Positions 1 to 64,000 of a DNA stretch of 64,000 nt are shown one piece after another. The DNA lies in NCBI GenBank assembly GCA_040905905.1, contig JBBDQN010000030.1, forward strand, positions 15,782-79,781. The letters run 5' to 3'. The first letter of the stretch is position 1; each line of letters starts with the position of its first letter. This DNA comes from Acidimicrobiia bacterium (GTDB taxonomy: Bacteria > Actinomycetota > Acidimicrobiia > Spongiisociales > ZC4RG35). The notes below the pieces were generated by a model. The model made no database searches, was not told where the DNA came from, and was given only the letters and a program-made list of their open reading frames with translations. A program made the position numbers and the translations under genes.

Positions 1-736
1 GTACCGGATAGATGAGGCCATTGACCAGGTCGGGACGTCGCAGGTGCCAGTACTCCCCCCTAAAGGGCACGATCCTGACCTGGGGGTTCAAACCGAGCAG
101 CCGCGCTACCCGGTCGGACTGGAGCCCGGCGCAGGCGACCACCAGGGGAGCCGTGACAACTCCTGTCCCATCGAGGGTGAGTGTCCACAGCGAGCCGGTC
201 CTCGATGCGCTCTTCACCTCCACCCCAGTTTGAACCTGCCCGCCTGCTGTGAGGAGACGCCGTTGCATGGCTGCGGCTACCTGGCGGAAATCCACCGTGC
301 CGGCCCCGGGGACATGAAGGGCCACCACCCCGCTGGCGTTCGGTTCGAGCGCTCTCAACTGGGTCGGATCGATCCGCCTGACCGCTTCTACCCCGTTGGC
401 CTCGGCCCGCCGGTGGAGTTCGTCAAGCGCGGGAATCTGTGAGTCGCTGGTCGCAACCACCACCTTGCCGGGGGTCTTGGTAGGGATTCCCTCCTGCTGG
501 CAGAACTGCAACAGCCGGGCGCGTCCGTCAACACACAGCTTCGCCTTGTGCGAGCCGGGCTTGTAATAGATGCCGGTGTGAATGACGCCCGAGTTGTGTC
601 CTGTCTGATGGGCTGCGACCTGGTTCTCTTTGTCGACCACCGTGACCCGAGCGCCCCGCTCAGTCAAGGCCAGGGCCGTGGCCAGACCGACGATGCCTGC
701 CCCGATCACAACTACATCTGGCTGGGTCGCTTCCAC
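1..736 (-). CDS. lhgO: L-2-hydroxyglutarate oxidase-like FAD-dependent oxidoreductase. The N-terminus lies in the window and starts with GTG at 736; the C-terminus runs off the window edge.
   Basis: Reverse-strand translation gives VEATQPDVVVIGAGIVGLATALAL...KENQVAAHQTGHNSGVIHTGIYYKPGSHKAKLCVDG. This is a Rossmann GxGxxG fold, and the HQTGHNSGVIH..YY.PGS.KA motif resembles E. coli LhgO. The frame stays open to position 1. The start lies 7 nt downstream of the stop of the preceding minus-strand gene. Confidence 0.7.
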   Translation of the reverse strand, partial: MEATQPDVVVIGAGIVGLATALALTERGARVTVVDKENQVAAHQTGHNSGVIHTGIYYKPGSHKAKLCVDGRARLLQFCQQEGIPTKTPGKVVVATSDSQIPALDELHRRAEANGVEAVRRIDPTQLRALEPNASGVVALHVPGAGTVDFRQVAAAMQRRLLTAGGQVQTGVEVKSASRTGSLWTLTLDGTGVVTAPLVVACAGLQSDRVARLLGLNPQVRIVPFRGEYWHLRRPDLVNGLIYPV

Positions 737-742
737 AGTGGT

Positions 743-2815
743 TCATTGTGGCAAAGCCAGCAGCCCCCAAACCGCATCGCGGGCGAGTCCATACTCCGGC
801 TCCTGTTCGTAGCCCCCATGACTGTTGTCGACGTCTTCGATCGGGCCCTCGCCGGGGACTTCGTCGATGGAGCCGCCGATCGGATCGGTCCGGCGGTAGA
901 GGTTGCGCCAGCGAAGGCCGTTCGGTCCGTTCAGTTCGGACCGCAGACCGGCGACCCAATCGGGTGTTAGGTGGGCAGGGAACAACCACCCGTACAGCCG
1001 CTGCAGCGGACTTCCATAGGTGAGGAATCCCAGTCGGCTCCGACCGTCGCCGGATAGCTGGCGGACCACCACGGCCGCGAGCACCGAACCCTGACTGTGG
1101 GCCGCGAGGACCAGTTTGCCGCCGTCGGACAACCGTCCCTCCACCTCGGTTCGAAGGTCGACAACCACTTTGGGCCCATACGGTGGTGGGGCGAACGGGT
1201 GATACCAGCGTGGCCACAATCCCGCCAGGTCCCAGATGATGCCGACTGCCCGCCGCTTCGACTCGTTGCGGAGTCCACCGACGATTCGGGTCACGATCAA
1301 AGAGGCAGGCAACAGGATCGCTGCTGCCGCGGCCACCGACGGGAACGTCCCCAGATCGAGGGGGATGCCGAACACACTGGTCCCGGGGACACCAAACCGC
1401 GCAATGACCAAAGTCAATGCCCCGGCGCCGAGTGCCGCGATAGCCAGGCCCCTCTGTTGCATGATCACGAATGCCCCCACAACCAAACCGACTATCAATA
1501 CGAAGACGCCGGTCGCGACATAACCCAGCCAGGGTGTGAACGGAGGCTGATCGATTGAGGGCAGTGCCCGCTCGAACACATCCGGCCATCGGTAGGCGAC
1601 TATCAAGACCACTATCCCGGTCAGAGCCACCACCAAGACGTTGAAGGCCGTCTCCATCGCCGGCACCGTGTCTCGGAGGGCCTGCGTTGGCAGACTTCGC
1701 CGAGCCACCCAGGCAAAACGGATCGTGAGGATCAGGGTGATGAGAAGGAAGGCGAAGAGGCTGGAGGCCGCAAACCATCCAAACCCGTTGGGAAGCGCCC
1801 CTTCGATTTGCAGCCCTCTCTCAACAGCCAGGGCCAAGCCAGCTCCGAGTCCGCCGCCCGCGATGCCGGCGATCACCAACAGGGCGGCGGGTCTTGAGCT
1901 GAATCCGACGAGGAAGGCCAGGAGGACAAGTCCTCCCAGGACGACAACGACGGTGAAGGCTAAGTCGTGCAGGCCGGGCAGATGGCGGGCCGGTCGCAAG
2001 TCGCTGAGAAGAAAACTGGCTACCCCACCAATGAAGGCCAATATCGAGAAGATGGGCAACCAGGCGATGAGCCGGTCCACGATGCCTGACCCCGTCGCGG
2101 TTTGCGCCAGCGCCGTGGCGAGGATGATGAGTGCCAACACCCCAAGGTTCGCCAAACCCGTGTAGGTCCCCGGTAGATGTTGGACTCCTCCGACCGCGGC
2201 GGTTGCAGCGACAGTTCCGATCAAGGTGATGCCGAATGAGACGTGCAGCCTTGCCAACCGATTGGTCGTGGCCGGTTGGCCCCACATCGCTGGGTCGCTT
2301 GGTGAGGTCGGCTCGACCGTGCGATCTTGGGGAACCTCACCCTTGGCCAACAGGGCCGAACGTGAAGGGCTCCAGATCCTGCGGGCGGGGCTCATGCGCT
2401 CCTCGAAGTGGGACCTGCCTGACACCAACGTCAGCACCACGATGATCAGCAGGGAAGCGACCATCAGTCCGGCACCGATCCAACGCGGATCAATCGTGAG
2501 TGTCAGACCTTCCAAGCGATGCCAGGGAAGATCGACGGTCACCGTGACCGCCTCCAACACAAAAATGCCGGTCAACATGAGACATGCCAGCCTGACCACC
2601 GCTACGTACGGCGTCCGCCAGGCCCGGGGGGCAGCCATCCAGCCGGCGGTGTTGGCGAGGGCGAAGGGAAGCAATAACAACCAGAAGGCGGTAGCCGCTG
2701 ACCCCGAGGTCATCCCGCCCCAACGGAACGCCTCCACCGAACCCCTATGGTCGGGGCGAAGAAAGACCCTGGTCCAGCCCTCTGGATCCCGGGGGATCGG
2801 GTCGGTGTCGAGCAT
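743..2815 (-). CDS. Polytopic integral membrane protein (about 14 TM segments) with a C-terminal alpha/beta-hydrolase (lipase-like GHSQGS) domain. The start is uncertain: the ORF extends to 2953, but that would overlap the divergent cupredoxin gene.
   Basis: A 736-aa ORF with many hydrophobic helices, ending in ...KLVLAAHSQGSVLAAVVV...GSP, which is a GxSxG nucleophile elbow. Alternative in-frame ATGs lie at 2815 and 2713. Confidence 0.5.
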   Translation of the reverse strand: MLDTDPIPRDPEGWTRVFLRPDHRGSVEAFRWGGMTSGSAATAFWLLLLPFALANTAGWMAAPRAWRTPYVAVVRLACLMLTGIFVLEAVTVTVDLPWHRLEGLTLTIDPRWIGAGLMVASLLIIVVLTLVSGRSHFEERMSPARRIWSPSRSALLAKGEVPQDRTVEPTSPSDPAMWGQPATTNRLARLHVSFGITLIGTVAATAAVGGVQHLPGTYTGLANLGVLALIILATALAQTATGSGIVDRLIAWLPIFSILAFIGGVASFLLSDLRPARHLPGLHDLAFTVVVVLGGLVLLAFLVGFSSRPAALLVIAGIAGGGLGAGLALAVERGLQIEGALPNGFGWFAASSLFAFLLITLILTIRFAWVARRSLPTQALRDTVPAMETAFNVLVVALTGIVVLIVAYRWPDVFERALPSIDQPPFTPWLGYVATGVFVLIVGLVVGAFVIMQQRGLAIAALGAGALTLVIARFGVPGTSVFGIPLDLGTFPSVAAAAAILLPASLIVTRIVGGLRNESKRRAVGIIWDLAGLWPRWYHPFAPPPYGPKVVVDLRTEVEGRLSDGGKLVLAAHSQGSVLAAVVVRQLSGDGRSRLGFLTYGSPLQRLYGWLFPAHLTPDWVAGLRSELNGPNGLRWRNLYRRTDPIGGSIDEVPGEGPIEDVDNSHGGYEQEPEYGLARDAVWGLLALPQ

Positions 2816-2937
2816 GTCTCTCGGCAGGGTTCCGGAGACCCCGTGGATGCGAAGTTCGGGAATGAGAACCACCGCCGCGGAGGCTACCGGGCCCCACTTT
2901 GCGAATCGCGGCGCGATCAACTTGCCTTCCTGGTCAC

Positions 2938-3279
2938 ATGACGAAACGATCATTCACCCTTCTGGGCGTCCTATTTCTGACCTTGACTGCTTGCGCCGGT
3001 TCCGGCGAAACCGCAACCACCGCCCCTACCGGGCCTGCCGTATACGTGCGCAACCTCGTGTACGAACCGGCCGGCATCACCGTTGAAGTCGACCAGTCCC
3101 TCACCTGGGTCTGGGACGACGACGGCACGGCCCACGACGTGGTGGGAGACGGATTCCGGAGTGAGTTGCAGACCACGGGCACGTTCGTACACACCTTCGA
3201 CGCTGCCGGCGTTTACTCGTACGTGTGCAGCATCCATCCGACCATGATCGGCACTGTCACCGTCGAAGCGGGCGGTTGA
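2938..3279 (+). CDS. Cupredoxin (plastocyanin/amicyanin-like blue copper) lipoprotein.
   Basis: The N-terminus MTKRSFTLLGVLFLTLTACAGS carries a signal peptide and lipobox. The C-terminal type-1 copper motif is YSYVCSIHPTMIGTVTV (Cys-x2-His-x2-Met). Confidence 0.7.
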   Translation: MTKRSFTLLGVLFLTLTACAGSGETATTAPTGPAVYVRNLVYEPAGITVEVDQSLTWVWDDDGTAHDVVGDGFRSELQTTGTFVHTFDAAGVYSYVCSIHPTMIGTVTVEAGG

Positions 3280-3333
3280 AGACCAAGAAAAGGCCTCTCA
3301 TTGAGGCCGCGCCCAGGCCACAATCGTGAGATC

Positions 3334-4077
3334 GTGTCCCTGGATGTAGACGCTCGCGGCCTGGTCAAGGCCTTCAAAGGTGCGGTGGCCGTCGATCACC
3401 TCGATCTGGCTGTTGCTGCCGGGAGCAGGGTCGGGCTGTTGGGTCCGAACGGAGCCGGGAAAACCACCACCCTTCTCATGCTGTTGGGGGTGATCGCACC
3501 CGACGCCGGCATTATCGAAGTTGCCGGTCAACAGCTTCCGCACGGTCGATCCCGGGCGATGGAAAAGGTCGGATTCGTGGCCGGGTACCTGCCGCTCCCG
3601 GAAAACCTCACGGTGCGGGAAGCTCTGTCACTCTTTGCCGGGTTTGCCGGGCTCCGCCGTCCGGGACCGGTGGTAGAGCAGGCGATCGAGGCGTTTGGTC
3701 TGACCGATTTGGCGGACCAGCGCAACCAGGAACTGTCCTCCGGCCAGCGGACCCTCGTCAGCATCACCAAGGCGGTATTGCACCGTCCGGTGCTGTTGGT
3801 GCTCGACGAGCCGACTGCGAGCCTCGACCCCGACATCGCCATCAGGGTCCGCCAGGCTCTGCTCGACCTGCACGGTCGCGATGGCACCACCCTTCTCGTC
3901 ACCAGTCACAACATGCGTGAGGTGGAGAAGTTGTGTGAGCGGGTCATCCTCATGTCACGCGGCAAGATCGTCGCCGACGGGACCCCCGCCGCCATCGCCA
4001 CTCAGTTCGCGGTCGACGACCTCGAGGGAGCCTTTCTGGCGGTGGCAGCCGAGTTGCGGGGAGGACCGGCTCGATGA
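3334..4077 (+). CDS. ABC transporter ATP-binding protein. GTG at 3334 is chosen as the start; the ORF stays open back to TTG at 3301.
   Basis: Walker A GPNGAGKTT, ABC signature LSSGQRT and Walker B LLVLDEPTASLD are all present. Confidence 0.8.
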   Translation: MSLDVDARGLVKAFKGAVAVDHLDLAVAAGSRVGLLGPNGAGKTTTLLMLLGVIAPDAGIIEVAGQQLPHGRSRAMEKVGFVAGYLPLPENLTVREALSLFAGFAGLRRPGPVVEQAIEAFGLTDLADQRNQELSSGQRTLVSITKAVLHRPVLLVLDEPTASLDPDIAIRVRQALLDLHGRDGTTLLVTSHNMREVEKLCERVILMSRGKIVADGTPAAIATQFAVDDLEGAFLAVAAELRGGPAR

Positions 4078-4862
4078 ACCGGACCCGAATCGCGGCCGTG
4101 ATCCGACGTCATTGGTTGGTGCTGTGGCGGTCGCCGCATCGATGGTTCGAGATCGCTTTCTGGCCGGTCATGGACGTGGTCCTCTGGGGCTCACTGGGTC
4201 TGTTCGTCGCGCAGGAGAACGAGGCCAGCCGGGCGGGGGTGCCCTACCTCTTGGCAGGCCTTGTCTTGTTCTGGACGCTGACCTCGGTGCAGATGACCGG
4301 CTCGGTCAGCGTCATGGAAGAGACCTGGACTCGTAACCTTCTCAACGTTCTCACCACTTCCGTCAAACCCTTCGAGTACATCCTCGGAGTGTCGGTGTTC
4401 GGTCTGGCCAAGCTGGCACTGACTCTGGGCAGCTTGACCATCACCACCATCTTCCTGTTCGGCTTTGACATGTCAGCGATCGGCTGGTCCGTCATACCGA
4501 TCGTCACGCTCTTGATCCTCAATGGCTGGGCAGTGGCCTTCATCGTCATCGGCCTCATCCTGCGCTTTGGCCAGAGCGCCGAGATCCTGACCTGGGGGCT
4601 CAACTACGTAGTCCTGGCTATTTCGGGAGTCTTCTTTCCGGTCGAGGCCCTCCCGCCCGGACTGCGCGACTTCGCCAGGTTTCTCCCGACCACCCATGCT
4701 TTTGCTGCTGCCCGCGCTGTCCTCGACGGCGACGGAGTGCCATGGCGGCGCCTGGGTCTTTCGACGATCGGAACCGCCGGCGCTCTGGCTGTCAGCGTGT
4801 GGTTCGGTGCCAGGATGTTGGGCGTCTTCCGGTCCCGCGGTTTCGTGACCAGGTACTCCTGA
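4074..4862 (+). CDS. ABC-2 family transporter permease.
   Basis: The start overlaps the ATPase stop as ATGA. The product has about 6 TM helices and the typical ABC-2 exporter permease topology. Confidence 0.75.
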   Translation: MNRTRIAAVIRRHWLVLWRSPHRWFEIAFWPVMDVVLWGSLGLFVAQENEASRAGVPYLLAGLVLFWTLTSVQMTGSVSVMEETWTRNLLNVLTTSVKPFEYILGVSVFGLAKLALTLGSLTITTIFLFGFDMSAIGWSVIPIVTLLILNGWAVAFIVIGLILRFGQSAEILTWGLNYVVLAISGVFFPVEALPPGLRDFARFLPTTHAFAAARAVLDGDGVPWRRLGLSTIGTAGALAVSVWFGARMLGVFRSRGFVTRYS

Positions 4863-4871
4863 AGTTCGAGG

Positions 4872-5234
4872 TCACCCGGTTGCCGCCACGGCCGTCTTCC
4901 TGCCCGGTAACGGGACCAGGATCAGCACCGCCGTCGCGATCCAGAACACAGTTCCGACCTCGGTGGCGGTTATGCGGTTGATGGCAAAGGCCACCTCGGG
5001 GATGAGCAACCCGATCACGAAGCTTCCCCACCCCGGACCGGGCGCGGCCCGGCGCAAAGCGATGACAACGACCAGCGTCACGACCGCCGCTGCTAACCAA
5101 AGCGGCCACCCAGCCTGCAAGCCGTCGGGAACGTTCACGCCACTGTCCATCCCGGACAAGGCCAACACGATCAGACCGAGCCAAAGTGCAATCGAAACAA
5201 CCGCACCGGCGAAGCGCAGCAAAACACTTCTCAT
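4872..5234 (-). CDS. Small hypothetical membrane protein.
   Basis: An ORF with 3-4 hydrophobic helices. The internal ATG at 5234 is chosen as the start, because the longer ORF that runs to 5339 would overlap the divergent methyltransferase. Confidence 0.35.
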   Translation of the reverse strand: MRSVLLRFAGAVVSIALWLGLIVLALSGMDSGVNVPDGLQAGWPLWLAAAVVTLVVVIALRRAAPGPGWGSFVIGLLIPEVAFAINRITATEVGTVFWIATAVLILVPLPGRKTAVAATG

Positions 5235-5330
5235 GTATCCGCTAGCCAGTGGCTTCCTCCCGCTATTTCTCCTGAGAGTATGAATCGGGGACCTTCGTTG
5301 TCGCCCAAACTCGCGTACTTTTAGCGTCGA

Positions 5331-6002
5331 ATGGATCAACCAACTCCCAATGCCACCGCCCGACGGCTCTTTGCGCCTATCGGGTCAAGCTACGAGCGGT
5401 GGGCATCGCTCCTCAGCCTGGGACAGGATCGGCGCTGGCGACAGGCCATGACCGCCGGCCTCGACCTGCCGTCCGGCTCTCTTGTGCTTGACGTAGCGGC
5501 GGGCACTGGTTCGATCTCGCGGGCCCTGCAACAGTCGGGCCATCAGGTGATCGCCGTTGACCTATCTCGTTCGATGCTGGCTCAACACCCGGGCCCATTC
5601 CGGGCTCTGGCAAGAGGAGAACGGCTTCCTTTTCGTTCCAGACATTTTGATGCAGTTACGTTTGGCTATCTGCTTCGCTACGTCCACGATCCGGTCGTCT
5701 GTCTGCGTGAACTGGGTCGGGTGCTAAAGCCGGGAGGTCTGGTGGGGATGGTTGAATTCGGCCTGCCCGGGGGCTGGTACCTGCCGTGGCGCCTTTACAC
5801 CGGCGGTTTGCTGCCATTGGCGGGACGGCTCATCGATCCCGGCTGGCATGAGGTGGGCAGGTTTCTGAGAGTCTCGATCGAGGACTTCCACCGACGTCAT
5901 CCTGATCTCCAGGCGGTCTTCCGAGAGGCAGGTTTCGTCTATATCCGCGGTAAGCGCCTATCGCTGGGCGGTGGCTTGGTCATGTGGGCCCGGACGCCGT
6001 GA
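5331..6002 (+). CDS. Class I SAM-dependent methyltransferase of the UbiE/MenG (demethylmenaquinone methyltransferase) family.
   Basis: N-terminal LFAPIGSSYERWASLLSLGQDRRWRQ matches the UbiE-family opening. Motif I is LVLDVAAGTGSISRAL. Confidence 0.7.
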   Translation: MDQPTPNATARRLFAPIGSSYERWASLLSLGQDRRWRQAMTAGLDLPSGSLVLDVAAGTGSISRALQQSGHQVIAVDLSRSMLAQHPGPFRALARGERLPFRSRHFDAVTFGYLLRYVHDPVVCLRELGRVLKPGGLVGMVEFGLPGGWYLPWRLYTGGLLPLAGRLIDPGWHEVGRFLRVSIEDFHRRHPDLQAVFREAGFVYIRGKRLSLGGGLVMWARTP

Positions 6003-6715
6003 AGAACCCTGCTTTCTATGCGAAGCCGGGGACGGTGGCGGGCGACTTGCTGGCCATTCTCCATCCCCCGTACACGGCATGGCACCTCTCGTATGTGGCG
6101 ATGGGGGCGGCACTGGCGCCGACTCTCGACTGGCAACGACTCCTGGGAACTTTGATCGCGTTCTTCTTCGGGACCGGCGTCGCTGCCCACACTTTCGACG
6201 AACTCAAGGGACGACCCCTGCGGACCAGGTTGAGCAATGAGGTTCTGTGGGCCCTGGGCGCAACGGGACTTGCGGCTGCCCTGGTGGTAGCTGCCATCGG
6301 GGCGTCCGTCATCTCCCCTTGGGTGTGGTTGTGGGCGGGAATCGGATCCCTCCTTGCTTCGGGCTACGCCTTGGAACGTCCTGGCTGGCTTCACACCACC
6401 ACCGGGTTCGCCCTGGCTTGGGGTGGATTCCCAGCGCTCGTCGGCTTTTGGGCTCAGACCGAGACGATTTCGGTCGGGGCCGTGCTCCTCGCCGTTGCCG
6501 CTTCCCTGGTTTCAGCGGCCCAGCGAGTGCTGAGTACTCCTGCCCGTCATGTCCGTCGACAGGTTGATCGGGCCGAACTGCATCTCGAAAGGACCGATGC
6601 CGTCGAGGTGTGGGATGAGTCGAGGGTCCTCGAGACCTGGGAGCGGCCACTGCGGTTGTTGGCCTGGTCGATGGTTGCCCTGGCTGCTGGCCTGGTCTTG
6701 GCGCGAGCGTTATGA
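5984..6715 (+). CDS. Hypothetical integral membrane protein.
   Basis: About 6 predicted TM helices. The GTG start overlaps the end of the methyltransferase gene. Confidence 0.45.
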   Translation: MGPDAVKNPAFYAKPGTVAGDLLAILHPPYTAWHLSYVAMGAALAPTLDWQRLLGTLIAFFFGTGVAAHTFDELKGRPLRTRLSNEVLWALGATGLAAALVVAAIGASVISPWVWLWAGIGSLLASGYALERPGWLHTTTGFALAWGGFPALVGFWAQTETISVGAVLLAVAASLVSAAQRVLSTPARHVRRQVDRAELHLERTDAVEVWDESRVLETWERPLRLLAWSMVALAAGLVLARAL

Positions 6716-7254
6716 GCAGCTCGGAGATGAGACGGGTGTCGGTCGTGGGCACCACGGGGTCTGGCAAGAGCACGTTTGCAGCCGCGCTGGCTGAGCGACT
6801 CGGAGCACCTCATGTCGAACTTGATTCGATCTATCACCAGCCCAATTGGACACCGTTGTCTGACGATGAATTTCGGCGACGGATAGCCGAAATAGCAAAG
6901 GGCGACGCCTGGGTGGTCGACGGCAACTACTCAACGGTGCGCGACATCGTCTGGGGAGCGGCAGACACCATTGTGGCCCTGGCTTATGCGCGCGGCCTAG
7001 TTATGCGCCGAGTCGTTTCCCGCACCTTCGGGAGGATGTGGCGACGTCAGGAGTTGTGGAATGGCAACCGCGAGCGATGGACGAACCTCCTCTCACTCGA
7101 TCCCGAGCAAAACATCATCCTTTGGTCATGGCACACCTACGACAAGAATCATGGGCGCTACCTCGATGCCCTGTCTGACCCTCAATGGGCGCATTTGAAG
7201 TTCTACCGGTTCGTTCACCCCGCAGAGGCCGCCGACTTTCTGGCGAAGCTGTAG
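6712..7254 (+). CDS. P-loop NTPase, adenylate-kinase-like (topology-modulation-protein/FlaR-like).
   Basis: VVGTTGSGKST P-loop close to the N-terminus, an adenylate-kinase-like length, and an ATGA overlap with the upstream gene. Confidence 0.6.
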   Translation: MSSSEMRRVSVVGTTGSGKSTFAAALAERLGAPHVELDSIYHQPNWTPLSDDEFRRRIAEIAKGDAWVVDGNYSTVRDIVWGAADTIVALAYARGLVMRRVVSRTFGRMWRRQELWNGNRERWTNLLSLDPEQNIILWSWHTYDKNHGRYLDALSDPQWAHLKFYRFVHPAEAADFLAKL

Positions 7255-7280
7255 CGACTCGGTAAGTGTTTACTCCCAGG

Positions 7281-8162
7281 TCATCCTTGCTGCACGATCC
7301 GGCCCCAGATAGGGAAGTCGCGAATCGGATAAAGCAGCTCGCGGCTGCCATCGATGTCGTAGGCATAGAGCCCGGGTTCGGGATCCGAGGAGCCACAACC
7401 GGCCTGGTGCCACGTCCACACCAAGGCTTTGCCGTCTGGAAGCCACCCGTAGGCGAAAGAGTTTGGAACCGGAGCGTCATCCCAGAATCCCTCGCCGCTG
7501 AGGTGCCTGGCGACACCGTCGACAATGAACATCGCATGCGGAATCTCACATTCGCCCGAGAATTGGGCCAAGAGGACGCCATCCCCCCGATCGAACACTT
7601 CACGCCAGTGTCCGATGGTCATGCCTCCAACTGGGGGAGAAGCCATTCGCCCAGTGACCTCAACGGTGCCGTCCACGCTCAGGACTCCGATGGTTGGGTC
7701 CGGATCGCCGGTCAACTCGCGACAGAAAACCCTCCACTTCGAGGCTGGTTCGAGGACGGCGTCGACTTGACACCCGTCCTGGATCTCGACAAGGGCCCGC
7801 GCCTCGTCTGTCAGCCGTCTCTGCCGGGACTGATAGAACTCGGGGCCGACGAGCGGGGGTTGGAGATGACCTATCAGCTCGCCGTCGAAGCTGAGGATCA
7901 GCGTTGCGTCGTTGAGGCCCACCTGGATATGGGGTTCACTAGGTGGCGCACCGAGCAAAGGACCGACAGCGACCGTGGTGGTGGTGGTGGTGGTGGCCAC
8001 GGCAGTTGTCGTTTCTTGAGTCAACGATGTCGTCGTGGTCTCGGGATTCGTAACGGTGGAGGGGGCGGGTTGATCGCGGATCGATAGCCCGACGGCGGTG
8101 GCCACGATCACTACGCTCGCAATGGCTGCGGCGGGGGCCAGACCGGCGTGTCGCCGGTTCAT
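7281..8162 (-). CDS. Secreted or membrane-anchored hypothetical protein with a Thr-rich linker.
   Basis: An N-terminal signal anchor (LAPAAAIASVVIVATAV), then TTTTTTTVAV low-complexity sequence, then a globular domain. The start ATG at 8162 overlaps the YihY gene stop as ATGA. Confidence 0.5.
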   Translation of the reverse strand: MNRRHAGLAPAAAIASVVIVATAVGLSIRDQPAPSTVTNPETTTTSLTQETTTAVATTTTTTTVAVGPLLGAPPSEPHIQVGLNDATLILSFDGELIGHLQPPLVGPEFYQSRQRRLTDEARALVEIQDGCQVDAVLEPASKWRVFCRELTGDPDPTIGVLSVDGTVEVTGRMASPPVGGMTIGHWREVFDRGDGVLLAQFSGECEIPHAMFIVDGVARHLSGEGFWDDAPVPNSFAYGWLPDGKALVWTWHQAGCGSSDPEPGLYAYDIDGSRELLYPIRDFPIWGRIVQQG

Positions 8163-9019
8163 TTTTGGTGCCAACCGGAGGTTCTTTCAGCAAGGACCCG
8201 GGTGACCTCTGCTCCGAAGAGATATGCCTGGGCGAGTCCGGCAACCAGGAAGAGGGCGATGACCGCGCCGCCGGTTAGGGCTCCGGCGGTCAACTCCTCG
8301 CGAGTGCCGATGTACCAGCCGATGCCGAGTCCAGCCACTACGAGCATGGCAGCGGTGATCGTCCCCCCCCAAAAGGCGGCTCGCCACGGAATGGTCCTGA
8401 TGGTGAACCACTGAAACTGAAGAGCGAGGACCACCGCCAATATCGCCAAAGACCCGAACGGGACCAGGAAGATCATCACCCCGGCAAACACGGGGAGGCG
8501 TTCGTCCACGTAGCGACCCGCGGCGGTGACAGCGAGATTGACGCCAACCATCACCAAGACCAAAACGCCTGCGGCTAATACGGCAGCGAGTCCTGAAACT
8601 CTGGTCCAAATGAAGCTCCGCAACCCACCCGGGGGGTCGTCCGGTGAGCGAAAGATGTCGTTCAACGATTGGCGGATTTCGATGAAGAGTCCCGAGCCGG
8701 TCCACAACAGAAGCACCAGGCCGATGATCCCGGTGGCTGTAGCGTTTTCGGCCGTGGCCGTCAGGACATCTTCGAAGACCCTGACCCCAGTTTGTCCCAG
8801 GAAACCGCTCACATTCCCAATCAGCGCGCTGAGTGTCTCCTCACGTCGAAACACGAAGCCCGCGATCGAGGTTGAAATGAGCAGCAAAGGAGCGAGGGCG
8901 AAGAGCGTCCGATAGGCAATGGCAAGGGCCATACGGCCGGCTCTGTCCGCACCAAAGTAGGCGGCTGCTTGTCGGACAACAGCCACCATCCGTGGTAGAT
9001 AAGAACCAGACGTAGTCAT
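8159..9019 (-). CDS. YihY/BrkB (ribonuclease BN-like) family membrane protein.
   Basis: MTTSGSYLPRMVAVVRQAAAYFGADRAGRMALAIAYRTLFALAPLL is the YihY family opening, followed by 6 TM helices. The ORF extension upstream to 9523 is not coding. Confidence 0.65.
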   Translation of the reverse strand: MTTSGSYLPRMVAVVRQAAAYFGADRAGRMALAIAYRTLFALAPLLLISTSIAGFVFRREETLSALIGNVSGFLGQTGVRVFEDVLTATAENATATGIIGLVLLLWTGSGLFIEIRQSLNDIFRSPDDPPGGLRSFIWTRVSGLAAVLAAGVLVLVMVGVNLAVTAAGRYVDERLPVFAGVMIFLVPFGSLAILAVVLALQFQWFTIRTIPWRAAFWGGTITAAMLVVAGLGIGWYIGTREELTAGALTGGAVIALFLVAGLAQAYLFGAEVTRVLAERTSGWHQK

Positions 9020-9097
9020 TGTTGGCCCCTCGACACCCGGGGAATACGTTTGTGTCCCCGGTAGTTGCCAGGAACAACCAAACACTAAGGATTCCGA

Positions 9098-10075
9098 ATG
9101 CCCGCCGTAACCGTCGAAAATACCCTCACCCTTCCCCGGGTGGCTGAACCAACCGCCGATCCGTCGACTGAACGGAAGGTGAAGTCGGTCACAACTGCCC
9201 CGCGAGGCTATGAAGGGGAGGGGTTTCCGGTCCGGCGCGCCTTTGCCGGTGTCGACCTCGGCGACCTCGATCCTTTTGTCCACCTCGACCAGATGGGTGA
9301 GGTCGAGTACGCCCCGGGCGAGCCCAAGGGCACTCCCTGGCATCCGCACCGCGGGTTTGAAACCGTCACCTACATGATCGACGGGGTGATGCAGCATCAG
9401 GACTCCCACGGTGGTGGCGGGATCATCAGCAATGGCGACACCCAATGGATGACGGCCGGGTCGGGGATTCTCCATATCGAGACACCGCCTGAATGGCTGG
9501 TCGTCTCCGGGGGTCTGTTCCACGGTTTCCAGCTGTGGGTCAACCTCCCTGCGGCCGAGAAGTTCTTGCCGCCCCGATACCAGGACCTCCGTGGTGGCGA
9601 TGTCGCGCTACTGACCACACCGGATGGAGGGGCACTGTTGCGGCTCATCGCAGGTGACCTCGATGGCCACGCCGGTCCCGGGTCGACCCACACCCCGATA
9701 ACCCTGATCCATGCCACGATCGCCCCCGGAGCTCAGGTGCGGCTTCCCTGGCGTTCTGACTTCAACGGCCTTGCCTACGTCCTTTCCGGTCGTGGTGAGT
9801 TTGGGAGCGAGAGGCGGGGCGCCGGTGCCGGCCAATTGGTGGTCTATGGCCCGGGAGAGAGCCTCACAGTGGCGGCCGACCCAAACCAGGACAGCCGCAC
9901 TCCCAACCTCGATGTCCTCATCCTTGGAGGAAAACCGATCCGCGAAGAAGTGGCGTGGTACGGGCCCTTCGTGATGAACACCGAAGCCGAAATCCGCCAG
10001 GCGCTGGAGGACTTCCAGCACGGCAAGTTAGGAACCATCCCCGCCGACGGCATCCAGCCGTACCGACCGGCCTGA
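9098..10075 (+). CDS. Pirin family protein (bicupin).
   Basis: The HPHRGFETVTYMIDG cupin metal-binding motif and the typical pirin length. An AAGGA ribosome-binding site precedes the ATG. Confidence 0.85.
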   Translation: MPAVTVENTLTLPRVAEPTADPSTERKVKSVTTAPRGYEGEGFPVRRAFAGVDLGDLDPFVHLDQMGEVEYAPGEPKGTPWHPHRGFETVTYMIDGVMQHQDSHGGGGIISNGDTQWMTAGSGILHIETPPEWLVVSGGLFHGFQLWVNLPAAEKFLPPRYQDLRGGDVALLTTPDGGALLRLIAGDLDGHAGPGSTHTPITLIHATIAPGAQVRLPWRSDFNGLAYVLSGRGEFGSERRGAGAGQLVVYGPGESLTVAADPNQDSRTPNLDVLILGGKPIREEVAWYGPFVMNTEAEIRQALEDFQHGKLGTIPADGIQPYRPA

Positions 10076-10086
10076 TGCAAAACCCC

Positions 10087-10134
10087 GCTTTTATCACCCG
10101 GACCCACCGAAAAACGGTGGGTCCAGGTCGCAAG
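10087..10134. repeat. Palindromic intergenic repeat, copy A (diverged copy).
   Basis: GCTTTTATCACCCGGACCCACCG-AAAAA-CGGTGGGTCCAGGTCGCAAG. The left arm matches the family consensus, and the outer right arm has diverged. Confidence 0.6.
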
Positions 10135-10160
10135 AGTGGGTAGGGCGGTATTCCTGACCT

Positions 10161-11243
10161 CTAACCGCCGTAACGAATAACGATCAACGCGTCGGACGCG
10201 GATTCGGCTCCCCAAACCTCGCCAGGTCTACCCAACAGTTGGCGTACGTTGCCGCCAGGCGAAGGGAGAGGAAAAGACTCAAAGCCTTCAGTGGCGGGGT
10301 CGAACCGAACCACGGCGCCGGCGCCGCTGAAATCGGTCAACCACACCCGGTCGGTTTCGTCCACGTAGACCGAGTAGGCCTGGGGGCCGTCACCGGGAAG
10401 CGGCCACTCCCGCCAGGTGCCGGTGGCTGGGTCGTAGGCGCCGACCTGTCCGGCGTTGAATTCGCTCACCCAGACGATGCCATTGCTGTCCGACCACACC
10501 CGGCGTGACCCCTGCCCGGGCGTCGGCGGATCAATCTGGTCTGCATTGCCAGTCGCCTTGTCGATGCGAGCGATGTGGTTGCCGGCCAGCGAGGCGTAGA
10601 AAACCTCATTGCTGGGAGTGACGGTGATGCCATAAGGGCCGCGTCCCCCCGGTGCGTCAAAGACCTCGGGCACGGGATTGGCGGGGTCCAGTCTGCCGAA
10701 TGCCCCACCCTGGCCCGTGAACCACAGGATCCCATCGTGATCGAAGACCGCTGTGTTGAGGTTGACTGCCCCACCGGGAAGAGGGAAGACCGCTACCGCC
10801 GACGTTGCAGGGTCGACCCGCGCGATGGCATTGAGACCGGTGTCGGTCACCCAAGCGGCGCCGTCGGGTCCGACAATTACGCCATGGGGAGCGGAGCCGC
10901 TGCCGAGGGGGATCTCCTCGACGTGGCCGCTGACGGGATCGAGTCGACCGAGGACGCCGATGTTCTGACCGGTGTACCAGACAGTCCCGTCAGGAGCCGG
11001 CGCCACGTCATGAGGCCCGCTGCCGGCCGGGACCGGGTACTCCTCGATTGCGGTGACCAGCGGAAGCCCGGTAGTAGTGGTTGTTCCGTCGACGGTAGTG
11101 CCCGTGGTGGTCGCCGTCGCCGGGGATGTGGCCGATGATGTGGAAGAGACGGCGTCCGTCGGACCGGGTGCCGTCGTCGCTTCCTCTCCGGCGCGGCACC
11201 CTGCAATCAATAACAACAACACGACCCCGAACCTGCGCGTCAC
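10161..11243 (-). CDS. Lipoprotein with a Vgb-like (streptogramin B lyase family) beta-propeller.
   Basis: A lipobox (LLLIAGCRAG), a Thr-rich linker, then repeated blades of the form GPhGI..GPDG.hW.T. GTG start at 11243. Confidence 0.55.
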   Translation of the reverse strand: MTRRFGVVLLLLIAGCRAGEEATTAPGPTDAVSSTSSATSPATATTTGTTVDGTTTTTGLPLVTAIEEYPVPAGSGPHDVAPAPDGTVWYTGQNIGVLGRLDPVSGHVEEIPLGSGSAPHGVIVGPDGAAWVTDTGLNAIARVDPATSAVAVFPLPGGAVNLNTAVFDHDGILWFTGQGGAFGRLDPANPVPEVFDAPGGRGPYGITVTPSNEVFYASLAGNHIARIDKATGNADQIDPPTPGQGSRRVWSDSNGIVWVSEFNAGQVGAYDPATGTWREWPLPGDGPQAYSVYVDETDRVWLTDFSGAGAVVRFDPATEGFESFPLPSPGGNVRQLLGRPGEVWGAESASDALIVIRYGG

Positions 11244-11266
11244 CCGACAACCCTAGGTCCAACGTC

Positions 11267-11318
11267 GCTTTTATCACCCAGACCCGTCGTATAACGACGG
11301 GTCTGGGTGATAAAACGG
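11267..11318. repeat. Palindromic intergenic repeat, copy B. This copy is a perfect palindrome.
   Basis: GCTTTTATCACCCAGACCCGTCG-TATAA-CGACGGGTCTGGGTGATAAAACGG. It sits in the divergent region between 11243 and 11323. Confidence 0.75.
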
Positions 11319-11322
11319 GGTA

Positions 11323-12123
11323 ATGGCAGTTGATGCGCTCTTTCACCGTGACGGCGAACTCTTCATTCCGACGGAACTCACCAGGGGAGGGTGGTCGGAC
11401 GACTCCCAACATGGGAGCCCACCTTCGGGGCTTTTGGCCCGGGCCATAGAGCAGGTGCCAACGGCGGTTCCGATGCAAGTGGTCCGCTTCACCATCGACC
11501 TCTTTCGGGCGGTGCCGCTGTCGCCATTGACGGTGCAGACCACGGTTCGTCGCGATGGCAAGCGAATCCAGGTGGTCGACGCGTTCCTCTACGCCGGAGA
11601 GCTTGAGGTTGGCAGGGTGTCTTCACTCAAGATCCGCCTGGCGGATCTCGACCTCGATGACCGTGACGAAGCCCCCTGGGTGCAGCCGGGCGATCCGGAA
11701 GCGGCCGAACCTATGGCCTGGGCCGATGTCTTCGGAACCCGATCGGGAACCACGCGTTTCCACTACGACGCGGTCGAGATCCGCACCTTCGACAACAGTT
11801 TCCTGGAAATGGGGCCAGGTGTGTCGTGGTTTCGGTTGCTGTTTCCGGTGGTGGCCGGGGAGGAACCGAGTTCTTTTGTCCGTTTGGCGACTATCGCCGA
11901 CATGTCAAACGGCAATTCCCAGGCCCTTGATCCCCGGCGGTGGATCTACGTGAATCCCGACATCACTCTCTACGCTCACCGTCTCCCGGTGGACGAATGG
12001 ATCGGGATGCGCTCGGCGGCCTTCCAGCACCACACCGGCATCGGGTTAGCGGATACCCGTGTGTTCGATCGACAGGGTCCCCTGGGGCGGATCAATCAGG
12101 CCCAGCTGCTCGATCACCGCTAG
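11323..12123 (+). CDS. Thioesterase-like superfamily protein (possibly a double hot-dog, acyl-CoA thioesterase-like).
   Basis: The length and overall sequence pattern resemble TesB-like thioesterase family proteins. This is a weak assignment. Confidence 0.4.
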   Translation: MAVDALFHRDGELFIPTELTRGGWSDDSQHGSPPSGLLARAIEQVPTAVPMQVVRFTIDLFRAVPLSPLTVQTTVRRDGKRIQVVDAFLYAGELEVGRVSSLKIRLADLDLDDRDEAPWVQPGDPEAAEPMAWADVFGTRSGTTRFHYDAVEIRTFDNSFLEMGPGVSWFRLLFPVVAGEEPSSFVRLATIADMSNGNSQALDPRRWIYVNPDITLYAHRLPVDEWIGMRSAAFQHHTGIGLADTRVFDRQGPLGRINQAQLLDHR

Positions 12124-12685
12124 TCCGGAAGCCTTCTACCTCGACCGTGGTCCGTCGTCGTCGCACCTGGAGGAGGGTTCCTGCAACCACCGCAGCGACG
12201 AGTGCCGGCCATGTCCAAACCGGAATCCCGCTCTGAACGTCGGGAGCAACGGTCATGGGTGGCGAGCCCGGTCCGCCTGCCAGTTTCGCCAGCGCTTCTT
12301 CAAGGTCGAGGGTTAGTTCCTGGGTCAGGGTGCAACTGTTGTCCATATAGGGATCAGACGAAGAGGTTGGAAAGAAGACGTATCTGACACCGTTCAGAAA
12401 GGACCGGTCCAAGGACGAGGTTGTCATAAAGCCACCCCGAGGGAAGGGATCGCCAGTGCCCCATATGCTTGCATCAACAGATACGCCGGAGCCCTTCCAC
12501 ACCGTGTCGACCTCGAGAAGGGCCACCCGATTCGAAGAAGAGGTCGAGACAACCGTGCCGGTGAAGACCAGCGGTGCCGCCGCGAAGCCTTGAGCGAAGC
12601 CGGGCGGATCGGCACAAAGTGCTGTTGCCGGCACTGAAAGGGCGAGAGTCGCCAAGCCGAGGCAGATCGCTGCACCCCATTTCAC
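12092..12685 (-). CDS. Secreted hypothetical protein with a C-terminal TM anchor.
   Basis: GTG start. The signal peptide is MKWGAAICLGLATLALSVPATA. The C-terminal hydrophobic segment is followed by RRRR. Confidence 0.45.
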   Translation of the reverse strand: MKWGAAICLGLATLALSVPATALCADPPGFAQGFAAAPLVFTGTVVSTSSSNRVALLEVDTVWKGSGVSVDASIWGTGDPFPRGGFMTTSSLDRSFLNGVRYVFFPTSSSDPYMDNSCTLTQELTLDLEEALAKLAGGPGSPPMTVAPDVQSGIPVWTWPALVAAVVAGTLLQVRRRRTTVEVEGFRTSGDRAAGPD

Positions 12686-12714
12686 ACCCTCAGCGTAATC
12701 CAGAAGAGTTGACC

Positions 12715-12732
12715 AACGAACGATCGTTCGTT
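12715..12732. promoter_or_regulatory. Perfect 18-bp palindrome AACGAACGATCGTTCGTT, 12 bp upstream of the paaA start. It is a putative PaaR (TetR) operator.
   Basis: The palindrome is read directly from the sequence. It overlaps the paaA ribosome-binding-site region. The core CGAACGATCGTTCG fits the CNAACGNNCGTTNG pattern I recall for PaaR operators. Confidence 0.5.
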
Positions 12733-12743
12733 AACCTCGAAGG

Positions 12744-13673
12744 ATGAACGGAGACGAAAAGTTTCAGGCTTTGCTCGACGCCGAGGACAAGATCGAACCC
12801 ACCGATTGGATGCCCGAGGCCTATCGCCAGACTCTGATCCGCCAGATCGCTCAACACGCCCATTCCGAAGTCATTGGCATGCAGCCCGAAGGCAATTGGA
12901 TCTCGCGCGCTCCCTCTCTGCGCCGCAAGGCGATCCTCATCGCCAAAGTCCAGGACGAAGCCGGCCACGGCCTCTACCTCTACTCGGCTGCCGAGACTCT
13001 CGGCGTCACCCGTGACGAGCTCTACGACCTTCTCCACACGGGCAAGCAAAAGTACTCCTCGATCTTCAACTACCCCACCCTGTCGTGGGCGGACATGGGC
13101 GCGATCGGATGGCTCGTCGATGGTGCCGCTATCACCAATCAGGTGATGTTGAAACGCTGCTCCTATGGCCCCTACGCCCGAGCGATGGTTCGCATCTGTC
13201 TCGAGGAGTCATTCCATCAAAGACAGGGCTACGAGATCTTGATCGCCCTCTGTAATGGGACGACCGAACAGAAGGCGCTTGCCCAAGATGCGCTCAATCG
13301 CTTTTGGTGGCCGTCGTTGATGATGTTCGGGCCCCACGACTCTGAGTCGGCTCACAGCGAGCAGTCGATGAAGTGGAAGATCAAGCGGGTCTCCAACGAT
13401 GACCTCCGCCAGCAGTTCGTCGACATGACCGTGCCCCAGGCCGACTACCTCGGCCTCACCATCCCTGACCCCGAGCTCAAGTGGAACCCCGAGCGCGGTC
13501 ATTACGACTTCGGCCCCATCGACTGGGACGAGTTCTGGGCCGTGGTCAAAGGCAACGGACCCATGAACCGGGAGCGGCTTGCACACAAACGTCTGGCCTG
13601 GGAGGAGGGCGCCTGGGTACGAGAAGCCGCGGTCGCCCACTCTGCCAAGTCATCCACCAAGGAAGTGGCTTGA
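12744..13673 (+). CDS. paaA: 1,2-phenylacetyl-CoA epoxidase subunit A.
   Basis: Ferritin-like di-iron oxygenase sequence with the PaaA signature ([16 protein letters not shown]...EAGHGLYLY). First gene of a five-gene paa operon. Confidence 0.9.
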
Positions 13674-13674
13674 G

Positions 13675-14016
13675 ATGACTTATTCGGTACCAAAGGTGGC
13701 GGGCGAGGCCGAAATCGAAGTCGGACGCGACCAGGGCGCCGCCCAATGGCCCCTGTGGGAGGTCTTCATCCGTCAGAAGCGAGGTCTCTCCCATGTCCAT
13801 GTCGGATCGCTGCACGCCCCCGACTCCGAAACCGCTCTGCTCTCGGCCCGGGATGTCTACACCCGCCGGGTGGAAGGTGTCAGCATCTGGGTGGTCGCCT
13901 CCACCGACATCACCGCCTCTGACCCCGATGACGCCGCTTCCTTCTTCGAGTCGATCGAGAAGCCTTACCGGCACGCCACCCACTACGAGATCCCCGATGA
14001 AGTGGGGCAGATGTGA
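13675..14016 (+). CDS. paaB: 1,2-phenylacetyl-CoA epoxidase subunit B.
   Basis: A small protein, MTYSVPKVAGEAEIEVGRDQGAAQWPLWEVFIRQKRG. Its position directly after paaA fits. Confidence 0.85.
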   Translation: MTYSVPKVAGEAEIEVGRDQGAAQWPLWEVFIRQKRGLSHVHVGSLHAPDSETALLSARDVYTRRVEGVSIWVVASTDITASDPDDAASFFESIEKPYRHATHYEIPDEVGQM

Positions 14017-14693
14017 TGGCCGCCCTGAATCATGGCGATGACAATCTCGTCATTGCCCAACGGCTAGCCGAGTGGGTTTCGCGCGGTCCCGATCTGGAAA
14101 CGGACATCGCCCTCGGCAACATCGCCCTCGATCATCTTGGAGTTGCTCGAGCGCTCCTGGGCAGTGCCGAGGAGGATCGCAGTGAGGACGATCTAGCCAT
14201 GCTGCGTTCCGAACGCGAGTTCACCAACCTGCTCATCTGCGAGCAGCCCAACGGGGACTTCGCCCAGACCATCGCCCGCCAGTTCCTGTTCGACGCCTAT
14301 CAGTTGGGACTCTGGGAGAAGTTGAGCACGGATGCCGGCGCGACCATCGCCGGTGTGGCCGGCAAGGCGCTGTTGGAGGCTCGGTACCACTTCCGTTTCT
14401 CGTCTTCATGGGTCATACGGTTGGGAGACGGCACTCCCGAGAGCCGGCGACGCATGGAGGAAGGCTTGGTGCTGATGTGGCGATTTGTGGGCGAGATGTT
14501 CGATCAATCCCCCGACCTCCGGTCGGATTGGGATCGTCGGGTCGACGAGGTCATGACCACGGCCACCCTCCATCGGCCCGCCGACGTCTTTCAACGCCGG
14601 GGAGGAAGGGAAGGCATCCACACCGAACACCTTGGTCACCTGTTGGCGGAGATGCAGTGGATGGCGCGCGCCTATCCAGGAGCTTCGTGGTGA
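14016..14693 (+). CDS. paaC: 1,2-phenylacetyl-CoA epoxidase subunit C.
   Basis: PaaC-like ferritin fold. The start overlaps the paaB stop as TGATG. Confidence 0.8.
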   Translation: MAALNHGDDNLVIAQRLAEWVSRGPDLETDIALGNIALDHLGVARALLGSAEEDRSEDDLAMLRSEREFTNLLICEQPNGDFAQTIARQFLFDAYQLGLWEKLSTDAGATIAGVAGKALLEARYHFRFSSSWVIRLGDGTPESRRRMEEGLVLMWRFVGEMFDQSPDLRSDWDRRVDEVMTTATLHRPADVFQRRGGREGIHTEHLGHLLAEMQWMARAYPGASW

Positions 14694-15127
14694 TCGCCGA
14701 ACTCCTCGAACAGGTCAAGGACCCCGAGATTCCCGTTCTGACTATCGCCGACCTCGGCATTCTGCGTGGCTTTGATGTCGACGGCTCCAAAGTGACGGTC
14801 ACCATCACTCCTACTTACTCAGGATGCCCCGCCATGGACATGATCAAGGCGGACATCGCCCGGGTTCTCGAAGAGAAGGGCTTCAGCGCAACGATTCGCA
14901 CCACCTATTCACCGCCCTGGACGACCGACATGATCAGCCGGGAGGGAAAAGCCAAACTGGCGCGGATCGGAATCGCCCCGCCCACCCCGGTGAGCGAGGT
15001 GCGTTGTCCTCGCTGTGCGACCGGTGACCCACGGACTGTGAGCGAGTTTGGCTCCACAGCCTGCAAGGCCCTCATGGTCTGTCCGAACTGTCGCGAGCCC
15101 TTCGACCTCTTTAAAGAGCTGCGATGA
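14687..15127 (+). CDS. paaD: Phenylacetate-CoA oxygenase subunit PaaD (PaaJ), a DUF59/MIP18-family protein.
   Basis: The C-terminal CPRCATGD...CPNC Cys pairs match the PaaD family. The GTG start overlaps the paaC stop. Confidence 0.75.
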   Translation: MVIAELLEQVKDPEIPVLTIADLGILRGFDVDGSKVTVTITPTYSGCPAMDMIKADIARVLEEKGFSATIRTTYSPPWTTDMISREGKAKLARIGIAPPTPVSEVRCPRCATGDPRTVSEFGSTACKALMVCPNCREPFDLFKELR

Positions 15128-16185
15128 GCGCACCGGTCTTTCATCGGCTCCGAGTCATCGAAGTAACACCTCTCACCGATGACGCCGTCGTCCTCACTTT
15201 TGAGGTCCCCGATGACTTGCGAACCGAATTCGCCTTTGCGGCTGGCCAACACGTCACCGTCAAGGCCGACATCGACGGCGCCGACGTGCGACGGAGTTAC
15301 TCCATCTGCTCCAACGCCAGCGAGGGCAAACTTCGAATCGGCGTAAAGCGACTCCCTGGTGGCGCATTCTCCAACTGGGCTATTTCAGATCTCAAGGCCG
15401 GCACAGTCTTGGAGGTGATGCCTCCGGTGGGGGAGTTCACTGTGATCACCAGGCCGGTTCACTACGGCGCGGTAACGGCGGGAAGCGGGATCACACCGGT
15501 GCTTTCCTTGGTGTCGACCACCCTGGAGGCCGAGCCTGGCTGTAGGTGGACCGTCATTTTCGGCAATCGCAGCGCCGACTCTGTGATGTTCCTCGATGAA
15601 CTCGAGGGTCTCAAGGATCGTTATCCGCACCGACTGCAAATCATCCACATTCTCTCCCGCGAACAGGCAGCGACACCGCTTTTTTCGGGTCGGATCGACG
15701 GACCCAAGCTCGACGAGCTGTTGGATCGGGTGGTGGGTCCCGTCATCCCCGACGAGTGGTTCCTATGTGGTCCCTACGAAATGGTGATTGCCGCCCGGGC
15801 GGTCTTGGAGACGAGGGGGCTCCACCCCGAAAAGATCCGCGACGAGCTCTTCTTCGCAGGACCGCTTGATCCATCCACGCTTCCAACGGAACCCGAGGAA
15901 GCGGAAGACACGGTCCGGTTGCAGATCACCCTGGCCGGACGGTCGACCACAACCCGGATGAGTCCCGACTCGTCGATTCTCGATGCGGCCTTGCGGGTCC
16001 GGGGCGAGCTTCCCTACTCGTGCAAGGGAGGCATGTGTGCGTCGTGCAAAGCCAGACTTGTCGAGGGCGAAGTCCGCATGGACAAGAACTGGGCTCTGGT
16101 CGAGAGCGAACTCGCCGCGGGCTATGTGCTTACCTGCCAGGCGCATCCCCTGACCGAGTCGGTGACCGTGGACTACGACGTATGA
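15124..16185 (+). CDS. paaE: Phenylacetate-CoA oxygenase reductase subunit (FNR-like, with a C-terminal 2Fe-2S ferredoxin).
   Basis: RxYS FAD-binding motif, an NAD-binding domain, and the C-terminal CKGGMCASCKARL plant-type ferredoxin motif. Confidence 0.85.
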   Translation: MSAPVFHRLRVIEVTPLTDDAVVLTFEVPDDLRTEFAFAAGQHVTVKADIDGADVRRSYSICSNASEGKLRIGVKRLPGGAFSNWAISDLKAGTVLEVMPPVGEFTVITRPVHYGAVTAGSGITPVLSLVSTTLEAEPGCRWTVIFGNRSADSVMFLDELEGLKDRYPHRLQIIHILSREQAATPLFSGRIDGPKLDELLDRVVGPVIPDEWFLCGPYEMVIAARAVLETRGLHPEKIRDELFFAGPLDPSTLPTEPEEAEDTVRLQITLAGRSTTTRMSPDSSILDAALRVRGELPYSCKGGMCASCKARLVEGEVRMDKNWALVESELAAGYVLTCQAHPLTESVTVDYDV

Positions 16186-16742
16186 CCACTCGGGCTGTTC
16201 GTTCTCGCGACGACGTGGTGCGTACGGCCGGGAAGCTCTTTGCCGAACGCGGCTATCACGGCACCTCGATGCGGGACCTGGCTGCTGAGTTGGGGCTGTT
16301 GGGCTCGTCGTTGTACAGCCATATATCTTCGAAGGAAGACCTGTTGGTCGAAGTAGTCGAGAGAGGTGCTGATCTATTTCAGAGTTCGGCGGAGGCGGCT
16401 CTGGCGACATCGGGGACGGCCGCCAGCCGGCTAAAGGCCCTGGTTGCTGGGCACGTGGACGTGGTACTCGATCACCTTGATGAGGTGCGGACATTCCTCA
16501 ACGAGGCCGGTGTCCTTGACGAGGTACACAGAAGTCGGGTTCTGGCAGCCCGTGACCGCTACGAGGCTTCCTATCGTGAGGTCTTGTCCGAGATGAAGGT
16601 GGCTGATCCGAAACTGGCCGCGATCTTCCTTCTCTCGATCCTTAACGCCCTGGAGCGGTGGTATCGGCCGACCGGCTCCCTCCAGCGCCAAGATTTGGTC
16701 GACGAGATCCTCGGGTTCGCATTGAACGGGATCAGGCGATGA
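16182..16742 (+). CDS. paaR: TetR/AcrR family transcriptional regulator, the putative paa operon repressor.
   Basis: The N-terminal TetR HTH is AGKLFAERGYHGTSMRDLAAELGL. Its ATG overlaps the paaE stop. The symbol rests on genomic context only. Confidence 0.7.
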   Translation: MTTRAVRSRDDVVRTAGKLFAERGYHGTSMRDLAAELGLLGSSLYSHISSKEDLLVEVVERGADLFQSSAEAALATSGTAASRLKALVAGHVDVVLDHLDEVRTFLNEAGVLDEVHRSRVLAARDRYEASYREVLSEMKVADPKLAAIFLLSILNALERWYRPTGSLQRQDLVDEILGFALNGIRR

Positions 16743-17191
16743 CCAATCGAAGGATTCTTCAACCCCGCCACATAGGAGTAATTGCGATCGGCCTGGTCTT
16801 GGTAGCGGTGGTCGCGGCCGCCGTGATTACTACCCTGCGACCCGTTGAGGATCTCGATCCCAACTCACCCGAAGGGGCGGTGCAGGGATTCTTTCAAGCC
16901 CTCGAGGCGAGGGACTACAAGGCTGCCCACACCTTGCTGTCGTCGAAGCTGCAGACCGACTGCACGCCGACCGACCTCGCCACTTACCTCTCCGACTTCG
17001 ATCGCGTTGTCATCGATGAGGTGGTTCCCAGCGACTCCGCGACGCTTGTGAGGGTTGAGGTCCAACATATAGATGCGACCGATCCTCTCAATCCCTACAC
17101 GTATATGGAACTTCTCGACTTCGACATCGAACGTGAGAACGTCAGGCCGGTGATAAGCCGACTTCCCTGGCCCTTCTTCTGTGAGGCTTGA
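16739..17191 (+). CDS. Membrane-anchored hypothetical protein (N-terminal TM followed by a roughly 100-aa soluble domain).
   Basis: ATGA overlap with the paaR stop. One TM helix (IGVIAIGLVLVAVVAAAVITTL) is followed by a soluble domain with no recognisable motif. Confidence 0.5.
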   Translation: MTNRRILQPRHIGVIAIGLVLVAVVAAAVITTLRPVEDLDPNSPEGAVQGFFQALEARDYKAAHTLLSSKLQTDCTPTDLATYLSDFDRVVIDEVVPSDSATLVRVEVQHIDATDPLNPYTYMELLDFDIERENVRPVISRLPWPFFCEA

Positions 17192-17194
17192 ACC

Positions 17195-18814
17195 ATGACA
17201 GTCATAAGCGTGCTCTTCTTAGTGGCGGTGTTGGTTGCGGTTCCTGTGATCCTCTTGACCCGCAAGCGAACTTCGGGAACCGGTGGTTCTCCAGCCGAGG
17301 TCCTCGTGTATCTCATCCTCGCCATAGCGGCCCTGATCGCGACGAACGCTTTCTCGTCCCTGGTCGAGCTGATCGTGCCGGGCCAGGACGTCATCGTCCG
17401 AGACACCGACGAACTGGCTCTGTCGCTAGCGACGTTGATGGTCTCGGGGGTAGTCGCGTTCCTCCTGTGGCGCCGGCTCGAAGCGCAAAAGGTGGTTGGA
17501 GATCGGCCCGCCCGCGCGCTCTACGTGTCGGTAGTTACCGGGTTCAGCATGGCCGTGGTGGCGGCATCGACCGCTCGACTCCTCCTCTGGGTGGTTGGTC
17601 AGGCAGATCTGTCGGAGGTGGCGCTTGCCGATCTCGTCGCTTTTGCTGCCGCCTGGTGGCTGCACGAACGGGCCCGTCGACCGGGAGTGAGCCTCGACGT
17701 AATCCGATCCCTGGCGGGAAGCCTGGTCGGCTTGACGCTGTCTGTCACGGGGCTGGTTGTGGTGCTCCGATCCGCCCTCGCGACGGTCTTTCGGGCGGGG
17801 ACGGTGGTGGCGGGTTCGGGGGTCTGGGATGGAGTCATTCTTGGGCTCGTATTGCTCGCGGTCGGTGTGCCCTACCTCTGGTGGTTCTGGTCCCGCGACG
17901 TTTTCCGAACACCTTCCACCGAGCGGCAAGGCTATGCGACTTTGGTCGCCATCGTGGCGTGGTTCGTTGGGGTCTCAGCAGCTGGAGCGCTTGTGTACTC
18001 CGTGTTCGTACGGGCTTTCGGAATTGAGCCGTCAGGCGTGGCTAGCTCACCTTTGCCGATCCAAATAGCCCTTTTGGCGACCGCGGGGCTGACCTACTGG
18101 CACCATCGTGACATTCTCGGACCGGCCCGTACAGACGCCGTGCGTGTGCTGGCTTACCTGTTCTCGTCGGCAGCATTTGTCGTCGGGGCGGCTTCTTCGG
18201 TCACCTTGATCGTCAACTTGATCGACAACCTCACCGAGGGCTCGGTGGCTGGGACCGGTGCCCGCACGGTGCTGGCGGCGGTTGTCGCTCTAGCCGTCTC
18301 ACTTGCGGTCCTGTGGGTCTATTGGCTGCCAGCCCAGCGTTTGGCCCAGGAACCTGCCGAGGATCGGGCAACATCTCGGCGTCTGGCCATCGTGGGATTG
18401 CTCACGGCATCGGCGGTGACCGCGGTGGGCGGATTGATAGCAGTCGTCTATGGACTGTTGCGGGCGGCATTGGGTAGTGACGCCGATATCGGCGACATAT
18501 TGACCTGGTCGGTTCCGCTGACGGTCGTGACCGGTCTTCTGACCTGGTACTTCGCCAAAATCAGGCCTCGCCGGGCGGAGCCAGGGATAGCCGGTACCCA
18601 GCCGAAGGACTTGACGGTGACGGTGGTCGCAGCCGATCCCGGGCCGCTTCCGGTAATGGTTCACAAGGCTCGGTTGCTCCATCGCACCGACGGCGTTGGA
18701 GTGGTTGACCAGGAACGGGCTGCGGAAATAGTCGCAGCATTGGCCCAGGTCGACACCCCGGCCGCCATCGTCATCGTCGAAGCGGACTCGTTCGATGTGA
18801 TCCCGCTGGCCTGA
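17195..18814 (+). CDS. Large polytopic membrane protein (about 12 TM) with an 80-aa C-terminal soluble tail. Function unknown.
   Basis: A 539-aa ORF made of Trp/Arg-flanked hydrophobic helices, with no transporter family motif that I recognise. Confidence 0.55.
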   Translation: MTVISVLFLVAVLVAVPVILLTRKRTSGTGGSPAEVLVYLILAIAALIATNAFSSLVELIVPGQDVIVRDTDELALSLATLMVSGVVAFLLWRRLEAQKVVGDRPARALYVSVVTGFSMAVVAASTARLLLWVVGQADLSEVALADLVAFAAAWWLHERARRPGVSLDVIRSLAGSLVGLTLSVTGLVVVLRSALATVFRAGTVVAGSGVWDGVILGLVLLAVGVPYLWWFWSRDVFRTPSTERQGYATLVAIVAWFVGVSAAGALVYSVFVRAFGIEPSGVASSPLPIQIALLATAGLTYWHHRDILGPARTDAVRVLAYLFSSAAFVVGAASSVTLIVNLIDNLTEGSVAGTGARTVLAAVVALAVSLAVLWVYWLPAQRLAQEPAEDRATSRRLAIVGLLTASAVTAVGGLIAVVYGLLRAALGSDADIGDILTWSVPLTVVTGLLTWYFAKIRPRRAEPGIAGTQPKDLTVTVVAADPGPLPVMVHKARLLHRTDGVGVVDQERAAEIVAALAQVDTPAAIVIVEADSFDVIPLA

Positions 18815-18833
18815 GGGCACGATACTGGGGACC

Positions 18834-19928
18834 GTGTCCGCTGAGATCGCCCGCTTTTTTGACACCCGGGCCGCCTACACGATGTTTGTCAACGCCACCG
18901 ACGAGAAGTCGGTCGTGGCCGATCGGGTGGGTGCCGAACTGGCCAACATCGACGTCTCTCACCCCGGCCTCCGGGTCTTCGATGCCGGCATGGGCGATGG
19001 TGCACTTCTCGCCCATCTCATGCGTCGGATGCATCAGCGGTTCCCCTTCATTCCATGGTTGATCGTGGCCAAGGAGATCAGCATCGAAGACGTCCGTCAG
19101 GCCCTGGCCCGGCTGCCCGACCGTTTCCTTGAACACCCGGAGATGGTCTTTATCGTGACCAATCTTCCGTTTCGCGATGCTCCCGCTCTGGCTGACCCGG
19201 GTCTGGCCTGGCGGCAGGTGGCGCTGAAGGGTTCCACCACTCGTGAATTCACGGATCAGATCGAGAACCTCTACCCGCAACTCGCCATCGATTGGGAAGT
19301 CAGGACAAGCGAGGTGACCGGGAACCCTCTCAATGTTCGCCCGGCGGCGCTGGTGCTCTATCGCCAGGACCGCGGGTTCTTGGTCGACCCCTTGATTCCG
19401 CGGCCAGGGCGGACCGAGCTCAGATATGACCTGGTGGTGGCGTCACAGGCGTATCGGGCCCGTACTCCAGTACAGCGAAAGGTCAAGAGTGTCCTGGTCC
19501 CGCTGGCCCGCAGCCTGGCCCCGGGGGGCCGGCTGGTAGGGGTGCAGGCACGTGGCGACGACCCCGGTCTGGAGATCATCCGCCGGGTTTGGCCCGACGA
19601 GGATCCCTTCCCCCATCGGCGGACTGCGATCCTCGCCGAAGCCCGCCGGCAACTAGCCGGGGAACCGGGCCTGGTCTACCCCGATCTGAGCGACGAGGAG
19701 TCGGTGTTCCGGTTCCGGCTCCACACAATGCCGTCGGTCGAGGCCGAGCACATCGGAACCTCTTCCGTAGTGGCGGCCTGGAACGCTGCCACCTATGTTG
19801 CCCAGATCGACGAGAAACGTCTGGCGGAGGCGACGGCGACCGGTGGCTATCTCGACGCGACCCGGCGCGTAATGGAGCAACACGGACAAATCTGGTGGAA
19901 CGACGAGGCCTATCTAATCACCCGTTAG
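18834..19928 (+). CDS. Hypothetical protein with a possible Rossmann-fold methyltransferase-like N-terminal domain.
   Basis: VFDAGMGDGALL resembles MTase motif I. An acidic residue sits in LIVAKEIS, and VTNLPF resembles a degenerate (D/N)PP(F/Y) motif IV. Weak assignment. Confidence 0.45.
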   Translation: MSAEIARFFDTRAAYTMFVNATDEKSVVADRVGAELANIDVSHPGLRVFDAGMGDGALLAHLMRRMHQRFPFIPWLIVAKEISIEDVRQALARLPDRFLEHPEMVFIVTNLPFRDAPALADPGLAWRQVALKGSTTREFTDQIENLYPQLAIDWEVRTSEVTGNPLNVRPAALVLYRQDRGFLVDPLIPRPGRTELRYDLVVASQAYRARTPVQRKVKSVLVPLARSLAPGGRLVGVQARGDDPGLEIIRRVWPDEDPFPHRRTAILAEARRQLAGEPGLVYPDLSDEESVFRFRLHTMPSVEAEHIGTSSVVAAWNAATYVAQIDEKRLAEATATGGYLDATRRVMEQHGQIWWNDEAYLITR

Positions 19929-19931
19929 CCC

Positions 19932-19981
19932 GCTTTAGCGACCCAGACCCATCGCCAAGCGATGGGTCTGGGTGATAAAAA
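19932..19981. repeat. Palindromic intergenic repeat, copy C. The outer left arm is variant.
   Basis: GCTTTAGCGACCCAGACCCATCG-CCAAG-CGATGGGTCTGGGTGATAAAAAGG. It lies between the stop at 19928 and the gabT start. Confidence 0.7.
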
Positions 19982-20004
19982 GGCAGTATGAGGAGAGAGA
20001 AATT

Positions 20005-21276
20005 GTGACCAATGCAGAACTGATGGAGCGTCGCAACCGGGCGTTTGCCCGGGGGATCGGGGCGACGTTCCCGATCTTTGTTGACCGCGCACTCAACGCC
20101 GAGCTGTGGGATGTGGAGGGTCGCCGGTATATCGACTTCACCGGTGGGATCGCCGTTCTCAACACAGGCCATCTCCATCCCCAGGTGGCGGAAGCAGTTT
20201 CGGCCCAGCTCGCCCGATTCAGCCATACCTGTTTCATGGTTGCCCCGTACGAGCCGGCCGTGGCTCTGGCTGAGCGGCTCAATCAACTCGTCCCTGGATC
20301 CACTCCCAAGAAGACCGCCCTCTTCAGCACCGGAGCCGAGGCGGTGGAAAACGCCGTGAAGATTGCCCGTGCCTTCACCGGCCGGGCCGGGGTGATCGCC
20401 TTTTCGGGAGGCTTCCACGGTCGCACGCTCCTTGCCCTGGCGCTTACCGGCAAGGTGGCGCCCTATAAGACCGGGTTTGGACCTTTCCCCTCCGAGGTCT
20501 TCCACGCCCCCTATCCGCATCCCTACCGCGGCGTCTCCACCGCCGACGCCCTCGCCGGGGTCGAGCACATCTTCAAAGAAGACATCGAGCCCGAAAGGGT
20601 GGCGGCTTTGATCATCGAGCCGGTCCTGGGGGAAGGTGGCTATATCCCGGCTCCGTCCGATTTCCTGGTGGGATTGCGTGAGATCTGCGATCGCCACGGC
20701 ATCGTCCTCATTGCCGACGAGATCCAGACTGGCTTTGCCCGCACCGGCCGCTGGTTTGCCATCGAACACGCCGGGATCGAGGCCGACCTGGTGACGATGG
20801 CAAAGTCGCTGGCGGGCGGCTTCCCGCTCTCGGCGGTTACAGGCAAGGCCGAGATCATGGATGCTCCCGGGCCCGGCGGACTAGGCGGAACATACGCCGG
20901 CTCGCCCATGGCCTGCGCGGCCGCCCTGGCGGTGATCGATGTGATCGAACATGAAGGTCTGGCCGAACGCGCCCAGTCAATTGGTGGAAAGGTAGTGAAG
21001 ACCCTGGAAGGCTGGGCCGAGTCCGATCCGCGGATCGGAGAGGTAAGGGGCCTCGGGGCAATGGTCGGAGTGGAGTTGGTAACCGACCCCACCACTCGCC
21101 AGCCCGACGCCGACCGCACCAAGGCGATCACCATGGCGGCTCTCGAAGAAGGACTGATCCTGCTGTCCTGCGGTGTGTACGGGAACGTTCTGCGAGTGAT
21201 GGTGCCTCTGACCGCCTCCGACGAAATCGTCGAAGAGGGCCTGGAGGCAATGGAGCGGGCTTTCGCTCGCACCTGA
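20005..21276 (+). CDS. gabT: 4-aminobutyrate aminotransferase-like class III PLP-dependent aminotransferase.
   Basis: Class-III aminotransferase motifs are present, including the PLP-lysine region DEIQTGFARTGRWFA. GTG at 20005 follows a GGAGAGAG ribosome-binding site. The upstream GTG at 19972 lies inside the repeat. Confidence 0.8.
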   Translation: MTNAELMERRNRAFARGIGATFPIFVDRALNAELWDVEGRRYIDFTGGIAVLNTGHLHPQVAEAVSAQLARFSHTCFMVAPYEPAVALAERLNQLVPGSTPKKTALFSTGAEAVENAVKIARAFTGRAGVIAFSGGFHGRTLLALALTGKVAPYKTGFGPFPSEVFHAPYPHPYRGVSTADALAGVEHIFKEDIEPERVAALIIEPVLGEGGYIPAPSDFLVGLREICDRHGIVLIADEIQTGFARTGRWFAIEHAGIEADLVTMAKSLAGGFPLSAVTGKAEIMDAPGPGGLGGTYAGSPMACAAALAVIDVIEHEGLAERAQSIGGKVVKTLEGWAESDPRIGEVRGLGAMVGVELVTDPTTRQPDADRTKAITMAALEEGLILLSCGVYGNVLRVMVPLTASDEIVEEGLEAMERAFART

Positions 21277-21359
21277 CCCCACCGGCTTTCAGCGACACCG
21301 GCCGGCGATGATCGGTAGCCTCGCCATCAAGGTCGAAGTCGACGAACCGGAGGGACAAG

Positions 21360-21620
21360 ATGGGTATCGGCGAGATCATCGGTTATCTAGTCATAGGCGC
21401 AGTAGTGGGCCCCCTGGCCAGGCTGCTGGTTCCGGGCAAGGACCCGATGAGCGTCGTCATGACGGTGGTGGCAGGAATCATTGGAGCCTTGCTGGGCGGT
21501 CTTGTGTTTGCGCAATGGATCACCCCGGACAACACCGGTGTGCCCTGGATCGCTTCCGTCCTGGGTGCAGTGTTGGTAGTCCTCGTCCTCCGGATGATGA
21601 GAAGGTCAAGGACCGCCTGA
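21360..21620 (+). CDS. GlsB/YeaQ/YmgE family stress-response membrane protein.
   Basis: An 86-aa protein with Gly-rich TM helices (VGPLARLLVPGKDPMS...GALLGGLV). A GGAGGGA ribosome-binding site precedes the start. Confidence 0.7.
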   Translation: MGIGEIIGYLVIGAVVGPLARLLVPGKDPMSVVMTVVAGIIGALLGGLVFAQWITPDNTGVPWIASVLGAVLVVLVLRMMRRSRTA

Positions 21621-21624
21621 TCCG

Positions 21625-22482
21625 TTAGCCGGCCGCGCCCAGCGGTGCACACGGCTCTTCGCCCGCGAAGAGGGGTCGTACCGCGATCGAATATTCGGTG
21701 CCGGCATCTTCCCAGGTGCTTTCCTGGCTGGCCTGGGCGAATATTGACAAGAGCTGAGTCATCTCGTCACCTTCAAAGGTGGCGCAACGCCAGGTGGTCA
21801 AGTTGACCGGTGCCATTTCCTCGTAGGAGACCGAAAGCGGCCACGGGCGAACATCGGCGAACCCAGGCTCGGCCGGGAACTCGCGGATGCCTGCCAGAAC
21901 CTGGATCACGGTCGGCTCGAGGGGCCCTCCCGCCTGGCCAAAGCCAGCCTCCTCCAACTGGACAATCAGATTGGCCAATTGCGGCACCCGGGCGTCGGTG
22001 AAGTCCACTCCTCCCAGGGGGTCGGTGGCCAGACCCAGCGCATAAACAGAGAAGCGGTGAGACCCGTCCTGGTTGTAGAAGGTCACCACCGTGTTGGAGG
22101 CGTCGGCGATGAAGTTGGCGGCATCGTTGTTGGTTTCGTCGACGATGTTGACAAAACCGAGGCCGTCAAGCTCCTCGAGGACGAACAACATGGTCTCCTC
22201 GTCGAGTTGGGTTTGCTGATAGGGGATGAGCAGCGGCCCCGGGAAGATCGCGGTCATGGCTCCCTGGCTGATCAGGGTGCCGTCGCGCAGCAGGGCGAGA
22301 CGGGGACCCTGGCGCACCATGAAGTCGGGAGGGACGAAGCCACCTTCATCCCGAACGATCAACAAGGCAGACGCCGGATCGTCGTTGAGGTTGAGGGTGG
22401 AGGCAAGCCCGCCGTCCTCGCCGCCGCCACAGGCCACGGCCAGCAGGACGAACGTCGACAGGGCGATCAGTTTCGTTCGCAT
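21625..22482 (-). CDS. Hypothetical lipoprotein.
   Basis: MRTKLIALSTFVLLAVACGGG is a signal peptide plus lipobox. The long upstream ORF extension is unlikely to be coding. Confidence 0.55.
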   Translation of the reverse strand: MRTKLIALSTFVLLAVACGGGEDGGLASTLNLNDDPASALLIVRDEGGFVPPDFMVRQGPRLALLRDGTLISQGAMTAIFPGPLLIPYQQTQLDEETMLFVLEELDGLGFVNIVDETNNDAANFIADASNTVVTFYNQDGSHRFSVYALGLATDPLGGVDFTDARVPQLANLIVQLEEAGFGQAGGPLEPTVIQVLAGIREFPAEPGFADVRPWPLSVSYEEMAPVNLTTWRCATFEGDEMTQLLSIFAQASQESTWEDAGTEYSIAVRPLFAGEEPCAPLGAAG

Positions 22483-22517
22483 TGGCCTTGGACGCCTGGT
22501 CGGTCCCGTCAGTTCCC

Positions 22518-23798
22518 TCAGCGTCCGGTTTCGTAGTCGGCTAGAGCCTGGTCGATGAGGTCGATGGCCCACTCGAGCTCGGGCTGCGTCGTGACCAACG
22601 GTGGAACGAAGCGGATGATGTTGGCATCGGGGCCGCAGTCGATGACGATCAGGTCCCGCTCCAAACAGAAGCGGTGGACCGAGCCGAAGGCCTCCGGGTC
22701 TGGTTCCCTGGTCCCCGGATCTTTGACTAGCTCGACTCCGATCATAAGGCCAAGGCCGCGGACGTCACCGATGGTCGGATGATCGGTGGCGAGCTTGCCG
22801 AGGCGTTCAAAGGCGTGGGCAGACAGCTCCCGGGCGTGGGGAAGCAGGTCCCCCATCGTGTCCATCACCGCGACGGCGGCGGCGCAGGCCACCGGGTTGC
22901 CGCCAAACGTTGTGCCATGCGATCCCCGTGGCCAGGCGTCCATCATCTCCGCGGAGGCGCCATAGGCAGACAACGGCAGACCGTTGGCAATGCCTTTGCC
23001 GAGGGCGATCACATCGGGTTTGGCCTGGTAGTGATCGGATGCGAACCACTCGGCGGTGCGCCCAAAACCGGATTGCACCTCGTCGTAAACGAGTTTGATG
23101 CCGTGCTTGCGCGCCAGCTCTGCAAGTTCGTCGAGAAAACGGGCCGGGGCCGCGTAATACCCGCCTTCACCCTGTACCGGTTCGATCAGGAAACCGGCGA
23201 TGTTGGCAGGGAACACCTCGTGTTTGAACATGAGGGACAGCTCCCAGAGGCAGTGATCGACGGCCTGCTCCTCGGTCATTCCCCACCGGTAGGGATGGGG
23301 GAAGGGGGCGACGAAGACCGAGCCGAGAATGGGGTGGTAACCCTCGCGGTATTTGGCGTTCGAGGTCGTGTAGGAGACCGATCCCATCGTGCGGCCATGA
23401 AAGGCACCCCGGAACACCACCAGACCCTGACGTCCGGTGACTTTGCGGGTGAGTTTGACCGCAGCTTCCACAGCTTCGGCTCCGGAGTTGGCGAACCCGA
23501 ACTTCTCGATGGCCGGGGGGGTGATGGCCCGCAACCGTTCGGCCGTCTCGACGATGCTGTCGTAGCGGAAGATGCAGCCGGAATGGATGAACCGATCGAT
23601 CTGGGCGTGAACGGCGGCGACCACGGCGGGGTGATTGTGGCCGAGGTTGGTCACGGCGGTACCACAGGCAAAGTCGGCGTACCTGCGCCCGTCGGCGGTG
23701 TGGACCCAGATGCCTTCGGCCCGTTCGGCGATCACGTCGGTGTCGAAGGCGATGACCGGGGCAATCAAGCCTTGGTGGCGGGAGATGAGATCGGACAT
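22518..23798 (-). CDS. Class III PLP-dependent aminotransferase (GabT/ornithine aminotransferase-like), a paralog of the gabT at 20005.
   Basis: Class-III aminotransferase motifs are present, including YDEVQSGFGRTAEWFA. The start is at MSDLISRH. Confidence 0.8.
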   Translation of the reverse strand: MSDLISRHQGLIAPVIAFDTDVIAERAEGIWVHTADGRRYADFACGTAVTNLGHNHPAVVAAVHAQIDRFIHSGCIFRYDSIVETAERLRAITPPAIEKFGFANSGAEAVEAAVKLTRKVTGRQGLVVFRGAFHGRTMGSVSYTTSNAKYREGYHPILGSVFVAPFPHPYRWGMTEEQAVDHCLWELSLMFKHEVFPANIAGFLIEPVQGEGGYYAAPARFLDELAELARKHGIKLVYDEVQSGFGRTAEWFASDHYQAKPDVIALGKGIANGLPLSAYGASAEMMDAWPRGSHGTTFGGNPVACAAAVAVMDTMGDLLPHARELSAHAFERLGKLATDHPTIGDVRGLGLMIGVELVKDPGTREPDPEAFGSVHRFCLERDLIVIDCGPDANIIRFVPPLVTTQPELEWAIDLIDQALADYETGR

Positions 23799-24113
23799 GG
23801 GAAGTGCTCCTTGTGAGATGGCAGGAAGGACTACGGCGGGCCGTGGTCTATGGAGCGGCGAAGAGACTCGCCCGATCGTGTCGGGGCGCACAAGGCATGG
23901 CCACATCCTACCGACCGGCGGTGCCCTCCTCTATGCTGCCGACCGGCGAGTCTCTCGCCTCACCTGCTGACCTGGTGCCCACACCACCTGGCGAGGCGCG
24001 GGGAAAGGTGGCCTTTTGCCATCGAGACGCTTTCAACGTGTTGATCCCAAACATGACGGGAGCCGCCTGACAGAGGTGTGGGCTCGTGGTGGCCCCGTGT
24101 GTGGAGGCACAAC

Positions 24114-25400
24114 ATGACCACTCAGAAGAAACTCAAGGCCCTGGTCCGCGCCCGCATGGACAAGACCGGCGAGAGCTACACCGTCGCTCGCCGTCAGGTC
24201 CTCAACGACCAGCCGACCGACACCTATCAGCTCCGGGGCGGAGTTAGCCCGGAGACGGCAGCCCTAGCCAACATCCTCGCCAGCCGGGGAATCACCGATC
24301 CCACCACCGGCCAACCAATTGGTGAGGCTCTGGTTCTCGGCGTCGGCGGCGGCGTCGGGGCCGGTTACATCCTCTGGGAGTTTCACGACGACAACCGCCG
24401 GGTGGTGACGACCGCCTTCCGCAACCAGTGGCAGTACCCCGACCGTTGGTTCCTCAAGACCTGCGAACGGCTGGGGGTACCGGTCACCCTCACCGAGACC
24501 ACCGGTGAGAAACGGGCCGCCCAACAGCTCAACCAGGCCCTCGACGCCGGCCTGCCGGTCCTGGCCTTCGTCTCCACGGTCGACCTCCCCTTCTGGCATC
24601 TGCCGGAAGAGGAGGCGGGTTGGATTGGCTACACACTGGCGCTGTACGGACGCCATGGCGATCGGATCCTGGTCGACGATCGCAACCACCGGCGCCTCAC
24701 CATGTCGACGGACGCCACCGCCGTGGCGAGGGGGCGTATCCCCTCTTACAAGAACCGGTTGCTGGTTCCGGACGCAGCCGCCACCGAACTCACCGAGGAG
24801 AAGTTGGTCAGCTCGGTCGAGGCGGCCCTGGTCGAGCAGGTCGAGCACCTGTCTTCCCGGTCGGACTCCTTCTCGTTGCCGGCGATCGGCAAGTGGGTGA
24901 AGATGCTTACCGAGCCCCGACACTCCAAGTCGTGGGCGCGGGTGTTTGAAGACGGGGACGGTCTGTTGCGGGCTTTGGTCTGGACCCATGAGTCGGTCAC
25001 CGAAGTCGGAATCTATGGCGGAAACCTGAGGCCGTTGTTCGCCGAGTTTCTGGTCGAGGCCGCCAGGCTGACCGGACGCGACTTGGGGGCCGCCAACCTT
25101 GCCTACCGCCAGGCAGCCCTCGCCTGGGGGGCCTTCGCCGACGAATGCCTGAAGGCACCGGTGGTGAAGGAGGTCGTCGAACTCGACGCCCGCCGGCGGG
25201 AGGCGGTGAAGACGGGAGATGCAGGATGGGAGGAAGCCGCTGCCGTCGCTGCCCGCAGCAACGCCCTGATCCGGGCGTCCGACATCGGGCTCGACCTGGC
25301 GGGGAGAAACCAGCTCTTCCAGGACATGGGGGCCGCCCTCGCCGAGGTCCATATCGCCGAACGGGCGGCCCTGGCAGCCTTGGCCGGGTCGATTAGCTAG
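24114..25400 (+). CDS. Hypothetical protein, possibly BtrH-N/DUF4872-like, with a basic N-terminal helix.
   Basis: The N-terminus is MTTQKKLKALVRARMDKTGESYTVARRQVL. The downstream GGVSPETAALANIL segment resembles the BtrH_N opening with the Cys replaced. Low-confidence similarity. Confidence 0.5.
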   Translation: MTTQKKLKALVRARMDKTGESYTVARRQVLNDQPTDTYQLRGGVSPETAALANILASRGITDPTTGQPIGEALVLGVGGGVGAGYILWEFHDDNRRVVTTAFRNQWQYPDRWFLKTCERLGVPVTLTETTGEKRAAQQLNQALDAGLPVLAFVSTVDLPFWHLPEEEAGWIGYTLALYGRHGDRILVDDRNHRRLTMSTDATAVARGRIPSYKNRLLVPDAAATELTEEKLVSSVEAALVEQVEHLSSRSDSFSLPAIGKWVKMLTEPRHSKSWARVFEDGDGLLRALVWTHESVTEVGIYGGNLRPLFAEFLVEAARLTGRDLGAANLAYRQAALAWGAFADECLKAPVVKEVVELDARRREAVKTGDAGWEEAAAVAARSNALIRASDIGLDLAGRNQLFQDMGAALAEVHIAERAALAALAGSIS

Positions 25401-25460
25401 CCGCCGTAAGGTAGCCACATCGAGTCGCATCTACGACCAGCCGAGGCCACAATTTCGCGG

Positions 25461-27020
25461 GTGACGACCGCCACCCTGCGAACGCTGCGTCTGGGCGAGA
25501 AGAACTATCCACTCGTCCTCCCCAGCATCCGCGACCCTCGTCTGCACTTGGCCGGCGTCATCATCACCATCCACATCCTCGGCCAGACCGAACTGGGATT
25601 CCGGGTGACGGTGCCTCAAATCCTGGCGGCGATCCTCTCCTGCTTCATGCTCGAGGTGGCGATCACCTTTGTACGCAGCCGCCAGATCGTCTGGCCGGCC
25701 AGTGCCATGCTTACCGGAAGCGGGGTTGGTCTGATCTTTCGGGTCGTAGGCACCGAGCGCGGCGACCACTGGGGTTGGTCCGGCTGGCATCTGTTCGCCC
25801 TCGTGGCGGGATTCTCGCTGCTCACCAAGTACATGATCCGAAGCCGGGGCTCACATGTGTTCAACCCCTCCAACGTCGGTCTGGTCGTGGCTTTTCTCCT
25901 GCTTGGCAGCACCCGGGTGGAGCCCCTGGACTTCTGGTGGGCACCCTTCGACGGGTGGATGGCCTTTGCCTACCTTGTCATCCTGGCCGGTGGGCTGTTG
26001 ATCACCGCCCGGCTTCGACTCCTCGAGCTGGCGGCGACGTTCTGGCTGGTGCTGGCGGCGGGTCTGGGTCTGGTGGCCGCCTCCGGTCACTGCATGACGG
26101 CCGCCTGGGCGCTGCAGCCGGTGTGTGGAGGGGAGTTCTGGTCAGTGGTGGTCGGTTCGCCCGAGATCCTGATCTTTCTCTTCTTCATGATCACCGACCC
26201 CAGGACAATCCCGGCCGGTCGCGCGGCCCGGATCGCCTTCGCCGCGGCTTTGGCGCTGGTCAGCACCCTGCTGATCGCCCCGCAGTCGACCGAGTTCGGG
26301 GCCAAGGTCGGTCTGTTGGCCAGCCTCGTCTTGCTCAGCCCGGTGCGACAGTTCTTCGACAAGGCTTTCGGAGAGAAGGTGGTGACCCGTCTCACCTCCG
26401 CGGGCGGCGTCGAATTGGCGCCCTGGCGGATCTTCTCCCGCGGGGCCGTGGTCGGCGCCGTTCTCGCCGTACTGGTGATCGCCATCCTGGCGGCCGGCAG
26501 CCCCGCCCGGGTGCTGGCAGGACCCGACCCCAACCTCATCCCGACCGGGTTGGAGGTGGTAGTCGACCCGGCGACCCTGCCCACGGTGACGGTCGACGAC
26601 GACGTGGCGGCGTTGAACGCCGAAGTTGGGGCGCAGTCCGGCCAGGTTGCCTTGGCCGTGGCGAAGAATCTCGCCATCGAAGGCGAGGCGATGCGGCGGG
26701 CCGACCCCAGCCTCCTGCGATCGGCCAACGACGGCGAACGCCTAGTCGAGCTCGAGCGGAGGATCGAGGCGGCCGCCACTGCCGGTGAACTGGTGGTCGA
26801 CCACTACTCCTTCGATTCTCTGCATCTGCGAGTCGTCCAGACCGAGGGCCCCCAGGGTGGGGCCAGCCTTGCCGTCGATGCGGTCGGAACCGTCGAAGAG
26901 GTCACGTACGACCCTCTGGGAGTGGAACTCCGCCGCGCTACTGCTGCTTTTGCCTCCACCTTTGTTTTGCGTCAGGGCTCGGACGGACGCTGGCTGATCA
27001 CAGCCGAGCTGGCGAAATGA
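25461..27020 (+). CDS. Membrane protein with an NqrB/RnfD-like N-terminal domain and a roughly 200-aa C-terminal soluble domain.
   Basis: About 9 TM helices. The HVFNPSNVGLVVAFLLLG motif is reminiscent of the (H/R)xFNPA motif of the RnfD/NqrB family. No other rnf or nqr genes are nearby. Confidence 0.5.
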   Translation: MTTATLRTLRLGEKNYPLVLPSIRDPRLHLAGVIITIHILGQTELGFRVTVPQILAAILSCFMLEVAITFVRSRQIVWPASAMLTGSGVGLIFRVVGTERGDHWGWSGWHLFALVAGFSLLTKYMIRSRGSHVFNPSNVGLVVAFLLLGSTRVEPLDFWWAPFDGWMAFAYLVILAGGLLITARLRLLELAATFWLVLAAGLGLVAASGHCMTAAWALQPVCGGEFWSVVVGSPEILIFLFFMITDPRTIPAGRAARIAFAAALALVSTLLIAPQSTEFGAKVGLLASLVLLSPVRQFFDKAFGEKVVTRLTSAGGVELAPWRIFSRGAVVGAVLAVLVIAILAAGSPARVLAGPDPNLIPTGLEVVVDPATLPTVTVDDDVAALNAEVGAQSGQVALAVAKNLAIEGEAMRRADPSLLRSANDGERLVELERRIEAAATAGELVVDHYSFDSLHLRVVQTEGPQGGASLAVDAVGTVEEVTYDPLGVELRRATAAFASTFVLRQGSDGRWLITAELAK

Positions 27021-28216
27021 GCATGGACCAGAACCCGGTGATCGAGAGGCTGGGTCGGCCGTTGCGGCTGGCGGTGATTGGCGGCGGTCCGGGCAGCTTC
27101 ATCGGTGGAGTGCACCGGGCGGCGGCTCGGCTCGACGGGCGCTACGAGTTGGCGGCGGGGGCCGTTTCGTCGGATCCAGAGCGGTCGCGGGTGGCGGGAG
27201 CCGGTCTTGGTCTCGGCCCCGACCGGGTCTATTCAGACGCTCTGAGCTTGCTTGACGACGAAGCCGCCCGGGAAGACGGGGCCGAAGTCGTCGCGATCAT
27301 GACCCCGAACGACAGCCACTACCCCTATGCCCGGGCGGCCCTCGAGGGCGGCTTCGACGTGATCTGCGACAAGCCCATCACCAACACTCTCGATGAAGCG
27401 ATGGATCTGGTCGCCCGGGTGGCCGCGACGGGCCTCGTCTTCTGTCTCACCCACAACTACACCGGATATCCCATGGTGCGCCAGGCGCGGGCGATGGTTC
27501 AGAACGGACAGTTGGGGACCATCCGCCTGGTCCAGGTGGAGTATGTCCAAGGAGGCAAGGCGAGAGAAGACGACCCCGATCCCTCCCACGGTCTGCCTTG
27601 GCGCTACGACCCGGTCCGAGGTGGCCCTTCGCTGGTGATGGGCGACATCGGCACCCACGCCCACAACCTCGTCAGGTTCATCACCGGGATTGAAGTCGCG
27701 GAACTGTCTGCCCAAGTGGGAGCGGTGGTTCCCGGTCGGCTAGTCGACGACTACGCCAGCGCCATGCTCCGTTTCGAAAACGGCGCCCGCGGCAGCTTCT
27801 GGGTCACCCAGGCCGCCGCCGGAGTGGAGAACTCTTTGCGGGTGCGGGTTTCGGGAACCGGGGGAACCCTGGAATGGCACCAGGAACAACCGGCCCGACT
27901 TTCCTTCAAGCCGCTGATCGGCCCGGCCGAGGTGAGGACACCCAACGGTCCGGGGACCCTGCCCCTGGCGGCGAGGGCAAGTCGAGTCGTCAAAGGACAC
28001 CCAGGCGGTTTTCTCGAGGCCTTCGCCAACCTCTACTCCGATGCCGCCGAGGCCATCGCGGCCCGTCGCACCGGCACCGACCCCGATCCGTTGGCGCTGC
28101 ACTTTCCCACCGCCATTGACGGGGCGTGGGGGCTCAAGTTTGTCGATGCCGCCGTGACCTCCAGCGCCGCCGGCGGAGCCTGGATCACTGCGGCGCTGGA
28201 GCTGCCGAAGGGCTGA
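27017..28216 (+). CDS. Gfo/Idh/MocA family oxidoreductase.
   Basis: N-terminal Rossmann LRLAVIGGGPGSFIGGVH. ATGA overlap with the upstream gene. Confidence 0.8.
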   Translation: MSMDQNPVIERLGRPLRLAVIGGGPGSFIGGVHRAAARLDGRYELAAGAVSSDPERSRVAGAGLGLGPDRVYSDALSLLDDEAAREDGAEVVAIMTPNDSHYPYARAALEGGFDVICDKPITNTLDEAMDLVARVAATGLVFCLTHNYTGYPMVRQARAMVQNGQLGTIRLVQVEYVQGGKAREDDPDPSHGLPWRYDPVRGGPSLVMGDIGTHAHNLVRFITGIEVAELSAQVGAVVPGRLVDDYASAMLRFENGARGSFWVTQAAAGVENSLRVRVSGTGGTLEWHQEQPARLSFKPLIGPAEVRTPNGPGTLPLAARASRVVKGHPGGFLEAFANLYSDAAEAIAARRTGTDPDPLALHFPTAIDGAWGLKFVDAAVTSSAAGGAWITAALELPKG

Positions 28217-28221
28217 GGCGG

Positions 28222-29598
28222 TCAGCCCGCCATCGTCATGACCCGATCGGGTCGGAGCAGGAACGGAGGCAGATAGGCGGGGATATTCGAGAACGGCAGC
28301 ACGTCCTCGTGTAACTCGATACCGAGCACGTCTTGCATGAAGCGGCGCCGGGCCTGGATGCGGTCCCATGCCTCGGAATAGGTGGCCGCAAAGGCCTCGC
28401 GGAGTTGGCGGTCGGCCAGAGCGATGCCGTCCTCGATGTTGGTGGTGAAGTAGTCGGTTCCCGTGGCCGGGATGATGTCGACCTGCAGTGCCATCCCCGA
28501 CCTCAGTTCTATGGTCGATCCCGGCGCTACCGGCGAGTTGACCCACTCATCGAGGCTGAGCTGGTGGCCGGGGTTGAGGAAGATCCCGAAGAAGGGGTCG
28601 CCGAGGCGGCGGTCGATGATCTCCTGGAGCACGCCCCCGGTCTGGCCTATGTGGAGGGCGCCGTACCACTCGGCGACCGCCTCGAAGTAGGGACTGACCA
28701 GACGCTCGATGTAGTCCCCGATCTCCATCGGCAGGTCCTCGGGTCCGGCCACGACGAAGCCGGCCCGACAGTTGAGCGCCCCCCAGATCCCGAAGGCGAC
28801 GGTGAAACGGTCGCCCGGCTCGATGCGCCGGTCGCCCGGGCTCAGCAAACCCAGGGTTGCCCGGGGGCCGCTAGTCAACATCAGATGGCACGAGAGCGGC
28901 TGGCCGTTCCACGCCAGCAGCCGCACCGCCTCTTGTTCGGTCATCCCGGGTCGGAGCCCGAACATGACCTGGCGCACTCCTTGGGAGGTCTGGCAGGCGG
29001 CGTATTCGAAGGCGGCGAGCTGCTCGACTTCGTTAATCACCCGGAGGCCATCAGCGGCGTCGATCATGAGGTCGGCGGCGTTCTCCACCAATCCGCCTGC
29101 GCCGGTCATCTGACGGAGTTCGTCGACGATGAAGGCCGGGAGTTCGATCAGCTCACGGCGGGCGTATCCCTTCCATCCGATGACGCCGACCCGGCTGCCG
29201 GCGCCGATGCCTTCCTCGGCGAGGATCTCGACCAGCGGTCGTGAGCGGTCGCGGGGCTGGCTGGGCAGGCTTAGATCCTGGAAGAGGTGACGCCGCATGG
29301 ATACCGGGGCCGCTCCCGCCATCCCGAAACACTCGTTGCCCACCAGGACGGCGGGCTCGTCGGTGCCACCGAGCACCAACACCGCCTCCTCGAACCGGGG
29401 GTCGAAGCCCGTGAGATAGGAGAGGTTGGCGCTGTGTTCGCGGTCGGCGTAGACGAGCAGCCGGTCGTAGTCACGGTCGGCGGCACGGGTCTGCAGGCGT
29501 TGCAGCCGAGTCTGGTAGACCGAGGGCGGTATCTCCGGCATGGCGCTGGGCATGCCGAAATCGGGAAGGTCGACCTGGGTAAGGCGGGCTCTCTTCAT
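28222..29598 (-). CDS. M24-family (creatinase/prolidase-fold) metallopeptidase-like hydrolase.
   Basis: The two-domain architecture typical of Xaa-Pro aminopeptidase, creatinase and ectoine-hydrolase-like enzymes. Moderate confidence. Confidence 0.55.
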   Translation of the reverse strand: MKRARLTQVDLPDFGMPSAMPEIPPSVYQTRLQRLQTRAADRDYDRLLVYADREHSANLSYLTGFDPRFEEAVLVLGGTDEPAVLVGNECFGMAGAAPVSMRRHLFQDLSLPSQPRDRSRPLVEILAEEGIGAGSRVGVIGWKGYARRELIELPAFIVDELRQMTGAGGLVENAADLMIDAADGLRVINEVEQLAAFEYAACQTSQGVRQVMFGLRPGMTEQEAVRLLAWNGQPLSCHLMLTSGPRATLGLLSPGDRRIEPGDRFTVAFGIWGALNCRAGFVVAGPEDLPMEIGDYIERLVSPYFEAVAEWYGALHIGQTGGVLQEIIDRRLGDPFFGIFLNPGHQLSLDEWVNSPVAPGSTIELRSGMALQVDIIPATGTDYFTTNIEDGIALADRQLREAFAATYSEAWDRIQARRRFMQDVLGIELHEDVLPFSNIPAYLPPFLLRPDRVMTMAG

Positions 29599-29605
29599 GC
29601 CTTCT

Positions 29606-31257
29606 TCAACTCTGGGGTGGAAGCCACGGCTGCGCCTGGTTGGCGTTCCGATCGATCGTAAGAAACTGGTTGGCGTCCACGGTCAGCCATGGCCCTCTCT
29701 CTCCGTCCGGCCACTGCACCCTCACCTTGGCTCGGATGGTGGCCCCGAGCCCGAAGTGGATCCAACCGAGTTGGCCCCCGGCGTGGCCGCCGCCGATGGT
29801 CACCTCCCGCTCCATCGTGTGCCGCCCGATGCGGACCTCGATCCACGAGCCCACTGCGTCACGGTTGGAACCTGTCTGGCGGAGTTGGAGGGCAATCCAG
29901 TTGCCTGGTGGGGCGGTCGGCTCGCCCTCGCCGGGGCCGAGGCTCCGCCACAAAGTGACGTTCTCCCGCCGGTTCACCTCGACCAGGTCCAACCAGCCGT
30001 CGAGATTGAAGTCGGCCAAGGCCGCCCCTCGCACCCGGTCGAAGGTCACCAGACCGGCGGCTTCGGCGCCCTCGGTGAAGGTCCCGTCGGGGTTGCCCAG
30101 CAGGAGGTTGCTCGGGTCCCGGACGGCGAATTCGCGCATCGCCTCGACGTTGCCCTTGGTGATGAAGAGGTCGACCAGGCCGTCGTTGTTGACGTCCTGG
30201 AACTCAGCATGCCAGGCGGTGGAGGGCAGGGCCACGTCGCCCGCATAGGGCCGATGGGCGGTGACGCCTCGCTGAAAGGCGATGTCCTGGTAGTTCGGCT
30301 CAGCGTCACCATCGGCCAGTGTCTGCAGCTTGTTGTCGCCCTGGCTCGTCAGGAACACTTCGGGCAGACCATCGCCGGTGAGGTCGTGGCTGGCGATACC
30401 CATGCCCCAGATCTGCATCTTCTGCCAACCATCGTCGCGCGTGTAGAGGCGAGGGGTCTCCCCGTCGGCGATACGCCAAAGCTGCTCCTCGCCATCGCGG
30501 TAGTAGTGGCGGTCGTTGGTCATTCGCAGGTCGCGCCGACCTGATCGGTCCCAATCACTGAACAGAATCGAAAGGGTGCACCAGCCGGGTGATAAGGGAA
30601 TTGGTGCGCTGTAGCGTGCTCCATCCTTTGGACGGAACAGGGTGTTATCGGAGCAGCCGGCTCGCTCCCCCGATTCCTCCAGATTGACATAGTTGCCAAA
30701 GGCGAGAGTGGGGAGCGCCGCCGAACCCTCCCACGTCGCGCTGAAAGCCGCGGTCCAGGCTTCGCCCCCGTCGATTTCCCAGGTTTCGTTCGCCCGCTCG
30801 AACCGGCACTCCCCTAGGCCACGGAGGAGCACGTTTTCGCCATATCGAAGAACCGCCAGGTCGATGTTGCCGTCGCTGTCAATGTCTAATGGGTATGCGC
30901 CGGTCACCTCTGCGAGATCGGTCACTACATCGGGTACCGGTGCGAATCGAAGGCTGTCGCCCACCCGACTCTCGTTGCGGTAGAGGGCCGCAGGGTTGGT
31001 GCCTCCCGCCACATAAAGGTCGGGCCTCCCGTCATCGTTGCAATCGAACACCGCCACCCCGCCACCGACGAAAAAGGTGAAGTCTCCGTCGTAGGTATGG
31101 TCGATTCCGGCGACGGATGTCTCCTCAACAAAGCGGGGCGGGCCCATCGCCTCCGTGGGAACACCCCGCTCGATCCAGGAGATGCCGGCCAGGACAATGG
31201 CGACCGTGGCCAATGAACCGGTCGTAATGCCGGCTATCAGCGAAATCACCCTGTTCA
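29606..31257 (-). CDS. FG-GAP repeat / ASPIC-UnbV (CRTAC1-family) protein, membrane-anchored or secreted. The start is uncertain: alternative GTGs lie at 31248, and an ATG lies at 31450.
   Basis: Repeated DxDGDG/DGxxDL FG-GAP-like motifs, and a C-terminal GGGHAGGQLGWIHFGLG...WPDG UnbV/ASPIC-like domain. Confidence 0.55.
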
Positions 31258-31344
31258 CGACTTCCTGCTTCGCATCCGGAGACAATATCCATCGCCGACT
31301 TTTTCCGGCTTGCCCTCGGCACCGGAGCCGAAGACAATGCCGCG

Positions 31345-32355
31345 ATGGACGATGCTCAGCAGGTGACAACCGATCCGGTCCGCTGGGGCGTGCTAGGCAC
31401 CGCCAACATCGCCCTCCAGAAGGTGATTCCTGGCATGCAGGGATCCTCATTGAGCCGCGTCGATGCGATTGCCTCCCGCTCGCGGCAAAAGGCAGATGCT
31501 GCTGCCGAAAGCCTGGGAATTCCCCGGGCCTTCGGCTCCTATGAGGCCCTCCTGGACGACCCCGACATTGAGGCGGTTTACATCCCGCTTCCCAATCATC
31601 TTCATGCCGAGTGGACCCTGGCGGCGGCGGCGGCAGGCAAACACGTCCTGTGCGAGAAGCCACTGGCGCTCTCGAGCGCCGAAGCCCAGACCATGGTCGA
31701 CGGATGCCGAGCCGCCGGGGTCAGGCTGATGGAGGCGTTCATGTACCGGCTGCACCCGCTGTGGGTGGAGGTGCGCCGGTTGGTGGCGGAAGGGCTGATC
31801 GGTGACCTCATGTCGATCCAGTCGTTTTTTTCCTATCGCAACGTCGATCCTGACAACATCCGCAACATCGCCGACTACGGGGGAGGAGCTCTCATGGACG
31901 TGGGCTGTTATCCCGTGAACGTCGCCCGGATGCTCTTCGCGTCGGAACCGAAAGGGGTCAAAGCCTTGGTTCGGCGGGATGAGACGTTTGGCACCGACGT
32001 GATCACTTCGGCCATTCTCGACTTCGATGGCCGCCACGCCACCTTTACCTGCTCCACCCAGCTCGAGGACGACCAGCGGGTCGACCTGGTGGGCACTACC
32101 GGACGCCTACTGGTGGAAATTCCTTTCAACATCCCCCCCGATCGAAGCTCACGCATTTTGCACTTCGCCGGCGGCGAGCCCCCGGTTGCTCCGTGGGTGG
32201 AGGTCTACGAGGTAGACGCCGCCGACCAATACGGGATCCAGGCAGATCTCTTTTCGCAGGCGATTCGCAACAACTCCCCGGTACCGACCGGACCGGAGGA
32301 CGCCGTTGGGAACCTCGAAGTGATGGAGCGGATTTTCGCCGACGCCAAGGCTTGA
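31345..32355 (+). CDS. Gfo/Idh/MocA family oxidoreductase.
   Basis: VRWGVLGTANIALQKVIP Rossmann fold, then EKPLALSSAEAQ. Confidence 0.75.
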   Translation: MDDAQQVTTDPVRWGVLGTANIALQKVIPGMQGSSLSRVDAIASRSRQKADAAAESLGIPRAFGSYEALLDDPDIEAVYIPLPNHLHAEWTLAAAAAGKHVLCEKPLALSSAEAQTMVDGCRAAGVRLMEAFMYRLHPLWVEVRRLVAEGLIGDLMSIQSFFSYRNVDPDNIRNIADYGGGALMDVGCYPVNVARMLFASEPKGVKALVRRDETFGTDVITSAILDFDGRHATFTCSTQLEDDQRVDLVGTTGRLLVEIPFNIPPDRSSRILHFAGGEPPVAPWVEVYEVDAADQYGIQADLFSQAIRNNSPVPTGPEDAVGNLEVMERIFADAKA

Positions 32356-32421
32356 CGCCTCGATCGTGGCTAGATTCAGCCGGTCCCAGTGAGGGACAGT
32401 ATCTCGATAGGAAGTGAACGA

Positions 32422-33471
32422 ATGAAAACACGCCTTTTGGCAGTGATGGCTGTCATTGCCTTTGTACTTGGCGCCTGTGGCGGTGGAGGGGGCGCCGACG
32501 ACGACATCGTTGTCGGGGTCTCCTGGAACAACTACAACGAGGAACGTTGGGCCAAGTCGGACGAACCTGCCATCAAGGCAGCGCTTGAGGCTGGCGGCGC
32601 AAGCTATATCTCATCCGATGCTGGATCTTCGGCCGAGAAGCAGCTGGATGATGTGGAGAATCTGATCGCCCAGGGGGCTGATGTGCTCATCATCCTCGCT
32701 CAGGACGGCACAGCCATCCTTCCAGCGGTCGCCAGCGCCCTCGAGCAGGGTATTCCGGTCATCGCTTATGATCGCCTCATTGAAGATCCGGGGGTCCTCT
32801 ACCTCACCTTCGACAATGTCGGGGTGGGGCGTCTCCAAGCCGAGGTGATCTTCGGTCTGGTGCCCGAGGGCAACTACGCGATCATCAAGGGAAACCAGGC
32901 TGACGCCAACGCCGACTTCCTACGGGCCGGCTACGAAGAAGTAATTGGCGCGGCCGCCGCTGCGGGAACGATCAACATCGCCTGCGAGACCTACACGGAC
33001 AACTGGCTCCCCGATGTTGCTCAGACCAACATGGAGCAATGCCTCACCCAGGAGAACAACGAGATTGACGCCGTTCTCTCGGAGAACGACGGCATGGCCG
33101 GTGGGGTGGTGGCTGCCCTCGAGGCGCAAGGCCTGGCCGGGGTAGTGCCGGTATCCGGACAGGACGGTGACGGGGCGGCCCTCAACCGGGTCGCTCTAGG
33201 CAACCAGTCGGTATCTGTGTGGAAGGACGCTCGGGAGCTTGGCAAGGCGGCCGGTGAGGCTGCAGTTGCGTTGGCCGGGGGAACTGCTCTGGCCAGTGTG
33301 AGCGGGGTCGTGCAATTCGATTCCCCTGGAGGCAACACCCTGAACTCGATCCTGCTGACCCCGATCGCGATTACCCAAGACAACCTGGATGTCGTTATCG
33401 ATGCTGATTGGATCACCGTGGACGCGCTCTGCCAGGGTGTGGCTGCGGGGACGGTGGCGGTTTGCCCCTGA
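32422..33471 (+). CDS. xylF: Sugar (xylose/ribose-type) ABC transporter substrate-binding lipoprotein.
   Basis: [24 protein letters not shown] lipobox, followed by a periplasmic-binding-protein type I fold. Context includes xylH, an ATPase, xylB and xylA. Confidence 0.7.
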
Positions 33472-33498
33472 GTTAACGATCCTCTAGTGACCACGACA

Positions 33499-33552
33499 CG
33501 ACGCGCCCCCGGCCCCCCCCGGGGGGCGGGGGGGGGCCCGTCGCGTGGTTTT
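33499..33552 (+). terminator. G/C homopolymer-run palindrome-like hairpin followed by TTTT, between xylF and xylH. It is a possible intra-operon attenuator or terminator.
   Basis: CGACGCGCCCCCGGCCCCCCCCGGGGGGCGGGGGGGGGCCCGTCGCG followed by TGGTTTT. Confidence 0.4.
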
Positions 33553-33569
33553 AGAGAGATGAGACGCTG

Positions 33570-34910
33570 ATGCAGGTCGCCGAACAACCAACCAGTGTCC
33601 CTGAGGCCCCGAGGGGTCGTCGGGGATGGCTCGGTTCGATTCGCGACGCCCTCCGCACTCTTCTTCGCGACACTGAAATCGACACCCGGTTGGCCGGAAT
33701 GCTGGGTGCGCTGGCAGTCATCTGGGTTGGCTTTCACATCATGTCGGGGGGGACGTTCTTGACCCCCCGCAACCTCTGGAACCTTTCGGTCCAGACCGCC
33801 ACGGTCGCCATCATGGCGACCGGGATGGTGCTGATCATCGTCTCTCGCAACATCGATCTTTCGGTGGGATCCATGTTGGGGGTCGTGGGAATGTCGATGG
33901 CGCTAGTCCAGGCGGAAGTCCTCCCCGGAATCATCGGCTTTGACCACCCGGCTACCTGGATCATCGCGGTTATCGCAGGACTTGTGCTGGGGGCGGCGAT
34001 CGGGGGCTTCCAGGGGTTCATCATCGCTTATGTAGGGGTGCCGTCCTTCATCGTCACCTTGGGCGGGTTGCTGGTATGGCGTGGCATGGCCTGGGCGCTG
34101 GCGAGCGGCCGCACCATCGCCCCGATGGACTCGACGTTCCAACTTCTGGGCGGAGGGTCCCGGGGGAGGATCGGGGGGCCGGCCAGTTGGGTGGTAGCAG
34201 TGGTCGCCTGCCTGGGAATCGTTTGGCTGATTCTGTCCGGGCGCCGCCAGCGCCGGAAGTTCGGTTTCCGCCTGCGACCGGTGTGGGCTGAAGTCACCCT
34301 CGGAGTTGTCGGCAGTCTGGCGCTCTTGGCGGCGGTTGCGGTAATCAACAGCTACCCGATGCCAGATGCCCTTGCTCGTCAATATGCCGAAGAGCGCGGG
34401 ATTCCCTGGCCCGAGGGCGGGCTGCACATTCCGCTGGGAATCGCCAACCCGGTTCTGATCGCCATCGGCGTTGCATTGGTGATGACTTTCATCGCTACCC
34501 GTCGGCGCTTCGGCCGCTATGTGTTCGCCATCGGTGGCAATCCGGAGGCTGCCGAGCTGGGTGGGATCAAGACCCGCTTGACCGTTCTTAAGACCTTCAC
34601 CCTGATGGGCATCCTCGTGGGAATCGCCGCCGCCGTGCAGACCGCTCGTCTCAATGCAGCCACCAGTGGCCTTGGACAACTTTCCGAGCTTTATGTCATC
34701 GCCGCCGCTGTGATTGGCGGGACCTCACTCTCGGGGGGGGTCGGCACGGTCTCGGGTGCCGTACTGGGCGCCCTCGTGATGCAGTCTCTGCAGTCGGGGA
34801 TGGTTCTGATGGGAGTTGACGCCCCGCTCCAGGACATCGTGGTCGGCATCGTCCTGGTCGTAGCGGTCGCTATCGACACCATCTATAGGCGGCGAGCGAG
34901 GAACAGATGA
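33570..34910 (+). CDS. xylH: Sugar ABC transporter permease (XylH/RbsC-type, branched-chain-amino-acid-transporter-like fold).
   Basis: About 10-12 TM helices. Co-operonic with the binding protein and the ATPase. Confidence 0.75.
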
Positions 34911-35701
34911 CGGACGACTCCAGGGCTCCGGTTTCCTTAGTCGAGATGAGGAACATGAGTGTCAGCTTTGGCGGTGTTCACGCGGTTGACGATGTGTCCA
35001 TGGATCTGCATCCGGGCGAGATCCATGCGCTCCTCGGTGGCAACGGTGCCGGCAAATCGACCCTCATTAGGACTCTGTCCGGCGCCCAGAAACCTGACTC
35101 GGGTGAGATTTGCATCGGTGGTGAACCGGTGACAATCGCAAGCCCTCGCGATGCCAAAGCGTTGGGAATCGAGACCATCTATCAAACCCTGGCTCTAGCC
35201 GACAACATCGATGCACCCGGAAATGTTTTCCTCGGTCGAGAAGTGACCACCCGCTGGGGGACGCTCAACGACACCGCTATGGAAGACGCCACCCGCAAGG
35301 TGATGAAACGGCTGAACCCGAACTTCCACAACTTCAAGACGGCCGTCAACTCGCTGTCGGGCGGTCAGCGACAATCGGTAGCGATCGCCAAGGCGGTCCA
35401 TTTTGACGCCCGCGTCCTGATCATGGACGAGCCCACTGCCGCCCTCGGCCCCGCCGAGACGGAGCAAGTGAGGACGCTGATTAGACAACTCAAACAAGAG
35501 GGTCTCGGCATCATCATGATCAGCCATGACATCCATGACGTTTTCGATCTCGCCGATCGCATCACTGTCATGCTGCAGGGCAGGAAGGTGGGCACGGTCG
35601 AGAAGGCCGATGTGACGATGGACGAAGTCCTCGCCATGATCATCATCGGGAAACTTCCCGAAGAGGTCACCCAGTCTGAGTTGGCCGATCTCCGGGGCTG
35701 A
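34907..35701 (+). CDS. Sugar ABC transporter ATP-binding protein (single ATPase domain).
   Basis: Walker [10 protein letters not shown], signature LSGGQRQSV and Walker [16 protein letters not shown] overlap with the permease gene. Confidence 0.8.
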
Positions 35702-35726
35702 TCAGAGCTTCCCAAGGAGGGGCAAA

Positions 35727-36434
35727 ATGAACTTGCTGGATGGACGAGTGGCGATGGTGACCGGGGCCAGCCGCGGCATCGGAGCGGCGGTCGCCCGCGC
35801 TCTGGCCGCCGAGGGCGCCCACCTCGCACTTGCCTCGCGTAGCGGTGACGACCTTGGAATTGAGGGAGCGGTCGCCCGCCAGGCGGATGTTCGCGATCCC
35901 GCCGCGCTGGAAGCGCTGGTCAAAGAGACCGTCGAACGATTCGGTGGGCTCGACATCCTCGTGGTCAACGCCGGGGTCGGTGCCTACGGGCCGTTTCTCG
36001 ACCTGCCGGCAGATCAACTCGAAGAGATGATCGACGTGAATGTGAAGGGCGCCCTCTACTCGATCCGGGCTGCCCTTCCTCACCTCCTCCGCAGCGACGC
36101 GGCCGACCTCGTCATGCTCGCCAGCGAGGCGGGGCGTCGGGGCCTCCCGTTGGAGGCGGTCTATTGCTCATCGAAATTCGCCCAGGTGGGCATGACCCGG
36201 GCCCTCGACCATGAACTGCGCGAACAAGGAGTTCGCTGTACCAATGTGTGTCCGGGCGGGGTGGCAACCGACTTTGCCATGGGACGGGGCCGGACCCCGG
36301 ACATGCCCGCCCTACAGGCGATGATGACTCCCGAGGATGTGGCCGAGGTGGTCCTCTTCGTGCTCACCCGGCCCCGCAACCACCGACTGCTGGAAGTGGC
36401 GTTGCGGCCGGTGACAGAGACTTCCTGGGGCTAG
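35727..36434 (+). CDS. SDR-family short-chain dehydrogenase/reductase.
   Basis: [15 protein letters not shown] cofactor motif, and the Yxxx K catalytic region CSSKFA. Confidence 0.8.
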
Positions 36435-37918
36435 GTGGTCTGGTGGAAGGTGGGCGCTAGCGCCGGATAGAGCTGACGAAAGCGGTCGTGAGCTTCCCGA
36501 TAGGTCGCTGCCAGCTCTGTTGGATCGGCCCCCGGATTGACCACAACGGCCGTGGCGGCGGCCTCTTCGATGGTGGCAAACCAACCCGCACCCACCGCCG
36601 CCAGGAGGCTGGCACCAAAGGCGGCGCCTTCCTCGGTCGACACCGTTGCGATCTCAGCTTCCAGCACGTCGGCGAGGATCTGACGCCAGAGCTGACTGCG
36701 CGTCCCCCCGCCCGAGGCGCGGATCTGGCTTGGCACCGGTACCCCGGCCTGGGTCATGAGGTCGAGACCGTCCCTCAGCCCGAAAGCGACCCCTTCCAGG
36801 ACTGCCCGGGTGAGATGCCGGAGATCATGACGGACGGTCAGACCGACAAAGGCGCCCCGGGCCCGAGGGTCCGGATGAGGGGTCCGTTCTCCGGTCAGGT
36901 AGGGAAGAAAGAGGAGACCATCGCTGCCTGCCGCCACCTTGGCTGCTCCGGCGACGAGGTAGTCGAAAGAGAGGCTCGGGGCCAACGCCTCGCGCAACCA
37001 CCGCAAGCTTCCGGCCGCTGACAGCATCACTCCCATCATGTGCCAGCGTCCTGGAACTGCATGACAAAACGCGTGGACCCGACCTCTCGCTTCGATCGAG
37101 GGACCGGCGGTGGTGGCAAAAACAACTCCGGAGGTGCCCAGCGAGAGAGCAACCACCCCCGGGGAGACCGCTCCGACGCCCACCGCGTTGGCGGATTGGT
37201 CACCGCCACCGGCGACCACGGGCGTCCCCGCTCGCAGTCCGGTGGCCTCAGCGGCTGACTCGGTGACGGTGCCGGTGATCGCCGGGCCCTCGTAGGTCGG
37301 CGGTAGGAGAGACGGGTCGAGGTGAAGCGCCGACAGCATCTCTGGCGACCACGACCTGGCGGCCAGATCGAACAGGATCGTTCCCGAACCATCGGCGACA
37401 TCGACGGCGAAACCATCTGTTAGGCGATAACGAACGTAGTCCTTGGGGAGGAGGACATGTCTGACCTTGGCCCAATTGTCGGGCTCGTGCCGACGCACCC
37501 AGAGCAGCTTTGGTGCTGTGAATCCGGTGAGAGCGTCGTTGCCGGTGACCTCGATCAATCTCTCAGGCCCGACCAGGCGGCGAATCTCGTCGCATTCTGC
37601 GGCTGTCCGCTGATCGTTCCAGAGAATGGCGGGACGGACGACTTCGCCTTCGTCATCAAGCAGCACCGAACCATGCATTTGCCCGGTGAGACCGACGGCT
37701 TCGACCTCCCCTGCCGACACGCCTTGTTCTCTCATCACCTGGCGAACCGCCGCGATCGTGGCCTCCCACCACAGCTGGGGATCCTGCTCACTCCAGAGAG
37801 GGTGGGGTATCTGGTAGTCGTACGACGACGAGCCCACCCCCAGAACGGTCCCGCGGGGGTCGACCAGGATCGCCTTGGTGGCCGTGGTCGAGGAGTCGAT
37901 GCCGATGACAAAGCTCAT
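36431..37918 (-). CDS. xylB: Xylulokinase (FGGY carbohydrate kinase).
   Basis: MSFVIGIDSSTTATKAILVD is the FGGY N-terminus, and the protein is FGGY-family kinase-like throughout. The gene lies between xylA and the transporter genes. Confidence 0.8.
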   Translation of the reverse strand: MSFVIGIDSSTTATKAILVDPRGTVLGVGSSSYDYQIPHPLWSEQDPQLWWEATIAAVRQVMREQGVSAGEVEAVGLTGQMHGSVLLDDEGEVVRPAILWNDQRTAAECDEIRRLVGPERLIEVTGNDALTGFTAPKLLWVRRHEPDNWAKVRHVLLPKDYVRYRLTDGFAVDVADGSGTILFDLAARSWSPEMLSALHLDPSLLPPTYEGPAITGTVTESAAEATGLRAGTPVVAGGGDQSANAVGVGAVSPGVVALSLGTSGVVFATTAGPSIEARGRVHAFCHAVPGRWHMMGVMLSAAGSLRWLREALAPSLSFDYLVAGAAKVAAGSDGLLFLPYLTGERTPHPDPRARGAFVGLTVRHDLRHLTRAVLEGVAFGLRDGLDLMTQAGVPVPSQIRASGGGTRSQLWRQILADVLEAEIATVSTEEGAAFGASLLAAVGAGWFATIEEAAATAVVVNPGADPTELAATYREAHDRFRQLYPALAPTFHQTT

Positions 37919-38760
37919 GCGACGGCCGAGTCCAAGACCCGATCAAAGGCAGGGGTGAGACTCGTGCATTCGGTGGCCTCCCAGGTCTCGCGATGTGAGA
38001 TTGACTGACCCGGTTCGAGGAGTGCGAGCGGTCCCAGGCTCTCCAGTTCGCAGAACTCGTCCTCGACAAAAACCTGAGCCACCGCGCCCCGGTCCGGGTA
38101 GTCACCGGCCCCGGCGGGGGGTATCTCCTTGATAAAGAGAAAGCCGTCGTTGAGGTAGCCAAGCCGACCGGGTCGTGGCCCTGACCCGATCTTGAAGCGG
38201 GGTCCGGCGATGGCGTCGACCACAGCGGCGCGCGGGGTCCAGGAGAGGCGGTTGTCGGTGAGATTGGTATAGGGCCACACGATCAGGCTGCCATCGGCAA
38301 GATAAGGGTTTGGAGCCGGGGGGCCACCAACGGGCATGATGGCAATGCCTCCAAGCGGAAGCTGGGTAATCGCCCACACCCCCACTGTCAGGGACGCTGG
38401 ACCCTCATTCCCCAGGTGATGATCCACCGTCAACCTCTCTCCGTCGATCATGACCTCCATCTTCTTTGTCATCCCCGCCGGATCCGCAGGCGCGCTCAGG
38501 GTGAAGCCACTGGTCGTGGTCGTTACCTCGCAAGGCCGATCGTCATTGACGTGGGTGATCCGCGGCACCTCCGGGGCCGCCCACAGCCGGTGTCCTCCGT
38601 GGAAGCGGTAGATCCCGGTTTCAGGATGATCGATGACGACGGTCTCCGCGAGTTGAGCGAACAATTCGGGCCCGCCGGCCCGGCGAAGACCGAGGATGCG
38701 CGGTCCGTAGGTCGTGGCCACTCTTAGCCGGAAGGGGCCGACCTCCAGGTCGACGAACAC
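37915..38760 (-). CDS. Hypothetical protein between xylA and xylB, possibly an aldose 1-epimerase/mutarotase-like protein.
   Basis: A 281-aa ORF translationally coupled to xylB. The HGGHRLWAAPE region resembles a mutarotase motif only weakly. Confidence 0.45.
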   Translation of the reverse strand: MFVDLEVGPFRLRVATTYGPRILGLRRAGGPELFAQLAETVVIDHPETGIYRFHGGHRLWAAPEVPRITHVNDDRPCEVTTTTSGFTLSAPADPAGMTKKMEVMIDGERLTVDHHLGNEGPASLTVGVWAITQLPLGGIAIMPVGGPPAPNPYLADGSLIVWPYTNLTDNRLSWTPRAAVVDAIAGPRFKIGSGPRPGRLGYLNDGFLFIKEIPPAGAGDYPDRGAVAQVFVEDEFCELESLGPLALLEPGQSISHRETWEATECTSLTPAFDRVLDSAVA

Positions 38761-38762
38761 CC

Positions 38763-40100
38763 TCAGGTCCCGGACGACCAGATAACCCGGTTCACCCGAT
38801 TCTCAAGGAGCTCCTGGGAGCCCGAGACCTGGCCCGGATCGAGTTCGCTCGACACCACCATGGCTTCCAGGGAGGTGAGGGTCTCGTCTCCTGCCTTGAT
38901 CCGGGTTCCAAGATCGGTCGACCATCCCGCATATCGCCGGGCGGTTGGTCCCGAGAGGGTCTTGGATTGGATGAGTTCGGCGGCGATTAGCAGGGCCCGG
39001 GCCAGAGCGTCGATTCCCCCAATGTGCCCGTGGAAGAGGTCGGTGCGGGCCACCGATTGACGACGCAACTTCGAATCGAAGTTGAAGCCTCCGGTGGTGA
39101 ACCCGCCCCCTCTCAAGATCTCGTAGAGCACGAGCGAGAGCTCGTCCACCGAGTTGGGGAACTGGTCGGTGTCCCACCCGTTCTGGTAGTCGCCGCGATT
39201 GGCATCGATCGAGCCGAAGATGCCGTTGGCAACTGCATACGCAACCTCGTGGTGAAAGCTGTGCCCGGCCAGCGTGGCGTGGTTGCCCTCGATGTTGATC
39301 CGGTACTCGTCGACCAGGTCGAAACGCTCCAGAAATCCGTGGACCGACTGACAGTCATAGTCGTATTGGTGTTTGGTCGGCTCCGCCGGCTTGGGCTCGA
39401 TCAACAGGGTTCCTGCAAACCCGATCTTGTGTTTGTGTTCGGCCACCAACGTCAAGAACGTGGCGAACTGCTCCGCTTCCTGCTTCAGGTCGGTGTTGAG
39501 GAGCGTCTCGTACCCCTCCCGACCTCCCCACAGAACGTAATTGACGCCGCCGAGCCGATGGGTCGCTTCGATCGCGTGTTTCACCTGGGCGGCGGCGTAT
39601 GCGAACACGGCAGGATCGGGGTTGGTTGACGCACCAGCTGCATACCGGGGATGGGAGAACAGGTTGGCAGTGCCCCACAACACCTTGATGCCGGTGTCGG
39701 CGATCTTCTTCTCCGCGTAGTCGACCATGGTCTCGAGATTGCGGGCCGATTCCGAAAAGGTTTCTCCCTCAGGGGCGATGTCAACGTCGTGGAAGCAGAA
39801 GTAGGGGATTCCTAGCTTCGAGAAGAACTCGAAGGCAGCGTCCATTTTCATGCGGGCGGCAGCCAGGGGGTCATCGGCTACCTGCAGCCAGGGTCGGTCG
39901 AAAGTGCCCCTCCCGAATACGTCGCTGCCTGGCCAGTTGAACGAGTGCCAGTAACAGACCGCCATCCGCAGATGGTCTTCCATCCGTTTATCGAGGACCA
40001 TCCGGTCCGGGTCGTAAACCTTGAACGTCAGATCGTCGTCGGAATCAGGTCCTCCGAACCCGATCCGATCGGTGACTTCCGAAAAGAACTCAGCTGACAT
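38763..40100 (-). CDS. xylA: Xylose isomerase, long (class II, about 440 aa) type.
   Basis: [29 protein letters not shown] and the [13 protein letters not shown] catalytic-region motifs. The 445-aa length fits the class II type. Confidence 0.9.
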
Positions 40101-40131
40101 CCTCTTTCCTCCCTTGAACGCCGGGTTGGCG

Positions 40132-41103
40132 TCACGAAACCTGCCCGATGACTATCGCCTCGGGACCTAAAAGGTCGGTCAAGTCGGCGACACTATCGGG
40201 CGCGACCACGAGACAAAACCCGATACCCATATTGAAGGTGCGCGCCATCTCGGAGTCGCCCACCCCGCCCCACTCCTGTATGCGCCGAAAGACTGGCGGC
40301 ACCTTCCATGAGCCTGGCTCGATGACGACGCCCAAACCGGGTGGGATCACCCGTGCCAGGTTGGACTCCAGGCCGCCGCCAGTGACATGGGCGGCGGCAT
40401 GCACAGAAGAATTGTCCCTCGCCGCCAGCACCCGGGGTGAGTAGATGACTGATGGCTCCAGAAGGAGATCGACCAGGGTCGAGTCTCCGATCTTCAGGTC
40501 GAGATCGCGGCCTTCGATGATGGCCCGTACCAGCGAGAAGCCGTTGGAGCGGAGGTTGGGAGAGGTGAGACCGATCACGAGGTCGCCGACCTCCACCCGG
40601 TGCGGCCCCCACTCGGTGCCATGCTCCACCACCCCAAGGGCGGTGGCAGCCAGGTCAACCTGGTCAGGCGCCATGACTCCCGGGTGTTCGGCCGTTTCAC
40701 CACCAAGCAACGGACACCCGGCCTCGACGCAGGCCGCCGCGATTGAGTCGACAATTTCCGCGTCACGTTCGGCGTCGAGGGCTCCTACTGCCAGGTAATC
40801 CACCACGCCAAGAGGACCCGCACCCACCGCCGCCAGATCGTCAACGACCATGGCCACCAGGTCGAATCCCACTCCCTTCCATCTCCCGGTGAGGCGGGCG
40901 AGCTCGAGTTTGGTCCCCACCCCATCGGTGGTCATCATCAACACCGGGTTTAGATAGTGCGGGGGCAGTGTCACGCCTGCGGCAAAGCCTCCGAAATGAC
41001 CCGTGACACTTTCGGTCCAGGTTGAGATGACTGACGCCGCGATTCGTTGAACATGACTCTCCGCCCCCTCGAGATCAACCCCGGCCGTGCGGTAGGAGGT
41101 CAC
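40132..41103 (-). CDS. purM: Phosphoribosylformylglycinamidine cyclo-ligase (AIR synthetase).
   Basis: PurM-family motifs, including DGVGTKLE. Confidence 0.9.
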
Positions 41104-42521
41104 AAACCCCGGTGCATCGGTTCGAGCAGGTACTTTCCATTGGCGGTGGAGACATCAGTCGGGTAATCACCCGACAAACACGCATGGCAGAAGCCGGCCC
41201 CGGCGGTGGCGTCCAACAGACCCTGCAAGGACAGATAGCCGAGAGAGTCGGCACCGATGTGTTGGCGGATCTCGTCAACCTCCATCCGGGCGGCGATGAG
41301 GGTGGTGCGGTCCGAAGTATCCATGCCGTAGAAACAGGGCCAGCGATAGGGCGGGGACGAGATGCGGAGGTGGATCTCGGCGGCACCGGCATCGCGCACC
41401 AGTGATACCAATTGTCGTGTGGTCGATCCGCGCACGATCGAGTCGTCGATCAACACGACGCGCTTGCCGGCCAGCGTCGCCGGGATCGGGTTGAGTTTGA
41501 GCCGCACCCCGCGTTCACGCAGAAGCGGGCTAGGTTCGATAAAGGTTCGTCCCACGTAACGGTTCTTGACCAGGCCGTCGGCGTAGGGAATGCCAGCGGC
41601 CGCAGCAAAGCCCTGGGCAGCGGGAATCCCCGATTCGGGAACCGGAACAACGACATCGGCCGCCACCGGGTGCTCGCTGGCGAGGCGGCGCCCCATCTCG
41701 TGACGGGCGGCATGCACGCTGCGGCCATAGAGCTGGGAGTCGGGGCGGGCGAAGTAGACGAATTCGAACAAACACAGACAGGGGTCGGTGCTGGCAAAAG
41801 GCATCTCGCTGCGGACTCCGGAGCTGTCGATCACCACCATTTCTCCGGCCGCCACCTCCCGGACGAAGCGGGCACCGAGAATGTCGAGCCCCGCAGTCTC
41901 GGAGGAGAGAACCCACCCTCCATCGGGCAGATGTCCGAGGCAGAGGGGACGAAAACCATTGGGGTCCCGAACCCCGATGAGCCTGCCCTGATCCATGATC
42001 ACGAGGGAGAACGCTCCCTGAAAGCTGGGGAGCACCTCGAGCAGCGCCCGTTCCAAACCCCGATCATCGGAGCGTCCGTCTTCAACCGACCTGGCAATCG
42101 CCTCGATCATCAACTCCGAATCGGTGGTGCCCAGGCCAGGGTCGAAGCGGTCGGCCAAATCAGAGGCGTTGGTCAGGTTTCCGTTGTGGGCCAGGGCGAT
42201 AGAGGTAGCTCCCACCTGTCGGTGCACGGGCTGGGCGTTCTCCCACCGATTGGAGCCAGTGGTGGAGTAGCGGGTGTGCCCGATCCCGAGATGGCCGTCG
42301 AGAGCCGCTAGCGAGGTCTCGTTGAACACCTGGGCGACCAGACCGAGATCTTTGTAGACGGTGACGGTGGCGCCATCGGAGGAGGCGATTCCAGCCGACT
42401 CTTGCCCCCGGTGTTGCAAGGCGAAAAGACCAAAATAGATGAGCGACGAGGCCTTGTCGCCAGGGGAATAGACCCCGAAAACGCCGCAGGCTTCTCCGGG
42501 TCGTTCGAGGGGATCGTGCAC
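41100..42521 (-). CDS. purF: Amidophosphoribosyltransferase.
   Basis: N-terminal CGVFGVY (Ntn glutaminase Cys), a PRTase domain, and C-terminal Cys residues. Confidence 0.9.
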   Translation of the reverse strand: MHDPLERPGEACGVFGVYSPGDKASSLIYFGLFALQHRGQESAGIASSDGATVTVYKDLGLVAQVFNETSLAALDGHLGIGHTRYSTTGSNRWENAQPVHRQVGATSIALAHNGNLTNASDLADRFDPGLGTTDSELMIEAIARSVEDGRSDDRGLERALLEVLPSFQGAFSLVIMDQGRLIGVRDPNGFRPLCLGHLPDGGWVLSSETAGLDILGARFVREVAAGEMVVIDSSGVRSEMPFASTDPCLCLFEFVYFARPDSQLYGRSVHAARHEMGRRLASEHPVAADVVVPVPESGIPAAQGFAAAAGIPYADGLVKNRYVGRTFIEPSPLLRERGVRLKLNPIPATLAGKRVVLIDDSIVRGSTTRQLVSLVRDAGAAEIHLRISSPPYRWPCFYGMDTSDRTTLIAARMEVDEIRQHIGADSLGYLSLQGLLDATAGAGFCHACLSGDYPTDVSTANGKYLLEPMHRGL

Positions 42522-42567
42522 TCAGGCATGGTACCCACCCGATCGGTCCACCCCGACCACAGCCTCA

Positions 42568-43542
42568 TCAGCCGGGGGTCAGGAGCACCTTGCCAGTGGT
42601 CTGTCGCCCTTCGAGCCGGCGATGAGCCTCGCTCGCCTGGCTCATCGGCAACCGCAGGCCGATGACCACCTCCAGGCGGTGGTCGACCAGGAGGTCAAAG
42701 ACCGCCTTGGCCCGCGCCCGCAACTCGGCAGGGGTAGCCGTGTAACTACCGAGGGTGGGCCGGGTGAGATACAACGATCCCAATTCAGAGAGCCTCAAGA
42801 CCGAGATTGGCTCGGGAGGCCCGCTGGCGTTGCCGAAGGCCACCATCATTCCACGCGGTCTCAGCAGGGTCAGACCCTGATCAAACGTGGCCTTGCCCAC
42901 GCCGTCGTAAACCACGTCGATCGCCTTGGCGCCCACCAGTTCTTCGACGGCGGAAACAAAATCGGTGGCGTTGTAGTCGATGACATGATCCGCCCCTGCC
43001 GTCCGGGCCATCTCCACCTTGTCGGGACCGCCGGCGGTGGCGATAACCTCCGCTCCGACGATCTTCGCCATCTGCACCAGGAGCCGCCCGGCCCCACCGG
43101 CGGCGGCATGGACCAGGCAGCGATGGCCACTGGCGAGGGGGAACGTGTCATGGACGAGGTAATGGGCGGTGGCCCCCTGGAGAAGGCTCGCCGCCGCCAA
43201 CTCCGTGGAGACATCGGCCGGGACCGAAACCGCCTTGTCGGTGGGGACCAGACACAACTCGGCGTAGGTGCCGCTGCCGCCCTGACACCAGGCTGCACGG
43301 TCGCCAATTGCGAAGTCGGTCACTCCCGGACCGACGGCCATCACCTCGCCCGCTCCCTCCGAGCCCAGGGTGAAAGGAAGCTTGACCTTGTAGAGGCCGG
43401 AACGCTGATAGGTGTCGATGAAGTTGACCCCCGCCGCCTCCACCTTCACCAGAATCTCGCCGGGCCCGGGCTCGGGGTGAGGGACCTCCATCCAGGAGAG
43501 GACCTCCGGACCGCCATGTTCGTTAACCCTGACTGCCCACAT
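42568..43542 (-). CDS. NADPH:quinone oxidoreductase (zinc-independent MDR family).
   Basis: GroES-like domain followed by a Rossmann domain (AAGGAGRLLVQMAK). Confidence 0.75.
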   Translation of the reverse strand: MWAVRVNEHGGPEVLSWMEVPHPEPGPGEILVKVEAAGVNFIDTYQRSGLYKVKLPFTLGSEGAGEVMAVGPGVTDFAIGDRAAWCQGGSGTYAELCLVPTDKAVSVPADVSTELAAASLLQGATAHYLVHDTFPLASGHRCLVHAAAGGAGRLLVQMAKIVGAEVIATAGGPDKVEMARTAGADHVIDYNATDFVSAVEELVGAKAIDVVYDGVGKATFDQGLTLLRPRGMMVAFGNASGPPEPISVLRLSELGSLYLTRPTLGSYTATPAELRARAKAVFDLLVDHRLEVVIGLRLPMSQASEAHRRLEGRQTTGKVLLTPG

Positions 43543-43565
43543 GTGCGCTCCTTCTGACCGAGCGG

Positions 43566-44729
43566 TCAGTCTCCGAGGTTGACGCCCAGCCTTCTGGCCG
43601 AGGTGATCCAGGCGTGATCGGCGGGGACTGTCTTGCGACGACCGGCCACCTCCTCAAGCGGCACCGGAACGGCTTCTTCTCCTCGCGAGGCGATCATGAC
43701 GCCCAGTTTTCCTTCGGCGATCGCATCGGCGGCGGCGGTCCCCAGGCGGGTCGCGAGCACCCGGTCCACCGCTGACGGGATACCGCCCCTTTGCACATGA
43801 CCGAGGATCGTCACCCGTGCCTCCAACCCTGTCAGAGCCTCGAGCTGTTCGGCCATCTCTTCGGTGGAACGGCTGCGCGCCTCTTCGAACTTGTTGAGAG
43901 CCGCCCGTGCAGTTTCTTCGTCATCGTCGTTGCGGGCTTGGTCCACCCCCGAACGAAGGACGTCGTACTCACCACGCTCTCCATGAGTCATGGCCCCCTC
44001 TGAGACCACCACGATCGAGAACGAGCTTCCGCCGGCCTTGCGCTGCATGATCGAATCCGCCACTGCATCGATCCTGTACGGGAACTCGGGGATGAGGATC
44101 GAATCGGCGCCACCGGCGAGCCCCGCCCCGAGTGCCAGCCATCCGGCGTTGTGTCCCATCACCTCGACCACCATGATCCGGTGATGGGAGTGGGCGGTCG
44201 AGTGAAGCCGGTCGACCGCCTCGGTCGCAATCCCAAGGGCGGTGTCATACCCGAACGCGGTGTCGGTGCCCCAGACGTCGTTGTCGATGGTCTTCGGAAG
44301 GGTTACAACCGGGATCCCTTCTTTCCAGAGACGCAAGGCGTTCTTCTGGGTGCCACCGCCGCCCAGGCAGACGAGAGCAGTGAGGTTGTGCTGCTCCACC
44401 ACCTTGCGGATCATCGGACGCATATCCATCGGGCGGCCGTTCCCGACGTCCATCTTGTTGACTTTCTCCCGGCTGGTACCGAGGACCGTCCCACCTTTAG
44501 TGAGGATTCCCGACAGGTCTTCGGAGTCGAGACGTACGAAACGGTTCTGCATGAGACCGCGGAAACCATCCCGGAAACCGATGACGTGCATGCCATGGGC
44601 CCGCTGGGCGGATTTCCCCACGGCCCGAATGGCGGCGTTTAGTCCAGGGGAGTCACCGCCAGCCGTGAGAAGGCCAATGGTTCGCGGCACGTCGCTGATG
44701 GTAGGGGCCATCCCCAGGCTGACCGACAT
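43566..44729 (-). CDS. pfkA: 6-phosphofructokinase.
   Basis: GLLTAGGDSPGLNAAIRAV, GGGGT and MGHNAG motifs. The start could be at 44729 or 44711. Confidence 0.8.
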   Translation of the reverse strand: MSVSLGMAPTISDVPRTIGLLTAGGDSPGLNAAIRAVGKSAQRAHGMHVIGFRDGFRGLMQNRFVRLDSEDLSGILTKGGTVLGTSREKVNKMDVGNGRPMDMRPMIRKVVEQHNLTALVCLGGGGTQKNALRLWKEGIPVVTLPKTIDNDVWGTDTAFGYDTALGIATEAVDRLHSTAHSHHRIMVVEVMGHNAGWLALGAGLAGGADSILIPEFPYRIDAVADSIMQRKAGGSSFSIVVVSEGAMTHGERGEYDVLRSGVDQARNDDDEETARAALNKFEEARSRSTEEMAEQLEALTGLEARVTILGHVQRGGIPSAVDRVLATRLGTAAADAIAEGKLGVMIASRGEEAVPVPLEEVAGRRKTVPADHAWITSARRLGVNLGD

Positions 44730-44801
44730 TTGTCCCGCGTCTGACCCGACATTCACCCTCGGAACGGGGTAGGTTGCGACCGGTCGAGACGGAGAAGCCA
44801 A

Positions 44802-45206
44802 ATGTTCGTTCCCATTACCGCCGATGATCTGTCCTCGGTTCCACTGTTTCAGGGGTTGAGCCAGGACAAGCTCGAAAGGATTGCGTCGCAGGCGGTCCGG
44901 ATTTCGGCCCATCCCGGCATCTCCCTGGCCCGCCAGGGATCTCCCGGGTTCGACTTCTTCATCGTCCTTGATGGCGCCGCCGACGTGAAGAAAGACGGCG
45001 AGGTTATTGCCAGCCTCTCCCCGGGCGACGTCTTCGGGGAAATGGCCCTTCTGGGAGGGAAACGAAGAAACGCCGACGTCGTCGCCACATCTCCGATGAC
45101 CCTGATGACGATGATGATTTGGGACTTTCGTTCGGTCACCGAGAATTACCCGGTGGTGGCGGAGCGGTTGCAGGAACTGGCGAAGTCCCGGGCGGGCTCC
45201 GACTAA
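44802..45206 (+). CDS. Stand-alone cyclic-nucleotide-binding (cNMP) domain protein.
   Basis: [18 protein letters not shown] is the canonical CAP-family cNMP phosphate-binding cassette. The protein is 134 aa and has no HTH. Confidence 0.6.
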
Positions 45207-47440
45207 ACGAGGCGACGGCTGAGAGCTTGACTCCAAGTCGAGGTTGCGACTCCTAGGTCGAGCGCCGCCCGAATACCGTTGCGGTCGAAGACGATTTCGT
45301 TGCCGCCGAACTCACCGATAGGCGCGGCCGGAATAGAAGCCTGGGCTGCCAACCCGGCTACCCGGATGGCAGCGTCCGGAGACACCGCGGCGATGAACCG
45401 ATGCGGGTCCTCGCAGAAGAGATGGCGCCAGTCCGAATACCGCACCGTGACTCCCACGCCCGAAGCGATCGCTACCTCGGCCACGGCCAAGGCCAGACCT
45501 CCTGACGAGACGTCGTGGAGCACCGGGGCCACCCCTTCCTGGGCCAGCATCTGGCCTGCCTGGAGAGCGGCGCGGCCAGCGGTGGGATCGGGGGCGGTCG
45601 GGCGACCGCCAATGTGGGCGAAGGTCACCAGTTCAAAGCTCGACCCTGCCAGGTTGATCGCCCACTCGGTTCCAAACAACCACAGTTCCATCCCCGCCAA
45701 CGCCCGATCGAGTCGGGGCGGTGGTGACGGCAGGGGAGCTGCCAAACCCAGGACTCCCACAACCGGGGTGGGGTAGATGTCGATGCCGTTGGTTTCGTTA
45801 TATAGCGAGACGTTTCCACCGATGACTGGCATCCCGAGGGCCTCGCAAGCTTCGGAGATGCCCTCGATCGTCTCGCGCAACTGCCACATCACCTCGGGCT
45901 TTTCGGGGTTGCCGAAGTTGAGGTTGTCCACCACGGCCAGCGGCCGGGCGCCGGCCAGGGCAACCTGTAACGCCCCCTCGTATACAAGCCGGGCTCCCCC
46001 CCGGCGAGGGTCGAGGTAACACAACCGGCCGTCGCCGTCCACGGAGAGCGCCAGGCCTTTGTCGGTGCCTTTGACCCTCAGGAGGCTGGCGTCGTGGCCC
46101 GGGCCGATCACCGTGTTGAGGAACAGCATATGGTCGTATTGCTCGAACGCCCAGGCTTTGGAGGCCAGGGCGGGATCGTCCAACATCTGCAACAAGGCCG
46201 TGGCGATTGCCGGTTGCGCCACGAACTTGACCGTGTTGGACCAGAGGTCCTCCATCCACTGTGGCTCTCCGAGCGGGCGCTCGTAATTTGGCGCTCCGGT
46301 CACCAGCGAAACGGCAGGGACTTCGGCAACCGTTTCGCCTCCGTGGTTGACCAAAACGTTGCCATGGTCCCTGACCGTTCCGACGACGGCGGCGTCTATC
46401 TCCCACTTCGCCGCTACGGCCAGCACCGCCTCCACCCGGCTGGGATCAACGAAGGCCATCATCCGCTCCTGGGACTCCGACATAAGCAACTCGACGGCAT
46501 TCATGCCGGATTCGCGGACATGCACCAGATCAAGGTCGAGGTCGATGCCCATGCCCGACTTTGCTACCGGCTCGGAGGCGGCGCACGACAACCCGGCCGC
46601 TCCCAGGTCCTGCACCCCGATCACCAGATCCCTTTCATACAACTCGAGGCACGCCTCAATCAGCTTCTTCTCCTCAAATGGATCCCCTACCTGGACCGAA
46701 GGACGCTTCTGGCTGGAGGCGGCATCGAAGGATGTCGACGCCAATATCGAGGCCCCACCGATGCCGTCGCGCCCGGTTCCGGCTCCCAGCAGAATCGCCC
46801 GGGTCCCCTCCGGTCCCGACCGAGCCAGGACCAGTTGTTCACGGCGCATGAGACCCAGACACATGACGTTGACCAGGGGATTGTTGGAGTAGTGCTCGGC
46901 GAAACCGATCTCCCCGCCAACGGTCGGAACCCCAACCGCGTTTCCATACCCGGCAATGCCGGCGACGACGCCCTTCAACAGGTAGCGATTGCGGGCTTGT
47001 CCCAGGGGCCCGAACCGGATGGAGTCCCACAAGGCGATGGGACGGGCGCCCATTGTGAAGATGTCGCGGATGATCCCACCGACACCGGTGGCGGCACCCT
47101 GGTATGGCTCGACGAACGATGGGTGGTTGTGGCTCTCGATCCGGAGGGCGACATACCAGCCATCGCCGATGTCGATCACCCCGGCGTTTTCTCCCGGGCC
47201 TACCACGACCCAGGGTGCAGCGGTTGGAAAACGTTTGAGGTGGACCCGGGACGACTTGTACGAACAGTGTTCGGACCACATCACCGAATACATTGCAAGT
47301 TCGGCCGGGCGAGGATCGCGACCCAGGATGGCCCTGATTCTGTCGAATTCGTCGTCGGTCAGTCCAAGTTGGTGGTGAACCGACGAAGTCTCGACAGGAG
47401 CAGTTTCTTCATCTTCGATGATCACTGATTGGTCAGACAC
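45203..47440 (-). CDS. purL: Phosphoribosylformylglycinamidine synthase subunit PurL.
   Basis: [15 protein letters not shown] and tandem PurM-like domains. The protein is 745 aa. Confidence 0.9.
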
Positions 47441-48089
47441 CTGCCCCCACCCGGGCCGAGGCCAAGAATCCTTCCAACAAGATCAGCCCATCGGCCGACC
47501 CCAACACCTCATCGCTTCCGCGCTCGGGGTGAGGCATGACGCCGACCACGTTGCCCTCGAGGTTGGTTACGGCGGCAGCACCACCCTGGGAACCGTTGGG
47601 CGTATCGACATATCGCATGACCACCCGTCCGCTCAGGCTGGGGTCGACGTAATTCCCCTCGTAGGAGTTGAGCGGGATCTTGAGCACCTGGCCGGGGCGG
47701 GCCAGGGAAGTGAGCACCGACCGATCGGAGATCACCTCGACTTCGACCCAACGACAAAGAAAGGCCAGACCGGAGTTGGCGATAAGGGCCCCGGGCAGCA
47801 GACCGGCCTCGCAGAGGATCTGAAATCCGTTGCAGATGCCAAGGACAGGTCGACCTGCCCTGGCCATCCCGGCCACCGGTCCCATCACCGGCGCAAGACG
47901 GGCGATGGCACCCGTGCGCAGATAGTCACCGTGAGCGAAGCCACCAGGGAGAACCACCGCATCGAAGCCGTCGAGGGTGTCCTGACGGTGCCAGACCAAT
48001 TCGGCGTCGGCCCCGAGAGACCGGAGAGCGTGAACTGTGTCGTGTTCACAATTGGTGCCGGGGAAGACCACAACCGCAACCCGGGTCAC
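47433..48089 (-). CDS. purQ: Phosphoribosylformylglycinamidine synthase subunit PurQ (glutaminase).
   Basis: [14 protein letters not shown], the GGFAHGDYL region and LGICNGFQ. The GTG start overlaps the purS stop as GTGA. Confidence 0.85.
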
Positions 48090-48328
48090 GGATCGATCAC
48101 CACCCGGAAGTCCTCGAGGACCGGGTTCGCCAGCAGTTGGCGGCACATATCCTCGACCCGGGCCGTCACGGCTTCGGTCGACATGCCCTCAACCTCGAGG
48201 CTGATCACCCGGTCAAACCTGGCACGCGTGACCTCGCTGAATCCGAGATCATGCAGGGCCCGGACCACCGTTACCCCCTCCGGATCGGCGATCTCGGGCC
48301 GGCGAACGATCTCGATCCGGGCTTTCAT
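48086..48328 (-). CDS. purS: Phosphoribosylformylglycinamidine synthase subunit PurS.
   Basis: An 80-aa PurS-like protein, positioned between purC and purQ. Confidence 0.8.
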   Translation of the reverse strand: MKARIEIVRRPEIADPEGVTVVRALHDLGFSEVTRARFDRVISLEVEGMSTEAVTARVEDMCRQLLANPVLEDFRVVIDP

Positions 48329-49206
48329 ATGGCGCTTCTGAGGTAGTGGTCAAAGCTGGACCCGGTGATTCGCTCGAACGCCTCCACGTATCGCTCTCGG
48401 GTCCCGGCGACCACCTCGGCCGGGAGGGCCGGGGCCGGCGGGTTGTGATCCCATCCGGCCGAGTCCAGCCAACTGCGGACATACTGTTTATCGAAGGAAG
48501 GGACCTCGGTGCCCGGCTGCCAGGAATCGGCCGGCCAGTATCGGGATGAATCCGGGGTGAGGACCTCATCGATGAGGATCAGCTCGCCATTGGAGTAGCC
48601 GAATTCGAACTTGGTGTCGGCCAGGATCACGCCCTGCTTTTCGGCGTGGGCGGCCGCGTTTAGATAGATCTCGATCGAGCGGCGCCGCAACTCTTGGTAC
48701 ACGTCCCCACCGACGAGGATGCGCGCTCCCGCCTCGTCGAGGTTTTCATCGTGGCCGTCGGAGGCTTTGGTGGCGGGGGTGAAAATGGGCTCGGGAAGAC
48801 GGTCGGCCAGACGGAGTCCCGGCGGGAGATGTTCGGTGGTGGGGCCACCTCCGGTCCGATACTCGCGCCATGACGATCCATAGAGATAACCGCGCACTAC
48901 ACACTCCATTGGCACAACGTCTGCTCGTCGCACCACCATTGATCGACCCGCCAGCCATCGCCGGTCGACGTCGCCAATGGGCACTGTCGCATCGAGATCG
49001 ATGGAGAGGAAGTGGTTGGGAGCCTTCAGCATCTCAAAGAAGAAGCGGGAGAGACCGGTGAGGATTCGGCCTTTGTCGGGGATCTGATCGTCGAGCACTA
49101 CGTCGTAGGCAGAGATGCGGTCCGAGGCCACAATCAAGAGACGGTCGCCTGTCAGGGCGTAAACGTCGCGAACTTTCCCCGCTCCCACCTTGGCCAAAGA
49201 CTGCAC
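48325..49206 (-). CDS. purC: Phosphoribosylaminoimidazole-succinocarboxamide (SAICAR) synthase.
   Basis: GKVRDVY...DRISAYD motifs. Confidence 0.85.
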   Translation of the reverse strand: MQSLAKVGAGKVRDVYALTGDRLLIVASDRISAYDVVLDDQIPDKGRILTGLSRFFFEMLKAPNHFLSIDLDATVPIGDVDRRWLAGRSMVVRRADVVPMECVVRGYLYGSSWREYRTGGGPTTEHLPPGLRLADRLPEPIFTPATKASDGHDENLDEAGARILVGGDVYQELRRRSIEIYLNAAAHAEKQGVILADTKFEFGYSNGELILIDEVLTPDSSRYWPADSWQPGTEVPSFDKQYVRSWLDSAGWDHNPPAPALPAEVVAGTRERYVEAFERITGSSFDHYLRSAI

Positions 49207-49246
49207 TGAGGCCCGATCCTACCGAGGCAGTAGTGTCCCCCCGGTC

Positions 49247-49927
49247 ATGCGGGTAGGTGTCGTCTATCACTGTGAGCAAACCACTGATCGTCTTGACGAG
49301 GCCCTGGCCGATCAAGGGGCCGAGGTCTATCGCTACAAGCTCGGGCTCGGCGATGACGTGCCGGCGACGGCTAGTTTCGATGCCGTAGTCGTGCTTGGTG
49401 GGGCCATGGGCGTTTATGACACCTTGTTCCATCCCTGGCTGGAGGACGAACTGACCTGGCTCGGGTCCCTGGTGAAAGATGGGGTTCCGGTGCTGGGCAT
49501 TTGCCTCGGATGCCAACTCCTGGCCGAGGCTCTCGGGGGCCGCGCTTTTCTCTCGACCCAACCCCCTGAAGCTGGCGTGGTGACGCTGGAGTTGAGCGAT
49601 ACGGGGCGGGCGGACCCGGTCGTCCGGCATGTCGGCGAGCGGGTGTTTTCTCTCCATCAAGACACGTTTGAGCTCCCCCCGGGCGCCGACCTGCTTGCCG
49701 CCAGCACCGCCTATCCACAGGCATTCCGCCATGGCTCGGCCCTGGCGATCCAATTTCATCCCGATGCCGATGCCACCCTGGCGGTGGAGTGGGCCAAGGA
49801 TATTGCCCCCTTTCTTGACCGAGCCGGGGTTGAGATGGCGGATTACGAAGAGGAACTCCTCGCAGCCGAGCCCTACCTGGCTGTCACCTCCAAGGCCCTT
49901 TTCCGGGCTTTTCTGGAGACCGTGTGA
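49247..49927 (+). CDS. Class I glutamine amidotransferase-like protein.
   Basis: LGICLGCQLL is the nucleophile elbow, and the His region is FHPD. The start is at MRVGVVYH. Confidence 0.6.
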   Translation: MRVGVVYHCEQTTDRLDEALADQGAEVYRYKLGLGDDVPATASFDAVVVLGGAMGVYDTLFHPWLEDELTWLGSLVKDGVPVLGICLGCQLLAEALGGRAFLSTQPPEAGVVTLELSDTGRADPVVRHVGERVFSLHQDTFELPPGADLLAASTAYPQAFRHGSALAIQFHPDADATLAVEWAKDIAPFLDRAGVEMADYEEELLAAEPYLAVTSKALFRAFLETV

Positions 49928-50319
49928 ACGAGCGGGCCGTCGCACTCCTCACTGCCGACCGCTACGCCGCCAATCTCGGGATCAGGCTGGTCGACGCCGC
50001 CTCCGACCGGGTAACGGTGGCCATGACCGTGACCCAGGAGATGACCAACTTTCTCGGGGGCTTCCACGGAGGAGCGCTTTTCTCCCTCGCCGATTGCGCC
50101 TTCAGCCTTGCCTCGAACCTGGCCGGTGAGCGGGCAGTGGCCATCGACACCCATCTCGTCCTCAACGCGGCCGTCGAAGTAGGTGAAGAACTCACCGCGA
50201 TCGCCGAGGAGGTGAGCAGGGGTCGAACCCTCGGCACCTACCGGGTTCTCGTCAACCGCTCCGATGGTCGGGTGGCGGGTCATTTCACCGGAACCGTGTA
50301 CATCACTTCCAACGTCTGA
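49924..50319 (+). CDS. PaaI/4HBT-family hot-dog thioesterase.
   Basis: NFLGGFHGGALFSLADCAF motif typical of PaaI-type thioesterases. Confidence 0.7.
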   Translation: MNERAVALLTADRYAANLGIRLVDAASDRVTVAMTVTQEMTNFLGGFHGGALFSLADCAFSLASNLAGERAVAIDTHLVLNAAVEVGEELTAIAEEVSRGRTLGTYRVLVNRSDGRVAGHFTGTVYITSNV

Positions 50320-50393
50320 CGATCAGCGGCGGTCCTCTACCTCCCGGCTGCCGGTGGCATTTTCATATACCATCGTTGGTTCCGAGGGAAATC

Positions 50394-51530
50394 TTGGCTC
50401 GTTACGTTGCCCAACATCCCATGCGTTCAGCCGTCATCGTCCTTGTGGGCCTTGTATTCGGCACTGCCCTTTTCTTCTTTACCAGGCTGGGCGGGTTGGT
50501 TTCAGCGGTGGCCACCGAGGAGTTCGATCCGGATCGAGCCGCAACGGCCCTGGCCCAGCGGACCCCAGCCCAGATCGAACAATCGATCATCAAACTCACA
50601 GAGGAACAGCGAGCCGCATTTGACGACGCCGCCGCTCTCGACCTCAGCACCTTCGACGTCGAGTCCGACATCGCCGACCTCATCCAGGAGACCTTTGGAC
50701 GCCGTCCTTTTGTAAACGCCGCGGCTTTTAGCCCCGAGCTACCCGACGATATGTTCGACGCCTATCTGGGTCTTGGTGCCGACGCCAGCGGAGCATTGGC
50801 CGATGTGATTCTCCTCGCTCTGGCGCCAACGGATGGTTCGGCGCCAATCCTGATCTCGCTTCCCCGCGACCTCTATGTCAAGAACCCGTGCACGGGCGGC
50901 TGGAACCGCCTCAACACCGGTCTCGGGGGTTGTCGGGGGTTTGCGTCCGGCACCGAACTCATGGCCTTGATGGTCGAGACCTACACGGGAATTGAGATCG
51001 ACCACGTGGCACGTATCTCATTTGACGGTTTCGCGGCAGTTGTGCAAGCCGTGGGTGGCACCACGATCTGCACCGCCAACCCCGCCCGTGACCTCAAGTC
51101 CGGGCTCAATCTTCCTGGAGGATGCGCCCCGGCCGACGGTTATATGACCCTGGCCTGGGTGCGATCGCGCCACATGGAGCAGCTCGTCAACGAGAACTGG
51201 GTGGGCGTAGGTGGATCCGACTTTGCCCGCCAGGAGCGCCAGCGTGACATCCTCTTCCAGATTGCCAATCAGATCTCGTCGTTTGGGTCGCTGACCTCTT
51301 TCGACAACACCGTGCGGGCGGTGGCTTCGGGTGTACGGCTCGACGATGGTTGGTCGTTTGGCGACGTGGTGAGGACGGCTTGGCGCTACCGGGGGATAAG
51401 CGACGATCGGGTCAAGGGATTCTCGGTGGAGGTCCGCAACTACCGCAGCTCGTCTGGGGCTCAGGTCCTTCTTCCCACCGTCAAGTTCAACACCTCTCTG
51501 GCTGACGTCTATGCGCCGGCCGGGGCCTAG
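50394..51530 (+). CDS. LytR-CpsA-Psr (LCP) family cell-envelope protein. The start is uncertain: TTG at 50376, TTG at 50394 (after GAGGGA), or ATG at 50421.
   Basis: N-terminal TM anchor, then the LCP core (ILISLPRDLYV...NRLN...ISFDGFAAVVQAVGG). Confidence 0.6.
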   Translation: MARYVAQHPMRSAVIVLVGLVFGTALFFFTRLGGLVSAVATEEFDPDRAATALAQRTPAQIEQSIIKLTEEQRAAFDDAAALDLSTFDVESDIADLIQETFGRRPFVNAAAFSPELPDDMFDAYLGLGADASGALADVILLALAPTDGSAPILISLPRDLYVKNPCTGGWNRLNTGLGGCRGFASGTELMALMVETYTGIEIDHVARISFDGFAAVVQAVGGTTICTANPARDLKSGLNLPGGCAPADGYMTLAWVRSRHMEQLVNENWVGVGGSDFARQERQRDILFQIANQISSFGSLTSFDNTVRAVASGVRLDDGWSFGDVVRTAWRYRGISDDRVKGFSVEVRNYRSSSGAQVLLPTVKFNTSLADVYAPAGA

Positions 51531-51567
51531 GACCAGGCCCGCCAAGCCACCCGGCCAATATGTCGAG

Positions 51568-52470
51568 GTGAACAGGATCGGGATCGATCTGGGTGGCACC
51601 AAGATCGAGATGGTGGGCCTGGCAAGTGACGGCTCCGAGCTCTGCCGCCACCGGGTCCCCACACCTTCGGGCAACTATGGAAGGATCATCGAGGCCATCG
51701 CCGAGTTGGTGGCCCGGGCGGACGAGCTTGCCTCCCCTACGTTCGAAACGGTCGGCATCGGGACGCCCGGGGTCATCAGCCCTATGACAGGGGTGATCAA
51801 GAACTCCAATTCCACCGTTCTCAACGGAAAGCCATTCCATGTCGACCTGAGCAGAGCCCTGGGCAGACCCCTGGTGATCATGAACGACGCCGATTGTTTT
51901 GCGCTCTCGGAGGCACGGGACGGTGCCGGTGCAGGTGCAGACGTCGTTTTGGGCGTGATCGTCGGAACCGGGGTGGGTGGTGGGATCGTCGTCAGAGGAG
52001 AGACGCTGGTAGGTCGCAACGGTTTGGCTGGTGAATGGGGCCACAACCCGTTGCCGTGGCCACAACCAGACGAACAGCCCGGCGCTGCGTGTTACTGCGG
52101 CAAAAGTGGCTGCGTCGAGACTTTTCTTTCCGGTCCAGGGTTCGAGCGGATGTTTGGGGAGGGGTCGGGCCGCGCCCTCAAGGCAATGCAGATAGTGGAG
52201 GAGGCAAGATCGGGGGTGGCCGCAGCGGCGGCGGCGCTGGAAGGTTACGTCGACCGGATGGCCAGGGCCCTGGCTTCCCTCATCAATGTGTTCGACCCCG
52301 ATGTGGTCGTATTGGGCGGAGGGATGAGCAATGTCGCCGAGCTCTACGAACTGGTTCCGCGGCGTTGGGGCAGCTATGTGTTTGGAGGCGAGCTCACCAC
52401 CCGGCTGGTCCCCAACGTGCATGGAGACTCGTCTGGAGTGCGGGGCGCTGCGTGGTTGGTAGATGAGTAA
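51568..52470 (+). CDS. ROK-family sugar kinase (N-acetylglucosamine kinase / glucokinase-like; no N-terminal HTH).
   Basis: IGIDLGGTK ATP motif, the ROK signature region, and the CYCGKSGCVET zinc motif. Confidence 0.7.
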   Translation: MNRIGIDLGGTKIEMVGLASDGSELCRHRVPTPSGNYGRIIEAIAELVARADELASPTFETVGIGTPGVISPMTGVIKNSNSTVLNGKPFHVDLSRALGRPLVIMNDADCFALSEARDGAGAGADVVLGVIVGTGVGGGIVVRGETLVGRNGLAGEWGHNPLPWPQPDEQPGAACYCGKSGCVETFLSGPGFERMFGEGSGRALKAMQIVEEARSGVAAAAAALEGYVDRMARALASLINVFDPDVVVLGGGMSNVAELYELVPRRWGSYVFGGELTTRLVPNVHGDSSGVRGAAWLVDE

Positions 52471-52494
52471 TGAGTGATGGGTTTTGGGCCCGAC

Positions 52495-54648
52495 TTAGGT
52501 GTTCAACACCACCACGGGGCAGGGGCATGAGGAGAGGATTCGTTCCACCCTGGGCCCGAGAAACAATCGACGGGATCCGGCCCTCACGGAAGTTCCCAAC
52601 ACCACCAGATCGGCTCCGACCCGGCGGGCGATTTCAAGAATCGCATCCTCGGGCTCCTGTCCCATCTTGATCTCGGAGTTGGTCGCCACTCCGAACGAAT
52701 CGCCTAAAACCCGGAGGTGTTCGGCGATCTGACGGCCGCTTTCCAGGCGGTTGGTCGGGTTGTACAAGGCGGCCGCGGCCAGGACCGCACTCCCCTCGTT
52801 GGGGATGACGTGAACGATCGTGACCATCGCGTCGGGATCGGCGATGGCAAACGCCAATTCGGCCGCCCGCCGGCTAGAGGCAGTGCCATCGGTGGGGACG
52901 ACGATCCGCCGTGGGCGCCAATCGGTGTCGTGCTCTGTACCCCTCACTACCAGGGAAGGGATGGGTGCTAGCCGGACCAGTTCGTCAACCACGTTGCCAA
53001 GAAGGGTCTCTCCGGTTACATCGGTTTCGGAGGCCCCGAGCACGAGCAAGTCGTAATCGCTGTCGGCTTCCTTGAGGATGGCGGCGACCGGGTCGGTGGC
53101 GTTTACCACCTTGTTGGTTATCTCTGCCCGGGAGGCGAAAAGTTGCTCGACCTCCCACTGGTAACGAGTCGCTTCGGTTCGGTTTCCCCGGCTGGCGACG
53201 GTGAACAGGGTCACAGCCAGGCCTTTGCCTGGCCCCAGCCGCCCCAGGAGGATCGATTCGATGAGTTGGGGTCCGGCCACGGCGTCCCGGCGGGGGCGCA
53301 AAGGCAACAGCACCCGGCGGATGTCGACCAGCATTCCCGATTCGGTCACCTCTTCGCGACGAAGCCTTTCGAGCTCCTCACCTTCGGGGCGAATGCGTTT
53401 TTGGATCGCCCGCAAAGCAAACGGGGCCGCCAGGGAGGTGAGAATGGCCATCACAACGATCATTGTGAAGACTTCCTGGTTGAGAATCTCCAGTGAAAGA
53501 CCAAGGGTGGCGACGATTATCACTATCGCTCCCCGGGCGTTGAGACCGGCTCCATAGGCCAGGGCATTCCAGTGGGGCTGACCGCTGAGCAAGCGCGCTC
53601 CCACGTAGGCCCCGACCACTTTGCCAAAGGTGGCTACCCCGAGCACAGCTCCAGCGAGCAGCAAGAGCCGCGGGTCAGTCAGCGAACGGACGTCGACTTT
53701 CAGACCCGCCACTGCAAAGAAGATCGGCGAGAAGATGCCCAGCGCTACTGCCTCCAGCTTGCGATGGACGTCGGTAGGCAGGCGAGGTGACTGGCCAAAA
53801 AGGATTCCGATCGCAAAGGCACCGATCATCGGCTCCAGTCCCAATACCTGGGTGAGTGCCCCCCAGCCAAATGCCAGCACCACTACGAGAGTGAGCAGGC
53901 GATCGCGGCTCCGCATCCGATCCTGCACCAGATCGAGGCTCTTGCGGACCAAAAACCTGCCGACCGTGAGGGTGGCAATGACGAAGAGGATCACCATCGC
54001 CATGGTCCTGAGCACACTCGTTGCCACTAGGCGCCCCGCACTGGCGAGGCCCGCCACCACTCCGAGCAGGGTCCACCCCGTGATGTCGTCGATCATCCCC
54101 GCTGCCAGCATCGTCTGACCCAGATCGCGCCGCATGAGGTTGAGGTCGATCAGCACCTTGGCCAGCACCGGTATGGCCGTGATCGACATGGCTGTGGCTA
54201 GGAACAACGCGAACAGCAGACGCTGGTTGGGAGCGGGGAGCAGATCGGTGGGGAACAGGAGACCCAAACCGAGACCGGTGAGAAGCGGGAGGACCAATCC
54301 ACCCGTGGCCACGCCAAAGGCGGTTCGAGCCCGCCGGCGGATGAGACCGAGGTCGATTTCGAAACCGGTGATGATCAGGAGGAGCATCACCCCGATCAGG
54401 GCGACCAATTCCAACAAATACCCCTCGACGGCAGTCTGGGGAACCACCCATGCAGCCAGGTCTGGGGCCAGCAACCCCAGGACCGAAGGCCCCAGGAGCA
54501 CGCCGGCCAGGATCTCGCCGATCACGGTGGGTTGTCCCAGCCGATGCGATATTTCCCCTAACAGCCTGGCCGTGGCCAGCAGGACGGCCAATGTCACCAA
54601 CAAGTGGAGGATGTCGGAGTGCGACGCGGCGACAAAAGGCGCGTCCAA
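52495..54648 (-). CDS. Cation:proton antiporter (CPA2/Kef-type) fused to tandem C-terminal universal stress protein (UspA) domains.
   Basis: An N-terminal domain of about 12 TM with GEILAGVLLGPS. The C-terminal half carries two USP-like alpha/beta domains (VVPTDGTASSRRAAELAF... and VVLGTS...). Confidence 0.75.
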   Translation of the reverse strand: MDAPFVAASHSDILHLLVTLAVLLATARLLGEISHRLGQPTVIGEILAGVLLGPSVLGLLAPDLAAWVVPQTAVEGYLLELVALIGVMLLLIITGFEIDLGLIRRRARTAFGVATGGLVLPLLTGLGLGLLFPTDLLPAPNQRLLFALFLATAMSITAIPVLAKVLIDLNLMRRDLGQTMLAAGMIDDITGWTLLGVVAGLASAGRLVATSVLRTMAMVILFVIATLTVGRFLVRKSLDLVQDRMRSRDRLLTLVVVLAFGWGALTQVLGLEPMIGAFAIGILFGQSPRLPTDVHRKLEAVALGIFSPIFFAVAGLKVDVRSLTDPRLLLLAGAVLGVATFGKVVGAYVGARLLSGQPHWNALAYGAGLNARGAIVIIVATLGLSLEILNQEVFTMIVVMAILTSLAAPFALRAIQKRIRPEGEELERLRREEVTESGMLVDIRRVLLPLRPRRDAVAGPQLIESILLGRLGPGKGLAVTLFTVASRGNRTEATRYQWEVEQLFASRAEITNKVVNATDPVAAILKEADSDYDLLVLGASETDVTGETLLGNVVDELVRLAPIPSLVVRGTEHDTDWRPRRIVVPTDGTASSRRAAELAFAIADPDAMVTIVHVIPNEGSAVLAAAALYNPTNRLESGRQIAEHLRVLGDSFGVATNSEIKMGQEPEDAILEIARRVGADLVVLGTSVRAGSRRLFLGPRVERILSSCPCPVVVLNT

Positions 54649-54649
54649 C

Positions 54650-55963
54650 TCATCCTCCCGGGCTGTCGGGGAGGATTGCAGAGGTCAGCCGGTCGAAAAC
54701 CACGCCGCTCCTCGCCAGGGACCGGTGGGGGTTGAAGCAATCGCCTAGCTCGGATGGCGTCATTGTCACCCGGGGGTCATTCTCGAGCAGGTCGCGGAGC
54801 TCGACCTGTTTTTCCCAAGCCGTCATCGCGTGCTCCTGGACGATCCGATAGGCCTGGTCGCGGGTCAACCCCCGGTCGACCAAGGCCAGCAGAATCGCCT
54901 GGCTGAAGACAAGTCCGCGGGTGGCTGTGAGATTGGAGAGCATCCGCTCGGTGTCGACGACCAGGCCCTCGAGCAGTGATCGGAACCTGACCAGCATGTA
55001 ATAGAGAACAAGACAAGCGTCGGGAAGGACGATTCTTTCCGCAGCCGAATGGCTGATGTCGCGTTCATGCCACAACCCCACGTTCTCGAATCCCACCTGG
55101 GCGTACCCGCGTAATAGGCGGGCCAGGCCTGTGATGCGTTCAGAGACGATCGGGTTGCGTTTGTGGGGCATCGCCGATGATCCCTTCTGTCCTTCCCGGA
55201 ACGGCTCCCTGACCTCTGCAACTTCGCTGCGCTGGAGGTGACGTATCTCGGTGGCGAACCGTTCCAGTGAGGCTCCAGTCAGGGCTAGCGCGGCGAGGAA
55301 CTCGGCGTGGCGGTCACGGGGGATCACCTGGGTCGAGGCGGACTCGGCGGTCAGGCCCAGCCGCAGGCACACATACCCTTCGATCTCGGGTGGCGCGTGG
55401 GCGTACGTTCCCACGGCCCCGGAGATCTTCCCCACTGCCACCCCGTTGCGAGCCCCCGCAAGCCGTTGGTGAGCGCGGGCCAGCTCGAAAGCCCACGAGG
55501 CGAGTTTCAAACCGAAAGAGGTCGGCTCCGCCCAGATGCCATGAGTCCGGCCGATCATGACCGCGTCGCGATAAGTGAGAGCCTGCCGGCGAACGACTTC
55601 GAAGAGGTCAGCGGTGGCGGAGAGCAACAGATCCGCGGCCCCGGTCAGGATGACCGCTCCGGCCGTATCGAGGACGTCAGATGAGGTGAGACCGTAATGA
55701 ACCCACTCACCTCCCGTCGTCAGAGAGCCCGCCAGGACATCGACGAACGCGGCCACGTCATGATCCGTTACCTTTTCTCGCTCTGCCACCTGCTCAGGGG
55801 TCGGCACGGGGGCGAGCCGGAGTTGTTCGGCGGCCCTCGCCGGGGCAACACCAAGCTGGGCCCAAGCTTCCACCACAAGGGTCTCGACCTCTTTCCAGAC
55901 AGCCAGCTTGTGGGCCTCGGACCAGATAGCCGCCATCTCGGGCAACGAGTAGCGGGGGATCAT
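54650..55963 (-). CDS. purB: Adenylosuccinate lyase.
   Basis: MIPRYSLPEMAAIW is the typical PurB N-terminus. Fumarate-lyase signature GSSAMPHKRNP. Confidence 0.9.
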   Translation of the reverse strand: MIPRYSLPEMAAIWSEAHKLAVWKEVETLVVEAWAQLGVAPARAAEQLRLAPVPTPEQVAEREKVTDHDVAAFVDVLAGSLTTGGEWVHYGLTSSDVLDTAGAVILTGAADLLLSATADLFEVVRRQALTYRDAVMIGRTHGIWAEPTSFGLKLASWAFELARAHQRLAGARNGVAVGKISGAVGTYAHAPPEIEGYVCLRLGLTAESASTQVIPRDRHAEFLAALALTGASLERFATEIRHLQRSEVAEVREPFREGQKGSSAMPHKRNPIVSERITGLARLLRGYAQVGFENVGLWHERDISHSAAERIVLPDACLVLYYMLVRFRSLLEGLVVDTERMLSNLTATRGLVFSQAILLALVDRGLTRDQAYRIVQEHAMTAWEKQVELRDLLENDPRVTMTPSELGDCFNPHRSLARSGVVFDRLTSAILPDSPGG

Positions 55964-56010
55964 CGCCGGGGAGGGTAACGGTCCGGGTCGGCGTCTACGC
56001 TCGTCGACCC

Positions 56011-57204
56011 GTGCGTCGTCTCAACATTTCCCAAGCACGCCGTATTGCCCTGGCGGCACAAGGCTTTGCTGACCCGCGGCCACAGGGAAAGGTCGACGTT
56101 CGCCACCTGCGCCGAGTTGTTGATCGAATGGGAGTTGTGCAGATCGACTCCGTCAACGTGGTGGCCCGGGCTCACTACCTTCCCTTTTTTGCTCGGCTGG
56201 GGAGCTATCCCACCGAACTACTCGATCGGATGGCCTGGAGCGAGCACAGAGAGTTGATCGAGTATTGGGCCCACATGGCGGCACTGATCCCGATCGAGGA
56301 TTGGCCGCTGTTCCGGCACCGGATGGACAGGGAGCACGTCTGGCGTGATATCGCCAGGCTCCTCGAGAGCAACCCGGAGGGGGTCTCCGAGATCATGGAT
56401 CAGGTCCGCCGGCGCGGTCCCACCCGGCCGTCTGATCTTGACGATCATCACGAAACCGGGAAGGGGCCCTGGTGGGACTGGTCGTTTGCCAAAACCGCAC
56501 TGGAGTGGCTCTTCTACAAGGGTGAGCTGACCGTTCCGAAACGGGCCAATTTCGTTCGGTTCTACGACCTCCCCGAGCGGGTCCTCCCCGACTCGATCCT
56601 GGCCGTCGAACTAAGCGAGGAGGAGCAGCGCCGAGAGCTTGTTCGCAAGGCTCTTCGTCACTGCGGGGTCGGCACATTGAGCGATCTCGCCGATTACTAC
56701 CGCCAATCCAATGCCCCCTGTGTGCCGCTGATCAACGACCTCGTCAAGGCAGGGGAAGCGGTCGAGGTGGAGGTGACCAGTTGGAAAGAGAAGGCTTACC
56801 TCGATCCCGCCGCCGCCGTGCCTCGTCGTGTCGAGGGGGTGGCTTTCCTGGGTCCCTTCGACCCGGTGATCTGGTTTCGGCCGCGGGCCGAGCGGCTATT
56901 CGACTTCCACTATCGGATCGAGATCTACACCCCTGCCCCCAAACGGATCTACGGGTACTACGTGTTCGCCATCCTCCTCGACGGCGAATTGGTGGGCCGG
57001 ATCGATCTCAAAGCCGATCGTCAGGCAGGGATCCTGCGGGTCCGGGGCGCCTACACCGAAGAAGGGGTGGAGCCGACCCGGGTCGCCCCTCCCGTCGTCA
57101 CCGAACTGGAGACGATGGCGACCTGGCTGGGGCTGAACGACGTCTCCGTGGAAAAAAAAGGAAACCTGGCAACTGCGCTTTTATCACCCAGACCCATCGT
57201 TTGA
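56011..57204 (+). CDS. Winged-helix DNA-binding protein of the YcaQ/AlkZ family (putative crosslink-repair DNA glycosylase).
   Basis: A roughly 400-aa protein with the characteristic N-terminal ALAAQGF...VQIDSVNVVARAHYLPFFARLG region. The last 8 codons and the stop lie inside palindromic repeat D. Confidence 0.6.
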   Translation: MRRLNISQARRIALAAQGFADPRPQGKVDVRHLRRVVDRMGVVQIDSVNVVARAHYLPFFARLGSYPTELLDRMAWSEHRELIEYWAHMAALIPIEDWPLFRHRMDREHVWRDIARLLESNPEGVSEIMDQVRRRGPTRPSDLDDHHETGKGPWWDWSFAKTALEWLFYKGELTVPKRANFVRFYDLPERVLPDSILAVELSEEEQRRELVRKALRHCGVGTLSDLADYYRQSNAPCVPLINDLVKAGEAVEVEVTSWKEKAYLDPAAAVPRRVEGVAFLGPFDPVIWFRPRAERLFDFHYRIEIYTPAPKRIYGYYVFAILLDGELVGRIDLKADRQAGILRVRGAYTEEGVEPTRVAPPVVTELETMATWLGLNDVSVEKKGNLATALLSPRPIV

Positions 57205-57229
57205 CGATGGGTCTGGGTGATAAAAACGG
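57177..57229. repeat. Palindromic intergenic repeat, copy D. It overlaps the 3' end of the YcaQ-like CDS.
   Basis: GCGCTTTTATCACCCAGACCCATCG-TTTGA-CGATGGGTCTGGGTGATAAAAACGG. The TGA stop of the upstream gene sits in the 5-nt loop. Confidence 0.75.
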
Positions 57230-57236
57230 TGTTTGG

Positions 57237-57701
57237 TTACCCCGCCAAGGTTTCGTCGGCCAGGGTCTTGCGGAAGGCGGCCAGCTTTGCGGTGAGGTCG
57301 GGGTCGCCGATGGCGAGGATCGCCACAGCCAACAGGGCGGCGTTGGCAGCCCCATCCACGGCCACCGTGGCCACCGGGATGCCTGTGGGCATTTGCACGG
57401 TGGACAACAACGAGTCGAGTCCATCCAGGGAGACCGCCAGCGGTACGCCGATCACCGGTAGCAGCGACTTGGCCGCCATGACTCCAGCCAGATGAGCGGC
57501 TTTGCCAGCCCCGGCGATGATGACAGCGAACCCCCGATCGGCGGCGGCCGTGGCAAAGGCGATTGCCTCGTCGGGGGTCTTGTGGGCGGAGAGCACCCGG
57601 GTTTCATGCTCAACGCCGAAGCGGTCCAGGATCTGTCGGGCCTTCTCCATGACGGGACGATCAGAGCCTGAACCCATCAGAATGGCGACTTTCTTGTTCA
57701 T
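57237..57701 (-). CDS. purE: 5-(carboxyamino)imidazole ribonucleotide mutase.
   Basis: MNKKVAILMGSGSDRPVMEKA...AGKAAHLAGVMAAKSLLPVIGVP. The start overlaps the purD stop as ATGA. Confidence 0.85.
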   Translation of the reverse strand: MNKKVAILMGSGSDRPVMEKARQILDRFGVEHETRVLSAHKTPDEAIAFATAAADRGFAVIIAGAGKAAHLAGVMAAKSLLPVIGVPLAVSLDGLDSLLSTVQMPTGIPVATVAVDGAANAALLAVAILAIGDPDLTAKLAAFRKTLADETLAG

Positions 57702-58936
57702 AGCGCGATGTCTCGACGGTACTGCATACCGGGGAGGCTGATTGAGCCGATGGCAGAGTAAGCAATAGCGCGGGCCTGATCGAGGCTCCGGCCCCGCCCG
57801 ACAACATTGATGACCCGGCCCCCGGCGCTGACCAACCGACCGCCTTCTGATCTGGTGCCCGCGTGAAAGACCATTGCCTGGTCGCCGAGCTTGCCGATTT
57901 TGATCGGGTCGCCCGACCGCGGTCTCTCGGGATAACCGTCGGCAGCCAGCACTACGTTCACAACGGACTCGTCCGACCATTTGACCTCGGCGTCAACCTG
58001 ACCGGCCAGACCGGTCTCGATCAGGTCGACCAGATCGGTCTTCATCCGCGGCAGGACCACCTGGGTCTCGGGGTCGCCGAGCCGGCAGTTGAACTCGAGG
58101 ACCTGCGGTCCGCTCGGGGTGAGCACCAGCCCGACATAGAGAAACCCCGTGTAGGGATTGCCGTCGTCTTCCATTGCCTTGAGCACCGGCCGGATCACCC
58201 GATCCACGGTGTCCTCTACGAGACTGTGGGGAAGGTCGGGAACCGGAGAGTACGAGCCCATCCCGCCCGTATTAGGACCCTGATCCCCGTCGAGGAGCCG
58301 CTTGTAGTCCCTCGCCGGTTCGAGGGCGACGACGGTGCCCTTTGCACAGAGTGCAAAGACGCTGACCTCGGGACCCTCCAGAAAGTCCTCGATGACTACC
58401 TCCGCTCGCCCGAACGCTCCGCTCAGGCAGCGGCGGACCCAGGCTGTAGCCTCGGCGCGACTGCCGGTCACCAACACACCTTTGCCGGCAGCCAGCCCAT
58501 CCGCTTTGACTACAAACGGCCCCGGATGGTTGGCGAGGTAGGTCAGGGCCGCCCCCTCTTCCGTGAACACCGCCCAGGCCGCGGTTGCGACCTCGGCCCG
58601 ATCCATTGTCTCTTTGGCAAAAGACTTGGAGGACTCGAGACGGGCGGCGGACCTGGTTGGCCCCCACACCGGGACCTTGACGTTGGCGAGGGCGTCGACG
58701 ACGCCGGCCGCCAGCGGGGCCTCCGGTCCTACTACCACCAGATCAACCCCAAGCTGGCTCGCAACCGTCGCCACCGCCCCGGCGTTGGCCGGATCAACCC
58801 CCTCGACCACGGCCCCCAGTCCCGCGAGACCGGGATTCCCGGGGAGCGAGATCAAGCGGTCTACCCGCGGGCTCTGTGTGAGTTTCCACCCGAGGGCGTG
58901 TTCCCGGCCCCCACCGCCGATGAGAAGGATCTTCAC
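57698..58936 (-). CDS. purD: Phosphoribosylamine--glycine ligase.
   Basis: N-terminal (V)KILLIGGGGREHALGWKL, followed by an ATP-grasp domain. The GTG start overlaps the purA stop as GTGA. Confidence 0.85.
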   Translation of the reverse strand: MKILLIGGGGREHALGWKLTQSPRVDRLISLPGNPGLAGLGAVVEGVDPANAGAVATVASQLGVDLVVVGPEAPLAAGVVDALANVKVPVWGPTRSAARLESSKSFAKETMDRAEVATAAWAVFTEEGAALTYLANHPGPFVVKADGLAAGKGVLVTGSRAEATAWVRRCLSGAFGRAEVVIEDFLEGPEVSVFALCAKGTVVALEPARDYKRLLDGDQGPNTGGMGSYSPVPDLPHSLVEDTVDRVIRPVLKAMEDDGNPYTGFLYVGLVLTPSGPQVLEFNCRLGDPETQVVLPRMKTDLVDLIETGLAGQVDAEVKWSDESVVNVVLAADGYPERPRSGDPIKIGKLGDQAMVFHAGTRSEGGRLVSAGGRVINVVGRGRSLDQARAIAYSAIGSISLPGMQYRRDIAL

Positions 58937-60204
58937 TTCTCGATCAGCTGGTGCCGCTCCGGTCCGACCGAAACCCACCCCACCGGCACCCCGGTATGGT
59001 CCTCGATGAATTCCAGGTAACTGCGGGCCTCTTTGGGTAGGTCGTCGTAACGCCGCACAGCAGAGATGTCTGTATTCCAACCAGGTTGGTGTTCGTATAC
59101 CGGGCTGCAGTGGTAGAGAACCGTGTGCTGACGGGGGAATTCGTCAAACCTTTCTCCATCGTTCTCATATGCGACCGCGATCTCAAGATCGGGGAAGTTG
59201 GAGAGGATGTCGAGTTTGGTGACGAACAAGCTGGTGATGCCGTTGATGCGGACCGCATAACGCAAAGCCACCAGGTCCAACCAGCCGCAGCGTCGCCGCC
59301 GTCCGGTCACCGTTCCGAACTCACCACCCAATTCGACCATCCGCCCCCCGGTCTCATCCTGGAGCTCGGTTGGGAAGGGTCCAGTGCCCACCCGGGAGAT
59401 GTAAGCCTTGGCCACCCCAACAACCCTGTCGATGGCTCCCGGTCCGATACCGGCACCAACCAGGGCTCCCCCGGACGTGGGATTCGAGGACGTCACGAAG
59501 GGATAGGTCCCATGATCGACGTCGAGGAGCGTTCCCTGGGCACCCTCCAGGAGCACCCGCTTGCCTTCCCGCAGACCCTCCCACAGGAGCAACGAAGTGT
59601 CCTCCACATGGGGGAGGAGGCGCTCGGCATATTCGAGGTACTCGTCAGCGATGGCTGTGGCATCCATCGGCAACTGGTTATAGACGCGGGTGAGGAGGCG
59701 ATTCTTGTCGTCGAGAGCGGTTGCAACCTTCTTCCGGAAGATCCCGGGGTCGTACAGGTCTTGAACCCTGATGCCGGTTCGGGAGAATTTGTCGGTGTAG
59801 GCCGGGCCGATGCCGCGTTTGGTCGTGCCGATCTGGTTCTGTCCGAGGTATCGCTCCATCACCGCATCGAGTTTGCGGTGGTACGGCATTATCAGGTGGG
59901 CATTGGCGCTGATCCGGAGACGAGTGGGGTCGATGTTGCGGGCTAGCACCATCTCCATCTCTGCAATCAGCACTTTGGGATCGATCACACACCCGGAGCC
60001 GAGGACCGGCACACAGTGGGGATACAAGACCCCGGAGGGGATGAGGGACAGCGCAATCTTTTCCTCGCCCACCACAATCGTGTGGCCAGCATTGTTTCCG
60101 CCCTGGTAACGAACCACGAAGTCGGAGGATTCAGCGAAGTGGTCGGTCACCCTTCCCTTGCCCTCGTCCCCCCACTGGGCGCCGAGCACGATCGTCGCAG
60201 GCAT
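58933..60204 (-). CDS. purA: Adenylosuccinate synthetase.
   Basis: GAQWGDEGKGRVTD P-loop, and the GNNAGHT motif. Confidence 0.9.
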   Translation of the reverse strand: MPATIVLGAQWGDEGKGRVTDHFAESSDFVVRYQGGNNAGHTIVVGEEKIALSLIPSGVLYPHCVPVLGSGCVIDPKVLIAEMEMVLARNIDPTRLRISANAHLIMPYHRKLDAVMERYLGQNQIGTTKRGIGPAYTDKFSRTGIRVQDLYDPGIFRKKVATALDDKNRLLTRVYNQLPMDATAIADEYLEYAERLLPHVEDTSLLLWEGLREGKRVLLEGAQGTLLDVDHGTYPFVTSSNPTSGGALVGAGIGPGAIDRVVGVAKAYISRVGTGPFPTELQDETGGRMVELGGEFGTVTGRRRRCGWLDLVALRYAVRINGITSLFVTKLDILSNFPDLEIAVAYENDGERFDEFPRQHTVLYHCSPVYEHQPGWNTDISAVRRYDDLPKEARSYLEFIEDHTGVPVGWVSVGPERHQLIEK

Positions 60205-60243
60205 CCCTTAGACGGTACCTGGCGACTCCCGCCTCGCCCGCTC

Positions 60244-60281
60244 GAAACACAGTGTTAACAATGGTGCAACGGCGCGGAAAC
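60244..60281. promoter_or_regulatory. Putative GlnR-box array: GAAAC-n6-TTAAC-n6-GCAAC-n6-GAAAC. Its 3' edge lies 50 bp upstream of glnA.
   Basis: Four 5-mers at an exact 11-bp periodicity match the actinobacterial GlnR cis-element pattern gTnAc-n6-GnAAc. Confidence 0.5.
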
Positions 60282-60330
60282 GGCCTCTCGGTACAACACC
60301 CACAGTCCACAACCTCGGAAGGAGCTCTGC

Positions 60331-61755
60331 ATGGCGAAAACGCCGGCGGACGTTTTGAAGATGGTCAAAGAAGGAGGTTACGAATTCGTTGACCTCCGTT
60401 TTTGTGACCTGCCTGGACAGGTTCAACATTTCACGATCCCTTCGGCTCAGTTGACCGAAGACGGTTTCGAGGAAGGTTATGGGTTCGATGGATCCTCGAT
60501 CCGGGGATTCCAGGCGATCCAGGAATCGGACATGATCCTGATGCCGGACCCGACCACTGCGGTCGAGGATCAATTCCGAGCCCGCAAGACGCTGATGATC
60601 TACTGCTTCGTCAACGACCCCCTCACCGGGGAGCCCTACGATCGCGATCCTCGCTACGTGGCCAAGAAGGCCGAGGCCTACCTGACCAGCACCGGTATTG
60701 CCGAGACTTCCTATTGGGGCCCGGAAGCAGAGTTCTACATCTTCGACTCAGCCCGATTCGCCCAGAACCAGTATTCCGCCTACTACTTCGTCGACTCCGA
60801 AGAGGGTGCATGGAACTCGGGTCGGGAGGAGCCCGGTGGCAACCTGGCTTATAAGCCCCGTTACAAGGAGGGGTATTTCCCGGTCCCTCCCACGGACCAC
60901 TTTCAAGATCTCCGGTCGGAGATGACCGCCAATCTCGAAGCTGCCGGTATTGAGATCGAGGTTCAACACCACGAGGTCGGCACGGCCGGGCAGGCGGAAA
61001 TCGACATGAGGTTCGACACCCTGCTGAGAATGGCCGACAAGGTGACGCTCTACAAATACATCGTCAAGAGCACCGCTTGGGCCTACGGCAAAACCGTGAC
61101 GTTTATGCCCAAGCCGATCTTCGAGGACAACGGCTCCGGGATGCACACCCACCAATCGTTGTGGTCGAGTGGGAAACCGCTGTTCTTCGACGAGGCGGGG
61201 TACGCGGGGTTGTCCGATATGGCCCGCTGGTATATCGGCGGCTTGTTGAAGCATGCCCCTTCGATCCTGGCCTTTGCAGCTCCGACCACCAACTCGTACC
61301 GACGTCTGGTGCCGGGATACGAGGCGCCGGTCAACCTGGTCTATTCGTCGCGTAACCGTTCGGCGGCGATCCGCATACCCCAATACAGCCAGAAGCCGTC
61401 GGCCAAACGTCTCGAGTTCCGGTGCCCCGACCCCTCCTGCAACCCGTACTTGGCCTTCTCGGCCATGCTGATGGCCGGTCTCGACGGAATCCAGAACCGG
61501 ATCGAACCACCAAGTCCGGTCGATAAGGACATCTACGATCTCCCGCCCGAGGAGTTGAAGAACCTGCCATCGGTACCCGGCAGTCTTGATGCGGCATTGG
61601 AGGCCCTGGAGGCCGACCACAACTTCCTGCTTACGGGGGGAGTGTTCAGTCAGGGTTTGATCGACACCTGGGTGGACTACAAGCGGACCCGGGAAATCGA
61701 CGCCATCCGCCTCCGCCCCCATCCATACGAGTTCTATCTCTTCTACGACGTTTAG
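60331..61755 (+). CDS. glnA: Glutamine synthetase type I.
   Basis: A 474-aa protein with the GSI beta-grasp and catalytic domains ([10 protein letters not shown]..., [25 protein letters not shown]). An AGGAG ribosome-binding site precedes the start. Confidence 0.9.
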
Positions 61756-61880
61756 TCCGGGGGGAGGGAGGGCCAATGATTCGACCGGCCTGCCCCGGAC
61801 GTCGCGCGGTGGCGCACAGATCACTAGCGTGACCGGTGGAGTCGAAGGGCCTTCCCGCACGCCCTTGCTAGGGAGCTGAA

Positions 61881-62381
61881 GTGAAACGTGTGTCGTTCGT
61901 GGTGCTTGTGATGGTCTTGATGGCTTGTGGTGGATCTGCTGATACGACCGAGCAGACCACCGCGACAACCTCGACTGCGAGTACCACGGCGACCACGGAT
62001 GGCGGAGCGGACACCACCGAGGGGGACGTTGGTGGTCTCCCCTCCGGTGACTGCCTCCAGTTGAGCATGACCTTGTCGCAGGCTTCGACGTTGGGGCTTG
62101 GCGCCGCCTCCGGCGATGCGACCGACACTGTGCAGGCTCTCCAGAACATGGCTGCGGCGGCACCGGCTGAGATTTCGGACGATCTCGAGATTCTGGCGGC
62201 AGCATATGGCGAATTCCTGGCTGCTCTCGAGGAGGCGGGGGTCGACTTCGCCGACCCTTCCACCTACTCGACACCCGAGGCGCAAGCGGCGCTTGCTGCG
62301 GCCTCCGAGAGCCTCGACACCGTCGGGGTGGCGGAGGCCTCGGACAACATCTCTTCCTACCTCGACAGCGTCTGCGGGTAG
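61881..62381 (+). CDS. Hypothetical lipoprotein (Ala/Thr-rich).
   Basis: GTG start after GGGAGCTGAA. The lipobox is VLVMVLMACGGS, followed by low-complexity Thr/Ala-rich sequence. Confidence 0.5.
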   Translation: MKRVSFVVLVMVLMACGGSADTTEQTTATTSTASTTATTDGGADTTEGDVGGLPSGDCLQLSMTLSQASTLGLGAASGDATDTVQALQNMAAAAPAEISDDLEILAAAYGEFLAALEEAGVDFADPSTYSTPEAQAALAAASESLDTVGVAEASDNISSYLDSVCG

Positions 62382-62382
62382 A

Positions 62383-63591
62383 TCAGAAGATCTCGGGACA
62401 CCACGGTTGGGGGTCCCAGGAGAACATGAAGTCGGCTTTGGTCAGCGTGGCGTGGTCACCTTTGATGCGACCTGTTGCTGCCAGGCTTCGAAACCGCGAC
62501 CACCCCATGTAGCAGGCGCCGAGATCCTCGAGATCGAGGGCGAGGTCGGGTTCGGCCTTTGACTTCCTGGCCTCGGCCCCTTCTGGACCCCCCTCCACCA
62601 CGACGACCGAGGTGTGCTCGAGGAAGCGGTCGTTGACCTCCAGCACCAGCTTCCCCTCGACCTGATACCTACGGGCGGCCAATGCCTTGAGGAGATCGTG
62701 GGGACGGACCCAAAGAGCGTCACCGAGCGGTCCGCTTACGCGGCGACGGGCCGCCACCAGGTCGAATATTGGATCGTCGGGAGGACGGCGGTCGGCGGTG
62801 ACCTTTTTGACCAGGTCATGGGAGAGAGCCAGGCCCCAGAGACCTGCCCATCCTTCCGCACTCGATGCTATGAGATCGATGACAACCACCTCGCCGGCTC
62901 CGTGGCCGCCTTCCCAGTCGCTTTTCTGGCGATAGATCATGTAGCCGGAGTCGTCATTGGCGATCGCAAACCGTAGGGCCGTTGCTCCATCCCTGTTGCT
63001 GACCGGGTCTGCGAACCAGCGTTCTGCCCACCATGTCTCCGATCGTCGAAAAAAGCCCGGGCGGTTGAGGCGGAGCTTGTCATAGATCGGAGGGATTCGC
63101 TCCCGGGCTTCGTCGGCATCGATCAGGCTCACCGCGCCAGCAGCTGGAGCCAGGCGATGGCGGCCCGCATGGTGGCGATCGATGGAGAGGTCGTGATGCT
63201 GGGAAGCGAGGCCGTATCCGAACCTCCCGTAAATCCCCGAATCTGACGCCCACAAGGCGGCGAGCGGCTCGTCCCTGTCTCGAACATCAGCCAGGTGTGC
63301 TTCCATCATCAGACGGAGGGCACCGCGGCGGCGATGGGTCGGGAGCACGGACACCAGCGTGGTTCCCCCGGTGGGCACCACGGCTCCAGGGATGGTCAAT
63401 TCAAGGGAAAACGCGCCAGAGGTGGCGACCATCTTGTCGCCCTCGAAGACGCAGAACGACCGTTCTGGCTCCCAGATCCGGGCAAAATTCGCTTCTCTCT
63501 CTGGAGGCGGTTCCCACCCGAACGCCCGCCCGAGCACCTGGCGGAACTCGGCGACGTTGTCTGCCGTCACGGCCCGGACCTCGAGGGTCAC
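62383..63591 (-). CDS. GNAT-family N-acetyltransferase with a C-terminal SCP2-like domain (Eis-like).
   Basis: A roughly 400-aa protein with an N-terminal GNAT domain (RRRGALRLMMEAHL) and a three-domain Eis-family layout. Confidence 0.6.
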   Translation of the reverse strand: MTLEVRAVTADNVAEFRQVLGRAFGWEPPPEREANFARIWEPERSFCVFEGDKMVATSGAFSLELTIPGAVVPTGGTTLVSVLPTHRRRGALRLMMEAHLADVRDRDEPLAALWASDSGIYGRFGYGLASQHHDLSIDRHHAGRHRLAPAAGAVSLIDADEARERIPPIYDKLRLNRPGFFRRSETWWAERWFADPVSNRDGATALRFAIANDDSGYMIYRQKSDWEGGHGAGEVVVIDLIASSAEGWAGLWGLALSHDLVKKVTADRRPPDDPIFDLVAARRRVSGPLGDALWVRPHDLLKALAARRYQVEGKLVLEVNDRFLEHTSVVVVEGGPEGAEARKSKAEPDLALDLEDLGACYMGWSRFRSLAATGRIKGDHATLTKADFMFSWDPQPWCPEIF

Positions 63592-63596
63592 CTGGC

Positions 63597-64000
63597 CTAA
63601 GCTCCGCTGGCCGTGGCCCTGATGCCGTCGACGGCGGTGCTGAAGGCGCTGGCGGCGGTATCAAAGGCCACCACTCCCGCCCGGCGCCCATCACCCGTGT
63701 CGGGGGCGGGCGCTTGCAACCCGTCGAGCGCCTGGGCGATGGCGGCTACTGCCTGCTCGGCGGCCGCGACGACCGCGGCATGGGCCTCCTCGTAACCAGC
63801 CGGCGGGATCAAAGCTTGAACCTCCTGGGAGAGGGTGGTGGTGGCGGTCTGCACCCCGACGAAGGCCTCCTCCGCTTGGTCAAAGTCAATGGTCCTGGGG
63901 TTGCTGTCAAACCCGGTATTGGCGCCACTGAGATTGGTCCGGAGGTCGGTCAGCCGAATGTTGAAACCCTCCAAAGCATCGACATATGCCTGGGCATCCG
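63597..64000 (-). CDS. Hypothetical protein with its C-terminal part in the window. The frame stays open to the window end at 64000.
   Basis: The minus-strand frame is continuous from 64000 (…DAQAYVDALEGFNIRLTDLRTNLSGANTGF…) to the stop at 63597. No recognisable domain. Confidence 0.35.
   Translation of the reverse strand, partial: DAQAYVDALEGFNIRLTDLRTNLSGANTGFDSNPRTIDFDQAEEAFVGVQTATTTLSQEVQALIPPAGYEEAHAAVVAAAEQAVAAIAQALDGLQAPAPDTGDGRRAGVVAFDTAASAFSTAVDGIRATASGA

What the first reader, a model, noticed from the sequence alone, without database searches (positions are those of the whole stretch)
11267..11318. Dispersed family of roughly 50-bp near-perfect palindromes (4 copies in 64 kb)
Four copies of the same element occur at 10087-10134, 11267-11318, 19932-19981 and 57177-57229. 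Each has 21-23-bp arms, TTTTATCACCCAGACCC(R)TCG and its reverse complement, around a 5-nt loop that differs between copies (AAAAA, TATAA, CCAAG, TTTGA).

All copies sit at gene boundaries in different arrangements: convergent, divergent and co-directional. The AT-rich ends and long GC core do not fit an intrinsic terminator, because the U-tract lies 5' of the stem on either strand. The length and perfect symmetry look more like a REP/BIME or MITE-like mobile palindrome than a transcription-factor site.

I do not recognise this as a described repeat family. Four copies in 64 kb would extrapolate to a few hundred per genome.
Basis: seen in the sequence. Interest (0 to 1): 0.7.

Follow-up and report, generated by a model that had tools for sequence, protein, structure and literature searches.

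The report
Dispersed palindromic gene-boundary repeat family
The four near-perfect palindromes are real copies of an undescribed, lineage-specific family of hairpin-forming repeats at gene boundaries in uncultured Acidimicrobiia, the same general kind as REP, TRIT or Correia repeats, unusual mainly because its arms stay identical between genomes whose silent sites are nearly saturated.

Summary
The window has four copies of one element, each a fixed 47-nt core: a 17-nt arm, RYCG-N5-CGRY, and a 17-nt arm. A weaker palindromic flank (AACCnCGC / GCGnGGTT) extends it to about 65 bp. Half-site matches number 6, against 0.03 expected by chance.

Scans of public collections found the element only in one Acidimicrobiia MAG and in a few metagenome contigs. 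It sits at nine independent gene junctions: 4 convergent, 3 co-directional, 2 divergent.

Orthologous copies keep 34/34 arm bases while third-codon identity of the neighbouring gene is only 0.52-0.60. The apical stem covaries and the loop is free. No decayed copies were found.

At the AlkZ/PurE junction one relative has an empty site. Another has an unrelated perfect palindrome. In the window the AlkZ protein ends inside the element. So copies arise by insertion and are then held under strong constraint.

It is not a canonical terminator, matches no Rfam family and was not found in the literature.

Best reading: a REP/TRIT/Correia-like gene-boundary hairpin. Its outward TGaTAAAA ends lie 6-9 nt before three start codons, the local leaderless-promoter geometry. 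Function and mobilising enzyme remain untested.

The parts
11257..11326 (.). Copy 2, the focal copy: the full palindromic element including its weakly conserved flanks. It fills most of the 79-bp divergent spacer between the Vgb-lyase-like gene (GTG at 11243, minus strand) and the acyl-CoA thioesterase (ATG at 11323, plus strand).
   Evidence: Covariance model R1 scores 72.4 and 70.9 bits on the two strands. Predicted RNA hairpin -48 kcal/mol, z -9.9; DNA hairpin -30.5 kcal/mol, z -10.6.
11269..11285 (.). Copy 2, left 17-nt arm TTTTATCACCCAGACCC.
   Evidence: Zero mismatches. Identical in the orthologous copies of L015, L016 and L018.
11286..11298 (.). Copy 2, variable centre GTCG-TATAA-CGAC. 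The apical 4-bp stem has invariant CG/CG and covarying RY/RY; the 5-nt loop is A/T-rich.
   Evidence: pair 30-42 is AU in 10 and GC in 9 sequences; pair 31-41 is UA in 12, CG in 5 and UG in 3.
11299..11315 (.). Copy 2, right 17-nt arm GGGTCTGGGTGATAAAA. Its outer end TGATAAAAC (11308-11316) resembles an extended -10 element. The TAAAAC hexamer ends 6 nt before the thioesterase ATG at 11323.
   Evidence: for the sequence; for the leaderless-promoter geometry in these genomes. Promoter activity is an inference.
10077..10147 (.). Copy 1 (core 10089-10135), between the convergent Pirin (stop at 10075) and Vgb-lyase-like (stop at 10161) genes. The right arm is the variant form GGGTCCAGGTCGCAAGA. 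The left arm is CCCGGACCC, giving a T.G wobble on the Vgb sense strand.
   Evidence: (65.0 bits).
19922..19992 (.). Copy 3 (core 19934-19980), co-directional context. The stop of an unknown 364-aa gene (19926-19928) lies 5 nt before the left arm. The Shine-Dalgarno sequence GAGGAG (19990-19995) and the GTG (20005) of the class-III aminotransferase follow the right arm. The left arm is the variant TTTAGCGACC.
   Evidence: 63.5 bits.
57167..57237 (.). Copy 4 (core 57179-57225), between the convergent AlkZ-like and PurE-like genes. The AlkZ ORF reads through the left arm, which encodes the tail ...ALLSPRPIV, and stops at the TGA in the loop (57202-57204). The PurE stop is at 57237-57239.
   Evidence: 81.6 bits.
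11250..11255 (-). Not part of the element. TAGGGT, a -10-type hexamer (TANNNT) 6 nt upstream of the Vgb GTG, which predicts a leaderless transcript. It shows that the neighbour on this side has its own promoter outside the core.
   Evidence: The motif is conserved in L012, L015, L016 and L003.

Best explanation
This is a lineage-specific family of extragenic palindromic repeats in an uncultured Acidimicrobiia clade.

Anatomy. The core is 47 nt with fixed geometry and the whole palindrome is about 65 bp. Each strand can fold into a 22-29-bp hairpin.

Origin and maintenance. Copies originate by insertion at gene boundaries. They are then kept almost unchanged for very long times. This implies a trans-acting partner that reads the arm sequence, which could be a protein or a mobilising enzyme. 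That partner is inferred, not identified.

Most likely function. The element marks gene boundaries.
- In transcripts that run into it, the very stable hairpin blocks read-through and/or 3' exonucleases. This fits 7 of the 9 loci, where at least one gene ends within about 25 nt of an arm.
- Its AT-rich outer ends (TGaTAAAAn) face outward and can start short-leader or leaderless transcripts of genes that begin right beside it.

What is shown and what is inferred. Shown: the family, its geometry, its constraint, the covariation, an insertion polymorphism and the positional relations to genes. Inferred: RNA-level action, promoter activity, and the existence and identity of the trans-acting factor.

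On the confidence figure: that this is a REP/TRIT-like dispersed palindromic repeat family is about 0.85 likely. The specific barrier-plus-promoter mechanism is about 0.35-0.4 likely. The figure given is a blend of the two.
For: Family and geometry:
- There are 6 half-site matches against 0.03 expected.
- The arm-to-arm register is 30 nt in every copy, except one copy with a 1-nt deletion.
- The consensus from 48 half-elements extends to AACCnCGC.
- The family is discrete. Real copies score 47 bits or more and the next best hit scores 15 bits.

Narrow distribution:
- Exact-core scans found it in one Acidimicrobiia MAG out of 185,579 species genomes and in 10 metagenome contigs.
- The 9 hits in viral contigs are single half-sites, as expected by chance.

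Constraint:
- Thioesterase third-codon identity is 0.52-0.60 between the window and L015, L016, L018 and L020, yet the adjacent element keeps 34/34 arm bases in L015, L016 and L018.

Hairpin under selection:
- The apical pairs covary, and only 3 of 500 shuffles reach the observed covariation score.
- Compensatory changes occur between orthologues: GCCG/CGGC against ATCG/CGAT, and CCCAGA/TCTGGG against CCTGGA/TCCAGG.
- Predicted stability is -48 kcal/mol, z -9.9.

Insertion:
- At the AlkZ/PurE junction, L025 is empty, with a 15-nt spacer.
- L028 carries an unrelated perfect 50-bp palindrome at the same place.
- In the window and in L026 the AlkZ C-terminus is replaced by element-encoded tails...ALLSPRPIV and ...DRLFIT.

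Boundary position:
- Stop codons lie from 26 nt inside to 25 nt outside an arm.
- Contexts across nine orthology groups are 4 convergent, 3 co-directional and 2 divergent.

Promoter clue:
- TANNNT ending at -7 or -8 from the start codon marks leaderless genes here, in 15 of 123 gene starts.
- The thioesterase homologue that lacks the element has TACGCT-N7-ATG.
- In element-bearing genomes TGATAAAAn occupies that position before the thioesterase, Nfu_N and FAD-oxidase starts, with 6-9 nt between the hexamer and the start codon.
Against: - No transcript data exist, so termination, RNA stabilisation and promoter activity are all untested.
- The hairpin lacks a U-tract. Only 2 of about 9 convergent junctions in the window carry it (junction counts from the author's own rough gene caller, which missed some genes), so it is not a general requirement.
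- The -10-like hexamer TAAAAn never ends in T, the second most conserved -10 base.
- Intact arms are equally conserved at convergent junctions, where no promoter is needed. Promoter function therefore cannot explain arm conservation.
- G.T versus A.C mismatches show no clear bias toward the sense strand, 8 against 5.
- Loops flip orientation between orthologues (GTAAAAC against GTTTTAC). This points to DNA-level processes and away from loop-specific RNA recognition.
- The side carrying the variant arm does not correlate cleanly with gene orientation: 3 cases fit and 2 do not.
- No mobilising enzyme was found.
Confidence: 0.55

Rival explanations
1. A purely selfish, non-autonomous mobile element of the REPIN or MITE type. 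It is copied by a single-copy transposase elsewhere in the genome (a RAYT-like HUH enzyme or another kind) that recognises the hairpin arms. Arm identity is kept by that recognition and by gene conversion between copies. Any effect on transcription is incidental.
For: - Dispersed, near-identical copies.
- The centre is variable in sequence but self-complementary, as in REPIN spacers.
- The AlkZ/PurE junction is filled, empty or differently filled in different genomes, and the element overwrites a CDS end.
- The same variant arm (TTTYGCGACC) recurs at five orthology groups, some shown for a single genome only, which suggests copying between loci.
- Elements sit at synteny breakpoints: Vgb followed by Pirin or by PPDK, and ADH/EamA inserted between the element and Vgb.
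- Short-read contigs tend to end near copies.
Against: - Copies persist at the same orthologous sites, with 34/34 identical arms, across lineages whose silent sites are close to saturation.
- The consensus is the same in all lineages, with no lineage-specific drift.
- There is no tail of decayed copies.
- Two conserved sites lie in divergent promoter regions 7-10 nt from start codons, where a neutral parasite should be harmful.
- No transposase was seen in the window ORFs scanned or in the gene calls of the related loci that have them.
Confidence: 0.22
2. A double-stranded DNA site for an abundant dimeric or tetrameric DNA-binding protein, such as a nucleoid-associated protein, an insulator, a transcriptional roadblock or a global regulator. 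The protein would read the two 17-bp arms, which are held 30 bp apart.
For: - Strict spacing and strict arm sequence.
- Orientation independence, including flipped loops.
- Two invariant CG dinucleotides flank an A/T-rich centre.
- AT-rich ends in a 63% GC genome.
- Presence in two conserved divergent promoter regions.
Against: - A duplex-binding dimer gives no reason for the uncontacted apical positions to stay complementary, yet they covary.
- About 34 near-invariant bases per site at every locus is far more than known operator sets show (general knowledge).
- Insertion into a CDS end and the filled/empty polymorphism fit copy-and-paste origin better than site-by-site evolution.
Confidence: 0.12
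3. Site-specific recombination sites that bound gene cassettes, in the manner of integron attC or plasmid pdif modules. The two arm types (ATCA and GCGA) would be binding sites for two recombinase subunits.
For: - Single genes are flanked by two copies: Vgb in the window, and a DUF559 nuclease gene in L007 with the variant arms facing inward and the centres matching 11/13 in direct orientation.
- Gene content next to copies differs between genomes.
Against: - There are no cassette arrays and no integrase or Xer-like gene nearby.
- Most copies are symmetric A/A palindromes with a palindromic centre, which gives no polarity.
- Most flanking genes are conserved housekeeping or catabolic genes in stable synteny.
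Confidence: 0.06
4. An ordinary bidirectional intrinsic (Rho-independent) terminator that happens to share sequence between loci.
For: - A stable GC-rich hairpin lies next to stop codons at 7 of 9 loci.
- On the Vgb sense strand a short T-run (GGGGTTTTG) follows the extended stem.
Against: - The polarity is T-tract 5' and A-tract 3' on both strands.
- There is no U-tract at most copies, and the terminator scan does not flag them.
- Structure alone would not keep 34 bases identical.
- Two loci are divergent promoter regions.
Confidence: 0.03

Closest known systems
TRIT, the 'tuberculosis Rho-independent terminator' motif of Mycobacterium (Gardner et al. 2011, PMC3152330)
   Same: - An actinobacterial lineage poor in canonical terminators.
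- A dispersed family (147 copies in M. tuberculosis) conserved in both sequence and structure.
- Palindromic, and therefore bidirectional.
- A narrow position relative to stop codons, often overlapping the CDS end.
- Restricted to one clade.
- The authors likewise proposed a factor that reads the double-stranded stem.
   Different: - The sequence and the taxon differ: Acidimicrobiia rather than Mycobacterium.
- Here two conserved loci are divergent promoter regions with start codons 7-10 nt away.
- The arms are invariant across lineages with nearly saturated silent sites.
- The TRIT model is not in Rfam, so direct comparison was not possible.
- TRIT function is itself unproven: Term-seq found little overlap with real 3' ends.
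REP/BIME elements and REPIN-RAYT systems of Proteobacteria (Bertels & Rainey 2011, PMC3337134)
   Same: - Short extragenic palindromic repeats.
- Conserved ends around a centre that varies in sequence but keeps hairpin potential.
- Vertical persistence.
- Preference for gene ends.
   Different: - The arms contain no internal imperfect REP palindrome and no conserved GTAG-type tetranucleotide.
- The element is one long hairpin of fixed 47-nt geometry, not a doublet with variable spacing.
- No RAYT was found (not testable genome-wide here).
- No singlets or decayed remnants were seen.
Correia (NEMIS/CREE) elements of Neisseria.
   Same: - A small palindromic insertion element at gene boundaries.
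- It folds in mRNA and can act as a terminator or RNase III site.
- It carries outward-facing promoter elements at its ends.
   Different: - Correia elements are 100-155 bp, with 26-bp terminal repeats, a TA target duplication and an IHF site.
- Here the element is 47-65 bp, no clear target duplication was found, and the promoter role is only inferred from geometry.

Membership tests
REP / REPIN-RAYT | Each repeat unit is a short imperfect palindrome with conserved flanking bases (for example a 5' GTAG). | tested here: not met
   The 17-nt arm TTTTATCACCCAGACCC has no internal palindrome. GTAG occurs in the flank of only one orthologous site (window 10089 / L009 3012).
REP / REPIN-RAYT | Two units in inverted orientation form a hairpin whose spacer varies in sequence but stays self-complementary. 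| tested here: met
   Conserved arms surround a covarying RYCG/CGRY stem and a free loop. However, the spacing is fixed at 13 nt, unlike REPINs.
REP / REPIN-RAYT | A cognate single-copy RAYT (HUH/Y1 transposase) gene flanked by copies. | not testable with these tools
   None was seen in the window ORFs scanned or in the gene calls of the related loci that have them.
REP / REPIN-RAYT | Tens to hundreds of extragenic copies per genome. | tested here: inconclusive
   There are 4 copies in 64 kb and 9 independent loci in the related DNA held, all extragenic or overlapping a CDS end. The genome-wide count is extrapolated only.
Intrinsic (Rho-independent) terminator | A GC-rich hairpin immediately followed by a U-tract on the transcribed strand. 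| tested here: not met
   The stem is followed by ATAAAA and GCGnGG on both strands. The copies are not among the 9 terminator-like sites found, and 13.3 such sites are expected by chance.
MITE (IS-derived, e.g. Correia-like) | Terminal inverted repeats, a target-site duplication, and a related autonomous IS with the same ends. | tested here: inconclusive
   The arms could serve as terminal repeats. The flanks are themselves palindromic, with YA often at -9/-8, so no direct duplication can be read. No element with the same ends around a transposase was seen. The filled/empty comparison is too diverged to define the ends exactly.
TRIT (Mycobacterium) | A match to the TRIT sequence/structure model. 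| not tested
   The model is not in Rfam 15, and cmscan gave no family hit. TRIT is reported only from Mycobacterium.
TRIT (Mycobacterium) | A conserved palindromic hairpin family positioned tightly at gene termini. | tested here: met
   Stops lie from -26 to +25 nt relative to an arm at 7 of 9 loci.
Integron attC | An imperfect palindrome with R/L core sites and extrahelical bases, arranged in cassette arrays next to intI. | tested here: not met
   The palindromes are perfect or near-perfect, copies are 1-37 kb apart among housekeeping genes, and no integrase is nearby.
DNA uptake sequence (DUS/USS) | A short motif, very frequent, found singly on both strands including inside genes. | tested here: not met
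   No solitary half-site at up to 2 mismatches occurs in any locus. Arms occur only as in-register pairs.

The most novel reading that the evidence does not exclude
The element is a host 'punctuation' module rather than a parasite. It would be a compact two-way cassette, read by a dedicated sequence-specific factor. Its hairpin would stop or process transcripts arriving from either side. Its outward TGnTAAAA ends would launch leaderless or short-leader transcripts. The recurrent TCGCGAAA arm would be the 'promoter-off' allele.

A more speculative variant: the DUF559 (PD-(D/E)xK) nuclease gene, which in L007 is flanked by two copies with variant arms facing inward, is the cognate enzyme. That would be a non-HUH counterpart of RAYT.
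Probability: 0.15. Interest if true: 0.75.

Novelty: new member of a known kind. Interest (0 to 1): 0.45.

Why it matters
Dispersed palindromic repeats are well studied in Proteobacteria (REP/REPIN, Correia elements), but outside them the one actinobacterial case considered here, TRIT in mycobacteria, is still unexplained.

This family offers a clean second actinobacterial case with unusually sharp signals:
- fixed geometry;
- arms that do not change between genomes whose silent sites are nearly saturated;
- covarying apical pairs;
- an insertion that rewrites a protein C-terminus;
- conserved copies placed exactly where a leaderless promoter should be.

If its trans-acting partner were found, that could show how high-GC bacteria lacking classical terminators mark gene ends. 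It could also reveal a new mobilising enzyme.

There are practical consequences too. The repeat breaks short-read assemblies of these MAGs, and it misleads gene callers, which extend ORFs through it.

Tried and rejected
1. G.T versus A.C mismatch polarity, as a test for folding of the sense-strand RNA. The result was 8 consistent against 5 inconsistent, which is not informative. The Vgb 3' copy alone looks polar, with three G.T wobbles in L020.

2. Whether the variant arm (TTTYGCGACC) always faces a gene 3' end, as an outward-promoter model predicts, or the opposite, as an inward-promoter model predicts. The outward model scored 3 fits and 2 misfits. The inward model scored 2 fits and 4 misfits. 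Neither is convincing.

3. A -35 element inside the element for the putative outward promoters. No consistent hexamer or spacing was found. The -10 elements of Vgb (TAGGGT) and ADH (TAATTT) lie at different distances from the arm.

4. A PaaR/TetR operator. The true paa operator-like palindrome AACGAACGATCGTTCGTT sits at the paaA promoter. The repeat also occurs at non-paa loci.

5. A Shine-Dalgarno role for GGGUGAU or for the GGGGG run. The spacing to the start codon is wrong (15 nt and 2 nt).

6. A resemblance of GGGTCTG...GATAAAA...GTTAG to Tn3-family inverted repeats. This is from memory only, and the orientation is inverted (the GGG ends face inward). Dropped.

7. Rfam at gathering and at permissive thresholds gave only generic miRNA-type hairpin matches far below threshold.

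8. Literature searches for the sequence, for Acidimicrobiia with REP, and for REPIN/RAYT with Actinobacteria found nothing relevant.

9. Phage, plasmid and viral-contig searches gave nothing beyond chance.

10. An exact look-up of the window's thioesterase in the contig index found no record, so the source genome of the window was not identified.

Full report
**1. Observation**

The four sites contain the claimed sequence. The half-site TTTTATCACCCAGACCC matches 6 times at up to 3 mismatches, against 0.03 expected from shuffles. The full inverted pattern matches 4 times against 0.00 expected.

An inverted-repeat scan of the whole window ranks copies 4, 2 and 1 as the 1st, 2nd and 4th strongest pairs (rank 3 is an unrelated 71%-complementary pair). 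Copy 3 ranks 10th, with 15-nt perfect arms.

- Copies 2 and 4 are near-perfect: 22-nt arms at 100% and 30-nt arms at 90%.
- Copy 1 has a divergent right arm and copy 3 a divergent left arm.

The flanking genes differ at every copy, so these are not segmental duplicates. The window is about 63% GC, chromosomal in character, and carries paa, pur and other housekeeping genes.

**2. Anatomy**

I collected all copies from the window and from related DNA and laid them in register.

- Geometry is fixed: a 17-nt arm, a 13-nt centre and a 17-nt arm.
- The centre is always RYCG-N5-CGRY, with invariant CG/CG and an A/T-rich loop.
- The only exception is a 1-nt shorter centre in L026.
- Treating each half as one observation (48 halves from 24 non-redundant copies) gives the consensus cc.CcAACC.CGC-TTTTATCACCCAGACCC-gTCG. 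The palindrome therefore really spans about 65 bp.
- The focal copy is predicted to fold at -48 kcal/mol as RNA (z -9.9) and -30.5 kcal/mol as DNA (z -10.6).

On a 24-sequence alignment the two apical pairs covary: AU in 10 against GC in 9, and UA in 12 against CG in 5 and UG in 3. Only 3 of 500 shuffles reach the observed covariation score. Many of these sequences are orthologues, so the counts are not independent events.

Compensatory changes are nevertheless visible between orthologues.

- GCCG/CGGC in L004 against ATCG/CGAT in L010.
- CCCAGA/TCTGGG against CCTGGA/TCCAGG at the Vgb 3' site.
- A symmetric C-G to A-T change in L005/L020.

A covariance model built from the alignment (R1) finds every copy at 47 bits or more. 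Nothing else scores above 15 bits, even with filters off on the window. The family is discrete and has no decayed remnants. Half-sites never occur alone.

One arm can take a recurrent alternative form, TTTYGCGACC instead of TTTTATCACC. This occurs at five orthology groups, always on one arm only. At three of them the variant is seen in a single genome while the orthologous copies are symmetric (window against L006, L013 against L007).

**3. Distribution**

An exact-core scan of one genome per species (185,579 species) hit only a single MAG, 'Acidimicrobiia bacterium OF_bin.28', four times. The metagenome scan found ten contigs.

Proteins beside the copies have their best homologues in proteins that their sources label Acidimicrobiia. 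Fetching syntenic loci through those homologues added copies in several further lineages, including 0.5-1.5 Mb long-read contigs.

More distant relatives lack the element: L023, L024, L025, L028, L029 and L039.

Nine hits in viral contigs are single half-sites, the number expected by chance. Plasmid and phage collections have nothing. No Rfam family reaches its threshold, and no paper holds the sequence.

**4. Context**

Grouping copies by orthology gives nine independent junctions.

- A: thioesterase-paa operon against Vgb, or against ADH/EamA. Divergent.
- B: unknown gene followed by aminotransferase. Co-directional.
- C: Vgb 3' end against Pirin or PPDK. Convergent.
- D: AlkZ-like against PurE. 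Convergent.
- E: Nfu_N against hydantoinase A. Divergent.
- F and G: either side of a DUF559 gene in L007. Co-directional.
- H and I: in OF_bin.28 and metagenome contigs. Convergent.

Intergenic space is almost entirely the element. Stops lie from 26 nt inside to 25 nt outside an arm, and starts lie 7-25 nt from an arm.

In the window about 2 of 9 convergent, 1 of 8 divergent and 1 of 40 co-directional junctions carry a copy. These counts come from my own gene caller, which is rough and missed some genes.

**5. Constraint**

Between the window and L015, L016, L018 and L020, the thioesterase is 93-95% identical in protein but only 0.52-0.60 identical at third codon positions. The element 7-9 nt upstream keeps 34/34 arm bases in L015, L016 and L018. 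In L020 it differs by one symmetric pair.

At a neutral identity of about 0.6 per site, 34/34 would have a probability near 3e-8 (my arithmetic). The consensus is the same in all lineages. This is purifying selection, or homogenisation tied to a conserved reader of the sequence. It is not recent spread.

**6. Origin by insertion**

The AlkZ/PurE junction shows three states.

- In L025 (AlkZ 80% identical) the two stop codons are 15 nt apart and only a small imperfect palindrome is present.
- In L028 (77% identical) an unrelated perfect 50-bp palindrome fills the junction: GTTTTGGCGCGTAAAGGTGACGCCA|TGGCGTCACCTTTACGCGCCAAAAC. It again has the T-tract 5' and the A-tract 3', and AlkZ reads through it.
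- In the window, L013, L026 and L027 the family element is there.

The ancestral AlkZ C-terminus (...ALAKA...ALARVS) is replaced by element-encoded tails. These are ...ALLSPRPIV, with the stop in the loop, or ...DRLFIT, with a TAG created in the arm alongside a compensating change in the other arm. The PurE C-terminus is unchanged.

So hairpins turn over at this junction, and the family element arrived by insertion.

Elements also coincide with synteny breakpoints. Loops are found in both orientations between orthologues (GTAAAAC against GTTTTAC). I attribute this to DNA-level flipping between the arms; that is an inference.

**7. What it does**

It is not a canonical terminator. The polarity is T-tract, stem, A-tract on both strands. 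Terminator-like sites in the region are no more frequent than chance, and the copies are not among them.

A hairpin-barrier role fits the 7 of 9 loci that have an adjacent gene end, and it fits the hairpin turnover at junction D. It is untested, and most convergent junctions lack any hairpin.

For the genes that start beside a copy there is no room for a promoter outside it. The spacers are thioesterase acgggggta-ATG, Nfu_N agggggtt-GTG and FAD-oxidase gcgcagttgg-ATG.

Leaderless promoters are evidently used in these genomes.

- TANNNT ends exactly 7 or 8 nt before the start codon in 15 of 123 genes. Examples are Vgb and paaA (TTGACC-N17-TAACCT-N6-ATG).
- The thioesterase homologue that lacks the element has TACGCT-N7-ATG.
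- In element-bearing genomes that position is occupied by the arm end TGaTAAAAn. This matches 6 of the 8 specified positions of the extended -10 consensus TGnTATAAT but never has the final T.

I therefore infer, without proof, that intact arm ends can act as outward promoters. This cannot explain why arms are equally conserved at convergent junctions, so some other reader of the arm sequence must exist.

Strand-polarity tests and variant-arm orientation tests gave no clear answer.

**8. Comparison with known systems**

The closest described thing is TRIT in Mycobacterium. It has 147 conserved palindromic hairpins hugging stop codons, is clade-restricted, and its function is still open.

REPINs share the pattern of conserved ends around a variable but hairpin-forming centre, and they share vertical persistence. 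However, the defining REP unit is not present here, and a RAYT could not be looked for genome-wide.

Correia elements, known to me from memory only, share the combination of hairpin, terminator or RNase III substrate, and outward promoters.

I file this as a new member of the known kind 'dispersed extragenic palindromic repeats'. I do not file it as a member of any named family.

**9. Verdict**

The feature is real, undescribed and well delimited, and its kind is known. Interest is moderate. The strongest points are the depth of conservation and the promoter-position coincidence. The weakest points are the absence of any transcript data and of a trans-acting partner.

Noticed in passing
window 12708-12746: The paaA gene appears leaderless with a canonical promoter: TTGACC, a 17-nt spacer, TAACCT, then 6 nt and ATG. 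The spacer is a perfect palindrome, AACGAACGATCGTTCGTT, which is probably the operator of the TetR-family (PaaR-like) regulator encoded in the cluster. The arrangement is conserved in L012, L018, L020 and L005.
   Followed up: partly
window plus L005, L007, L012, L013, L015, L018, L020, L026 (123 gene starts): There is a sharp peak of TANNNT ending 7 nt (11 genes) or 8 nt (4 genes) before the start codon. Leaderless mRNAs therefore seem common in this clade. Shine-Dalgarno-like motifs peak 5-9 nt upstream in the other genes.
   Followed up: partly
L028 1948-1997; also 5482-5528 and 8503-8549: A related MAG (GCA_035281425.1) lacks the family. It has a different perfect 50-bp palindrome at the same AlkZ/PurE junction, and other unique perfect palindromes, including one between a solute-binding-protein gene and a permease gene. 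Long intergenic palindromes may be a general habit of this clade.
   Followed up: partly
L007 1984-3119 (also L014 10465 onward): A DUF559 / MTES_1575 REase-like gene (2090-3058, minus strand) is flanked by two copies. Their variant arms (TCGCGAAA) face the gene, and their 13-nt centres (ACCGTAAAACGGT and ATCGGAAAACGGT) match 11/13 in direct orientation. The layout resembles a cassette, or a cognate-enzyme arrangement.
   Followed up: partly
window 33500-33555: A G/C-only hairpin, CGCCCCCGGCCCCCCCC/GGGGGGCGGGGGGGG, is followed by TGGTTTTAG. It lies downstream of the gene ending at 33471. It is the one classical terminator-like structure noticed in the window.
   Followed up: no
window 12124-12743: A 620-bp stretch holding an ORF with no Pfam match (12092-12685, minus strand) lies between the thioesterase and paaA. 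In L015 and L016 these genes are about 40-50 bp apart. L020 also has an extra unannotated gene at this position.
   Followed up: no
L003 2230-2260: In MAG OF_bin.28 the thioesterase start codon position reads CTG instead of ATG. An in-frame GTG lies inside the element arm (GTG ATA AAA ACG GGG GTA CTG...).
   Followed up: no
L001-L004, L006, L010, L013 (contig coordinates): In short-read assemblies the copies tend to lie within about 50-350 bp of contig ends. The repeat probably breaks assemblies, so copy numbers in MAGs are underestimates. Gene callers also extend ORFs through the element, for example the thioesterase called as 300 and 611 aa in L018 and L020.
   Followed up: no
L039 9910-9962: The thioesterase homologue in a genome without the family has an unrelated hairpin just upstream of its leaderless promoter. 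The hairpin has 16-nt perfect arms and a 21-nt loop.
   Followed up: no

Follow-up and report, generated by a model that had tools for sequence, protein, structure and literature searches.

Directly downstream of the phenylacetate epoxidation genes of an Acidimicrobiia bacterium lie three genes, here called X1, X2 and X3, and the question is whether they serve phenylacetate catabolism or only lie beside it. The reading towards which we lean, with modest confidence, is that X1-X2-X3 is a lineage-specific cassette that lies by chance directly 3' of the PaaR-controlled paaABCDE-paaR operon and does not belong to phenylacetate catabolism. The trio occupies the 3' end of a chain of nine genes, paaABCDE-paaR-X1-X2-X3, within the 64,000-nucleotide stretch of DNA that was analysed as a whole (the window; Table 1). 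All three are real genes with conserved homologues, 1849 for X3, 47 for X2 and only 12 for X1. The paaR ATG overlaps the paaE stop, each junction from paaB through X1 is a 4-nt overlap or a 1-nt gap, and the paaR stop TGA (16740-16742) overlaps the X1 ATG (16739-16741) by 4 nt as ATGA, while gaps of 3 nt and 19 nt separate X1 from X2 and X2 from X3. An earlier note on this DNA, made from the letters alone, had given these coordinates and junctions and the protein lengths of 150, 539 and 364 aa correctly. It was also right that the three are uncharacterised and that none is a canonical paa gene, as neither Pfam nor NCBIfam yielded a match of X1, X2 or X3 to the Paa families (PaaF-K, X, Y, Z, I, permease, porin). 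The next gene 3' of X3, gabT, lies outside the trio and is X3-adjacent in a wider set of Acidimicrobiia, and a class-III aminotransferase gene is found directly 3' of X3 in L004, L088, L012, L013 and one further contig.

Table 1 Features of the paa block and its surroundings (positions within the window)
Feature	Position	Strand	Basis or remarks
Palindromic element, second copy	11271-11315 (palindrome 11277-11307)	.	Divergent intergenic region, just 5' of thioesterase gene 11323-12123
PaaR operator, perfect 18-bp palindrome AACGAACGATCGTTCGTT	12715-12732		12 nt upstream of paaA ATG
paaA	12744-13673	+	Pfam PaaA_PaaC, E 2e-97
paaB	13675-14016	+	Gene order; PaaB Pfam match in relatives; start inferred from homologue lengths
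paaC	14013-14693	+	Member of paaABCDE 12744-16185
paaD	about 14690-15127	+	Gene order; PaaD Pfam match in relatives; start inferred from homologue lengths
paaE	15124-16185	+	Pfam FAD_binding_6, NAD_binding_1, Fer2
paaR-type TetR repressor (putative), 186 aa	16182-16742	+	Pfam TetR_N E 3e-13, TetR_C_24 E 9e-22
X1	16739-17191	+	150 aa, ATG start at 16739-16741
X2	17195-18814	+	539 aa, ATG start at 17195
X3	18834-19928	+	364 aa, GTG start at 18834
Palindromic element	19936-19980	.	15-bp perfect stem 19941-19973 followed by an A-tract; directly after X3 stop
gabT (4-aminobutyrate--2-oxoglutarate transaminase)	20005-21276	+	TIGR00700, 593 bits against a cutoff of 507

The gene at 16182-16742 is a putative paaR-type TetR repressor, an assignment made from sequence features: a TetR helix-turn-helix, a ligand domain and a cognate CGAACGATCGTTCG box at the paa promoter. 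This box is present as a single copy in the window, where 0.02 matches would be expected by chance, and fits the consensus of Thermus thermophilus PaaR, CNAACGNNCGTTNG (PMC6651687). It is kept in six relatives, with one copy of the operator core GAACGNNCGTTC just 5' of paaA in each of L004, L006, L088, L089, L090 and L092. The solved structures nearest to PaaR all belong to the TetR family and include KstR2, a regulator of fatty-acid metabolism, DarR and T. thermophilus 3vpr. In pairing a TetR-type PaaR with paaABCDE and in its matching operator, the block resembles the Thermus thermophilus paa operon (TTHA0973-0968) and the paa clusters of actinobacteria. However, paaR is here the last paa gene and not the first, three non-paa genes come after it, and the remaining pathway genes lie elsewhere; searching the window with an ECH probe taken from relatives gave no match.

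Most likely, the trio would be transcribed by read-through from the paaA promoter, the carrier of the only PaaR operator, and the transcript would probably end at the long palindromic hairpin after X3. The earlier note had held that a terminator after paaR would set the trio apart from the operon; no terminator-like site was found between paaE and the end of X3. A sigma-70 promoter scan is uninformative for this phylum, and a promoter inside paaR may drive X1-X3 instead. The hairpin after X3 has an RNA fold energy of -38.4 kcal/mol (z = -6.4), and its palindromic element recurs within the window at a second position (Table 1) and a third (57187-57217), as well as at two equivalent positions in L088, with the copies differing by compensatory stem changes. 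The elements are dispersed and mark the 5' (11271-11315) and 3' (19936-19980) boundaries of the block. Within it, the trio is a positional neighbour of the paa operon and is probably co-transcribed with it in this genome.

The earlier note had gone further and proposed a co-regulated accessory module. Spelled out, the trio would be a membrane-associated accessory of phenylacetate epoxidation, serving to take up, sense or methylate an aromatic intermediate, and PaaR would co-regulate it because it belongs to the same pathway. The layout does fit co-transcription, given the ATGA overlap, the single PaaR box and the lack of a terminator, and to that extent the proposal stands; for its functional tie to phenylacetate epoxidation no support was found. 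Coupling of paaR and X1 through ATGA recurs in L088, L093 and L094, the whole chain has one PaaR box, and 11 contigs of the lineage have the trio behind paaR, all of which favours an accessory role, as does the occasional position of X3 family members elsewhere beside aromatic-catabolic genes (pcaHG, LigM, extradiol dioxygenase). The neighbourhood comparison that the earlier note had suggested was nevertheless largely refuting. The X3 family is present in at least 547 genomes, and in 81 of the 87 loci sampled for their neighbourhoods X3 lies in unrelated contexts, with X1, X2 and paa absent nearby. Linkage between trio and paa is not conserved across genomes but confined to one Acidimicrobiia lineage, the only one in which the trio directly follows paaR (11 of 14 contigs), and 16 related paaABCDE-paaR operons stop at paaR without the trio, their 3' neighbours being argG/argH, a 2-oxoacid:ferredoxin oxidoreductase, a surface protein or an AI-2E transporter. 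In a further three contigs (L006, L007, L109), the trio lies ~1.75 kb from paaR, the space between being taken up by a HAD gene on the minus strand and an epimerase gene, and the detached trio of L006 has no PaaR box of its own. Since the PaaX, PaaY, PaaI, permease and porin families are also unmatched and X2 resembles no transporter family or fold, the accessory-module reading is weakly supported and, in our judgement, unlikely. The adjacency of trio and paaR spans substantial divergence within the lineage, with X2 down to 37% identity, and some selection for the linkage may operate there, although synteny extends over the entire region as far as purL/purF/purM. The spacing between paaR and X1 varies (-4, 33, 61 or 94 nt, or about 1.75 kb where the two genes intervene). 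Within the trio, the X1-X2 and X2-X3 junctions are at most 34 nt or overlapping in every contig carrying them, and X1 and X2, restricted to the one lineage, are always immediately 5' of X3.

Returning to the preferred reading of a lineage-specific cassette beside paa, it could be speculated that X1 and X2 form an envelope complex that works with X3 or recruits it. X1 is predicted to be a membrane-anchored protein with an extracytoplasmic domain. In line with the single-TM protein of the earlier note, it has one hydrophobic segment (residues 12-30), which is preceded by basic residues (RR..R), and the predicted topology is N-in and single-pass with an extracytoplasmic domain of ~115 aa. The match of X1 to the Rv0361-family model NF051431 is sub-threshold (E 6e-7, 29.6 bits, cutoff 37), and PF25976 LpqB_N is seen only on its homologues, as weak or faint precomputed matches. 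In X2, one TM helix at the N-terminus is followed by three DUF5671 repeats in tandem, each of ~145 aa and four helices; the chain ends in an alpha/beta domain (residues about 474-538) that is predicted to be cytoplasmic. Membership in Pfam DUF5671 (PF18920) is well above the cutoff (E 9e-24, 84.3 bits against 28.4, in three stretches), and alignment of repeats R2 and R3 with hhalign (probability 94%) confirms the internal repeat. X2 shares its domain with DUF5671 proteins but differs in carrying three tandem copies, the extra N-terminal helix and the C-terminal soluble domain; the DUF5671 family is without known function and is not mentioned in the literature searched. The AlphaFold2 (AF2) model (pLDDT 84.9) has 13 long helices, so that the polytopic character described earlier was borne out, while the count of about 12 TM helices has to be raised to 13 predicted. 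No convincing fold match was found in the PDB (best Foldseek E 0.19, TM-scores up to 0.19), and neither Pfam families nor PDB folds of the MFS, ABC, MATE, APC or similar type were matched. X2 is therefore no recognisable transporter, as the earlier note had seen, although it does match DUF5671; an uptake role for the trio, which the same note had considered, is unsupported because X2 is unlike all transporter families and folds compared.

X3 is soluble, without a TM segment, and begins at the methyltransferase core. Judged from its AF2 model (pLDDT 89, pTM 0.88), it has a class-I SAM-dependent methyltransferase fold of the small-molecule type, in line with the soluble protein with methyltransferase-like motifs described before. 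It represents an unnamed cross-phylum family. Foldseek gave 197 PDB matches at E <= 1e-3, the top 50 of which are nearly all class-I methyltransferases, led by histamine N-methyltransferase 1jqd (E 3e-9) and followed by OxaG, GtmA and TmtA. X3 resembles these enzymes (1jqd, OxaG 5w7k, GtmA/TmtA 5jgk/5egp; E 3e-9 to 1e-6) in its Rossmann-like core and cap domain, and it has both motif I (GxGxG) and the acidic residue following strand 2 that mark the class. Yet identities are 9-12% and TM-scores 0.4-0.6, and X3 stands apart by a long stretch inserted between strands 4 and 5 and by the invariant family motifs KEISxEDVR, EHPE, GNP and HTMPS..IGTS. SAM motif I reads FDAGMGDG; both D50-A-G-M-G-D-G, after the predicted strand 46-50, and E81, after the predicted strand 75-80, show at least 97% conservation over the 87 loci. 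That level is reached at 73 of 364 positions, including D50-A-G-x-G-D55, E81 and T109-N110, and a conserved T-N-x-x-F/Y stands after strand 4. Pfam and NCBIfam models all stayed below their cutoffs: the best Pfam score was to Methyltransf_12 (E 0.049, 14.8 bits against 30), and NCBIfam gave 15.1 bits where 155 is required and 14.2 bits where 350 is. X3 would be expected to bind SAM and may methylate a small N- or O-nucleophile.

In the wider family, the genes around X3 point elsewhere than paa. Of the 87 loci, tblastn found MTHFR in 47, core MetE in 24 and LigM in 8, and the genes immediately 3' of X3 homologues (n=40) include MTHFR (27), Meth_synt_2 (5), AdoHcyase (2), SAM synthetase (1) and GCV_T (1); the window itself contains none of MTHFR, MetE and LigM. 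Proteobacterial homologues have an additional N-terminal domain and are operonic with an MTHFR gene, often together with a core-MetE-like gene and sometimes with LigM, and LigM scores above the NCBIfam cutoff. The two MTHFRs tested are of the S6MTHFR type (E 5e-56 and 1e-60 to 7XG9, against 1e-7 to 1e-12 to classical MTHFR). S6MTHFR (type-4 MTHFR) is a CH3-THF-oxidising enzyme, known from the LigM one-carbon module of Sphingobium lignivorans SYK-6 (PMC11868366). The likeness to that module is that X3 homologues share operons with S6MTHFR-type MTHFR, joined in some genomes by LigM and pcaHG, but the published module, ligM-metF-ligH, is without an X3-like gene (PMC11868366). By guilt by association only, and at the level of the family, these neighbourhoods would tie X3 to methyl-group or one-carbon handling and not to paa. 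The link draws for the most part on Proteobacteria, with few lineages besides, because X3 neighbours in Acidimicrobiia are mostly housekeeping genes (ROK/HflX, HrpB, M24 peptidase) and not one-carbon genes.

The Acidimicrobiia neighbours, HflX, HrpB and the methionine-aminopeptidase-like M24 peptidase, would suit a housekeeping N-methyltransferase acting on a macromolecule, RNA or protein, for which neighbouring genes are irrelevant. The T-N-x-x-F/Y after strand 4 may likewise recall the (D/N)PP(Y/F) motif of amino-methyltransferases, and M.BseCI is among the Foldseek matches. However, the structures that X3 matches best are of cap-domain enzymes that methylate small molecules, the distribution of the family across taxa is patchy, and a role of this kind would hardly account for X3 genes sharing tight operons with MTHFR and core MetE in Alpha-, Beta- and Gammaproteobacteria alike. 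We consider it very unlikely.

SahR, in which an ArsR-type HTH is joined to a methyltransferase-like SAH sensor, regulates methionine-cycle genes in Proteobacteria. By analogy, X3 could be a non-catalytic SAM/SAH-sensing regulator, whose proteobacterial long form would bind DNA through its N-terminal domain and control the adjacent MTHFR/MetE genes. Like SahR, the long form joins a methyltransferase-like domain to an additional N-terminal one and is encoded beside metF-type genes, and in 48 loci the N-terminal domain is conserved (~55 aa, helix-turn-helix-like by eye) and the long-form gene is the first of the MTHFR operon. The distant long forms P0183 and P0186 lack the GxGxG motif, as in non-catalytic derivatives. 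Yet neither an ArsR domain nor any other recognisable HTH was found joined to the methyltransferase-like part in the X3 family: comparing the N-terminal domain with Pfam and with DNA-binding domains in the PDB gave no match, and this domain is absent from the X3 of the window, from all Acidimicrobiia forms and from the core-MetE-operonic forms (L020-L031). The near-invariant positions, which hold across phyla and extend to the cap region, are also more typical of an enzyme, leaving a sensor improbable.

A more specific proposal, which we regard as doubtful, is that the X3 family is an unrecognised SAM-dependent enzyme, or SAM-binding partner, at the methyl-tetrahydrofolate node for aromatic demethylation, a companion of S6MTHFR-type MTHFR and core MetE that was recruited here, with X1 and X2, to the tail of the paa operon. 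If this were true, aromatic-ring oxidation and methyl-group handling would be co-expressed in this Acidimicrobiia lineage. The real lead from this locus is the X3 family.

The genes X1, X2 and X3 (the trio) follow paaR, which encodes a TetR-type regulator, and the layout described in the earlier note was borne out in every detail by an ORF map and the raw sequence, including the overlap of the paaR stop with the X1 start and the short gaps at the X1-X2 and X2-X3 junctions (see table). Upstream of the trio, Pfam assigns paaA, paaC, paaE (FAD/NAD/2Fe-2S reductase) and the TetR regulator, while PaaB and PaaD are seen between the paaA, paaC and paaE genes in relatives. As neighbouring genes from paaB through X1 overlap by 4 nt or stand 1 nt apart at every junction, paaA to X3 form one tight co-directional chain of nine genes. 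The window has a GC content of ~62%, a protein of an Acidimicrobiia MAG matches X3 at 100% identity, and each of the three genes is conserved, with 1849 homologues of X3, 47 of X2 and 12 of X1. Probe searches of the window did not find the ECH, ABC-2, HAD or epimerase genes of its relatives. Between the thioesterase gene and paaA there is also an ORF of 197 aa, whose product would start with a signal-peptide-like stretch and close with a hydrophobic C-terminal tail rich in Arg. It looks like an insertion, as only 50 nt separate the thioesterase gene from paaA in the related contig L088.

Features of the window and of related contigs discussed in the text
Feature	Location	Strand	Remarks
Palindromic element copy	11277-11307		just upstream of the thioesterase gene preceding the paa genes; divergent promoter region
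197-aa ORF	12092-12685	-	between thioesterase gene and paaA
Putative PaaR operator AACGAACGATCGTTCGTT	12715-12732		perfect 18-bp palindrome, 12 nt upstream of paaA ATG
Chain paaABCDE-paaR-X1-X2-X3	12744-19928	+	nine genes
paaR	16182-16742	+	stop TGA 16740-16742
X1	16739-17191	+	150 aa; ATG 16739-16741
X2	17195-18814	+	539 aa
Sigma-70-like match	18705-18732	+	inside X2
X3	18834-19928	+	364 aa; GTG start
Palindromic element copy	19942-19972		directly after X3 stop
GabT-type aminotransferase gene	20005-21276	+	class III; directly 3' of X3
Second class-III aminotransferase gene	22518-23906	-
Palindromic element copy	57187-57217		third copy in window
Palindromic element copies, L088	4652-4682 and 12748-12778		two positions equivalent to those of the window
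X3 homologue, L144	4125-5219	-	51% identity
TetR gene, L144	7001-7507	+	38% identical to PaaR
tRNA genes, L064	3407-5538		15 genes on one strand
Long-form X3 homologue, L072	9698-11107		Pseudolabrys sp. Root1462

The putative PaaR operator occurs only once in the window, and six related contigs each carry its core exactly once, again a short way 5' of paaA. It also fits the consensus CNAACGNNCGTTNG reported for PaaR of Thermus thermophilus (PMC6651687). Given this unique occurrence, its retention upstream of paaA and its fit to the consensus, the TetR gene may reasonably be named paaR. The sole recognisable PaaR site is predicted to serve the paaA promoter, and no second PaaR box was found near the trio, either in the window or in the related contig L006. 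Within the chain, no terminator-like site was found from paaE to the X3 stop, and the single sigma-70-like match on the + strand is weak and within chance expectation. The earlier note's coupling of the trio to paaR thus met no canonical sigma-70 promoter or intrinsic terminator of note, although a scan of this kind carries little weight in this phylum. The simplest reading is that X1-X3 are co-transcribed with paa in this genome: read-through from the promoter under PaaR control would express the trio, and the transcript would end at a palindromic element 3' of X3.

This element forms a 15-bp perfect hairpin immediately after the X3 stop (-38 kcal/mol, z = -6.4) and is a copy of a dispersed palindrome of ~50 nt, TTTTATCACCCAGACCCRTCG-loop-CGAYGGGTCTGGGTGATAAAA, with arms of up to 21 bp and copies that differ through compensatory stem changes. 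Two copies flank the thioesterase-paa-X1-X2-X3 block, both in the window genome and in L088. A classical intrinsic terminator was considered and rejected, as the U-tract lies 5' of the stem and another copy sits in a divergent promoter region, at 11277; the element fits a dispersed REP-like palindrome better than a plain terminator. The two class-III aminotransferase genes beyond it are near each other. TIGR00700 identifies the first as GabT, and a class-III aminotransferase gene is also found directly 3' of X3 in the Acidimicrobiia loci L012 and L013, which lack X1 and X2; in one relative's contig, the aminotransferase gene overlaps the X3 stop by 4 nt.

The earlier note read the trio as a membrane-associated accessory module of phenylacetate epoxidation, and its conservation beside paa was examined from both ends. 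In an X2-seeded comparison, covering homologues down to 37% identity, all those with examined contigs lie within thioesterase-paaABCDE-paaR-X1-X2-X3, while the single more distant DUF5671 relative examined (28% identity) has an unrelated context. Seen from X3, however, both X1 and X2 are present in only six of 87 fetched loci, namely those with an X3 at least 69% identical to that of the window, and paa is visible in these six only where the contig extends far enough upstream; the other 81 loci carry neither X1, X2 nor paa. The reciprocal test, a PaaR-seeded metagenome scan counting contigs that continue downstream for 1.5 kb or more, returned 16 contigs with paaA..paaE-paaR (PaaR 58-66% identical) but without X1, X2 or X3. 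Conservation beside paa therefore held within one lineage and failed in the 81 X3 loci and the 16 paa operons. The genes 3' of paaR in the trio-less contigs include argG-argH, a 2-oxoacid:ferredoxin oxidoreductase, a Big_9/DUF11 surface protein and an AI-2E transporter, which argues that the paa operon ends at paaR in most relatives; the genes after paaR are whatever local synteny provides. In the lineage of the window this synteny reaches purL/purF/purM, so the arrangement kept there is not evidence of function. The paaR-X1 spacing varies (-4, 33, 61 or 94 nt), and in three related contigs (L006, L007 and L109) X1 is separated from paaR by an epimerase gene and a minus-strand HAD hydrolase gene, with no PaaR box in the vicinity of the trio. 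At the X1-X2 and X2-X3 junctions, the distance never exceeds 34 nt. The trio is thus a tight unit whose paa linkage is lineage-specific, broken in some members and missing from sister paa operons. A genuine accessory role in phenylacetate catabolism, to which the close X2 homologues beside paa might point, is considered unlikely on these grounds. The observation in the earlier note is correct, yet its interpretation over-reaches: the trio is not a new part of phenylacetate catabolism, and is rated as a tail, specific to one lineage, on an operon of known type. In L144, an unrelated metagenome contig of 362 kb, a TetR gene lies ~1.8 kb from an X3 homologue, in divergent orientation.

X1 consists of basic residues, a single TM helix (12-30) and a domain of ~115 aa predicted to face outwards, making it an anchored protein. 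Its score against the Rv0361-family model is under threshold, its homologues give weak LpqB_N matches, and no PDB sequence matched it. The X1 homologues share 69-94% identity, and the two that could be placed genomically lie directly upstream of X2 homologues. X2 matches Pfam DUF5671 in three stretches, corresponding to three tandem repeats of ~145 aa each in profile-profile comparison (94% probability for the second against the third). Its AlphaFold model (pLDDT 84.9) displays 13 long helices and a small C-terminal alpha/beta domain, probably cytoplasmic by the positive-inside rule and without a match among PDB sequences. The lack of a transporter signature in X2 stands, as no transporter family matched and a Foldseek search with the model found no solved structure related to it (best E 0.19; no TM-score above 0.19). 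X2 is accordingly a triple-DUF5671 polytopic protein without a transporter-like fold, and a confident 13-helix model without a structural relative in the PDB is the gain from this gene. Together, X1 and X2 would form an envelope complex associated with X3. The three genes were rightly called uncharacterised: X3 has no Pfam or NCBIfam assignment, and the literature searched contained neither a mention of DUF5671 nor a description of the X3 family.

The methyltransferase-like motifs noted earlier in X3 are real, as the model (pLDDT 89, pTM 0.88) has the class-I SAM-dependent methyltransferase fold and SAM motif I is kept. The best PDB matches are small-molecule enzymes, namely histamine N-methyltransferase (E 3e-9), OxaG, GtmA and TmtA; a profile search against PDB sequences gave only marginal methyltransferase matches (E ~0.4 or higher). 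Across 87 homologous loci, conservation is at least 97% for SAM motif I (D50-A-G-M-G-D55), for E81, the acidic residue following strand 2, and for T109-N110, which come after strand 4. X3 thus keeps an intact SAM-methyltransferase architecture, and would use SAM to methylate a small N- or O-nucleophile. X3 might instead be a SAM/SAH sensor and not a catalyst; however, 73 of its 364 positions reach the same conservation, many of them in the cap region, which points to an enzyme acting on a defined substrate and leaves a sensor rather doubtful. A housekeeping RNA or protein methyltransferase is judged very improbable beside the small-molecule enzymes among the best matches. Anti-phage defence was also considered and rejected, PADLOC giving one weak mad2 match only (E 5e-4; X3 residues 36-101, spanning the SAM motif).

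The X3 family is carried by at least 547 genomes of a GTDB-representative collection and comprises 1085 clusters at 50% identity. It ranges over Acidimicrobiia, MAGs labelled Acidobacteriota, and Alpha-, Beta- and Gammaproteobacteria with full-length identities of 48-63%, and no annotated homologue is found on a plasmid. All-against-all ORF clustering found no neighbour common to the 87 loci, conserved partners occurring within clades only. In other Acidimicrobiia, X3 follows a ROK-family gene and lies opposite hflX, or stands between an upstream hrpB and a downstream class-III aminotransferase gene; elsewhere it follows an M24 peptidase gene or is next to a LigM-like gene. A Pfam scan of 40 genes immediately 3' of X3 homologues assigned 27 to MTHFR, five to Meth_synt_2 (core MetE-like), two to SAH hydrolase, and one each to SAM synthetase and GCV_T. 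By tblastn, an MTHFR-like gene is present in 47/87 loci (directly 3' of X3 in nearly all), a core-MetE-like gene in 24, LigM in eight and pcaH in seven. Both MTHFRs tested are of the S6MTHFR type (PDB 7XG9, E 5e-56 and 1e-60, versus 1e-7 to 1e-12 for classical MTHFR), which oxidises CH3-THF and acts with THF-dependent demethylases (PMC11868366); seven loci carry a different, divergent MTHFR. In Pseudolabrys sp. Root1462 (L072), the order is pcaF-pcaHG-X3-MTHFR-(LigM)-core MetE, its GCV_T protein being LigM (NCBIfam 742 bits, cutoff 580), and two MAGs labelled Acidobacteriota show extradiol dioxygenase-X3-core MetE. These neighbourhoods link the family at the genomic level to enzymes of methyl-THF and of the methionine cycle and, in part of the genomes, to the O-demethylation of aromatic compounds. 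No MTHFR, core MetE or LigM was found in the window.

The proteobacterial X3 (L030-L087) is ~470 aa long, with an extra, highly conserved N-terminal domain of ~55 aa (consensus ..IAxFCRxxGxAESTFGRxAVNDGKxVxRLRxG..), and is the first gene of an operon with the MTHFR gene (S6MTHFR-type in the two tested). A known HTH was rejected for this extension, which has no Pfam match and drew only spurious low-complexity ubiquitin matches in a PDB profile search. Beside the X3-MTHFR pair, no further conserved partner such as a demethylase was found, the neighbours being heterogeneous, and Rfam at gathering thresholds on eight loci revealed tRNAs only and no upstream riboswitch. In a Hyphomicrobiaceae MAG (L064), 15 tRNA genes lie a few hundred bases upstream of the long-form homologue. 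Two distant long-form relatives (P0183 and P0186) have a degenerate GxGxG SAM motif and likewise a degenerate acidic position following strand 2, and judging from these sequences some branches may be non-catalytic.

Taken together, a lineage-specific but tight trio, expressed by read-through, with X3 as a small-nucleophile methyltransferase and X1/X2 as an envelope complex, is somewhat favoured. For the window the result is deflationary, as the paa operon would end functionally at paaR with the trio as a neighbour. The useful by-product is the X3 family, large, unnamed, kept at ~50% identity across phyla and rated as a family new to the class-I methyltransferase superfamily, whose role would relate to methyl-group economy. 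Its association with S6MTHFR-type MTHFR is clear and apparently unreported. In Alpha-, Beta- and Gammaproteobacteria, X3 forms a tight operon with this CH3-THF-oxidising MTHFR, a recently described enzyme whose physiological partners and electron acceptor stay open (PMC11868366), and as Pseudolabrys sp. Root1462 is a cultured carrier of X3, the question is directly testable.

Follow-up and report, generated by a model that had tools for sequence, protein, structure and literature searches.

Can a palindromic repeat supply the last residues and the stop codon of a conserved protein-coding gene, or does the gene merely happen to end in a sequence that is also a palindrome? The question is raised by the 3′-end of a DNA glycosylase gene in a 64,000-nt stretch of Acidimicrobiia DNA (hereafter, the window). 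The first-pass annotation had placed the TGA stop codon of the CDS at 56011–57204 inside the 5-nt loop of a palindrome, repeat D, and direct reading along with the ORF list confirms this position (57202–57204). The features of the locus are as follows.

56011–57204, plus strand: AlkZ/YcaQ-like DNA glycosylase CDS, 397 aa, start predicted (ORF list; PF06224)
57151–57159, plus strand: codons GAA AAA AAA for E381-K382-K383, native coding sequence outside the repeat (conserved VEKKGNLA motif)
57170–57235, no strand assigned: repeat copy D, full extent (nhmmer match to the family HMM, E = 4e-20; inverted-repeat search; alignment A1)
57179–57199, plus strand: perfect left arm of D, TTTTATCACCCAGACCCATCG (direct reading; translation)
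57200–57204, plus strand: loop of D, TTTGA, with the AlkZ TGA stop codon at 57202–57204
57205–57225, plus strand: perfect right arm of D, CGATGGGTCTGGGTGATAAAA, non-coding (direct reading; inverted-repeat search)
57237–57701, minus strand: purE (AIR carboxylase), in convergent orientation to the AlkZ-like gene (Pfam PF00731, E = 3.5e-59; stop codon TAA at 57239–57237)

By direct reading the arms of D are complementary at 21 of 21 positions; the inverted-repeat search extended them to 57171–57200 and 57204–57233 (30 nt, 90% complementary). The arm 21-mer has six matches with three or fewer mismatches in the 64-kb window, against 0.02 expected. D takes up the whole space from codons L386/A387 of the AlkZ-like gene to the purE stop codon; the gap between the two stop codons is 32 nt, almost all of it the right arm of D. 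As the repeat fills the gap between these convergent genes, the AlkZ-like gene ends inside it. The purE gene is the neighbour of the AlkZ-like gene in the orthologous loci examined too, and in relatives the two genes range from overlapping by 4 nt to lying 15 nt apart.

The family assignment of the host gene is clear: PF06224 aligns to residues 37–372 over the full length of the profile (positions 1–329 of 329, E = 6e-69), as is demanded of a member of the AlkZ/YcaQ family, and PDB entry 9zd6_A aligns to residues 4–377 (E = 3.5e-100). Among its homologues (at least 8000 found; tails compared in 120) G384 and L386 show no variation, with L390 conserved in 90% or more. The AlphaFold model has a pLDDT of 96 for residues 381–390 and 60 for residues 391–397, with a helix predicted at 387–391 and coil after it. 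Residues 391–397 are outside the Pfam domain and are modelled by AlphaFold with low confidence. The C-terminal peptide of the protein reads GNLATALLSPRPIV.

We compared junction sequences at 13 orthologous loci. The tail ALLSPRPIV is identical in all carriers of the repeat in the same frame (proteins P0001, P0011–13, P0015 and P0016; DNA of L001–3 and L152). In three other relatives (L004, L005 and L159) the repeat stands at the same site with one extra T, the arm is read in another frame and the protein ends ...LFIT at a TAG within the left arm. Without the repeat, the protein ends ...NLASAL* in L009 and L158, and in L006, L008, L160 and L161 it has an unrelated tail of 3–4 residues, ...ALxKxx*, which is the ending of most of the 120 homologues. 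The P0005 locus has the native tail and a gap of only 12 nt; in one relative an unrelated perfect 50-bp palindrome is translated at the same AlkZ–purE junction. At the level of sequence comparison, the tails of the 120 homologues and the 13 orthologous junctions demonstrate that the tail and the stop codon of the AlkZ-like gene depend on the repeat.

The last eight codons, given as ALLSPRPIV, had been assigned to the left arm, and the element was thought to have rewritten the C-terminus. The repeat does encode this end, but the string has nine residues rather than eight; the codons of the perfect left arm are those of L390 (in part) and then L-S-P-R-P-I up to V397. Likewise, tail and stop are repeat-derived, but only residues 391–397 are new. 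The check proposed by the first-pass annotation was to see whether orthologues with no repeat nearby keep the same tail, which would speak against rewriting. We ran this comparison, and ALLSPRPIV is absent from every repeat-free orthologue with DNA read; the proposal thus stood.

One could still suppose that the tail is native, that the palindrome evolved in place and that its likeness to other copies is coincidental or derived from the D locus. The outer-arm codons A-T-A-L of the AlkZ-like gene do fit the native motif, as this would have it. However, more than 30 copies have 30-nt arms in common, the tail is missing from most homologues and a sister lineage translates the same DNA in a different frame. 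We give a native tail virtually no chance; it is refuted by the homologue tails, the orthologous junctions and the other copies.

The A8 homopolymer upstream of the repeat had been described as compositionally foreign to this genome and taken as one sign of an insertion. The run itself is real (57152–57159), and no other A or T run in the 64 kb reaches eight, but it is neither foreign nor part of an insertion: it spells E381-K382-K383 of VEKKGNLAxAL, a motif conserved throughout the family, and translation in frame beyond it gives the conserved GNLAxAL. The same E-K-K is spelled with synonymous codons as GAAAAGAAA in the repeat-free L009 and as GAGAAGAAG in L004. With GAA making up 35% of Glu codons and AAA 31% of Lys codons, synonymous choice would give an all-A spelling in roughly 1 of 30 cases. 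Its length is identical in five independent assemblies (the window, L001, L002, L003 and L152).

Together with the downstream hairpin, the A8 run could be seen as a signal for programmed −1 frameshifting or as a phase-variable slippage tract, either giving an alternative C-terminus. In the zero frame, A AAA AAA formally has the X XXY YYZ pattern of a heptamer, no A/T run in the window is longer, and the hairpin follows, with its outer arm beginning 11 nt and its perfect arm 19 nt downstream. The usual spacer of −1 frameshift sites is 5–9 nt, a range which this spacing exceeds, and L004, L159, L009 and L158 have non-slippery synonymous codons instead; nor does the run vary in length among the five assemblies. 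The −1 frame merely stays open for ~100 codons, antisense to purE, as far as 57461, the frame of an A7 variant is closed by TGATAA in the right arm, and neither product has any sign of conservation. Such a function is hardly credible, and we rejected the site as one of −1 programmed ribosomal frameshifting: the heptamer is there, but it is not conserved and its spacer is too long. The peptide in the −1 frame downstream of A8 includes ..KKRKPGNCAFITQ...

What, then, is the repeat? Four family copies, A–D, are present in the window, and contigs of related metagenome origin add related copies at ~20 more sites. The other copies of the window are these.

10081–10142, no strand assigned: repeat copy A, distal right arm decayed, between convergent pirin (plus strand) and Vgb-lyase-like (minus strand) genes
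11259–11323, no strand assigned: repeat copy B, perfect 22-bp arms, between divergent genes
19925–19990, no strand assigned: repeat copy C, with a type-2 outer arm (GCTTTAGCG) on one side, between co-directional genes

The orthologous copy of A is intact in L146 and L147, and copy C has orthologues in L138 and L132. A specific 22-base palindromic pattern matched 28 metagenome contigs, 26 of the 28 being family members, and nhmmer detected additional diverged copies. A scan of a genome collection with the 15-mer TTATCACCCRGACCC gave, among the matches listed, chance ones in unrelated phyla and one at the end of an Acidimicrobiia contig (L036). No match to Rfam at gathering thresholds was seen in the whole window and no description of the family was found in the literature; this hairpin repeat family of Acidimicrobiia appears to be undescribed.

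The family consensus, ~66 nt long, is CCAACCGCGCTTTTATC-ACCCAGACCCRYCG-N5-CGRYGGGTCTGGGT-GATAAAAGCGCGGTTGG. The loop is its variable part (e.g. TAAAA, TTTTA, TTTTC, GAATC, CCAAG). Covariation was tested at the two stem positions that the search pattern did not constrain: pair 35/47 is GC in 13 copies, AU in 9 and other in 3 (Fisher p = 7e-5), and pair 36/46 is UA in 16, CG in 5 and other in 4 (p = 0.003). Diverged copies have more compensated changes, e.g. CACCTAGACCC/GGGTCTAGGT in L131. Judged from the aligned copies, the hairpin is evidently maintained by compensatory substitutions. The outer arms exist in two discrete states, GATAAAAGCG and CGCGAAAGCG, which swap as blocks between 95%-identical genomes; the second state holds the mini-hairpin motif GCGAAAGC. 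Tandem copies exist. All copies are intergenic, apart from the overlap of arms with ORF ends, and approximate gene calls put about 6 of them between convergent, 9 between co-directional and 3 between divergent genes. The type-2 arm was upstream at six of seven co-directional sites, a bias that falls short of significance and depends on heuristic gene calls. The idea that orthologous copies are generally more conserved than flanking coding DNA was dropped: identity is 71–100% for the element versus 70–97% for the flanks, and in the case of copy C the flanks are the better conserved. The exception is D compared with L001 (65/65 identical, flanks 91%).

An invariant arm core, ATCACCCAGACCC, next to a varying loop and stem top, and positions conserved in relatives are what one would see if the palindromes were operators of a dimeric DNA-binding protein (a regulon) or sites of a nucleoid or topology protein. 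We consider this very unlikely. The invariance is partly due to the search pattern, the 31-nt arms far exceed operator half-sites, and the compensatory changes preserve intrastrand pairing, for which a duplex operator has no need. The neighbours are unrelated (pirin, thioesterase, aminotransferase, AlkZ, purE, ABC transporters), and the tandem copies argue against it as well.

At RNA level the predicted structure of D is very stable, with folding energies of −57.4 kcal/mol (z = −6.7) on the plus strand and −61.9 kcal/mol (z = −8.1) on the minus strand. In the minus-strand MFE fold the stem is lengthened by GAAACCU/AGGUUUC, which pairs the last purE codons with the GNLA codons of AlkZ and ends 1 nt before U8, the complement of the A8 run. 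The repeats could therefore be host-functional RNA elements, 3′-end hairpins that terminate or stabilize transcripts. The copy at D would then act for both of the convergent genes, with U8 as the U-tract of a purE-sense terminator. About 15 of 18 sites are beside at least one gene 3′-end, and positions are retained in diverged relatives. Canonical stem-plus-T-run terminators are not enriched (11 versus 13.9 expected, in 20 kb), so other hairpins might do the terminator job. On the other hand, about 3 of the 18 sites, copy B among them, are between divergent starts, and the split into convergent, co-directional and divergent contexts is consistent with a random 1:2:1. The order of the consensus, T-run/stem/A-run, is the reverse of that in a terminator, with no conserved U-tract after the stem; the U8 arrangement is locus-specific, absent in L004/L159 (GAGAAGAAG or GAAAAGAAG), and the flanks of other copies are complementary no more than by chance (P = 0.2). 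A role of this kind is possible but doubtful, and it is compatible with our main explanation. The terminator scan of 56900–57500 found no site, and we did not assign the family to Rho-independent terminators; U8 follows an extended, interrupted stem only at D and on the purE strand.

Our main explanation, which we consider probable, is that copy D is a member of a dispersed family of ~66-nt hairpin repeats, REP/MITE-like in kind, of an uncultured Acidimicrobiia lineage, and that the AlkZ tail is derived from the repeat. A repeat-encoded gene end is a well-documented, ordinary side effect of REP/MITE-like repeats. There is next to no spacer between the convergent AlkZ-like and purE genes, and in one clade the repeat sits at their junction; the AlkZ frame continues through the left arm to the first stop that it meets, here the TGA in the variable loop and, in the sister lineage with its one-T difference in the T-run, the TAG in the left arm. 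Up to L390 the protein matches the native KGNLAxAL motif, and residues 391–397 (LSPRPIV) are set by the repeat consensus; they would replace a native tail of 0–4 residues with a presumably disordered appendage tolerated by the enzyme. We infer both the arrival of the repeat by insertion and its mode of spread; the overlap with AlkZ is presumably neutral or nearly so, and selection may have fixed the stops after capture.

Each of the four window copies has a counterpart at the orthologous site in relatives no more than 76–82% identical; the family thus shows no recent mobility here, and selection may be what maintains it. In L009/L158 the ‘empty’ site (CCTCCGCGCT...TGG) has 9 of 12 bases as in the repeat outer arms. 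Trees of the flanking genes have the form ((window,L001),(L009,L158)),(L004,L159), for which a gain together with a loss at the D site is as parsimonious as a pair of gains. No transposase or RAYT was detected by Pfam among the 60 window ORFs, nor was one adjoining copies in the loci; the one gene bracketed by a pair of inverted copies, in L141, is lipoprotein-like. No target-site duplication is evident at the element ends in alignment A1, and the comparison of the empty site of L009 with filled ones gave no clean duplication. Insertion into the loops of pre-existing hairpins, as a general rule, was discarded: complementarity between the flanks of 22 copies equals that of shuffled pairings (P = 0.2).

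The occupied sites across relatives diverged by 18–24% and the two outer-arm states swapping as blocks also lead to the thought that the family is a conserved functional hairpin class of the lineage, not a selfish one, with D as a composite device (loop stop plus U8). We hold this to be unlikely. If true, the purD–purE transcript would be terminated inside the AlkZ coding end, and termination of AlkZ translation would be coupled to hairpin formation.

Annotation pipelines will list the AlkZ-like protein at 397 aa, with a final seven residues that come from the repeat and should not be taken for a feature of the family. The AlkZ–purE junction makes a compact natural experiment, with one repeat, two frames and two stops (loop TGA and arm TAG), and with the repeat-free state also present in close relatives. 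The family, with its covarying stem and block-switching arms, could be used to seek the mobilizing enzyme in a complete genome of the lineage.

REP and REPIN elements mobilized by RAYT tyrosine transposases have a conserved 5′ GT(A/G)G head before the palindrome; tabulated REP sequences are ~20–37 nt, and tabulated hosts are all proteobacteria (Nunvar et al. 2010, PMC2817692). Further marks of REPs are a cognate RAYT (Y1 transposase) gene between inverted copies and more than 100 copies per genome; the window has four copies in its 64 kb. The present family is, as the REP definition has it, a short GC-rich imperfect extragenic palindrome forming a hairpin with a 3–5 nt loop. Similarly to REP/REPIN, it is dispersed, its pairing is maintained across copies, and it is conserved within the lineage, single or in tandem, in any intergenic space. 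Unlike in REPs, neither end of the consensus of 25 aligned copies has the GT[AG]G head, a single arm is not itself palindromic, arms of up to 31 nt exceed the REP sequences of PMC2817692, the 64 kb and the surroundings of the copies yielded no RAYT gene, and the host belongs to an actinobacterial class. MITEs are marked by terminal inverted repeats, a flanking target-site duplication and a related autonomous IS; the present element is an inverted repeat over its full length, with no evident duplication at its ends and no known parent IS.

MITE-type repeats are known to fuse in frame with host ORFs; Rickettsia palindromic elements (RPEs), ~150 bp long, do so in the interior of many genes, to which they add a conserved peptide (PMC10969869). 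Here too a palindromic repeat joins a host coding sequence and the extra peptide is tolerated, but only 1 of ~20 sites is translated, the repeat-encoded part is the seven extreme C-terminal residues, and the frame varies by lineage.

Among actinobacterial dispersed intergenic repeats, to which our family also belongs, the mycobacterial MIRU are tandem direct repeats with ends overlapping the stop or start codons of neighbours, and the terminator-like TRIT have conserved hairpins at gene 3′-ends. Our family shares no sequence similarity with them and consists of single palindromes, found between divergent genes as well.

In E. coli, as Liang, Rudd and Deutscher are said to have found in 2015, a REP within ~15 nt of a stop codon stalls ribosomes and triggers trans-translation. 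The AlkZ-like gene also has a stable repeat hairpin immediately at its stop codon, so by analogy translation termination and hairpin formation would be expected to interfere; unlike in the E. coli case, the stop is inside the loop, and a ribosome reaching it would presumably have to melt the whole left arm.

The 3′-end of the AlkZ-like gene (56011-57204, plus strand) lies within copy D of the hairpin repeat. The junction (57140-57260) reads ...GTG GAA AAA AAA GGA AAC CTG GCA ACT GCG CTT TTA TCA CCC AGA CCC ATC GTT TGA CGATGGGTCTGGGTGATAAAAACGGTGTTTGG TTA..., and the repeat contributes two arms:

57179-57199, left arm of copy D, TTTTATCACCCAGACCCATCG, perfect complement of the right arm
57205-57225, right arm of copy D, CGATGGGTCTGGGTGATAAAA, perfect complement of the left arm

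The loop between them is TTTGA, and its last three bases are the TGA of the 397-codon ORF, as the first-pass annotation had stated. With mismatches allowed, the arms extend to 57171-57200 and 57204-57233 (30 nt, 90%). Since purE (minus strand; Pfam AIRC) ends at 57237, the right arm makes up nearly the entire 32-nt intergenic spacer. With up to three mismatches allowed, the window has six occurrences of the arm 21-mer against 0.02 expected. A large purine-biosynthesis neighbourhood (40132-60204) surrounds the locus; Pfam identified AIRS (purM-like), amidophosphoribosyltransferase-like, FGAM synthase parts including PurS, SAICAR synthase, adenylosuccinate lyase, purE, GARS and adenylosuccinate synthetase. 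The series is broken up by unrelated genes, the AlkZ-like gene among them, and the order purB-AlkZ-purE is kept in relatives with contigs reaching purB.

The host gene encodes a full-length AlkZ/YcaQ-like glycosylase, with PF06224 over residues 37-372 and the solved homologue 9zd6_A aligned to residues 4-377. The motif V-E-K/R-K-G-N-L-A-x-A-L is general among the best 120 homologues (an alignment of 45 sequences shows G384 and L386 without variation and L390 conserved to at least 90%), and after ‘AL’ most of them have 3-4 unrelated residues (AKAV, RKVV, ARVS, etc.). Among these 120, the tail ALLSPRPIV was found only in proteins P0001, P0011-13, P0015 and P0016; in the contigs encoding P0015 (L001-3) and P0001 (L152) the DNA has the repeat at the identical site and frame. 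Contigs L004, L005 and L159 carry the repeat at the same junction and also share its right-hand boundary, GTTTGG, beside the purE stop. Here one extra base precedes ATCACC, so that the arm is read CTT TTT ATC ACC TAG, with TAG where the consensus has CAG; the corresponding proteins, P0039 and P0055, end in ...L-F-I-T. The repeat is absent from L009 and L158 (proteins P0066 and P0067), where the gene ends ...GCG CTC TGA with the purE stop 3 nt away, and from L006, L008, L160, L161 and the P0005 locus, which have ordinary tails. No repeat-free orthologue with DNA read has the LLSPRPIV tail. The ortholog comparison thus upholds the earlier proposal that the repeat supplied the C-terminus and a new stop: repeat-bearing relatives share the tail or a shifted frame of it, and repeat-free ones differ. 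The origin of ALLSPRPIV in the repeat arm stands as well, though the tail has nine residues and not the ‘last 8 codons’ counted initially.

In the frame of copy D the sole stop of the repeat is the one in the loop; with most loops of the other copies, TAAAA and TTTTA for example, translation would continue for another ∼95 codons on the antisense of purE. The consensus repeat contains no stop at all in the L004 frame. Hence, in both lineages the nearest stop is at a non-consensus position of the copy, a pattern that would fit selection for a short tail. Counting against such selection, the TAG variant, compensated, is also seen in an unrelated copy (L131). In an AlphaFold model built with 45 homologues, confidence is high up to residue 390 (pLDDT 96 for residues 381-390, with a helix at 387-391), falling to 60 over residues 391-397 and to less than 50 over the last three, 395-397; the new tail residues are thus predicted to be a floppy appendage outside the fold.

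The middle of the AlkZ-like gene (56211-56849) is mosaic. Compared with L001, identity is 86-88% in the flanks, both gene ends included, while within the central ∼640 bp only a 120-nt piece aligns (76%). The window AlkZ-like protein groups with P0002/P0004/P0008 in the protein tree; in the purB and purE trees the window groups with L001. Such a pattern suggests recombinational replacement or a hypervariable segment.

The purB and purE trees have the topology ((window,L001),(L009,L158)),(L004,L159), which implies either one early gain followed by loss in L009/L158 or two entries. A single old gain, before the lineages split, would account for the identical right junction, for a left junction differing by a single base and for the residual similarity of L009 (CCTCCGCGCT...TGG) to the outer arms of the repeat (CCAACCGCGCT...TTGG), but no simple deletion was found that would yield the L009 sequence. 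Two separate entries of the repeat at this junction are the other reading. At the same junction, L007 (1948-1997; GCA_035281425.1, an Acidimicrobiia MAG) carries a palindrome unrelated to the repeat and perfect over its 50 bp (GTTTTGGCGCGTAAAGGTGACGCCA|TGGCGTCACCTTTACGCGCCAAAAC). It lies wholly within the AlkZ ORF tail, adding 18 residues (..SVLARKGDAMASPLRAKTR), and gives the ORF a 4-nt overlap with purE. This gene end has therefore captured palindromes more than once. In the repeat-free L161 (2683-2794) the AlkZ-purE spacer is 112 nt long, with CTCGCCACCGAGTAACT x2 as a direct repeat in tandem.

The A8 run (57152-57159), which had been regarded as foreign, is the only A/T homopolymer of at least 8 nt in the window, yet it encodes E381-K382-K383 of the conserved motif, and relatives spell E-K-K synonymously: GAAAAGAAA in the repeat-free L009/L158, GAGAAGAAG in L004 and GAAAAGAAG in L159. 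The codons GAA (35%) and AAA (31%) are minority but not rare choices. Five independent assemblies agree on A8 and the downstream frame is the conserved GNLAxAL; thus, the run is no assembly error and does not belong to an insertion. As for the suggested slippage, A AAA AAA with a strong hairpin downstream has the formal make-up of a −1 frameshift signal. Such a signal is highly improbable here, given the long spacer, the lack of conservation of the heptamer and a −1 frame that is just the open antisense of purE.

The run may matter on the other strand. In the minimum free energy fold of the purE-sense strand (57140-57260, minus) the last codons of purE (GAAACCUUGGC) pair with the GNLA codons of AlkZ (GCCAGGUUUC), lengthening the hairpin, and U8, the complement of A8, begins one base after the extended stem. 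This predicted architecture, lying within the AlkZ coding end, possibly represents an intrinsic terminator acting on the purD-purE transcript. The arrangement is specific to the copy D locus; the repeat family as a whole lacks the defining features of terminators.

The family has four copies in the window:

10081-10142, copy A, between convergent pirin and Vgb-lyase-like genes
11259-11323, copy B, between divergent genes
19925-19990, copy C, between co-directional genes
57170-57235, copy D, at the AlkZ-like/purE junction

Scanning metagenomes with the pattern ACCCRGACCCNNCGN{3,7}CGNNGGGTCYGGGT gave 28 contigs, 26 of them with family members; a profile search of all retrieved sequences added diverged copies, for ∼20 distinct sites once orthologous sites were merged. 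The consensus of a 25-copy alignment is CCAACCGCGCTTTTATC ACCCAGACCCGTCG TAAAA CGACGGGTCTGGGT CGCnAAAGCGGGG.T.GG, its invariant core being in part a product of the search pattern. The outer right arm takes two discrete forms: GATAAAAGCG can pair with the left arm along its full length, and CGC(G/T)AAAGCG pairs except for a 4x4 internal loop. Symmetric and mixed elements both occur, but among the aligned copies the second form is never found in both outer arms. This second form includes GCGAAAGC, reportedly an exceptionally stable DNA mini-hairpin. Strong covariation is seen at the two stem positions that the pattern did not fix: 35/47 (GC 13, AU 9, other 3; Fisher p=7e-5) and 36/46 (UA 16, CG 5, other 4; p=0.003), or p=0.03 and p=0.09, respectively, with one copy per site. 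More compensated pairs occur in the diverged copies, whose detection did not depend on the pattern, and predicted hairpins are much stabler than shuffled sequence (z −4.8 to −8.1). The repeat matches no Rfam family and a literature search found no paper on its sequence; this Acidimicrobiia family appears to be undescribed.

Genes around the sites were called by codon usage trained on these contigs, with a Pfam check where possible. By these approximate calls, coding density is ∼95% with short intergenic spacers, and ∼6 sites are in convergent, 9 in co-directional and 3 in divergent intergenic regions, a split not distinguishable from 1:2:1. Neighbours’ stop codons are frequently abutted by, or within, the outer arms; an ORF enters the core at D and its orthologues alone. 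Each of the four copies in the window has a counterpart at the orthologous site among L132, L138, L146, L147 and L152 (flanking DNA 76-95% identical), and no recent transposition was seen in this comparison. Copy C differs from its counterpart in a 95%-identical genome (L138 5062-5127) by an outer-arm 4-nt block, GATA versus CGCT, and by four of five loop bases, a difference that suggests conversion by another copy more than point mutation.

Several single loci deserve mention. In L131 (3558-3686) two copies stand in direct tandem, 2 nt apart, just upstream of a tRNA T-arm-like sequence (GGATTTGAACCC). In L141 (3201-3872) two inverted copies bracket a gene for a 163-aa protein with a signal-peptide/lipobox-like N-terminus; a RAYT gene would be expected to have this layout, yet what is encoded here is no transposase. 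The only Acidimicrobiia match among the matches listed from a genome-collection scan, L036 (2795-2820), is a contig terminating within a copy, consistent with assemblies breaking at these repeats. Elsewhere in the window, a G/C homopolymer palindrome (33504-33545; CCCCCGGCCCCCCCCGGGGGGCGGGGGGGG, with C8 and G9 runs) separates the gene of a periplasmic sugar-binding protein from that of its permease.

Judged by sequence, the family behaves as REP/REPIN or small MITE-like repeats do, being dispersed, intergenic, hairpin-forming with pairing kept, at times in tandem (L131) and apparently homogenised among copies. Whether it belongs to the REP/RAYT class is not established: neither a RAYT nor any other transposase was found in the 64-kb window or beside the copies examined, no target duplication is visible at the repeat ends, and the family, unlike REPs, is without the GT(A/G)G head that defines them (PMC2817692). 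In having a palindromic repeat translated into a host protein, copy D resembles Rickettsia RPEs and other MITEs (PMC10969869); it is an especially clear case of gene-end capture rather than a new principle.
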